64,000 nt of DNA from Lobosporangium transversale. Its lineage: Eukaryota. The stretch spans positions 186,001 through 250,000 of the forward strand of contig NW_019029014.1 in the NCBI RefSeq assembly GCF_002105155.1, read 5' to 3'. Of this stretch, positions 1-64,000 are shown one piece after another (positions within the stretch are counted from its first letter, which is position 1; every line of letters starts with the position of its first letter). The notes under the pieces are model-generated. The model made no database searches, had not been told where the DNA came from, and saw nothing but the letters and a program-made list of their open reading frames with translations. Both the position numbers and the translations under genes were made by a program.

Positions 1-12442: not shown

Positions 12443-14242
12443 TTATGCCAAGGCACCCATGGGGTCAAAGGCTGGAAGAACGTGAACTTCTTGCTGGAGA
12501 ACATCCAAGAATTTTTGGGGAACAATGTCTTTCTCCAGCACAACTTGATACACAAACTCTGTGAACCAAGCATCACTCATAGTTAAATAGCCCTTGTCGC
12601 CTCCGACATTGCCCCAACTGTTCTCTACTCTCCATCGAACAGGCTTGCCATCCTCATCCAGATGAACGCCGGTGAAGACCATTGCATGGGTCATCAGTGA
12701 TTCACCATGGATCAGACGCTCAGCTTTAGTCATGTTGAAGCTAATGTTGAATGCAAGATCATACTGGAACAGTTTGGGGTCGAGGATGCCAGCATCGCGG
12801 TGAAGATATTTACCAACATCTGCACCAAACCACACAGGATTGCCTTGCTGGAGCTTTTTGATGGCCAGTTCCTTCAGATCCTCGATTGGCGCGTTCACAT
12901 AACGGATAGGACGCCCACCAGCAATGTTGCCAAGATATTGGACGGTGTACAAGGAAAAGTATCTGTTGCGAGGGTCGTTGATGATCGAGACTGTATCCTT
13001 TACAGGGTAGCCAACGTGCTCCTTGAAGTAAGCCTGAGGGGTCAAGTCCTTGAATTCGTAAAACTTCTTGTCTTTGTTCCTGAAGGCCCAGGTAAAGGGT
13101 TTCTTGGGTGGTTCGCCAAGTGTGATGGCCATGATGGTGTAGATTTCTTTCAATGCCCTGTCCTTCTTTTGACGCAGTTCCTCCAATGAATGACCTTGGG
13201 CAGCCATACGTCGAAGTGCGACAGCATGGTCTCGGAGCTTAGAGAGGACGAGCTGGTTAAGCTTTCCAGAGTTGGATGAGCTGAAAGATTCTGGGTATAT
13301 AGATTTCGGGACCACACCATACCGCTCAATCAAGTTGATGAGCATATCCCATTGGCCTCCATCACTAATAGGTTCTTTGAGCAAGTGTTGAACCACGCGA
13401 TCATTGACATCCCTATCACATAAATCGATCATGCACTCCAAGAACCCTATAGCAATGCAAATAATGGAAGTAAAGATTAGCTGTCAGCGGGATAGGACAA
13501 GATCGGGCAGATGTTGCACAAATCAGGACTAGCGCCCATTTGCAGATGAGCCTTTTTTTTTTTGTTATTTGAACACTTTACAGTTGCTCTTCTCAAACTT
13601 ATCCCAGAAGAATAGGTATCCTTGCGAAAGCTCAAACTCATCAAGGTTGTACTTCTTGATCACTTCAAGTCGGAAGACATTGAGTGCTGCAAAGATCCAG
13701 CATCTGCCTGAGCTCTTCTGGTTGGTGACCACAGCCTCTGATGGGATCTTGGTATTGAAGACATGGTTATCATCAACGAGCACATCACGGTTCGTGATCA
13801 ACTTTGAAAAGTCAAGTGAGTGTGCCGCATTCTGAACCATCAAGTTCTTAGGGTCAGCATTGAACCCCTCACTAAATATACACAGTTACGAACGCATGAA
13901 TACTTGTACATTTATACATATTTCGTGAATCATTTTATCGCTCGTGTGAAAAATAAAAAAAATAAAAACCTGTAGTCTTTACCTTAATGCTCGCACCTTA
14001 TCATCACGCAGGACTGCCTTACGATGGTTAATACCCTCTGGCTCTGTTAGGATTGGGTTAGACTTTGTGTTGAGACCAAGCTTCATATCGGAGTAGTAGG
14101 CAGGCGGATTATTGTTATTGCCTGAAGATATAATTGAGGATGAAGAAGACTTGTAGGAGGGTAGGTTGGGTTTCGATAATCGTTTACGGGAGATGGAGGC
14201 GTTATCGGTGAGGTTGATATGTTTGGAAGAAACGCAGCCCAT
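12443..14242 (-). CDS. LAP3: Bleomycin hydrolase / cysteine aminopeptidase (peptidase C1B); exons 14242-13983, 13871-13582, 13446-12443
   Basis: [12 protein letters not shown] (catalytic Cys), [10 protein letters not shown] (His), VENSWG (Asn) and the C-terminal DPMGALA. Both introns restore the frame. Confidence 0.95.
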
Positions 14243-15449
14243 TGAGAGATAGAAAAATGGGGAGGGTTAAAGAAGAAAAAGGAAAAAAAAAAAAAAAAGG
14301 AACAACACGCCAAAGGAATTGAAGCACTGGATGAAATCAAGTGAGGAAAGGGAAAAGAAAACAGAAAAGAGAAAAGAGAAAAGGCATCTCTCCATCCATC
14401 GAGACTTTTTTAAAGTGTTCTAGACTCATTCATATCCATTACAGTATAAGGATGCCCGTAAGGTCAACGAAGGGTGGGATTGGGTGCATGGATTGTATAT
14501 TCTTCCCATCTCACTCCATCTGAATCTCCTGCTCCAACCCATAAAAAGATACGATCATCCATCCTTTCACACGCTTAAAGCTTATTGGGTATATGGAGTG
14601 TCCTCGTGACACTTAATTCATGCAGTGACTAGTTCAGGGACAAACGCCTCCGCATTTGGAAGACAAACTCTGTTGCATGAGCGCCGTGTAGAAAAGATTG
14701 TGGCTACATAACCTTGAGGACCACAGAAAACAATTAGGCTCGTCACCCTGCAGACGAGCCTACGATGGACGATGGTTTGTGCCCCGCGAAAAAAAGAGGA
14801 AAGAGGAAAGAGGGAAACAATGAGCATTTTTCTCATTATTTGGGCGGGGTGTTGCCCTCCTGGATGTTCCACATCTTTCTTTTATTCACACACTGCTGGA
14901 ACTCATCACTTCGTGTAAACAAAGACCAATGAGTCCCAACAATGCTTCTTCTTCATCATCTTCACCCCAAAGCGCTGAACAATCTATCACCGATGTCATC
15001 ACTGCTCTTCGAAAAGAAATTGACGATCTGCGTCGTCAAAATGATGAACGTCGTGAAACAGGGCGCAATCCACGCGTTGTCAGTGAAATATTTTAGACAG
15101 ACAGGTAGTAACAGGGGAACAGAATAAGATGTAGGAACACGCATCACATCCATGGGGTATTTATTCAAAATCGTATCTAAGTATAACTACAAGTTTGTCT
15201 ACGAGCACCATACATAGAGTAACCATGGTACAAACGTGTATAATTACTACACCCCCACTACGCTCGCACTACGCCCTCACCTGCTTGTTATTATTTACAC
15301 ATGGGGCGTGTTTTTATGATATACAACCCGTTTGTATATATTATTTTGTGTACATAAACTATATTATCTTTTTACATGGGCACACATCTTAATTTTTATG
15401 TAACGTGTACTGTGAAATATGCAACAGCCAGCAAACAGACAGCAGCAAC

Positions 15450-15979
15450 TCTTCACTGGTAGGATGGTTAAAGAGCTCTTTACTAAGTCACACATTACCA
15501 CTTTGGAATGGCCTCCGAATTCTCCTGACCTCAAGCCTATCGAGAATGTATGGGCCTACATAGATCACCGGCTCAATGGATACGAGAAGGTACCAAAGGG
15601 TCTAGATGAACTATGGGAAAGACTACAGGATATCTGGACAACTATTCCACCTGACTTCCTTCATGGACTATACGAAAGTATGCCACGAAGGGTAGAGGAG
15701 CTTCATCGCAGGAAAGGAGGTCATATACACTACTGAAGCACAGAAAAAAAATACAAATAAAGCAAAGTTACTGATTTTCTTCAATAAGATGCCAATAATT
15801 GGCCTTCATCTAAACTTCCAATTAGCGACAGGAGCTCATTGGCATTGTAGTAGGAGTGACATTGTCGATAGTCGAATTCACTACGGAAGTTTCATTGTCG
15901 ACAAGCAAGCTCAAATTGGAGAAAGGAATGATAATGTCGAAATTCTAAAATCATTGAATGACTTTTGATGACCACTGTA
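15450..15979 (+). mobile_element. 5'-truncated Tc1/mariner transposon remnant (C-terminal DDE domain and right end)
   Basis: ORF 15419-15736 contains EWPPNSPDLKPIENVW and SMPRRV...KGGH..Y. Ends in ..GATGACCACTG followed by TA (15978-15979), a typical Tc1 terminus. No matching left TIR found. Confidence 0.85.
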
Positions 15980-16440
15980 GTGGGTCCAAAATTGCTTCAC
16001 TCTCAACCATAACCATTATCAACACAAAGGTGTGCTCCACTCGTTTTCTGTTTTTTCGTTTGTGATTTTTTTCTACATTTCACACAATAACTCGATCGCA
16101 ATCTCACAACGCAATGTACAATTTCACTTCCCCAATTGAAATGCCTATTTTTTTTTGCATTTAAAGATAAAATAGGCTTGCTTCTGGTCAGAGTTATTCT
16201 TCACGCATAGGCCATTACCAATGCCCAGTACCTGGTTATTCCTTTCGATTAACACCCAAACCTCTTACAAAAACACGAGAAGAGCGAATAAGAAAAAGAT
16301 GAATGAGGAAATAAAGAAAGAAAAAGAAAAAAAAGAACAGAAAAAAGATGGAAAAAAAGATTGTTTCTTATACACAATGTAACAAAATAAAAGTAACTTA
16401 CAGGATATCAGACATCCCTTCTAATTCATTCTTTAGCAGG

Positions 16441-16961
16441 CTCGTAACCGGCCTGAGGCAAAGCCGCCGACGTTGTGACCGCGAATCTTTTCTTCTCAGG
16501 CTGCTGCGTACAAACATTGCCTATTAGCGGGAGTTCTTGACTTTTTCGACTTAGTTTTTTTGGAGGGCTTACTGCCCGCTGTCTCATAGTGATTCTGGTT
16601 CCTTCTTTCAGCTCTTGCACCTTAACTTCTTTATTTTTTCAGCTCCACTTCTTTTCTCCTTCAACTTTCTTCCCTCTCAGATATACACAAGTAAAATAAA
16701 AGCAAAAATAACAAGATTAGTAAAACTTATTGACATTGGCTTTGCACTTACTTTGGGTAAGAAAGAAGGGAAGAAAGTTGAAGGAGAAAAGAAGTGGAGC
16801 TGAAAAAATAAAGAAGTTAAGGTGCAAGAGCTGAAAGAAGGAACCAGAATCACTATGAGACAGCGGGCAGTAAGCCCTTCAAAAAAAACTAAGTCGAAAA
16901 AGTCAAGAACTTCCGCTAATAGGCGGTCACAACGTCGGCGGCTTTGCCTCAGGCTTACGAG
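16441..16961. repeat. Long inverted repeat (foldback / MITE-like element)
   Basis: 16441-16675 is the reverse complement of 16767-16961 apart from a few mismatches and a 38-bp indel (16483-16520). Spacer about 90 bp. Confidence 0.9.
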
Positions 16962-17584
16962 TCTAGTGCCTAAAACTCCAAAATAGACGCACTTGAATTC
17001 TTTCTCTCCCACAATTGGTTCGTACTGATTGAAAACATATTTGTATATTTGAACATAAAAAAGAGTCGCTATTATATGCGACATGGGCCATGAAACATGG
17101 AGCATGGCATTTCTTTTTTGTTTGTTTGCCACTCACAGCTTTTTACTTTTGTTTCTGCTATTGCATGTTTCTTGTTTATCAAGGTTGCAATGCTTATTTG
17201 TCCCTTGGGTGTTTGATGCCCGAGCCTAGACCATTGTAGATAGACATGAGAGGTGGTGTCTTTCCTAAGAACATGAACAAGGTGGGAGATTCTTTGAATT
17301 GGGGAGAATGATTGACCCGCCAAATGGCGGACCTCAATATAATGTTGTTATCGGGAAATCAACTTCCCTCAGGCTGCCGGATTGTTGGGCTCAAGATGAA
17401 TACTCGTAAATAGAGCGTCCATCATCTGGTCGCGAACTTTACTCTATCCTTATATTAACTGAATCGATTTTGTGTCACACCGAAAGAACAATATAAAAAT
17501 AAACCATGTATATACAGTCGTGTAACCTGTAAAAACTCTGAGTATGATCTAATATTGCAGAGACACATGCGAAAGCTAAATTAT

Positions 17585-17627
<43 letters not shown>

Positions 17628-18372
17628 GGCGATCATCCTGGTTCTACAGAGCTGCGAGATTCATCGGATTAATTCGCAGGAACAGGTACAAGCTTAAGCG
17701 AAAGCACCAGACACAAATTGTCTCGGATTATTCGATGGTATTCCAATAACCTTCATTCAAAGTCACAATGTGTCAGGACCACTTTTTAACAATTGACTTT
17801 TGTGGACCAGATATTCTGGATGCTATACAAATGCCCAACCTGAAACATACAAAACGGAAAAGTGTTAAGGTGAAAAAGAATCAGCAGGCCTCATTGTTAT
17901 TAAATCAAAGCGGAACACTCTTATGTTTTTTTTTTAGCTCTGAAGAAAGGTGATCGGTATTGCCTTGTGCATATTCTGTCTTTGAGCATGGTCCAGCAAT
18001 GTGATAAACCCAAAACAAAGTTGTATATATAATAATATGCTCTTATCCTCGTGTGTTTGAAGCCCGATGGTCCACTCCGCTCAGCTTTTTTTTAAAAATT
18101 ATTTGAATCTCAGTTGAAATAAAGGGTTTATCAATTCCCGGTCTTGAAGATTATGGATTGTCCGTATCCCACGGCTTTTAATATTCCCTCAAACAGTTAA
18201 AGACGTCCTTGACAAGCCGCAACATGTGCTAATGATCTTATTTAGGCCATGTAGTAGCTCTTGACCTAATGCAACGGTCCATTTCCCAAGATATGATGCA
18301 ATTCAAAAAAATAAAATAAAAATAAATAAAAATAAAATCCGTTTGCATAAATATCCCTCGCCTTTTCATTCT

Positions 18373-18405
<33 letters not shown>

Positions 18406-18644
18406 CCCTCTTCATTCATCGTCATTACTACCTTTTCTTTCCTTTTCCCTTTTGCCTCATTTTTATCATCACTCAGCTCTAGGATTATCTAGGAGCATAA
18501 GACTCTTCCTTTCTCTCCCACTTTAATACTCCTTTATTCTTTCTCTATTTTCCTATTACCTTTCTTTCAGATTAGAAAAAAAAAAAAAAAAAAAAAAAAA
18601 AAACATCCTCACCATCCTACAGAAGCATCAATAACAACATTATC

Positions 18645-19731
18645 ATGACAAAGTCCCTTACCATTGAAGTTGGCCCCACTGAAGTCCACGGTGAGACTAG
18701 AATCCGCCGTTCAGTTATGTCGCCTACAGATCTCATCTCAACCCCATTCGATGATATCAAGACTCTGTATGATGTTATTCGACATTCCGCCAAGACGCGT
18801 CCTAACATGGACGCGATCGGTTACCGTAAGGTGATCAAGATGATCGAGGAAGAAAAGGAGGTTACCAAAATGGTCGGTGGCTCGCCTGTCAAGGAGAAGA
18901 AGATCTGGAAATATTTCAAACTTTCTGGTTATAATTGGATGACATACAAAGACACACAAGTCGTAGTAGACAGCATTGGTGCAGGTCTCCGCAAGTTTGG
19001 TGTCCAACCCAAGGACAAAATGACTGTGTTTGGTGCCACAAGGTAAATATAAAACATCAGTTGTATTATGAAAAAGAGACAATGCAATATCTAAAAGTGT
19101 ACAAGGCGAATGAAACATCCGACCGCAGCAATCGTCATCGCCATTAGTTCTTCAAAGCTTCAACAATTATGATGTGTGAGACAAGTTCAGATGACCCGTA
19201 GCCTGTGCGATTGGCGTTAACATGTTTTATTTTTATTTTTATTTGCTGATAATCTTAGCGCAAACTGGCTGTTGGTTGCACATGGAGCTTTTGCGCAATC
19301 CGTCACTATCGTAACTGTTTATGATACCCTCGGTGAGGATGGTTTGCTACACTCGATGAACGAGGCTGAAGTCGCTACTACCTACACCAATGCAGATTTG
19401 CTCAACACCATGAAGAATGTCGCCGGTCGATGCCCTACACTCAAGAGGATCTTTTATGATGGCGAGGCCAAGGCTGCAGACGTGATTGCGATCAAGGAAG
19501 CTCACCCTCACTTGGATATCATTACTTTGGAGGAGTTGAAGCAGATGGGTATGGATAACCCTGTAGAGAATGTTCCCCCAGCAGCTGAGGATCTCTGCTG
19601 CATCATGTATACCTCTGGATCGACCGGAAACCCCAAGGGTGTGCTTTTGACCCACGGAAACTTGATTGCTGCCAGTATGTTTTTGTATTCTTTTTCTTTT
19701 TTATTTTTGTCTTGACTTGTGTTCTTTGTAT

Positions 19732-19765
<34 letters not shown>

Positions 19766-21006
19766 CCATTTGTATTATAGTTGGTGGTGCGAACAAAATG
19801 CTGTCAAAGTACGTGCATGAGGGCGATGTGTTGCTTGCATACTTGCCCCTGGCCCACGTCCTCGAGTTCTTGGTCGAAAACATTTGCTTGTTCTGGGGAG
19901 CAGCTCTTGGATATGGCACTGTCCGTACACTCACAGATGCCTCTGTACGAGAATGTCAGGGCGATATCAAGGAGCTTCGACCTACGTTGATGACAGGTGT
20001 ACCCGCTGTCTGGGAGACAATTCGAAAGGGAATTTTGACCCAGGTCCATAAAGGATCACCCCTGATTCAATCCATCTTCCATGGTGCCATGAATGGCAAG
20101 GCCTGGTGCCTTGACCGCAAGTTGAGCGGATTGACTGGTGTCTTTGATGCAGTTGTCTTCAACAAGGTCCGACAGCAGACAGGTGGTCGTCTTCGTTTTG
20201 CACTCTCTGGAGGAGCTCCTCTCTCACAAGAGACCCAACGGTTCCTCACCACGGCTTTGTGCCCTGTTCTTCAGGCTTATGGTATGACAGAGTCATGCGG
20301 TATGTGCGCCATCATGACTCCCGATGCTTTCCATTACAACCGTGTTGGATCGCCTGTACCCTGTACAGAAGTCAAGTTGGTGGACGTTCCTGATGCAGGA
20401 TACTTATCAACAAACTCACCCAATCCTCGCGGTGAGGTCTGGATTCGTGGACCCTCAATCACATCTGGTTACCTCAAGAACCCAAAGGAGTCAGCTGAGT
20501 CATTGACAGCAGACGGCTGGCTTATGACTGGTGATGTTGGTGAGTGGCATCCGGACGGAACACTCTCAATCATTGATCGTAAGAAGAACCTGGTCAAGTT
20601 GTCACATGGAGAGTATATTGCATTGGAGAAGCTGGAATCAGTGTACAAGAGTACAGAGTACTGCAACAATATCTGTGTCTATGCTGACTCCATGCAGAGC
20701 AAGCCCGTGGCGTTGGTCGTCGTGAACGAATCGCTTGTGAAGGAGTTGGCGAAGAACAAAGGCATTGAGGGCGATTTTGAAGAATTGTGCCAAAACAAGG
20801 AAATTGTCAAAGCTGTCTTGGATGCTTGCAATTCTACGGGCAAGAAGGCTGGCCTTAAGCCCGCAGAGATGCTGCAGGGTGCTTACTTGGAACACGAGGA
20901 ATGGACTGATAAAGGTGGTTTGTTGACTGCTGCGCAGAAGCTCAAGCGCAAGGATATCAACCAGAAGTATGCTGAGCAGATCAAGCAGATCTATGCTTCA
21001 AGCTAA
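18645..21006 (+). CDS. Long-chain fatty acyl-CoA synthetase (Faa-like); exons 18645-19042, 19259-19674, 19781-21006
   Basis: AMP-binding motif IMYTSGSTGNPKGV, YLPLAHVLE, QAYGMTE, GWLMTGDVG, IIDRKKNLVKLSHGEYIALEKLE. Confidence 0.95.
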
Positions 21007-21620
21007 AAAAAAAAAAAAAAAAAAAAAAAACTGTATCCATATGAATCTATGCTGTACGTAGTAGCCTCCAATGAAATATATTGTAATAAATACCTTTTCG
21101 TTCTTTGATTTCTAATATCCTTTTAAATATTTTTCTCTAATGTCTTTCTATCACAAATATCTCTTAAATCGTGCAATGAGTAAATTTGTCCATTGAGAAA
21201 GTACGGATTTCATCCTGTTTCCCTAGTAGCACCTACAAAGAGCTCGAGACAGCACTGACTGGGGAGATCAACCGTCTCTCTGAGTGAACAATCATAACTT
21301 TCATCTCTAGATGTTACAATTCCACTCATTAGCCCATATTTTTTTTGACCTGTTACAGACAAAGAGATAATGTTGATAATGTTACAACCTTTTTTTTAAT
21401 TTTTATTATTCTTAATGAATGAGGGGAGAGTTAAATTAAGTATGGGAGTGGAGCGAGATAGAGACATCAAAGTCTTGAATTGATCGACCATCCTGTTGTA
21501 TATCCATGTTATTTACACTTTGGCTCGGATCCGTAAAAGCTTTTTTTTTTTAGCTTCAAGTCGACGTTAGCGAGTATTTTTAGGTCCACAGTCTTGAATC
21601 ACATGTATTCCTTTGATTGG

Positions 21621-23407
<1,787 letters not shown>

Positions 23408-24128
23408 TCGTGATACAGAAGAGGAGGAAGAAAGGAAGCGGCGGGAGTTTTGGTTGAAAGAAGCTACGGCCAGCTGCGACCGAGCAGGGCAAGCGATGTT
23501 CAGCAGGGAGAATGCATGTCGAAGGGCCATTGAACAAGTTAATAGTGGGGGAAGCAAAGTGATAGGACAGGGAGATGAAAGAGAAGAAGAAAAAGAACAA
23601 AAAGAGAAGGGAAGGTATGAGGTAGTAGAAAAAAGTAGAGGGCAGGCGGAGTACAAGTAGGAGTAAGGATGAAAGACGGAGCAAAGAAAGACAGGAAAAA
23701 AAGAAGAGGTTTTGGAGTTGTTCTTTTAAAACTTGTCAAATAGAGAAATATCAAACGTTGTCAATTAAAAAGACAGTCCCGTCCACTCACTTTCCCCTTT
23801 TTTTGGAGAGACAGAGTGCCGATGTCTTCAATCTGAGTAACTTAAGAGGTGGTTCCCATGAAACCTTATTTTTTCGACTGATGTGTTATACTTTCCCACA
23901 CTCAATCAATTAGACTATCATTCTTTTTTTTCTTTTTATATCCATTTAACCTACTACCTCTCTTTTTCTTTCTTTTTTCTTTTTCATTCGATTCATTCCT
24001 GGATTCATCTTTAAAGTCTCTTCCTCTCATTCTCATTCTCTTCATTCTTTCCTCCAGCACTTCTATTTTTTTTATTTTTTTTTTATTACCTTTAATACTG
24101 TTTGTACAACATAATGACTTCACACACA

Positions 24129-25826
24129 ATGGCTATCAAAAATGACCCAAAGCAAGATCTGGACTTGTCCTTGACTCAGTCTAAAGCAAAATCATTTCTC
24201 AGCCCATCCTTTGCTGCCTACATGGACAATCAAGATCCTCTAAAGGAACTTCGCAATGAATTTGTCATCCCTACCCGAGGTGAAATCGCACCAGGTTTGT
24301 AATACGCATTGAGACAGTATTTTGAATCAACTGTCAAGTTTATTTTTATTTTTACATCATAGTCACCCATTCCTAATTTTCTTTATCCGTATTTACCTTT
24401 TTGTAGGTGCTGATCGCTCGAATGAGAGCTGCATCTATTTATGTGGCAATTCACTGGGTCTTCTGCCCAAGGCCGTCTCACGCTATGTAAACGAAGAACT
24501 TCAAGTATGGGGTGAAGGAGCTGTCAACTCTCATTTCAAGCACCGTTTCGGCCGTCCTTGGGTCCGAATTGAGGAAACTGTCCAGGAGCAATCCGCCAAA
24601 ATCGTTGGTGCCAAGAAAGATGAAGTTGCAGTCATGAATACACTCACGTCTAACCTTCATACACTTCTTGCAGCTTTTTATACTCCCACGCCTGAAAGGC
24701 ATAAAGTCTTGATTGAATCCAAGGCATTCCCCTCAGATCACTATGCGATCGAATCTCAGATTCGGTGGCATAAGCTCGATCCTGCCACATCTTTGCTTTG
24801 TCAGGAGCCTCGTCAGGGAGAATATTTGTTAAGGACAGAAGACATCTTGGAGACTATCGAGAAGCATGGCCACGAGATTGCTGTTGTTGCCTTCTCGGGT
24901 GTTCAATATTATACGGGACAATACTTTGATATAGAGGCTATCACTAAAGCTGCTCATGCAAAGGTAAAATGGCTATTTCATGAAAAAAAAAGGTAATATC
25001 CATGTCTCCTCTTCCATATAAACTAATGCATCTGTATCCTACATGCCATGCCCTTTGCTTTTATTTTCTAGGGGTGTATTGTTGGTTGGGACTTGGCCCA
25101 TGCTGTAGGCAATGTACCTTTGCAACTGCATGACTGGAATGTTGACTTTGCATGCTGGTGCTCTTACAAGTACCTTAATTCGGGCCCTGGAGGCATCGCC
25201 GGTATCTTTGTGCATGAGCGTCATGCTATGGGCTTTGAACGCAACCGTTTGGCTGGTTGGTGGGGACATGACAAGAGCACGCGCTTTGAAATGATCAATG
25301 GTAATATTTTACTTGTTTGAGTTTTTTTTTCTCTATCTTTTTTCTTAATATTTATATTTATCCGTTTCTTTAAACACCTTATGTATAACTAGTATTCAAG
25401 CCGATCCCTGGTGCTGCCGGTTTTCAGCATTCAAATCCATCGGTCTTGACCACTAGCGCGTTATTGGGCTCCCTCTCTGTCTTTGAAAAGACAACTATGC
25501 AAGAGATGCGTAAGAAGTCATATTTGTTGACAGGATACCTTTACCACCTCTTGACCACAGAGTTCTCAACAGATGTGCTAGAGATCATCACGCCCAGTGA
25601 CCCGGAGCAGCGTGGCTGTCAATTGAGCTTGGTCTTTAAGCATGGTAAGATGATGGAGATCTTTGACGGTTTGGCCGCGAGAGCTATCATTGGTGATGAG
25701 CGTAAACCCGATGTCATTCGTGTTGCGCCCACACCATTGTACACTCGCTTTGAAGACGTGCGTCAATTTGTTGTTGAGCTCAAGGATCTGGTTGCACAGG
25801 TCTACTACCTCGAAAAAGAGAAGTAG
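24129..25826 (+). CDS. BNA5: Kynureninase; exons 24129-24294, 24407-24963, 25072-25300, 25393-25826
   Basis: [38 protein letters not shown] (PLP lysine), [23 protein letters not shown]. Confidence 0.96.
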
Positions 25827-26157
25827 AAGTCATCTTCATCTTTGGTTCTAATATAAAGCGAGCAATATTAATAAAATCAAACTAATTGGCGATAGATATA
25901 GCAGAGATATTTTTAATATAGCTAAATATCCTATATACATATGTTGGTAAAGAAGTATGATGTGCGAGCCATGAATGTCGTCTTTAGTGCTTGCGTCTGC
26001 ACCTGCAACAAGCTCATGATCACAGCTCGTCTTCCCTAGCGGATCGTTCAGCAGATTCCATCCCAGATTCTAGAGAAGGTGGTAATGGCAAAGATGGTAT
26101 CGAGGACAAGAAAGTAGTGAATGTAGTGAAGAGAGAAGGAGGATTTTCCCCATTATC

Positions 26158-26558
26158 TCATTCTAGATAGTCTAGTGGCTCTTCTCGGATTTCATAAGGC
26201 GGAGTCAAAAGTCCTGAGAATGATGAGCTGGCTCCATAAGCTGTTCTGGAGTATGATGATGACGATAATGATGATGAAGATGGTGAAGAAGAACAAGTGA
26301 TTGAAGACGTATCAAAAGGGCTGGTAGGGACTTCGATATGTTTATCTTTCCCTTTGCCTTGGTAATTTTTGACTTGGGTCCCAACGCTTTCTTCAAGTTC
26401 ATCTTCGTCAACACTGCTTCTTTCAAAAGAATTTGATCTAGAGATTTCATACTCCAAAGGTAAAGGTGGAGTCACTGATGAGATCTCTTGCCTTGGTATT
26501 TCCTCGAAGTAATATATTTGATGATGTGACCCATCTTCCTGGACTTGTTCCAGCATCT

Positions 26559-26591
<33 letters not shown>

Positions 26592-28896
26592 TTTGTACTA
26601 ATTCCAAATCTTGAGAGTCTTGCTCTGTTAGACTTTGTGTGCCCTGCAATCCACCTGAAGAGTTTTGTTCATAGTCGAGATTTTCTGCTGTTATTGAAGT
26701 CGCCGTCATTGTGGATGGCTCTTCACTCAGGGACGGTAATACATAAGGAGGGGGCAGGAATGTCTCAAGGCTCCTGCCATAGAACCCGTTGTTGACATTG
26801 TTATTATACTCAGAGATGTAATCAAAGGAGGAATGTCTCCTGGATGCAGCAGACACAGATGCAAAATCGACGAGTTGAGCAGACGCGGCTGGCGTCAAGC
26901 TCACAGACCGATTAAGGGTTGCCCATGCATGTTGCTCACCCTGGAGGATAGGCGCCGAGCCTGCCAACGAGAACCTGCGAGAGTCATAGCTGCCTGTTGC
27001 ATTAATAGGTGAATTAGGATTTGGAGATGTCATAAGTGGTGATGTCTCGGACGGCGAATACAAGGCAGTCTGATCTGGGTAACTCATTGCCATACCCAAT
27101 ACATCAACATGTAAGCCTGTTTCCTGTACCTCCTCACCCACCATTAGTAACAAGGTCTCTTCTCTATCTGCATACATGGGTAAAGGTAGGTCATCATCCT
27201 CGCTATCGCCATCTCCATCACCATGTCGAGATTCAATCCCATAAAGCGCGCCCCCAGCCCTCCTTCTTCCCCCACGAGGGCGGCGGTGTCGGTTAGTGAG
27301 ATGGTTATTCAGATAAAACTCAGGGTCTGGGTGAGCAGGAGATCCATCAAGGTTGAGTGTTGGATGGATAGTCATTGGGAAGGACAGCTGTAAGTCGCGT
27401 TCCTTCGCCAGTGTCTGATCAAATTTGATGAGGACGCGAAGTTTATGTGTGACACTCAAGCTGTGGGGTGCAGGTAGGAGAGTAGTTTCGAGGACAGTAT
27501 TAGGCTGCGGGATCTGTAGACGAGCAGGTGCGCGAAGTTGATTCCAGGCATGGGTGGACACGACATAATCAGAGCAATCATGAGTGACTGCGGTGCTGAT
27601 GATCGTCGTATTCACCACGGGACTCGTCCTGCCCACGAACCTAATTTTAAAATTTAATTTTTGATTAATGAGTAACAGTTACAGTTGTCAGTTGGGGTCT
27701 CGTTTTTTTGTGATGTATCATGGTCAAATGAGTGCTCTGTTTGGAATTGGAGGGTAGAGTTTAGGCGCACTAAGCGCACTAAAAAGAATTTGGGCTACGG
27801 GTTCATGCACTGCCAAAGCTTACCTTTGATGCTCTTCCTCTACAATGTAGTATTGAATCTCTTTAACCTTGAGATGATCTTGCAATGTCCTCCAGCTGCC
27901 CTGGAATCCTAGCTGTAGGTCCTGTAATCGTCGTAGATCCAGCTGTCGAGGGACCTCAAACTGGAACTCAATTTTGTTACGACGCTTACCATGATATGTA
28001 TGATCATCACTTTGGTGTCGTGATTCATTCATGTCCTGCCAACTTTGAACTCGGAAAGGAACTGACGTAGACATGTGATTGTTGACTAGTATGTCTTTTC
28101 GACTCATAATTAGTGTTACGCGGAGGGTGTAGATGATGGAAGCGTCCCCTCCAGCGGTTGTCTTCATGGGGCCAGAGGGAAGATGGCAGAGTTGACTAAT
28201 ATCAGTCGTTGTATTTGGCGGGGAAGAGTCATTTATGTTCATGTGAGATGGAAACTCTATTCGAAAATCGATATCGTTGACGCCTTGGTTTAGTTGATTT
28301 TGACCAAGACTTGTCTGGAAAGATGAGAGCGCATCAGATGGTACTGGAGATTGTCTCTGTTGTTGCTGCTCGGGTAATGACCCCACAGGAAAGGAGTCTG
28401 AGGATTGGAAGGTAACCGGGCTAGTGCTTTCGTTATTACTGTTGCTCCTGGTGATATCCCGTTGTGTTTGTGGAGGAACAGAGGGTGATAGGACTACGTT
28501 TGCAGAAACATGCTGGCTGGAGGAGGATGAGGTTGTAGCAGTAACGGCGGTAGGATTAGTCCAAGAAGGGAGCTCTTCCACAGGAGAAGCAAGTGAAGGG
28601 AGTGGTAATGAATTCGGGCGCTTGGTGAACATTGGATTATCGTAGGTGATCTCTTTAGAGACATCCAAAATGATTTGTTTGGCTTTGATGGTCCTGGACC
28701 CCTGACGATTCCAGACGCGCGAGATTCCGGTGGCGGTAACCACCAAGGATTTATAAGCGCATGGCCGCTTAGCGATGATGCGGACTTTGCCTGTCAAGGC
28801 GCAGGTAGAGGGATGGCCTACGCAAAGATCAATTGTAGACGAGTCAGGGATGATATCTAGGGCTGTAACCAGGTCATTAAATAGCTTTGCCACCAT
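26158..28896 (-). CDS. Alpha-arrestin-like (ART) adaptor protein; two exons, intron about 27642-27823
   Basis: Arrestin-like beta strands (LTGKVRI..K, IIYTLRVTL, SVTHKLRVLIKF, LSFPMTI) and a disordered tail with PY-type motifs (LPMY, PPPY). Confidence 0.7.
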
Positions 28897-30665
28897 GGTA
28901 TTTGATTGATTGAGGTTGATTGAAGGACAATAAAAAAAAAAGGAAGTGGAAATGGTGCCGTTGAGAGAATGAAGAATGGAATTAAAGGAAAAATAAAGAG
29001 TTGTACTTCTTTGGTACTTGTCGTGCCAATATGGAGCAATCTTTTTAAATATCCAAGAAAAGGGTAGGGAAAGGTATAGCAAAAGGAAAGAAAAGAGGAG
29101 GTATTATCCTGTGCTTTGGTCCCTTTTGTTCAAGTAGAGATTGATAAACGGAAATCTTGCAGAACAAAGATGACCGAAGTGATGCCGCGTGGAGAGGAAG
29201 CAATCTGAGTGCGAAATATACTCGGCGGAGCACGTAATAAGCAAGGGCAGTCCAAATGTACAATTGACAGGATACTGCAGAACTAAGTAAAACTTATACA
29301 AAGCATAAATTCAAACGGACAATGGACAATGAAATGAAGTGTAATGAAATGACATGAAGTTAAATGAGAATGAAGAGAAAAAAAAGAATAAAAAAAAAGA
29401 ACGATGATGACCCAAGGGCAATAAAATATTAAAAAAGTGCTTTTTTGTTGTTGTTGCACACCAGGATTACAGCAGAGCACTGTCCCCATACACATGAGAC
29501 CGGACACACACACACTTGTCCAGGTCCAGAGAATTATTGCATTTATTTCTGTTTGACCCTTTTCTTTTTTCCTTTCTTTCTTCCACTCCAAGGACACCTC
29601 ACATAATAGAACGAATACTGTTTCGGTGCCACAAATGTTTATTTTGTTTTTGTTATTGAGCATGCTTTTTTTCGCTTTAAAAAACATCTTGTCTAGGCTA
29701 TCTTTGTTCGCTCTGTCCGCGTGATCCTTCGCGTGCGATTCGACACAGGTCCCTCCGTTGAATACATGTACGGTATATATACGTGTATTGTAAGTGCCTG
29801 GTTGTAAAATATTCATCATGTCATTGCGACAGCCCTCCTGTTCGAATGAGGAACAAGCTGCTTTTGCTCTCTGGCAAAATGTACTTCCACATGTACACTA
29901 ATCAAGATTTTAAAGAGGCTCACTTCTTTTTTTTTTTTGTGTTCACCAACAGGAAAAAAGCACAAGACAACTGTACGCTGACTGGCTGGAGAGAATCAAT
30001 TTTCCCATGAATTCTCAGGAAGAAACATGCTTTACTTTCTGGTGCAATCCGACCCTTTCCTTAGTGCTTTGTACTTAGTGCTTAGTGACACTAATTAATG
30101 ATGAATGCATTCATTCATATGTGTAACGCATCTCATCTCCAAAGAATGAGCGATCTACAAATCCCTTTGACTACGCCCAGCAGTGTAGCTCATGTGTTTT
30201 ATGTATCCAATGGGATTCAAGCGTGGACTAAATATTTGGTTCCTCTTACATCTCTCCACAGCTGAAGAAAAAACAATGCTGCATTGCATGTGCTCATTTC
30301 CCTCCTTGTGTTCTGCCCTGGAGACACGGGCCTTTGACAGCTGGTTCGTGTTCAGTTGTCCAAAAAAAAAAACACACACACACTATCGAGCATCAGGCTT
30401 ATTGAAAAATAAGATCGCCCACACGCTAAAGGACTGTCACATGTCGAAAGTTAAAAAAAAGGTGATGAAAGACAAGAGGTTGAAAAGAGGTAAATTAACT
30501 CCTCTTTTTCATTCTTTTTTATATTTATCCCAGTTAAGACCTCTTTCACCTATTGCTTAATCTAAAGCACCAAGGCATATCATTTTCATATCGCTTATCT
30601 TCATCGTTGCTAGTACTAATAGCGAGTAACATTAAACCAGCGAATAAAAGGGAAAAAAAGGGAAA

Positions 30666-31045
30666 ATGGCCAGAATTAATCTTTACTTTGTTCGACATGG
30701 TCAACGCTTGGATCAAGTGGATTCTACTTGGGCAGGAACTTCTCCTTGTCCCCAAGATCCTCCCCTCACAGCTCAAGGCAAGGCGCAGGCTCGTCAAACA
30801 GGCAAATTGATTCGTGATTTTGCATATGAGAGTAGTAGCGCCGGTAGCAACAATAGCAATAGGCGTGGTCGTGAAATCTCTTTTGCTACCACCTCCATTA
30901 CTAGACAAGGTGTATCCATACCCGCATTACCTTCACCGGCTAAAAATAGGAATGATCCGCAGCAGCAGCAGCAAAACTATCCACAAGTTTGGACACTACA
31001 ACGACTCAGTCCACCAGAATCATCCTCTTTCAACCGATACCAACC

Positions 31046-31106
<61 letters not shown>

Positions 31107-32048
31107 GACATCATTCCGGATTTGAGTCTGAATGGCAGCGAAAGCAACAATGGTCTCCCAAAATCGTCAAATGCCTCTGGGAGACAGCAGCATTTTGCGA
31201 TTGTCACCAGCCCATTCTTGCGTTGTTCTCAAACAGCTGTTGAAGTTGCAGTTGGTATTCGTCAAGCCAGTAAGAACAACAGTAATAATGGTATCACAAA
31301 GAGTCATGATCTGGTCACCATCTCAACTGAACCAGGGCTCGCAGGCAAGTGAGAAATCTTTTTTTGTTTGGTGTGGAGGCGTTTGTTTGCACTGGATATA
31401 CCTTGTATGCAGGGGGCTTTGCCTTTTTTTTTTTTTTTTAATATGATATCTTTTTTTTTTTTTTTTTTTTTTTTAGAATGGCTTTCGTTCGAGTACGTTT
31501 CTGAGCCAGTACCAAACTCGATCATTATCCAACGGATGCAAGAGTTTGCTGTCTCTAGGCGCGACCATGAGCAATACTATAACGTCGACTGGAAATACCA
31601 GGCCAAAGTCAGACAATTGCCATCTTGGCCAGAAACTCGAGAGGATATGCAGTCTAGGCTTGATCAGACACTAGACCATATCATTCAATTTTACACTACC
31701 GCAGCAGCTGGCGCGCATCGAGATCTATCTATTGTCATTATGACTCATGCATCCCCTGTCAATGCCTTGTTGGAGGCTTGTCTGCAGACGCCTATTCTAG
31801 TCCCTGTACCCAATTGCTCCATCTCCCGGTGCCGATGGACACCTTTATCTCTTACGGACGATGAAGCTTCTTCAAATGAAAGTGAGAGCGACGAAGCATT
31901 TATGTTCCCTGGCTCTACTCAGGGAGCCAACCTCCGTAATGGACTGATGCAGTCCAAACGCATAGAGGTCATTGCGGGGGAGGAGGGTCGGTGGCTGATA
32001 GATTATCAGACTTACACTGCACATCTGGATCGGGAGCACCGTCAATAA
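30666..32048 (+). CDS. Histidine phosphatase (phosphoglycerate mutase-like) protein; exons 30666-31344, 31477-32048
   Basis: LYFVRHGQRLD, DPPLTAQG..QA, TSPFLRCSQTA, EPGLA/EWL, IMTHAS, NCSIS. Confidence 0.9.
31047..31106 (+). repeat. (CAG)19-CAA polyglutamine microsatellite
   Basis: Uninterrupted CAG run inside the histidine phosphatase exon. Confidence 0.95.
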
Positions 32049-32249
32049 AATGTACATAATACCATCGCTGCTCGTAACATATAATGCTCGAACCCTTGAA
32101 GTTTAGCATTTGAACAAAAACAAAAGTATAAAAAAGACCTTAGTAGTTTTTTTTAAAAAAAAAAAAAAAGAAGTAGAACTAAAAAGTCCAATTTCTACAG
32201 CAAAACCTTTTCTTTTTATTTGTGTTCGCTCGTTTTGCTTGGACAATTG

Positions 32250-35200
32250 CTAAGTCAGCACATTTGCTTCCTTTCGTTCATTCAGCATCTGCAGGAACAA
32301 AACCATAATGTCATCAAACCGTGGGCATGTATTATGGTAAGGCCAAAACACTGACCTGGGTGCGGTTGCTGTTGCTGCTGCCGCTACTGTAGGTGATGAC
32401 ATTAATATATTGTCATAGTGCAACAAGGTTGGATCCATGTTTTCAATAATGAAGCTGGCATAGCACGGCACCAATGTCCAATACTGATACGCCCATTCAA
32501 ACAGCTCTTGCACCGCTTGATTCGTATCCAGGTTAGCGATGAGTGCCAGTTGGACGAGATGCATCATCCTCATGATCTGAAACTTGGATGCAGTCTCGTA
32601 GAGCTCCCTCCAAGAGAACTCGATAACTTGTGTTGGGGCATCTGCCACGGATTCTTGCAAAGGCTGAGACTGAGGTTGCGATGATTGCTGCAAAGCTTGC
32701 GCCCCTGTACCTTCGAATGCTGGTGTAGCTCCGTCGCCTGTATTGTCATTGTTGCTGCCACTTGTGTTGGTCTCTCCTCTTTCACTGCGTGCTGGGAGAT
32801 GGCTGTGAGAAGGGCCCTCACTGGGAGCAGATCCCGGCTGTCCATCGGAAGCATTGCCGCCTGTCCCAGCTCCTAGTCGGATAGGGGTAGCACCCGAATG
32901 TTGTTGTACCGCGCCTGGGGGCGATGAACCTGTCGTGACAGGAATATGCCCTACGTACATGAAGTGAAGTACTGCTCGGAATGCGTAAGGCTGGATATCA
33001 TGTATCTCAATCTTAATCTTTGGAGGACGACCAAAGCTGTCCTGATCCTGCCTACCTTGCGGCTGTTGATGCACCCGTCGATACTGTTGTTGACGTTGCT
33101 GTTGCTGCTGAGGCGTTGTTAGTGATGGTGATGGCAGCGTAGGGTGGAGTGGTTGTGCATAGCCTTCCTCATCGATGGCAGAATGTGTTGTATTCGATGA
33201 GCTGGTAGACTCTTCTTGTCGCTGCTGGCTAGAGTTCGCATTATATAGGCTTGCAGACCCCTGCCGGTTAATGTGCTGTTGCAATAATGTTCGAAAATAG
33301 TCATAGTTCTCAAGAACAACACTATGGGCATGGAAAACTTCATCCGAGGGTCGAAGTGTAATTGTCACATCTTTTGACAGTGTATCACAATACAGTTCCT
33401 TAAGATTGCGACGGCAGTAAGCAGAATTTTGCTGGCGGGAAAGCGGCAGCGGCTCATCAGGTTTACAAGCATTAGCACATGACAACAACTCAGCTTCAAA
33501 GCTGGAAAGAGATAGTGTAAAGCCATAACTGGCTTCATTGTAGGTTATCACAGATGGATCAAGATGTACTGAGTAGAGGTAGGGAGAGCAAAATTAAAAT
33601 AAGCTTGTCAAACGAGTGCCGTCTATTCAAGACTCTTCATGTAACTTTAGTAGTGCCCTTTTTCAAATACTTTACGTACTGTTGAGGCCGCCCTTCGCTA
33701 GTAGTTTCTCTCCACAAATCCGCTGTGTCATCTCTACCTGTCGACTAGTGTACCCGATCACTTGCACAGTCTTGAGGCTCAAAATCCTGGATCGGTGGTC
33801 TTTGAACGTTGGATTGATCGGACTCGGGCAGAATTGGATTCGGATTGAGGTTCGAATCCGCTGCTGGTGAACAATCTCCACAAAGACGCAATGCCATGAT
33901 GGATTTACGCTTAGAACCGTTGTTTTTGGTTCTCCTGGGACTGTAGGTGTGGATGACTTGGGAATATCGACGTTGAGTGTCACTTCAACAAATTTCTCTT
34001 CTTCCTCAAGATCAAGCATGCTGACATCATGATCACCAGTGTTCTCCGCCTGTGGATAGTATATTGAAATAGGCGCCTGGGGCGGTAGGTCTGCCCCTTG
34101 TGCTTGACCATGAGGCCCATTCGATGACGGTATAGCGGGGATCGATCTTTGTGATGATGCAGATGCCAGCACTGCTCGGCCCGGTGATGAAGAGGAGTGA
34201 GGCAATGAGACACATGATACCATTTTAGACTGATTCCTGGTTGAATCACGCCTTGATGTCAATGATGCAGTTCTTTGTGTATCATGTGTTCTAGTTTGAC
34301 TTGAGCTCGCGATAGTCCTAGGGAGTCCAGCAATATCTAAAGTGTTCCTCTGCATTCGCGTTGGGATCGGATAAGGATCACGACGGGTGTCGCGAATAGG
34401 TGCAGGCGTGATCGAGCGAAACCTTAACGGGGCATTGAGAGGCGCCAAGCTGGGACAGGCAGTTATCGATGGAGTTACTAGAGCCGGAATAGGTGGCATA
34501 AACGCATATGCAGCTGTGCATCTAGGCCCTTGTCGTGTTCCTGTTGCTTGTACACGGGACTGTAGGGAAGCAGCAATTGTGGACATTGGAGAGTGAGTTA
34601 CGAGGTTGGACTGACCAAGTGATTGTTGCCTCGAGACAACTATGTTTGACCCTTGGTATCCCATGCTCTGTGACACTGGGATGATGGTGCACTCAGGGAA
34701 ATCTTGTAATGAGGTATTGGATCCAATAGGTAACTGTCCGCCGAAGCGCGTAACCGCGGCATCATCGAAACGCGGAACAATAGTTACATGGGCGCCATTA
34801 CCATCACTTACAACCTTTCCCGGCAACGGGCCGAAAGACGTCCTCAAATCTGAATGTATCTGTTGACTGATTAACTGTTCTGGTTGTGCTTGCCGAGATA
34901 GAGCGGCAGTATTAGTGAAACAGGGTTGGAAAGCGTTGGTTGCAGGATTGCTTGCCGGAACAATGACAAATGTAGACTGGCTTCTGGTTGGACTGGAAGC
35001 CAAGCCTTGGTGAGCCTGCCACTGTATCTGGCTGGATGAGTCTGCTGGATTGGGGTAGAAAGGAGCCGTGAGCACTTGCGGCTGTTGCTGATATTGGTAG
35101 CTCTGCGACCTTGATGCTTCCTGCCTACCCTGATGGTATAGTTGTTGTTCAAGGATATCTTGTTGTAAAGCATGGGACGACTGAGATATAGGTGGAGTAA

Positions 35201-35396
35201 AGATGTTTGTGTTGCTTGGCAGCGACATACGGTGCTGTACCTGCTGCAGCTGTTGTATCTGTTGCATTTGCTGTGTCTGTTGCATTTGCTGTGTCTGCTG
35301 CATCCGCTGTTGTTGCTGCTGTTGTTGCTGCTGTTGTTGCTGCTGTTGTTGCTGTTGCTGCTGCCGAAAGGGCTGAATATTCTGCGGGTTACTCAT
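32250..35396 (-). CDS. BTB/POZ-domain protein with long Q-rich disordered N-terminus; exons 35396-33680, 33568-32250
   Basis: SKDVTITL....VFHAHSVVL..YDYFRTLL, IEIHDIQPYAFRAVLHFMYVG and WRELYETASKFQI form a BTB domain split by insertions. Confidence 0.85.
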
Positions 35397-35758
35397 GATG
35401 CCAGTGATAGGATAGCAAGCGTATCTATTAAAGAAGCAAAAGGAGAGTGGAGAGGAGCCAAGAGAGTGCAAATTAGAGAGAGGTAACATCAAGTTTTTGT
35501 CTAGGCTAGGTTAGATGACTAGGCAACCACAACTTTTGATGGACCAATCACTTTGCAGCTGATCCAATTGGATACTTTATTTGACAGTTGACTGTTCTGG
35601 TGTCAGTCTATCAAATCAATCAATGCTCAAGTCAAAGCTAATTACTATACTTTTTGCAACTGTTCAAGTTGGTATTCTATTAATTATTTGTACCATTCAG
35701 AAAAGCAAGTAATGAATATAACAGGTAAAGTAAGGAAGAGTAAAAGAAAGAAGAAAAA

Positions 35759-37058
35759 TTATGATATTGGTTGTGTAGCCACGGATTCTGAGTCTGGATG
35801 CACTTTTGGCGTGCTTGGGCTTTCTGTCAAGGACATGGATGCTTCAGAGGTTGGTGGAGCCAAATTCTCTGGCTCCACAGCCTCTACAGCTGGCAACGTT
35901 CCTTCTGCAGTTCCTGCGAATTCTGAGGAAATCTCTTGATCGCGGTGAATCAAGAACAGGCGCCCTCCGTTTTGTAGGACTTTATTAAGAAACGCTATCG
36001 CCTATAACGTCCGCCAATAAAAAGTGTGGAGGAATAATATTAGTATGTAGCCATGCTAAAAAGTTGGGGCTTAAACCACAAGGTGTGATCACTTTTTGAT
36101 CCATACATCATCAAATCCAGCAAAGGGCGTCGGTTGTGAAAGCCTCGAATCCAAGTCGATAAATGCCCCATTAGAGAGACGAAGTATTCCAAACCAATGC
36201 TGTCCTTTCCAAAAGGGCAACCATCGAGTCATTGTAGGGACATGAACTATTAGCCCGAGCATTGAATCGTCCTGTTGGCTTAGGCATTCTGCAATATCTT
36301 CAGGGACAATAGAATATATATATACATAAAAATATCGTTGGTCAATATTAAACACATCCAGAATGGCCAGAGCTCGACAAGAAGAAAAGCTGGCATGTAA
36401 GGATGCTTACCTCGTCGAGCGTCAAACCACGATAGTGTACAGCCCTGTTGGTTCAGCGCCGCCTCAAGTACGGTGACATCGTAGTAGCCCATACCCCTAC
36501 ATGCAACATTGACAGTTGATAAAAACGAGACACCTTTTAGTTGATACTTTTAGTAGCATTCTAGCTAAACAGACTTGCTTTGTTTATGACTAGTAATTTA
36601 CAAGGGGCTTTTGTATGGATTCTTCCATATTGTCCGTTGAAGACTCTCCTGTGCAACTTGACGAAGCTTCTCTGCAATCATATCTAGGTCCGATGTCGAA
36701 AAGACAGGTCCTTGTAACTGATGACACGTCCATTATCATATCATTTTAGCGAGCAAAAACATATAAGTCAATGAACACGATCTAAACATTTCTAACCACA
36801 GGATGTTTTATTCACTGATTCTTTTTTTTTTTTTTTTGGTAAGATAAAAAATCATAGAAATGTACCAAGTTGTTTAGTGTATGCTAGACTCGATGTAACG
36901 AGAGAAATAAGGATAAGTACATGTTAGATTTCTATGAGTTCACTCCAGGCGAAGCACCTCTGTCTGGTCACTCCATAAAAATAAAAGAGTACCTTGCCAC
37001 ACTGCCCCTGACTTTGACACTCATGGTAAAGTGAACGCGCTGATGTGATCTGTGCCAT
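35759..37058 (-). CDS. Josephin-domain deubiquitinase (JOSD-like), about 6 exons
   Basis: LYHECQSQGQCGK/HTLNNL/LQ (catalytic Cys), GYYDVTVLEAAL, WFDAR, GQHWFGI (His), FIDLDSRLSQP. Confidence 0.88.
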
Positions 37059-37211
37059 GAATGAATCAGCGAAATGAATAACGAATGAAATAATGTGAAT
37101 AGGGGCTGGAAAGAACCTTTTTTTTTTTTTTTTTTTTTTGGAGTATGTCACATGCACAAGCATTATCAGTTGCCCATGACGAAGAAACATGTAGCACAAA
37201 TGCTTTATTCT

Positions 37212-37530
37212 TTATCCGCGATATTTCTTGAAAGTGTCTACGATGCTCTCACCAGACTTGAGCGCAGTCATGCATTGATCATCTACAGCTGTTGACTTTT
37301 TACATTGAGCCTCTACTTGCGAAAGCAAATCCTTGGGGATCACTACAACGCCGTCTGCATCTGCAACAACATAGTCTCCTGGATGGATGGTCACGGCAGG
37401 ATGGTCAGGGTTTGGTTGCATCGTGATTGGGATATTAAGAGTGGTGGCACGCGTGAAAGGGCCAGCACCCATGATGGACGTCGCTTTTGCAAAAACCTAG
37501 CACCAAAAGAAGTTGAAATTTGAAATGTTA

Positions 37531-37561
<31 letters not shown>

Positions 37562-38290
37562 GATACATTACATTATATATTAATATTCGACATCTTTATC
37601 ATAACATAACTAGGTACTGTCCAATGAACTTACTGGGAATCCAGCCTCACGCTGTTCATTCAAGTCTCTGATACGTCCATCAACAACCACACCGAGTGCG
37701 CCTCTGATCTGCGCGCGTGCTGTCATTAGTCCGCCCCAGACGGCATTGACCAAATTTGAAGGCTGCGAAATACAAACAATGCTTCCTTCAGGAATAGCGT
37801 CAACAAAATGTTGGTCTGGCTTGGGTGCCTCTGTATCTGACACAGGGACCATCTATTATACATTGTTTTCGCAAGATTTGTCAAGTTAAGTAAAGCTGAG
37901 AAATAAACAGCAAGGTCCAGTTGTTTTTTTTTCTTTGTTTTTTTTTTTATTTTTATTTTTTTATTTTTTTTAAAGGCCATGATGACATGTATCACGAAGC
38001 TTTCTGTTGTAAAAAAAAAAAAAAAAAAAAAAGTTACCTTAACAGTATAAGCAGGACCAAAGACTAATAGCAAAAAGAACGAAAAAAGTATTAGGATACG
38101 ATCTTTCGGTACCATTTACCTTCTTTTTTTTTTCTCTTGGCAACTTACTGCGAGTATAGCCAGCCTTAAACTGAGGACTCCAGAGATGGAGGTCAGGGAT
38201 ATAACCTGCATTGGTAACTTTCAACGCCAACAATGCATCGGCAACATCACAACTAGCGTAGAATGGGAGTTTCTCAGTGTTGGATGCCAT
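37212..38290 (-). CDS. RraA-like / HMG aldolase family protein, 4 exons
   Basis: SCDVADAL, IFGPAYTVK, AVWGGLMTARAQIRGALGVVVDGRIRD, TIHPGDYVVADADGVVVIP. Confidence 0.92.
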
Positions 38291-38529
38291 TTGTACAGTT
38301 AAGCGATGAGGATGAAGAATAATTGATCTGGATGTACAATGGAAGAATTCGCGAAGGTGTTGGGGTGAAAATGTACGCGCGACGCGTGATTCTTAATTAT
38401 AGGTTGTGGTACAATAAAGATGGAAAATCTCAGGCCAAGTGATCAACTGTGGCGAATTTTTATCAAGTGCTCTTAGTTTAATGGATAACATTTATGGAGT
38501 TGATTTCAGAAAGGACATTTAAACTTCGA

Positions 38530-39145
38530 TTATTTCCTCTTGTTCTTCTTCTTACGCGACTTGGACGACTTATTAGAGGCTGTCTGCGATCCGGACCCAG
38601 AGGCTACGCTCGGTTGATTAGGTTGATTAGGTTGGCTAGGTTGGCTCTGAACAACCTCGTTTTTGCTCTCTTGTTCCTTTGCTGGATCGCTAATAACCAC
38701 AACGGCCTCTTTAGTACCCATCTTATCACTCGGTGGAGGATTTGCAGCAACAGCAGTAGCTGTGATTGCAACGTTTGAGGGCTCCACAATCACTTGTGTG
38801 AGTTCGTTTGGGTCATTAGATGTTTGAGCCTGTAGCACTTCTTGAACATCACTAGGAGTAGCAGTAGGGACGGATGGCTTTACAGCTGGTAAAGACGGCG
38901 ATACCGCAGACGAGGCCTCTCCCTGTTGTTCAGTTGGCGCTGATGGCTGGCGAGATCTTGGTTCCTTGCGACCCTTGCCCTTTTTCTTCGAGTCCGAATC
39001 ATCCGACACAGTGCCATCTACAGTCGAATCATCGCCCATTTCATCCCTAATCTGTTGTCTCCACATCTCGTAATACACGCCTAAAAAAAATAAAAACAAA
39101 CAAGTTTTTGTTATTTTATCTGCACCAACAAAATTATACAAACAA

Positions 39146-39176
<31 letters not shown>

Positions 39177-42100
39177 CTTTACCGTTCCCTCCATTTGCAA
39201 GCGCACGCTCAACAAGTTCGTCATGTGTTCCTTGTTCGACAATAGCACCATCTTTAAGACAAATAATCAGGTCCGAGTTGACAATAGTGCTCAGACGATG
39301 GGCGACCACAAGTGTCGTTCTATTCTCTGTCATCCTGGCCAATGCAGTCTGGATCTGACTTTCGGTCACACTATCCAATGCAGAGGTAGCCTCGTCCAGC
39401 AACACGATCGGTGGGTTCTTCAAAATAGTTCTCGCAATTGCCACACGTTGCTTCTCGCCTCCTGATAATCTTAATCCACGCTCACCCACTTTCGTATCAT
39501 ATTGCTCAGGGAAATCCAAGATTTTGTCGTGGATTTGAGCCGCCTTTGCCGCGAACTCCACTTCTTCTTTAGTAGCGTCGGTTCGTCCATAGTTGATGTT
39601 GTAATAAATAGAATCGTTGAAGAGAACTGAATCCTGGGGAACTACACCAATTTGTTCACGAAGACTCGCCTGTGTCTTTCTGGAAATATCCTGACCGTCA
39701 ATCAAAATCCGACCTTGGGCAACATCGTAAAATCGGAAGAGTAGACGCAAGATTGTCGATTTTCCTGATCCAGTAGGGCCCACCAAGGCAACAGTCTTGC
39801 CCTTGGGGACTGTGAAGCTGATATTCTGTAGGCCTTTCTGTCGAGAATCATACTGGAAGCTCACGTTGTCAAAGACAACTTCGCCATCATGCACGATCAA
39901 GCGATCTGCTCCAGGAATATCCTTGACGGTCTGGTTTTGGTCCAATAGTTTGATCATCTTTTCCATGTCGATGAAATTTTGTTGAAGCATGCGATAGTAG
40001 GAACCGAACCAGTTCAACTGTAGAGATCCATAAGGATCAAATGTAAAAAATAATAATGATAAAATAAAATAAAATAAAGAATTGATTAGCATTAGTAACT
40101 GTTTATAACGAAAGATACATATTCAACTGATTAGAGAACGGGTATTTGAGTAAGGTCGCTTACAGGTACGTAGAGCTGATTCAAATAAATGATAAAAGTG
40201 ATGAAATCAGCAACATCACGTTCGCGCAGCGAGATTTCGTATGCGCACAACATACATCCTGCCAACATGCCCATGGTGATGACAAACGACTGCGCAAGGT
40301 TCAGTAACTGATAGGTAAATTGACTCTTGTAGTCTGCGATCATGTATTTGCCGATGGCGGCTCTGTACCGGTTGATCTCGTATTCTTCTGCAGTATAGTA
40401 CTTGACTGTTTCAAAATTCAGTAGCGAATCTACCGCTTTAGCACGAGCATCATTATCGAATGAGATCATAGCCCTTCGGAATTGAGTTCGCCATTCAGTG
40501 ACTACAACTGTGACCAGAATATAGGCCACGATTGTGATAAAGATAATCACTGCGTACTTCCAGCTCCATTGTAGACAGAAGTATATCACAGCGATGGCCA
40601 CATCTGCCACAACGGGTACAAACTGAAACATGACGGTGCTTATTAGTGAAATGATAGAACTAGTTCCTCGGTCCAGAATCCGCAGCAGCTCTCCAGTTTT
40701 TCGATTCAAATGGAATTGAAGTGATAGAGTGTGAACATGCTCAAAAAATCGGATGGTGAGGGTGCTGTTACTATACTGGTCAATGGGGATCCATGCCCAT
40801 CCTCGGGCTGCAGCGATAATACCTGAACCGCCTTGCAAGTATCGGAGCAGAATGTAAAGGAGAATGCCCCATACATCAAACGCTGTTGAAGGGAAAATCG
40901 ACGTATTAGATACTATGTAAACGCAAATATGTTCATTCATGTAAATCATTCACATGCGTCTCTCCCTCTTTTTTTCTTTTTTTCTGAAACTTACGATCAT
41001 CAGTTGAAAGACGCTTCACAATACGGTTGGTTTGGATAGGAACCAACACGTTGACAACACGGCCCAGAGCCAAGAAGAAAAAAGTCAAGAAGATCATGAA
41101 CTTCAACCATGAATCATTCTTGGGGTACACATATGGGATAAGTCGTTTGATCTTGGGCCAAAAATCTTTGAATGCATTCGCTCGCTCTTCTTGTTCAGTT
41201 TTGAGTTTTTTTTCAATCTCATCATCTGAAGATGAAGTCATTGCTGGCTTCTTCTTACTGTTATCGTCTGTTTCCTTGCGTGGGCCAAATGCCTTTGCAA
41301 ACGTGCCATAAGCTCCGACCCTTGTAGATGATGAAGCAACAGTCGTTACAGTTTCAGGCGCACCGGGGTCGAGAGCGCGAAGGGCTTCGAGATCATCTTC
41401 CTTGGATTCTCTTTTATGGTGTACAGCTGACAGCAATGCCAAGATACACAGCAAGACATAACGAACTGCAAAGAGACCAACTAGTATATAATTGAAGTGT
41501 TTAAAATTCTCCGATCCAGAGGAAGAATCTGTAGGGGATAGGGCAAAGAAAAGAAAACAAAAAAGAAAATGAATACAAGTTGATGTAATTGTTATCGCAC
41601 AAAAAGAAGGAAACCAAAGGAGCAAGCAACGTTACCATCGGGAATGCCTTCAAGATGAAACCATCCAATGAAGGATTCGCCTGCCAGGGCTAGCCACCAA
41701 AACAGATAGTTAGCCCAACTCCATTGACCGACGTTCATCTCCGCCTCAATGTGCATCAACGCCAAGTTAGCTACGATGGCTACAAATGACAGGATGTTAT
41801 AAAGAACAACCAAGGTCCCCGACCAGATATGATCCATCATGGCCCGCAAACAAATCAGACCCAAGCTCGCTAGAAACGTGCATCCAACAAGATAGTTCAT
41901 GATCACTATGATCCAACCCAGCTTTGACAACTTGGACTCTTGGGTCCTCTCTGATGATGGATCATCTGGACTGACCTCGGAAAGAAGTGGGCGGTAGTAT
42001 GACCTTACTCGGAGTACAAAAAAGTACCTGCATTCATCAAAAAAAAAAAAAAAAAAAAAAAAAGGGGGTCGATCAGTTTTTTTTCCGTCTGGTTTTTCTA

Positions 42101-42275
42101 TATCTCCACAGAGCCGTTAAGGAATTAAACAACAATGACATCTGATTTAACGCTTTTTTTTTTTCACTCACCTGTAGATGCCAGCAAGAATAGTGAAGGA
42201 GAGGAGTCCCAGGGGTACCAACAACTCTGTCTCATTGTGGTCATGTGGCTGGTTTGTGGCTGATAAAGTGTCCAT
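38530..42275 (-). CDS. HMT1: Half-size ABCB transporter, HMT1/ABCB6-like (heavy-metal tolerance), multi-exon
   Basis: N-terminal hydrophobic extension, TMD motifs [13 protein letters not shown] and [14 protein letters not shown], Walker A GPTGSGKS, signature [13 protein letters not shown], Walker [11 protein letters not shown]. Confidence 0.88.
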
Positions 42276-43541
42276 AGCGTACACCCTCAAAGCTTTATCC
42301 AAACAAGCGCAGTGATGACGAAAACTTTTGTTTTTCTTATTTTTCTCCGAAGGATTGGTGGGATAGAAGAAAAAAGACGGAGAGACCAAGTAAGGATGAA
42401 TGAACAAATGAAGAACAGAGGATGAATGAGCGGAGGTGAAGAGAAAGAGGGAGGTGAAGAGAAAGAGGGAGGGAACAAAGCCCCAAGTGTAATGGAGTTT
42501 GAAATGACTGAATCAGAGAGAAGAAGGTCTTTTTGATGTGTAATCATCTTTTATGCACTGTTCGGAAACTTAAAAAAAAGGTTATTCTGATTGGCCCATC
42601 TCTCATGTCTTTTTTTTATTTATTTTCTCCACGCAAGCTGATGTGATTAAGGACAAGGCTTCTTACAATGAACAGTGCGCACCCAAATGAAGGGTCTGAC
42701 AATGTTCGATAAATCAAGTAAGGATGAATGTCAATGCGTAGCAAAAAAAAAAAAAAAAAAATCACAAAAACTAATCCTATTCTTCCAAAGAGTCTTCAAG
42801 AATGATCGCATGGTCTCTTTCATTAATGTGATCAGACAAAAGGGTATTGATCCTTTGATCCAATTCTTAACGGCCTAACAAATTTAATTCTATCGCTTAT
42901 AGTCCGCATGGCCCTTGACCTCCATCTTCTCCTTATACCTGCATCTCAATACAGATGATGATGGGCCTATTTTTGCTCAGTACTGGAACTCAATGCAAGG
43001 TGATCAAGATAAGCTCTACTGCTGCTCCAGCTGTGCCGTGCGCTTCTATCCTCGAAACCCTTGAGTCACTGACTGAAGATTCAATGAAAAGGATCAGGTC
43101 AATGATGAAGTACAATTCCTGGTCCTCCCTACATGACAACATTAGACCTGGGAATACATCTTTCGTCAGCACAAATCTTGCAAGAGCCTTTGCCGTTTAG
43201 CCGTCCCTGCCTACATCATCTCGGAAAGACAAATGTCAAGGACCAACGATGCAGGCTAGGCGGTGGGTAGGAACCAAAGGCGGTAAAAGTGGAGCAAATG
43301 TTTATTGAAGAGAGTTACTCTAATAGGTGTAATAGGTCAATCTATGCATATTTGTAGCTACGCCAAAAATGTCATGATAGACTATATGGCCACAGTCACT
43401 AGCTAAGCACGAGGCTTACGCTCGCTTACAAGTAGCGGTATGGTGTATTCCCCAATATAAAAGCACAAAAGTGTTCTGGTTCATCGCTGGTACACCACAT
43501 CAGAAATCACCCGAAAAAGCACCGGCGATTCACGCCAGCTG

Positions 43542-43573
<32 letters not shown>

Positions 43574-45847
43574 CGACGTCTTGTGGATCAACAATTTTGG
43601 TAGAACAGGCCTTGTTTTGATAGTTGTCTCTGAGGCTCTTCAGCTGACTCTTGTGTTCGAAGCCTTGTCGGTACAATTTGAACAAAGCCCATTGACTGTT
43701 TCTAGAATGTGGGCAATTGCGCAGCAAATACTGACACGATTGAAGAAAAAAAAAAAAAAAAAAAAAAAAGTGTTCAGCAAGAAAGAGTACGTATTCTATT
43801 ATGATAAGCTCATGAAAGCCTTTGGGATAGCCGTCGCTGAGGACCCAAAGGGTCCAAGGCTAGCGTTCCCTGGAAGAAAGAAGGCAAAAGGATGAGAACG
43901 AGATAGTAAGTATACTGAATTAATTTGGTGACAGCTAAACAGTGAATGATGACAAGCAAGTCAAAGTGAAACCATGTAAATATTTCATACTTAGTTGAGG
44001 ATGGCTCCATAGTTGGTCATTTCTCGCGACGGGGACATAGCATTTTATAGCCTCTGGATGTGTCTTATATGGTTTGTGAAAGTGAAGAGAGAAAAGTTAA
44101 GGGTGGATGAAGAGCAAACATTAAGTAAAAAAAAAAAAAAAAAAAAAATACAATACCTCTGATGGTAGTTGTAATGAAGCCATTCTAGATTATAATAGTA
44201 AGCGAAATGAATCAATAATAAAAAAAGAAAAAATCAAAGATGGTTGTCAAACTACCAGAGAGATCGTTATCGCCCAGTGTTAAACCATTGTTTGTTACTC
44301 TGATTAGGCCGTCAACGCGTCCAAATGCGTTTGCAGTCCAATGTTTGCACGAACACCTAAAATGGGCTCTGACAAAAATTAACCAACCAGAACATGCTTG
44401 GATTCTTTGACGTTCTTACAGCAGACAAAGGAAGTAGACAGACATTGTCCACTTTCGGTAAAACAAAGAAAATAGAGAAGTCTTTCATCTCCAAATGCGG
44501 GTGTAGACGAGGATAATCCGTTGCTAATAGGAGGTGATCATACATCAACAGTCCCTTTTTTTTTGCCTTCTCTTAGATGATGGTGCGACAATAATGTGGA
44601 GAAAGATTTATTTATTCAAAGAACAAGTAAGACGGTGTGATAGAAGTAATAAAGAGGATGCTATTATTCATACATGCATGTCCACAAGGAGTGTCTTTAC
44701 TGCAATAGAGGAACTACATTATGGCGCTGTCAAGCATGTCTTTATTTCACACTGCTTTTGTCTTTGTCATTGCAACGGAAGATATCACTGCGAAAGTAAA
44801 TTTTTTTTTTTTTTTACTTATTTTATTTCATTTAATGTCGCAATACCAAGTAATGCAATAAAGCGTTGGATGCATTACGTTGCCCATGTATCCTATTATG
44901 AAAGAGTGTACATGTGTGTGCAGCTTTCTTAGACTGCTAGCCTACATTATCTGACCATGTTGGTTTGTAAGGACCCTTCTGTCTATCGAAGCTTCCATGT
45001 GAATATTTCATATGCATTTTTGTTATTGTGTATATAGACGACAATGTCTTGTATGATACATATAATACTATAAGACATTTTATATTATAATATTGTATTA
45101 TATTCCTTTAATGTTATATTACAAAGCATACGGAGCATACGCATAAAAAGCATGCATTATATTCCTTAATTCTACAAATCAATCCGGCGATGATATCGCA
45201 GTTCAGGGTCATTAAAAAGCAAAAGAAAAAATAAGCAAGACAAAAAGTATAAACAGATCCTTATCTGACCAATAAAAGCAAACTAGGGCGTCGACACAGT
45301 CTTAAAAAAAAAGAAAAAGAAAAAGGCAGCTTGAATAGAACCTGCCGCAGTACAGCACCCCTTCCCTCAATAGATGAGAGAGAGTAAATGAATAGAATAA
45401 ACAAGCTTGACTGACAGATGTGCTTCTCTACTATGGATCAAAAGCTACTTGAGCTTAATGTCTGTAGATTGGTTGTTGTGAAGTCTGTCTAATATCTTGA
45501 GGATAGGATATTGTTCTCACCTCCACCCGTGAGACTTTTTCTTCTTTTTTCCTCTTCTTTATTCCTCTTCTTTATTGTAAGGGGATGGATGATATCATCG
45601 TTATTCACTATCCTCTTCAAGGCTTGGCAAAGGCATCAAGGCATATTAGCCTTCTTTTGCCACCATTCATAAATTTTTGTTTCGCTTTTGAACGTACAAA
45701 AAGCAAAGTACTTGATATATTCATTATTCAGTCAAATTCTTTCCTGTCGCATAATGGCTTTCACTTACTTTTGTTCTCCTGATCACTGATCTTTTTTCCT
45801 TCGCGAGTGCTTCCGAAAACGAATATAAAAGGGTCAATCTCAACTTT

Positions 45848-45878
<31 letters not shown>

Positions 45879-46474
45879 CCTCGGCCTCCTTGGCCCTCTT
45901 GATCAAGCTAGAATGGTAAGCAACACTCCTCAAACATCCACACCTACTGAAATGTTCAGCCCTCTCATCCCATGCTACATCGCTCTTGTTCTAACTTTAT
46001 CTTTTCTTGCCTGTCTCTCTCTTTTCATGTCATCCTTAGGCCACAGATGATATGAATCCTCTCCTAAACCAACCGGAGCCTGGCAGTTCGAGCCAGCTCC
46101 ACGATCAACTGGCGCCTCCATAAACAATATAGTGCCAACCCGCCCTGCCCCATCCTCCTCGCTGAAGCGGCCAGAGCATCTCATCCAAACAGCCAGGCCG
46201 CTTCCTCACTCAGGCGACCAGGCCAAACCCTCTCACTCAGCCAGCTAGGCTGCCTCCTTGTCCAAACAGCCGGGCTATGCCGTCGCTGCCTCGCTCAAGC
46301 AGCTTGATCACCTTCTCGAGCAAGCTCAAAGCCATGGCGACCAGGCTGCCCCTCCTTGGTGTGCTCTGGACGTCCCCTATCTAAAGAACAAAACCAACGA
46401 GAAACTGGACGATCCCAACGTCAAAACAAATATTAAAAAAACCAAAAATCAAAAATCAAAGAAAAAAGCAAAGA

Positions 46475-46558
46475 AAAAAAAAATCCAGAAAAAAAAATCC
46501 AGAAAAAAAAATCCAGAAAAAAAAATCCAGAAAAAAAAATCCAGAAAAAAAAATCCAG
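46475..46558 (+). repeat. 14-bp tandem repeat (AAAAAAAAATCCAG)x6 within a ~430-bp A-rich tract
   Basis: Six exact consecutive units followed by degenerate variants. Confidence 0.9.
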
Positions 46559-46656
46559 AAAAAAAAACCCAAAGAAAAAAAAAAAAAAACCAAAGAAACA
46601 TAAAAAAAAAGATCCAAAGAATAAAAAACTTATAAAAAAAAAAAAAGAAAAGAGCT

Positions 46657-46693
<37 letters not shown>

Positions 46694-46798
46694 AAAGAAA
46701 AGAACTTATTAAAAAAAAAAAAAAGATTAAAGAAAAAAAACTTATCCTAAGAAAAATTCCAAAGAAAAAAATCCTAAAAAAAAAACCAAAAAAAGAAT

Positions 46799-46840
<42 letters not shown>

Positions 46841-47452
46841 AGAACTAACACTTCAAATTCCAATAGAGCAACAACGCATATCCAAGGTAGGCCCGGACGG
46901 GCATGAGCCTGAGCTGGCTCTCATGAGCCATGCGATGGCGGAGCCCCTTCGGCTGGATTAATGGGTTAATGGGTTAATGGGTATGTGCACGGGCGTTTGC
47001 AAGGCCATGGGACCTGACCAACGGAGCACGATTTGCCAGACCACGTGTGCTCCGGACAACATCAAGACATCCCAAGGTGGCTAAGAGTCTGGCCTTTTGT
47101 AGCTTAGTATGTAGCCAGGTAGCAAACAAATAACTAAATAAAGAGTAAATTTTTTTAAAAATAAAAAAATAAAAAATAAAAAATAAAAAATAAAAAAAAA
47201 GTTGATTTAAAAGGCACCAAGAAGTAAAAAGCAAGTTGATAGGCATTCATTGAATTGTGATAGTGTTGATGGCAGATCATTGAATGGCATGGCACAATAT
47301 GGTTTGAAATGATAATAGTTAGAAGACAAGAGTGCTGCGGGTTCGTTATGAGTTTAAGAGGCGGCCGCCTGTTTGCTCTTTTGATTATGAGGAATAGCCT
47401 CCATCCTGGGCTTCTTACTATCCGAGTGGCATTGTGCAATGCAGCTGGTAAA

Positions 47453-47496
<44 letters not shown>

Positions 47497-47813
47497 TAAT
47501 GATGATAGTGATAGCGGTGGTGATAGAGAACGAAGCAGCCAGTTTGGATTATGATCTAAAAGGACAGTGAAAGGAGATGTGGGCGAAGCAATGTTGACAC
47601 GTAGCGCTCCTGCCATATTTCAAATCTCTATTGCGCCTTCGCGATACTTCAAAATCTAGGCAAATTTAATGTGAACAGGTAATGCTGTGGTACTATATAC
47701 TTCCTGCAATGGTATAAATAAATATAATACATGCGAATAGCAAGATGATGGGATGACAACCACTTTGTCTTGTCTTGTTGATAAAAATAAAAAGAAGCTC
47801 AAATCGCCTATTA

Positions 47814-49619
47814 TTAGGCAATAAGACGAAGGATCTTGCGGCCAGTTCTCTTCCAAAAGGGAAGGTGAACATTCTCATCACCACCCTCTTGTCCTTTCTG
47901 AGCAACAGCGTTACTTGTGCCGCGGAGGATGGTAGGTCGTCCAGAGTCAAGGTCGACCTCCAGTAAAGGGACCAGCTTGGTCTTATGATACACTTTCCAG
48001 ATAATGATCGTCAAGAAAAAGACTGGTGCACCCACGAAGACTGCGACAATTCCTTCGACATCAAACGGCTCCGCTGTAACTGCCTGGTAGCCCTGCATAA
48101 ACACAATCATAAGCGCTAACAGGATAGAGATGTAGCAGCTGAATGGGAACAGTGGTGCGATGTATGGTAGCTCAGCCAAGGAACGGCCTTGGGCTTTGAG
48201 CGCAGCACGGAAACGCAGGTGAATGATGGAGATTGACATCCAAGTGAGTAAGGCTGACATGCCTGTGAGGTTGACAAGCCATGTGAAGACAACACCAGTA
48301 CCGACAACGTCAGAGACAAACGCAATACTGGCGATGAGGGTGACAAGAGCAAGGGAGTATAGGGGAACACCACGGCTATTGACGCGTCCAAAGATGGCGG
48401 GCATCTTGCCCTCACGGCCCATAGCCATCAGGGTCCGTGTAGAGGCATAGAATGAGCTCTGGCCAGCCGAGAGGACAGCAGTCAAGAGAACAGCGTTTAT
48501 GGCATGATCAGCGCCAGGCAGACGGGCCATCTTGAAGATGATTGTGAAGGGCGCCATCGGCACTGCCTCATTAACATCAGCTTGAGCTGAATTGAGCAAG
48601 TTTTTATCTGTCCATGGGATATTCAGGCCAATGACGGTGATTGAGAGGATGTAGAACAACAAGATTCTCCAGAAAGTATGACGGATGGCCTTGGGAACAG
48701 CCTTACCGGGGTTGGCAGATTCTCCTGCGGTGATGCCGATCAACTCTGTGCCGCCGAAGCTGAAGAATGCCCAAACACAGGTGGTAAAGATATTGACAGT
48801 CCTATCGCGTGTAGACTCTCCAACGATGGGTGCGCCCTCAATATGCCAGTTTTTTCCTCCGATGGTTTCACCTCCAACAGCTCCAGTGCAGACTAGGATG
48901 CCTACAATGATGAAGATTACACAGGTCAGGACCTTGATCATACTCAACCAGTACTCCAGCTCGCCAAAGGCTTTGACGCCCAGTAGGGTGATTGCGACGA
49001 GGACTAGGATGAAGACAAGGGCAGGGATCCACATCTTTAGATCTGGCCACCAATATTGTAAAATAAGTCCTGCAGAGGTGACCTCGATCGTGACAGTGAT
49101 GGTCCATTGAAAAGCATAGCCAATTCCGAGGCCAAAGCCCAGAGCTGGGTCGACAAAGCGTGAGCCAAAAGTTGTGAATGCACCAGGCAATGGCAGATAG
49201 GCAGCCATTTCTCCTAGAGATGTGACTATAAAGAAAACCATGATTCCTTTTTTTTTTTTTTTTTTTTTTTCAAACACCATGTTCCATAAAAAAAAAAAAA
49301 TAAGGTTAAGGTTTACGAATAAGTGATGATAAACTATTCTTTTTTCTTTTTTTTTTTTTTTTTTTTTTTGTTGAGCATTCAACTCACCAACAATGGTGTA
49401 TGAAATCAAGGCTCCAAGGGGTCCAGAAGCAGCAACTGATCCTCCTGAAGACAAAAAGATGCCTGTGCCGATAGTGCCTCCAATAGCGATCATCTGCAGA
49501 TGGCGAGACTTTAGGTCACGCTTGACTGCGCCAAATTCCTGGTTTTCCTCGTTTTGTTGAAACGCATCCTCCACTGGGTCATCCACCGAGTACTCCTGCT
49601 TCTCGCCGTAGTCTGGCAT
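47814..49619 (-). CDS. Amino-acid permease (APC/YAT family); exons 49619-49388, 49246-47814
   Basis: LKSRHLQMIAIGGTIGTGIFL, FGELEYWLSMIKV, FSFGGTELIGITAGESANP, FWRILLFY; about 12 TM segments. Confidence 0.95.
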   Translation of the reverse strand: MPDYGEKQEYSVDDPVEDAFQQNEENQEFGAVKRDLKSRHLQMIAIGGTIGTGIFLSSGGSVAASGPLGALISYTIVGELNAQQKKKKKKKEKRIVYHHLFVNLNLIFFFLWNMVFEKKKKKKKGIMVFFIVTSLGEMAAYLPLPGAFTTFGSRFVDPALGFGLGIGYAFQWTITVTIEVTSAGLILQYWWPDLKMWIPALVFILVLVAITLLGVKAFGELEYWLSMIKVLTCVIFIIVGILVCTGAVGGETIGGKNWHIEGAPIVGESTRDRTVNIFTTCVWAFFSFGGTELIGITAGESANPGKAVPKAIRHTFWRILLFYILSITVIGLNIPWTDKNLLNSAQADVNEAVPMAPFTIIFKMARLPGADHAINAVLLTAVLSAGQSSFYASTRTLMAMGREGKMPAIFGRVNSRGVPLYSLALVTLIASIAFVSDVVGTGVVFTWLVNLTGMSALLTWMSISIIHLRFRAALKAQGRSLAELPYIAPLFPFSCYISILLALMIVFMQGYQAVTAEPFDVEGIVAVFVGAPVFFLTIIIWKVYHKTKLVPLLEVDLDSGRPTILRGTSNAVAQKGQEGGDENVHLPFWKRTGRKILRLIA

Positions 49620-50819
49620 GGCGAGGATAATGGTGCTTTTAGAAAATCAGGAACTAGGCAGTTAAGCTGAAGAATGTACGAGAGATATATATAAAAAAAA
49701 AAAAGAGGTTTGATGGTTAATGAAGGTATAAAAATAAAAATAAAAAGACAGTGAGAGAGAGAGAGAGAGAGAGAAGGGGGGGGGGGGGGGAAGAAAAGAC
49801 AGGTGGAATAACGAGGATCTTGAGGGCTAAGGGAACAGAGAAAAACAAAAAACCGACGGAAAAAAAAGGGAGAGAGGAAAGGACGGGGGATAAAAAAATA
49901 AAAAAAAAGAAATGAAGAGAGATGTGTTTCTGCAACCAAATGAAAAGTCAACTAATAAGAATGCAAATATGCATAGGACTTACTTGTGGCCAAGTACATG
50001 TACACCAATGTGGCTAGAATTTCCTTGATGGATGCGGACTTTATTAAAAAAAAAAAAAAAAAAAAAAAAAAGGCGTCATTGAAACCAGGGATGTAACCAT
50101 CATTGGAGCGTGTCTTTTTCTTGGTGCAGTAAAAAGAAAACTTTGCTGGGACAATGCGGACAACATTCCTACATTAGGTTCAGTTGTTTTAACTGACACG
50201 CCGACGCTTTCATCCAGAGTGTAAATGTTGCAACCTTAAAAGAAAACAGCTCCGTCCACATCAATGCTTTGCAAATATGTACTGTACATGCTGCTCTATC
50301 CGTCGAAACTGCGCCCTTGACTTGCTGATGATCAGAAATTTATTCACAAAAAAAAAAAAACGTTTCTCCAAATGTCCAACTGTTTATCTATTTTTTTTTT
50401 TTTTAATGAGATCACGACGCGTTCTCTGGAAGAGTAATACTCTATCTATTTGTACAACGACTGCTTGGGGGGTACATGTACATGAATATGTATCATTACT
50501 AACCTACTCAGTGAGGAAAAAAAAAAAGTCCAATGCGATGTGGGGCGAGCTAAGAATTGTTGTTGTTGTTGTGTTGTTGTGTTGTGAAAGAATATTTACA
50601 TGAATGGGGTCAGTTGGGACATGGAATTCATTGGCAATGTCATTTGCCCGGATTTTTTTTGTTATTCCAATAGAATTTTCACACATCGATTTTAATGCTC
50701 AGGCCCTCCTCACACTCTCTGACTTTTATTTTATTTTATTTTATTCGAATTTGCTTCAGTTCATCATTACATTTTACATTACATTATACTAAGCAAAACA
50801 AAAGAAAAAAGAAACCAAA

Positions 50820-51599
50820 ATGGGAAACTCGCCTTCAGGGGACAAGGGCAGGTATCGCTATGGATACCATGTTCTTAGGGTATTGACAAGATTTTTTTTT
50901 TTAAAAAAAAAAAAAAAAATAAAAAATAAAAAGATGCATGGAATGCTCACCATGAGATGACATTACTGAACTTGACGCGTAACATGTCACACACTCCTCT
51001 AGGTTAAAAACGACTCACCTGCTGCTCAAGCAGGACTACGACCATTCTTTGACTACATCGTTGCTGTCAATGGCATTCGTTTGGTAATACACATTTACTT
51101 ACTTGTTTATTCTTAAACTCCCACCCCTTCTATCAACTTGGAATTTAATCCGTTTATCCTTTTTTTTTTTTTTTTTTTTTGGAGACTTTAGAATAAAGAA
51201 AATACAACTCTTCAAGAGCAATTGGAAGCATATGAGAACAAAACGATGACATTGGATGTGTACTCCACCAGAGCACAGGAACTACGAAGTATGAAATACA
51301 TATATATATCATATTGGATTCATCAATGGCGGATCTTTTTTTTTTTTTTTTTTTTTTTTCTAACGGACACCAACTACATCTCGACAATCTTTTCTTTTCT
51401 TTTCTTTTCTTTTCTTTTTTCTTTGAGATAGAGGTCGAGATGATTCCTACGAGGACATGGGGCGATGATAAAGATGGACTAATTGGCTGTAGTATTCGAT
51501 TTACTCTTTTCGATACAATCAACGACATTGTCTGGCATATTTTGGTAAGTCTTTTTTTTTTATTTTTTTATTTTATTTTTATTATTATTATTATTATTA

Positions 51600-51631
<32 letters not shown>

Positions 51632-51888
51632 GCCAACAGACTGACCAGATTGGAACTGATTGCATTTTTTATTTTTTTTTCTCTTTGAATGAAAAAGGAT
51701 ATCATGCCAAATTCTCCAGCAGAACGCGCAGGTTTAGATGCTCATAAGGACTATATCATCGGAACCTCATTAGGAGTCATGCGGGCTGAAAGCGACCTGT
51801 ATGACCTTGTGGAGGACTATGTTGACGAGCCTTTACCACTTCATGTCTATAATCTCGATGCTGATGAAGTCCGGGAGGTAAAAGCTCT

Positions 51889-51924
<36 letters not shown>

Positions 51925-53177
51925 TTCCTTGACTCTTTCTTTCCAATATTTTTTAACGTTCTCTCATTCGTCTCTGTCCGGACTATGTTCTATGCTGTAT
52001 TTAGGTCATTATTGTCCCCAGTAATGATTGGGGTGGTCAAGGACTCTTGGGCTGTGATGTAGGATACGGGTAAGGAATAGGCTATCTCATGAACAATGTT
52101 TGTCGACTCGATCTCTTGATCCTTATCTGTTTTTTTTTTTTTTTTTTTTTTTTTTTCCTCCGATGAGACAGATACCTCCATCGGTTGCCAAAGGATCCTA
52201 TGCAACATCGGGTAGCAAGTAGATCAGCGAAGGTGAAGGAAAAAGGCCCGATAGAGTCGAAAAAGCATAAAGAGAGCAATTTGTCATCATCTACTTCATC
52301 AGAAAAGAAGGATTTGAGCACTACCGCGGAGCATGTTCAGCAGGAAAGGGCCTCCGCAGTCCAAGATTCTGTCTCTCCAGTGCAGGCATCTGTGGGGAAC
52401 AACAATGATTATTCAGCAGAGCATTTGACTACTTCTTTCCCAACGACATCATCAACAGATGAACCTCACCCGACTCAAACACACATACGCGCCATTTCTA
52501 GTTCTTGTTCCTCCTCCAGCAGTGGCGGCTCTTCAAACCCTTTGTTTGTTGATGGTGTAGAGAAGCAAAAAGCTGAGGTTACTGCTTCTGTGGATTCTGA
52601 GCCTTCATCTCCGTCACAGCCACAGCCACATTTGAACTTTAAGGGTCAGCAGGGAGAAGACATAAAGAAAGAATTGTCATCATCGCCAGAGAATACTCCA
52701 CGACGTATGCCTCCACCAGCGATGGCAGCCAGGATGATGCGCGGAGGTATTCATGGCAGGGGTGGAGGTCGTGTTGGTCATGATGGACATTCCATACGTA
52801 CAAAGATATCCTTGGAGACCGCTCAGCAACAAGCACAACAGTACTCTGCAGAATATCGTGATCAAAAGGCACAGTTAGATTCAGAGGAGCATGAGCATGA
52901 GCATGAGCATGAGCATGAGCATGAGAAGGAAAAGGAAAAGGAGAAGAAGAAGGAAGGAAAGAAGGCAAACATCGATAGTAAGAGTGAGCTTCTTCCTCCT
53001 ACACAAGTCGAGGCAGGAGTACGCTCACAACATCTGGATACTCGGACTAAGCGAACAGGAGACCAATCTCCAGAAGGACCTCCAGTGTCTCCGGGTGTAG
53101 ACTTTAGAGATCGCGATCATGAGGTGGAGGGTATGATCCGTCATATGGCTCTTGGCGCATCCGTGTTTACTATCTGA
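50820..53177 (+). CDS. GRH1: GRASP55/65 family Golgi reassembly stacking protein, about 7 exons
   Basis: MGN..GYHVLR/VKNDSPAAQAGLRPFFDYI, GLIGCSIRF, VWHIL/DIMPNSPAERAGL, WGGQGLLGCDVGYG/YLHRLP are tandem GRASP PDZ domains, followed by a disordered tail. Confidence 0.92.
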
Positions 53178-53484
53178 TCGTTAGGTCTATCCACCTGACC
53201 ACACCCAGTTAAAAAAAAAAAAAAAAAAAAAGTAAAAAAGTAAAAAAGTAAAAATGTAAAAATGTAATGAACCCTTTCTGTCGCATATATATATATGGTA
53301 TTTTATTAAATGAAAAAGAAGGTCAAGAGTCAAGAGGTATGTATATGGGACTTTATAAATATTTATATACAATGATAATGATAATGATGATGATGATGAT
53401 GATGATGATGTTAATGATTGATGATGAATGTTATTATTACTGTTTTTTTCATATTTATACTTTTTTAAGCTTTTTTAAACTTTT

Positions 53485-54417
53485 TTACTTGGAGGCATCA
53501 GGAACAGGTGAAGCAGCAGCGAGTTGATTCTCGAGCTCTTGAATGCGCTGTTGAAGACGCTCAATGGTTGAGCGATAGCTTTCCTCTGTATGATGACTAC
53601 CATGACTATGAGTGCCAGAGGACAGGTGAGGGGAATTGGGAAAACTTCGCATTCTGATCAAGATGCTGGACTGGTGGCGTTGGTTCTTTGGACCGTGCTC
53701 CAGATCGTGTGTCGTCGTATCCGAGTCGGTTTGATCTTGATGTAGACGTTCACCATCTCTTAGAATCCTGTGATGCTCACCCCCATAATAAACAGCATAC
53801 TGGGGTTCATGAAGATAAGAAGAGTGAGAATGTGAGGGAGATCTAGGGTGATGAGAAGGACTGATGGTGGGCGAAGAGGTGTTTGCTAGCTCATTGACTG
53901 TAGACGAGGCTGAAGAAGAGCCGGTGATGGCGATGGCGGGCACGGCTGTGTTTGCATCCTGCTGTTTTATGCTAGAGTTGCCATCTCGAGTTGCCTGTTC
54001 ATCGTCGTCGTTGTCATCATTATCGGGGACATAATCGGCAATGGAGGTGGCCATGTCTTGATCGATGACGGCGATCTTTTGCTTTTTTGGATTCCACCAA
54101 TGGGTCGGGTATTTTCTTGCGACGTTGTTGACGATTAGGGCGACGATCATCATCAGAGCAACGCCGAGGCCGATGGGACAGAGCACATACCAATAGCCAA
54201 GATCGTAGAGTGTTTGGCCACCGGAGACGGCGATCAGGGCAGTAGCAGAGGCAGGCGGGTGGACTGTGTGGGTCAACTGCATACAGAAGAGTGAGATGGA
54301 GACTGCAAGGGAGCAGAGTAACCAATGCAGCTTGGCAAAGGTCTCGGGAGAGAGTAGATTAAATAACTTGTAGAGCGAAACTCCAATCAATGAGGACATG
54401 ATGTGGCCACCAACTTT

Positions 54418-54451
<34 letters not shown>

Positions 54452-54910
54452 AAAAAGAAAAAGAAAGTTAGACGTTTTTGTCAGTCAGGGGAAAGCGTAA
54501 TGTATGCCAGGAGAGAAAGAGAGAGAAAGTGTGGATTGATTGTACACCATGTGGGAAAAACAGATCTGCGAAAAAAAAAAAATTAAATTAAAAAGAAAAA
54601 AAAAAAAAAAAAAAAACTTACTGACGTTGCGAGGCTGGGACAAGGGAGCTTCGATGGCACCGTAGATGAGGACAGCAGAGGCACCAAAGGAACCAGCCAT
54701 GACGGGCACATTTCGATCGATGAACCATTGGGCATTGTAGGTTAGGGAAGAAACGATGGCAATGCCGACAAAAGAACCGATGAAGGAAGAAAGTAGGACA
54801 GCAAGGCGAGAAGGAGGGGCCTTGGGAGGAGCTCTGAGCTTATCAGGGTTATGACGTTGACCCGTCATCCTGCTCACATAGGCCTCCAATGCAGGAAACT
54901 GCGCCATCAT
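53485..54910 (-). CDS. HPP family membrane protein; exons 54910-54622, 54413-53485
   Basis: GSFGASAVLIYG...PLSQPRNV/IGGH and TVHPPASATAL are HPP family motifs. Confidence 0.92.
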
Positions 54911-55045
54911 TTATTTTATTTTCTTCTTCTTCAAAGAGGAGGGAGAGGGAATGGATAGATGGAATAGAATGCCCTGGTTTTGATTTGATTTGAATTGGAT
55001 TGAATGCGAAGGTGTGATATATCTAGCTATGGAGGTGTACAAAGA

Positions 55046-55172
55046 TGGAATGAATGTCTGTATGAATGAATGAATGTCTGTATGAATGAATGTATGAATG
55101 AATGAATGAATGAATGTATGTATGAATGTATGTATGAATGAATGAATGAATATATATGAATGTGTGAATGAA
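55046..55172 (+). repeat. Compound (TGAA/TGTA)n microsatellite upstream of the HPP gene
   Basis: Tetranucleotide periodicity visible directly. Confidence 0.85.
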
Positions 55173-56037
55173 AAGAGATCAGAGAAAGGAAAGAAAGAAA
55201 GAAAGAGAAAAGGAAGGAAGGAAGGGATATAAATAAGAAAGAGAGAAGGAAGGAAAGAGAGAAGAATGAGAGAATAAGAAAAAGGGTGCTTCTGCCCGGC
55301 AAAACATGCAATTGTTACTGACAGGACAGGAAGAAAAGGAATGGAGCGGAGAAGATTGTCTTTGAAAAAAAAAAGTTTAAGTGCATTTAACAAAAGAAGG
55401 AAAAAAAAAAAAAACGTCGACTCGGTGGAAGGGATATATATATATATATATATATAAATTAATATTTATTTACTTATTTATGCATGAATACTTTTTCTCT
55501 TGCTGAGAACCATGCACATGCGGCGAATGCTTACAAAGTAGAAAGAACAAAAGAAAGAAAGAAAGGAATCCATCGTAAAAATATAAAAAAAAATTGATGA
55601 AGAATGATGAAAGTAGGATATAAAATGAGCCATTCCATCAAAAAAAAATTTTTTTTTTTTTTTCTTTCTAGTCAAACAAAGTCCCCATGCTGAATTCGTT
55701 GGTTCGGAATATTTCATTTATCCGTTTAACCCATACCCTTGTAAAAGACATCAAAAGAGAAAAAGGATCCCAACATCGTACATGTGTGCATTTACATATA
55801 CTTATTATATATATATATATATACTACATGTATTATATTTGTATATACATGTATTCATTCTTATTATATTACATCTGTGTTTATGGATGAGTCTAATCAA
55901 ATAATCAAATACAAAAACGACTTTGCAGCAATTGAACATCTGAATCTGACTAAAGAAACCGTTGCACAAAAAAAAAAATTTTTTTTTCATGTACACATGT
56001 ATATGTATATAAATATACTGAAGATAGTTTTTGGGTG

Positions 56038-56759
56038 AATCTATTTGACAACCCGGGTTGTCACTCTTATTTGACAACCCCCCCCTAATTTAGCAGTCAC
56101 ACCGGCTTATTTGGCAACCCAGGTCTTCAATTTTCACTTTTTTGTTATTTGACAACCCGGGTTGTCAAGAAAAGAAGAAAAATTGTCTTTTTCAACCTGT
56201 CACATGACAAGTCTTCACCATCTTGCACTTTTGGAGGGCCTTTCTCAGCTGGATTTCTAAAATGGTGGCAACACTCCATTATCATGACTGTGGTTATAGC
56301 TTCTTCTGTCTCTCTTTTTTTTCCTTTCCGCGTCTTACGCATGCGCCATCAAGCGTCGCATAACCACTCCGAATTTATGCATGCTTATATATCCAAAAAC
56401 CCCTTAGTGCATGTTACCCGTATAGGCACATTTTCTATAAAAGCAAACCCTTGTTTTAGAAATCAGTTGTAATAAAAAAACAACACCTCGTAACCAAAAA
56501 AAAAAAGTTTGTTATTTGATGGAAGCTTTTAGATTGCTGGAGGGATTTCATGTTGCTGAGGGATAGCAATAGAAACGATTTTCACATAATAATCTTGCCA
56601 ATAAAAAAGGGTTGTCAAATAATAGTGAGCTTGGGGTTGTCAAATTAGATATTTTACTATTTGGCAACCCGGGTTGTCACGCAAAGAAAAAAAATTGAGA
56701 AAAATAATTAAGGGGGGGGTTGTCAAATAAGAGTGACAACCCGGGTTGTCAAATAGATT
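56038..56759. mobile_element. 722-bp non-autonomous element with 49-bp perfect TIRs and reiterated TGACAACCC motifs
   Basis: 56038-56086 is the exact reverse complement of 56711-56759. No credible ORF inside. Confidence 0.85.
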
Positions 56760-59740
56760 GTGAAACGAAATTGCTCACCTGTGTCCATTCAGATGGACAC
56801 AGGCGGACACAGGTGGACACAGAAGGATACCAAGTCACAAAATTTTTATATTTCGCTTCACAAATCTTTTTCCACAAAATGGATTTGTGAAGCGAAATAG
56901 ACAAAATCTTTTTATGGTAGAGACAGTGTTAATGATTAAACATGACAGTTTTTATATTGATGAAGTATTCAATTATTTCTGTTATAGTGCGTTGGTAGCC
57001 GAGTCGAGTCAAAAATGCTTTGATAGTGCTTTGATGGTGTTTTGTCTTGTTAATAATGTTGACGATAATGCTTTTTCCTGGATGATACTTATGCTAAACA
57101 CCTTGGAATATCACAAATTTCACGACAATGGATTGCTTGTACATTGTATTTTCTCAGCCTCTTTTGGCTCAAGGATGCAGCCAACAGTTTTCTGCCTCTT
57201 GTAGCTCAGTTCATGTCTTGGTATTTCCGACACCATCACTACTTTGTGCTTTATTGCTTAAATTTGTATCCGAGGATATATATATATATGTATATATAAA
57301 AAAAAAAAGAAAAAAAAAAATTACCCTTACTCATCTACTCGTCCGCATCTTGGTGGCAGCCTTCGTCATTCCCGGTGTCTTTCAGAAGCTCTAGTCGAAT
57401 GGAATTGATTGTCCGACCCTTGTACTGAGCTGTCAGTGCGTCTACTACCTCTTCGAAGTCTCGCTTCTGTTTTTCGGCAATATTCTTTATCAGATCGAAA
57501 ATTTGACGCCTGCGCCTGAATGCCTTGTGACGCGCCTCTGTGAATGGCCATTTGTGATTTTCCTGCTTTGCCTGAGCAACGGGCCCACGGAATTCATCCC
57601 ATGCTTCCCTGACCGTCAATTGCTTGCCATCGCCTTTCATGAGGTAGCCTTTATACCTTTCATCTTCCGGCAATCGTTGTGTCTGCTCTGAGGTCATTGG
57701 AGCCTGCACATGGCTATGTTGATATGGCTGTTGCTGAGGACATGGTGGCAATTGGTTGGAAAATAATGGCTGCTGTTGCGGTGGAGCGGCCTGGCGAGCT
57801 TGATATAGACCCTGCGTAGTAGGAGCCTGAGGAACCGAAGGAAAAGAAGCTAGGCGGCTCTGTGCTGGCGCCAATGGAGAAGGATTAAACACAAAGGGCG
57901 GGCAAGACTGCACATGATATGGAAAAGGCTGCCGCACATTTGCGCTTTGTTGCTGCTGCAGCGATTGGAGAAGTAAGTGGATTTGCTCCTGTTGCTGCCT
58001 CTGTTGCTCCTGTTGCTCTGTCACAAGGGTGGATAGGGCCTCGAGCTTCTGGACCGTCTCATGCTGGAGTTGATGAAAGACCCGCGCCTCTACCGACAAC
58101 GTGTTAATGGCGCTTACCATAGTTTGCGCATTAACTGGCACATCCGCTTGGATGATGCCTGCTTGTCGGCGATGTACGTCGATGGCCCGAAGCAATTGAT
58201 GTTGGAAATCCAGAAAGAGCTGGCAACCAAAGATTTCTGGTAACGACTCGAGGAGTTTGTTCTCCAACATTTTCCCCTTGTCATTCGGCTTCAAAAAGAG
58301 CACTGCATCCTGAAGGATTACTCGCCTCATACGCACAAGAAGTTTGAGGAACCCAATGCGTGTAACAAGGGAGTCAGTGCTGAAGGCACGGGTCAATCGT
58401 TTCGAGCTCGTCTTCTTCTCGATTGGCGTCCAAAAAATGTCTTCGTCTGTCGGGACATTTGGATCGACCCCCAGCATTTCTTTGGCGCACTCCTCTCTCC
58501 AGGAGTCAGCTCTCTCCGGCATATCTTTATCAAAATTTTCCTCAATCCAAGGAAAGACCAGACGCTGGAGCTCTAAGGGCGGGGTGACCAAATCACGCTC
58601 GATAAAGTAAGGCTCATTCGGTCCAAACTGAGCCATACAAAAAGCGCCCCTGGTTGGGTTTTTTGGAGCATAGAAGTTCTCCATTTGCCCCATGACCCAC
58701 CTTCCCAAGTGGCGAATATCGTCCAGGCTTAAGCCCCTTTCGTAGGCTTCCGAGACCCCTGCATGTCGGCCAGAGTGCGTAATTTTGGCCGAATGCACGT
58801 CGCAGGCACGCATTACAGCCGCCGTAGTGCTCATTTGGGTTCGGCCAACAAGCGCTTCCTTTCGGTTCTCTAACCGTTCTTGGCTTGTGCCACCCCCTGT
58901 TAGCACCTTGATGCTGTACCACTCGTCAGGGTCCGCAAAATTGGGAAGAGGCTCCTTGAACACCTACAATAGGGAAAAAAAAAAAATAAAAAAAAAAAAT
59001 AAGGATATATGTCACTTCGTGTAATTGAATGAGAAAAAATCATACGCTCGCGTCAAGACTGACGGCATCATTTACCTGGAACCGTTCTAGCATATAAAAT
59101 GCAAACCCGCCCACGGTGCACCTTAAGAACAGCTTATGTCGATAAGCTGTCGCATAGAGTTCGACACCTTTATGGTTTGTCTTTCCACGTGTGATGCAGA
59201 AGACAAGCCCCGACGCCAGCTTTGACCCTGGCGCGGGGTGACGGGTCTGAATATTGAATGTGTTAGCCAGGTTCAAGTTTCGGATGTCCTCATCCCGCAG
59301 CAACATATGATGGCGTGCAAGGAGGCATAGCCTCTCCCTCATATACTGAAATCTTGTAACACTGTCGTAAGGTCGCCTGCCGCTTACTCCAACCGTCGGA
59401 AGCATGCGCCATGTAAAGGCCAACATACGCAGGTACATTTTAGTGTTGTACGGTTCTCGTACGGCACAGGTGGCAGTGCGGGATAAGGTGCCTGTCGTTA
59501 CTTTGTGATGGACAAGTTTCTCTCCATAATTTTTGATCGCCTCCGCTAGTGGTACATCCGTTCTTGGGTTTGGGGCGGGATTGGGATACGGAGCTGTCGA
59601 AGAAGACTGTTGCCTCCATAAGTATTGCAAAGCCTTCTTAACATTTGCGACTGTCCCCAGCGTGAGAGGAACAAAGACAATTTTGCTGCCATGTTTGTCC
59701 TCTGGTGCTTGCAGGATAACTACAAACGCAAAAGTATATC

Positions 59741-59775
<35 letters not shown>

Positions 59776-61534
59776 TTGTATAATAAAAAGTATCAACCAT
59801 TAGTGTAAATTGTAACAATCAAAGATACATTAAGGTGGATGCAGGATTAAGGAATGGTTTATTAAGTCATAATTTAGTAGGCTATTTATATTGATAATTA
59901 ACACTGAGTTGCGGCCATGGTGTCTTGTCACCTGGGGTACGCGTGATGGCGGAGCCTTCCCAAAGGTTTGGATCCCAGTACTGTATAACAATTTATATAT
60001 TAATACATGGTTATCTTTACATACCTTGTTCTCTTTCATTTTCAGTCCTGATAACGGCTGCAGTCTTCCGCTTCGGCGTGATGTTCTTGCTTGAACCCCC
60101 AACAGTTACAGCTTCATGTGATGCTCGCTCCTCATCATTCAATGCTATATCAATCTGCCATTGATGTGGGTCGACTCCTTCAGGTGGCTCCATATTATCC
60201 CAGGAGGGAGGAGCCTTCTTACCTCTCTGTGCCAATGACCTCAGCTGAAGCTCCAGATCTTCATCCTGTTCCTGTTCCTGTCCTTGTTCCTGTCCCTGCC
60301 CCTGACCCTGTCTCCGTTCCTGATCCTGTTCCTGACCCTGTCCCTGACCCTGTCCCTGTTGTTGACCTTGGTCTATGCTTTGGCCGTCGTCGTCATCAAC
60401 TTGCTCGCTGTTATCTAATGTCTCCAGTCTCTGCTCCATGTCGCTTAGTTCATGTTCGTCGATATCTGCCTCGACTAATTCGTCGATCTCTTCTCCCTCA
60501 TAGACTGCGTCTTCCCCAGCCTGAGAATTCGAAGAATCTCCTACACCCTGCTGGGCATACCCAATAGCGCCACGGTAGCAACGATCTGTGCCGATCAATC
60601 GCTTTACTGTTCGCTTGAAGACAACCGTTGTGAAGTATTCAAGCATGCGTTTCGCATCGACGCTACAGTCACCTTGATAATTTTCATTGCAGTATTGCTA
60701 AAAACAAAAAAGAGAATTAGCCAAGTCGTCTAGTTTGATAGCCTGTCTGAGATAGCTCATAGCGACATTTTGATGATCCAACATACCTCCCACAGCCGGA
60801 GCTGTGTCTTATATTGATTCACTGTCGTCGATGAATCTGGATCATCTAAAATCATCTGCAGCACACTTCTCGCCGACTCCTTCCGTGCGTTCGCCAGGGC
60901 CAGCTCTTCTTCTGTCAATGGACCGGAGTGAAGGACATTTGAGGATAAAGAATCAGCCTCACAACGCCTAGGGCGCTTAAAAGACTTTGCACTAACTCTA
61001 GCAGTCTGTGCCACTGGTGAAGGCTCTGGAGTCGTTTCGTCAGTCAGAATAACTCTTTTTCTCCTCGGTGCTGCACGAGTGGATCCAGTGCGAGTACTTG
61101 ACTTGGTTGGCTTCGTCTGACTGGTGCTTTGTTCCAAATCCATGCAGGTGAAATTGGATAAAATCTTTTCGTTGTTGTTTGTCATTTTGAAAGTGAGCAA
61201 GCAGGAATGAACCTTTGAAAATGCGAATGTGCCGTTATTTTTCTCAGTTTTAGTCAGGGGAGAGGGTAGGTCTACTCTGTGTATTGTAGGTTTTATTGTT
61301 TTATTGTGTAAATGAATGTATGGAGGAATGAAGGCGTGAAATAAAGAAGAAAGAAAGAGATCTTTAGCATGCCATGATGACATTGTTAAAATTTCGATGG
61401 ATTTGATGTCAATTCAAATTTCAGGACAAGTGTCGGAGTAAAAGCCACAAAACGGACACATGTCTTGTACGTACAGACATGAAACATAATACCCTTAAAT
61501 GGAAAAAGGACTGGATTTGGCATCATAATCCATT
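56753..61534 (-). mobile_element. Crypton (CryptonF-like) tyrosine-recombinase transposon, copy 1, 4782 bp
   Basis: The unit is defined by sequence restarting identically at 61535 (ATAGATTGTGAAACGAAATTGCTCACC..). It carries a single YR + GCR1_C-like gene. Confidence 0.88.
57335..61185 (-). CDS. Crypton tyrosine recombinase (Ndc10-like YR domain plus C-terminal GCR1_C-like DNA-binding domain); exons approx. 61185-60787, 60697-60025, 59719-59076, 58963-57335
   Basis: Catalytic set HHMLLR(R), RGKTN(K), THSGRHAG (HxxR), LGRW (W), MENFY (Y). C-terminal LTVREAWDEF...W......FRRRRQIFDLI. These splices keep the frame; a possible small extra exon near 59932-59980 is unresolved. Confidence 0.88.
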
Positions 61535-64000
61535 ATAGATTGTGAAACGAAATTGCTCACCTGTGTCCATTCAGATGGACACAGGCGGACACAGGTGGAC
61601 ACAGAAGGATACCAAGTCACAAAATTTTTATATTTCGCTTCACAAATCTTTTTCCACAAAATGGATTTGTGAAGCGAAATAGACAAAATCTTTTTATGGT
61701 AGAGACAGTGTTAATGATTAAACATGACAGTTTTTATATTGATGAAGTATTCAATTATTTCTGTTATAGTGCGTTGGTAGCCGAGTCGAGTCAAAAATGC
61801 TTTGATAGTGCTTTGATGGTGTTTTGTCTTGTTAATAATGTTGACGATAATGCTTTTTCCTGGATGATACTTATGCTAAACACCTTGGAATATCACAAAT
61901 TTCACGACAATGGATTGCTTGTACATTGTATTTTCTCAGCCTCTTTTGGCTCAAGGATGCAGCCAACAGTTTTCTGCCTCTTGTAGCTCAGTTCATGTCT
62001 TGGTATTTCCGACACCATCACTACTTTGTGCTTTATTGCTTAAATTTGTATCCGAGGATATATATATATATGTATATATAAAAAAAAAAAAGAAAAAAAA
62101 AAATTACCCTTACTCATCTACTCGTCCGCATCTTGGTGGCAGCCTTCGTCATTCCCGGTGTCTTTCAGAAGCTCTAGTCGAATGGAATTGATTGTCCGAC
62201 CCTTGTACTGAGCTGTCAGTGCGTCTACTACCTCTTCGAAGTCTCGCTTCTGTTTTTCGGCAATATTCTTTATCAGATCGAAAATTTGACGCCTGCGCCT
62301 GAATGCCTTGTGACGCGCCTCTGTGAATGGCCATTTGTGATTTTCCTGCTTTGCCTGAGCAACGGGCCCACGGAATTCATCCCATGCTTCCCTGACCGTC
62401 AATTGCTTGCCATCGCCTTTCATGAGGTAGCCTTTATACCTTTCATCTTCCGGCAATCGTTGTGTCTGCTCTGAGGTCATTGGAGCCTGCACATGGCTAT
62501 GTTGATATGGCTGTTGCTGAGGACATGGTGGCAATTGGTTGGAAAATAATGGCTGCTGTTGCGGTGGAGCGGCCTGGCGAGCTTGATATAGACCCTGCGT
62601 AGTAGGAGCCTGAGGAACCGAAGGAAAAGAAGCTAGGCGGCTCTGTGCTGGCGCCAATGGAGAAGGATTAAACACAAAGGGCGGGCAAGACTGCACATGA
62701 TATGGAAAAGGCTGCCGCACATTTGCGCTTTGTTGCTGCTGCAGCGATTGGAGAAGTAAGTGGATTTGCTCCTGTTGCTGCCTCTGTTGCTCCTGTTGCT
62801 CTGTCACAAGGGTGGATAGGGCCTCGAGCTTCTGGACCGTCTCATGCTGGAGTTGATGAAAGACCCGCGCCTCTACCGACAACGTGTTAATGGCGCTTAC
62901 CATAGTTTGCGCATTAACTGGCACATCCGCTTGGATGATGCCTGCTTGTCGGCGATGTACGTCGATGGCCCGAAGCAATTGATGTTGGAAATCCAGAAAG
63001 AGCTGGCAACCAAAGATTTCTGGTAACGACTCGAGGAGTTTGTTCTCCAACATTTTCCCCTTGTCATTCGGCTTCAAAAAGAGCACTGCATCCTGAAGGA
63101 TTACTCGCCTCATACGCACAAGAAGTTTGAGGAACCCAATGCGTGTAACAAGGGAGTCAGTGCTGAAGGCACGGGTCAATCGTTTCGAGCTCGTCTTCTT
63201 CTCGATTGGCGTCCAAAAAATGTCTTCGTCTGTCGGGACATTTGGATCGACCCCCAGCATTTCTTTGGCGCACTCCTCTCTCCAGGAGTCAGCTCTCTCC
63301 GGCATATCTTTATCAAAATTTTCCTCAATCCAAGGAAAGACCAGACGCTGGAGCTCTAAGGGCGGGGTGACCAAATCACGCTCGATAAAGTAAGGCTCAT
63401 TCGGTCCAAACTGAGCCATACAAAAAGCGCCCCTGGTTGGGTTTTTTGGAGCATAGAAGTTCTCCATTTGCCCCATGACCCACCTTCCCAAGTGGCGAAT
63501 ATCGTCCAGGCTTAAGCCCCTTTCGTAGGCTTCCGAGACCCCTGCATGTCGGCCAGAGTGCGTAATTTTGGCCGAATGCACGTCGCAGGCACGCATTACA
63601 GCCGCCGTAGTGCTCATTTGGGTTCGGCCAACAAGCGCTTCCTTTCGGTTCTCTAACCGTTCTTGGCTTGTGCCACCCCCTGTTAGCACCTTGATGCTGT
63701 ACCACTCGTCAGGGTCCGCAAAATTGGGAAGAGGCTCCTTGAACACCTACAATAGGGAAAAAAAAAAAATAAAAAAAAAAATAAGGATATATGTCACTTC
63801 GTGTAATTGAATGAGAAAAAATCATACGCTCGCGTCAAGACTGACGGCATCATTTACCTGGAACCGTTCTAGCATATAAAATGCAAACCCGCCCACGGTG
63901 CACCTTAAGAACAGCTTATGTCGATAAGCTGTCGCATAGAGTTCGACACCTTTATGGTTTGTCTTTCCACGTGTGATGCAGAAGACAAGCCCCGACGCCA
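61535..64000 (-). mobile_element. Crypton copy 2 (tandem, runs off the window edge)
   Basis: Matches 56753 onward at offset 4782/4783. The only differences I saw are 1-nt changes in poly(A) runs. Confidence 0.9.
62118..64000 (-). CDS. Crypton tyrosine recombinase, copy 2 (3' part only in window)
   Basis: The 542-aa ORF 62118-63746 is identical to ORF 57335-58963. Confidence 0.88.

Follow-up and report, generated by a model that had tools for sequence, protein, structure and literature searches.

Two CryptonF elements joined head to tail in Lobosporangium transversale, and the probable part of their own recombinase in the joint

How do two near-identical copies of a transposon come to lie directly end to end? 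The question is raised by the right-hand part of the window, by which we mean the whole 64,000-nucleotide stretch of DNA analysed here (Lobosporangium transversale, assembly GCF_002105155.1, contig NW_019029014.1, positions 186,001 to 250,000, forward strand). In this part, a unit at 56753-61534 repeats without spacer at a period of 4,782 bp, and one full copy and 52% of a second (~1.5 copies) fall inside the window.

56753..61540, minus strand: CryptonF element copy 1, the 4,782-bp unit together with the terminal hexamer that both copies share (self-alignment, contigs of public runs)
61535..64000, minus strand: CryptonF element copy 2, incomplete because the window ends here (self-alignment)

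The direct repetition of a 4,782-bp unit had been claimed in the original prediction and is confirmed by self-BLAST and global alignment. The stretches 56753-59218 and 61535-64000 are 99.9% identical over 2,467 columns with no substitution, and the match is not extendable to the left of 56753/61535. As had also been predicted, the copies differ in homopolymer length only: copy 2 could be compared over 2,466 bp, and two one-base indels are observed there, both in A-runs. One-base homopolymer indels are of the kind given by long-read consensus errors, and the two copies may therefore be fully identical. The 542-aa open reading frame of the last exon, said to be identical in both copies, is the same at 57335-58963 and 62118-63746 on the minus strand. 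The predicted head-to-tail order holds for two joined copies (the second to 52%), and the visible extent of what had been called an array is these two, its far end lying beyond the window. The Crypton stretch is found in seven of eight listed public sequencing runs. Four were compared, three DNA runs from three studies and run X7, which we class as RNA from its two GT-AG joints, no run being recorded as RNA; one of the runs may be the source of the window. No read or contig crossing the joint between the copies was seen in these four runs. We regard the head-to-tail Crypton pair as real-looking.

The unit carries a single four-exon gene on the minus strand, with an open frame of 1,100 aa and GT-AG introns of 89, 305 and 112 nt. 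All long frames of the unit are explained by these four exons.

60787..61143, minus strand: exon 1, coding part (homology; splice joint 60697-60787 in run X7)
60025..60697, minus strand: exon 2, helical N-terminal region plus an acidic linker rich in Q and G (homology; X7 splice joints)
59076..59719, minus strand: exon 3, first half of the recombinase domain (Pfam, homology; X7 joint 59719-60025)
59295-59297, minus strand: R485, in exon 3
59181-59183, minus strand: K523, in exon 3
58964-59075, minus strand: intron 3, predicted (GT-AG ends and homology)
57335..58963, minus strand: exon 4 (542 aa), with H621, R624, W647, Y656, a Q/P-rich linker, GCR1_C and the stop (Pfam, open reading frame)
58670-58672, minus strand: Y656, in exon 4
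57434-57616, minus strand: GCR1_C domain, in exon 4 (Pfam)

We infer the start codon at 61143, and an upstream in-frame start is possible. NDC10_II of Pfam matches exon 4 (E 9e-11) and exon 3 (E 4e-5), and GCR1_C (PF12550) matches exon 4 with E 1.1e-4, which at 22.9 bits against a cut-off of 23 is borderline. These HMM matches uphold the proposal of a Crypton with GCR1_C that is related to Ndc10, the GCR1_C match with the caution just given. At E 0.001 GCR1_C goes undetected in the relatives P0031, P0032 and L006; P0032 still aligns across the GCR1_C region. Tyrosine recombinases usually carry their residues in the order R-K-H-R-W-Y. The full R-K-HxxR-W-Y set that had been predicted is located in the spliced model as R485, K523, H621, R624, W647 and Y656, whose catalytic role is assigned by motif; the six residues are kept in most relatives. 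No further Pfam family is found at E 0.001 among the five frames scanned and DUF3435 is unmatched at E 0.1, which leaves a unit of 4.8 kb with a single gene and without cargo. A 146-aa plus-strand frame at 56764-57204 was rejected as a gene, having neither start codon support nor a Pfam match.

The protein has 29 + 5 homologs, the best at 66%, and those with a name are mostly from Mortierellaceae, which makes a fungus of this family the likely host. Full-length homologs of 952-1,063 aa align to exons 1, 2 and 3 as well. No relatives are found among viral contigs, searches of PDB sequences return low-complexity matches only, and no relevant paper on Mortierellaceae Cryptons was found in the literature searched. 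Judged from its sequence, the unit is a CryptonF element and a new member of this group. The predicted models give weak structural support for a recombinase. Exon 4 alone is predicted with a pLDDT of 66 and has no PDB match, because the recombinase domain spans two exons. The recombinase stretch of P0031 is predicted poorly (pLDDT 51). With this low-confidence model, the first 28 rows of Foldseek are all tyrosine recombinases, the best at E 0.014 and none at E 0.001, and VIA-align lists no recombinase or Ndc10 among 50 rows, its best row being a 42-residue helix-turn-helix with Z 5.1. In another protein, P0026 (894 aa), part of the recombinase domain is annotated alongside AAA-ATPase domains, which may be a gene-model fusion.

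Is the gene transcribed and spliced? The spliced transcript, named as a check in the original prediction, is observed in X7 for introns 1 and 2 through the two joints given above; splicing of intron 3 is not seen in this one RNA run. One X7 contig extends 66 nt beyond the predicted intron 3 donor, leading to a protein that ends at 569 aa. The region of the catalytic tyrosine is thinly covered in X7, and the deepest X7 contigs derive from copies that have diverged or lost internal sequence (9 differences in 454 bp). This pattern counts against present activity but, as X7 contigs cannot rank transcripts, is to be taken as a caution only. Predicted intron 3 divides the recombinase domain into a part with R-K and a part with H-R-W-Y, and the 569-aa product lacks the catalytic tyrosine. 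Retention of intron 3 is a possible mode of regulation. P elements are regulated through intron retention. One X7 contig of an internally deleted derivative continues for 1,052 nt past the 3' end of the element, and another contains about 350 nt of non-element sequence ahead of the 5' end; this flanking sequence suggests read-through from a host transcript.

The public runs also define copy number and element ends. In the three DNA runs, the depth of host-flank contigs is 99-111, about 6-10 and 7-8, compared with about 1,550, 92-99 and 76-85 for the part present in full-length elements only and about 2,240, 161-173 and 148-160 at the element ends. Relative to the flank this is roughly 10-17x for the full-length-only part and 16-30x for the ends, a rough measure in which depth does not equal copy number. 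The multi-copy state that read depth was to check is thereby supported in all three DNA runs. Contigs branch at both element ends, and one other flank is seen. They start exactly at 56753 in three of three DNA runs and end at 61536 in two of the three (those shown), while one X7 contig runs through the element to 61540 and then leaves into different sequence. The boundaries of the 4,782-bp unit are thus the ends of the element, as had been predicted.

56753..56758, plus strand: terminal hexamer ATAGAT at the left end of the array, overlapping the tip of a MITE (alignment)
57207..58698, unstranded: stretch lost in a non-autonomous derivative elsewhere in the genome (joint 57206-58714)

The hexamer ATAGAT is common to both copies, at 56753 and at 61535, and the unit is without a terminal inverted repeat. 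The element ends are fixed, the flanks are variable, and the terminal repeat is ATAGAT; its third base is likely variable at the 5' end. The derivative joint 57206-58714 is present in four of four runs. The internally deleted derivative lacks the catalytic tyrosine and GCR1_C and retains both ends.

Compared with the window, the majority contigs have about ten base differences and one 3-bp insertion (among the rows listed), and the host-flank pieces have none. At seven compared sites the two window copies agree with each other and the majority contigs differ, at six sites in three DNA runs and at one in two. Such agreement at seven minority-allele sites is expected from a single donor. The data fit a young family and a pair derived from one donor, provided that the strains are the same. 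The very young age proposed earlier is supported to the extent that this is a recent multi-copy family. In run X1, a depth of ~280 (2.5-2.8x the host flank) retains the base of the window at 61269, a weak hint of two to three such copies.

The joint between the copies has a layout of its own.

61523..61545, unstranded: joint of copy 1 and copy 2, predicted recombination site (sequence; layout as in L006)
56777..56829, unstranded: short subterminal repeats of GGACAC type with one inverted pair, predicted to be bound as accessory sites (sequence; L002, L004, L006)
56843..56905, unstranded: subterminal hairpin with 29-bp arms, 86% complementary (repeat search)

Two inverted arms of 8 bp, 61523-61530 and 61538-61545, match at 7/8 positions and enclose a 7-bp spacer at 61531-61537; the shared hexamer at 61535-61540 straddles spacer and arm. 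The background for a 7/8 arm is ~0.001 per position, which we estimate to become about 0.03 when the choice of centre and spacer is allowed for, and the arm symmetry was picked after looking and concerns two elements only. The second element is L006, one of eight metagenome loci of relatives that were compared and the only one with both ends. L006, a single element, measures 4,662 bp, has a terminal repeat of 6 bp and shares the catalytic motifs. Its ends set together reproduce 13/14 bases of the window joint around the repeat, and its arms match at 6/8 positions around a 7-bp spacer. In L006, one left-arm change is mirrored on the right and is thus compensatory; another change breaks a pair. 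None of the eight loci shows a tandem copy or a terminal overlap, but they provide no test for arrays, because all are shorter than 4.8 kb and one alone contains both ends.

Motifs of the GACAY type accumulate in the last 220 bp before the similar end of the relatives, with 7 in L002, 4 in L004 and 6 in L006 versus 1.2-1.3 expected. The window unit has 4 versus 1.3 expected, for a motif that was picked after looking. A 12-bp motif of the hairpin recurs at the matching place in L006, alone of the eight loci, and Rfam yields no matches in 53000-64000. In the relative L001, a ~190-bp palindromic element occurs twice (90-285 and 1049-1246, 82-87% alike), one copy sitting between exon-like blocks of the recombinase gene.

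At its left end the array meets a MITE.

56038..56759, unstranded: non-coding MITE bounded by terminal inverted repeats of 55 bp, flanks A-AT ... AT-T (repeat search, depth)

This MITE of 722 bp is non-coding and multi-copy, with high depth and other flanks in the runs, and the start of the array lies in its right tip. Over seven bases, the MITE tip together with an AT-type flank reads identically to the Crypton end, and the loose-end consensus of other MITE copies closes with the same bases. According to the accessible part of PMC4482050, target duplications are A|AT|T for ISL2EU and ANT for Pangu. The flanks of the MITE are compatible with the ISL2EU rule A|AT|T as far as the right flank, overwritten by the Crypton, allows. 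In the first 56 kb of the window the 7-mer occurs 7x and the 6-mer 21x, and one MITE-tip insertion among about 20 copies could be chance. The MITE-tip target, the inverted-arm joint and the deleted derivative go beyond what the original prediction contained.

Several other features were recorded in the window. The nearest host gene to the left (53485-54909) encodes an HPP-family membrane protein and lies about 1.1 kb from the MITE; further host genes encode F-box/LRR, peptidase C1, AMP-binding, BTB, ABC transporter and amino-acid permease proteins. A small inverted-repeat element at 16519-16924 has 121-nt arms, 99% complementary, and 49-nt outer arms. An A-rich 14-bp tandem repeat is located at 46412-46860, and a 15-bp coding repeat at 9285-9734 lies inside a 773-aa frame.

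How, then, did the pair arise? We favour, with a probability of roughly 0.6, that a multi-copy CryptonF element produced a pair sharing one 6-bp repeat by means of its own recombinase, which would join the ends to a circle and integrate this circle at the regenerated hexamer. The protein would bind the inverted arms of the joint and the subterminal repeats and cut within the 7-bp spacer, one or two bases from its edge, a crossover position that follows from the flank data. A target would have to supply no more than the inner arm and about 2-3 spacer bases that match. The first insertion into the MITE tip would have left a usable site at the 5' end of the element, and a circle or dimeric circle from the same donor would then have entered this site, with a head-to-tail pair and an exact circle-type joint as product. 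An origin by the own recombinase is supported by a joint that falls exactly on the element ends, where no more than 6-7 bases are shared, by the full catalytic set and by the open frame of 1,100 aa. The fixed ends with their variable flanks, the joint layout of L006, the alleles common to both window copies and the clean excision with copy gain published for an algal CryptonF (PMC9977147) speak for it too.

Among the points against this origin is that the host could reach the same product through homologous recombination of a circle with a resident copy. The recombinase would then make the circle only, and the host would insert it, or unequal crossing-over would expand the pair; either way the joint would be just as exact and the neighbours just as nearly identical. 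Even so, a joint made by the recombinase has to come first on this route, no observation prefers it to site-specific integration, and the element itself is intact; we consider it unlikely, though the most serious of the alternatives. An assembly artefact, either one chromosomal copy combined with reads of a free circle or a mis-join among near-identical copies, would agree with differences in homopolymer length only, with a multi-copy family and with a joint that is without independent read support. However, both copies carry the minority and not the majority alleles, and the depth of X1 at 61269 hints weakly at two to three such copies. Since 6-7 shared bases appear too few for an assembler to join the ends unless reads cross the joint, the joint is likely present in the sample, as tandem or as circle, and we judge an artefact to be improbable. 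A generic segmental duplication that happened to include the transposon is very improbable: tandem duplications are common, but the breakpoint here agrees, down to the single base, with where other copies end and with the terminus of L006.

Integration by the element's own recombinase, our preferred reading, can be extended tentatively; we would sooner doubt than trust the extension. A standard two-step exchange requires a matching spacer. The terminal repeats could instead be the visible part of an arm-spacer-arm site, at which one strand-pair exchange would take place on 2-3 bases at the edge of the spacer; completion would fall to replication or to a nuclease that cuts the junction. MITE tips with the matching seven bases would serve as landing pads, and the tandem copy would be switched on by a permanent circle-type joint. 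If true, this arm-spacer-arm mechanism would explain why targets are chosen loosely, why copies are gained although excision is clean, and how head-to-tail arrays form. The enzyme would be a compact site-specific recombinase of eukaryotes that needs a short target, and the way in which Cryptons gain copies would be accounted for. With an intact gene, defined ends and a circle-type joint, this one locus offers enzyme and substrate for a direct test.

The CTX phage arrays at dif are an analogy for how such a system works, and for this only. For the CryptonF elements of fungi and oomycetes, the part of PMC3212892 available to us describes a recombinase with GCR1_C, 6-bp terminal repeats and a proposed circle model. 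Our unit shares with that description the single recombinase and GCR1_C gene and the absence of terminal inverted repeats; its 4.8 kb lie inside the range of 1.8-6.0 kb, and tens of copies are likewise reported. The 6-bp repeat is ATAGAT here, ATAACT in CryptonF-2_ACap and CAGTAT in CryptonF-1_RO, and termini given as TAACTA/TACCTA vary in their third base (same portion of PMC3212892). Head-to-tail layout, arm-spacer-arm joint and MITE-tip target do not occur in that portion of the CryptonF description. Algal CryptonF termini, CACCG/CAYCG in the sections of PMC9977147 at hand, are again variable in the third base. The same sections report movement, clean excision and copy gain for CryptonF-1_cRei of Chlamydomonas reinhardtii. 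In common with our element, CryptonF-1_cRei has, as far as those sections go, a short donor motif, a near-identical target, a variable third base and a copy number above one. CryptonF-1_cRei, unlike the window element, has been seen moving, and no tandem Crypton is described for CryptonF-1_cRei in the available text of PMC9977147 and its preprint. We found no paper on head-to-tail Cryptons in the literature searched, the accessible text of PMC13465315 included and Repbase and most subscription journals lying outside the search. A 2026 review states, in its accessible part, that the transposition mechanism of Cryptons is without experimental demonstration (PMC13565253).

In the circles of Starships, recombinase expression is increased by the joint, according to the excerpt available of bioRxiv 10.64898/2026.09.21.753150. 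On the same excerpt, the likeness lies in the tyrosine recombinase, the short flanking microhomology and the circle joint. A tandem copy stands permanently behind a joint of this kind. Starships differ, as characterised there, in being giant elements with DUF3435 captains and cargo, whereas our unit has no DUF3435 match and no cargo. Integrons resolve a single strand exchange by replication (PMC12614218, in the portion consulted). On that portion, the integron integrase is an analogy only, for one exchange with minimal homology, as it belongs to a different protein family and acts on a single-stranded substrate. The domesticated Crypton genes Ndc10/Cbf2 and Gcr1 have the NDC10_II and GCR1_C matches in common with our element (PMC3212892, available part). 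By that account, they are host genes in single copy that no longer possess the catalytic site, whereas the window element keeps the site, is multi-copy and has fixed ends.
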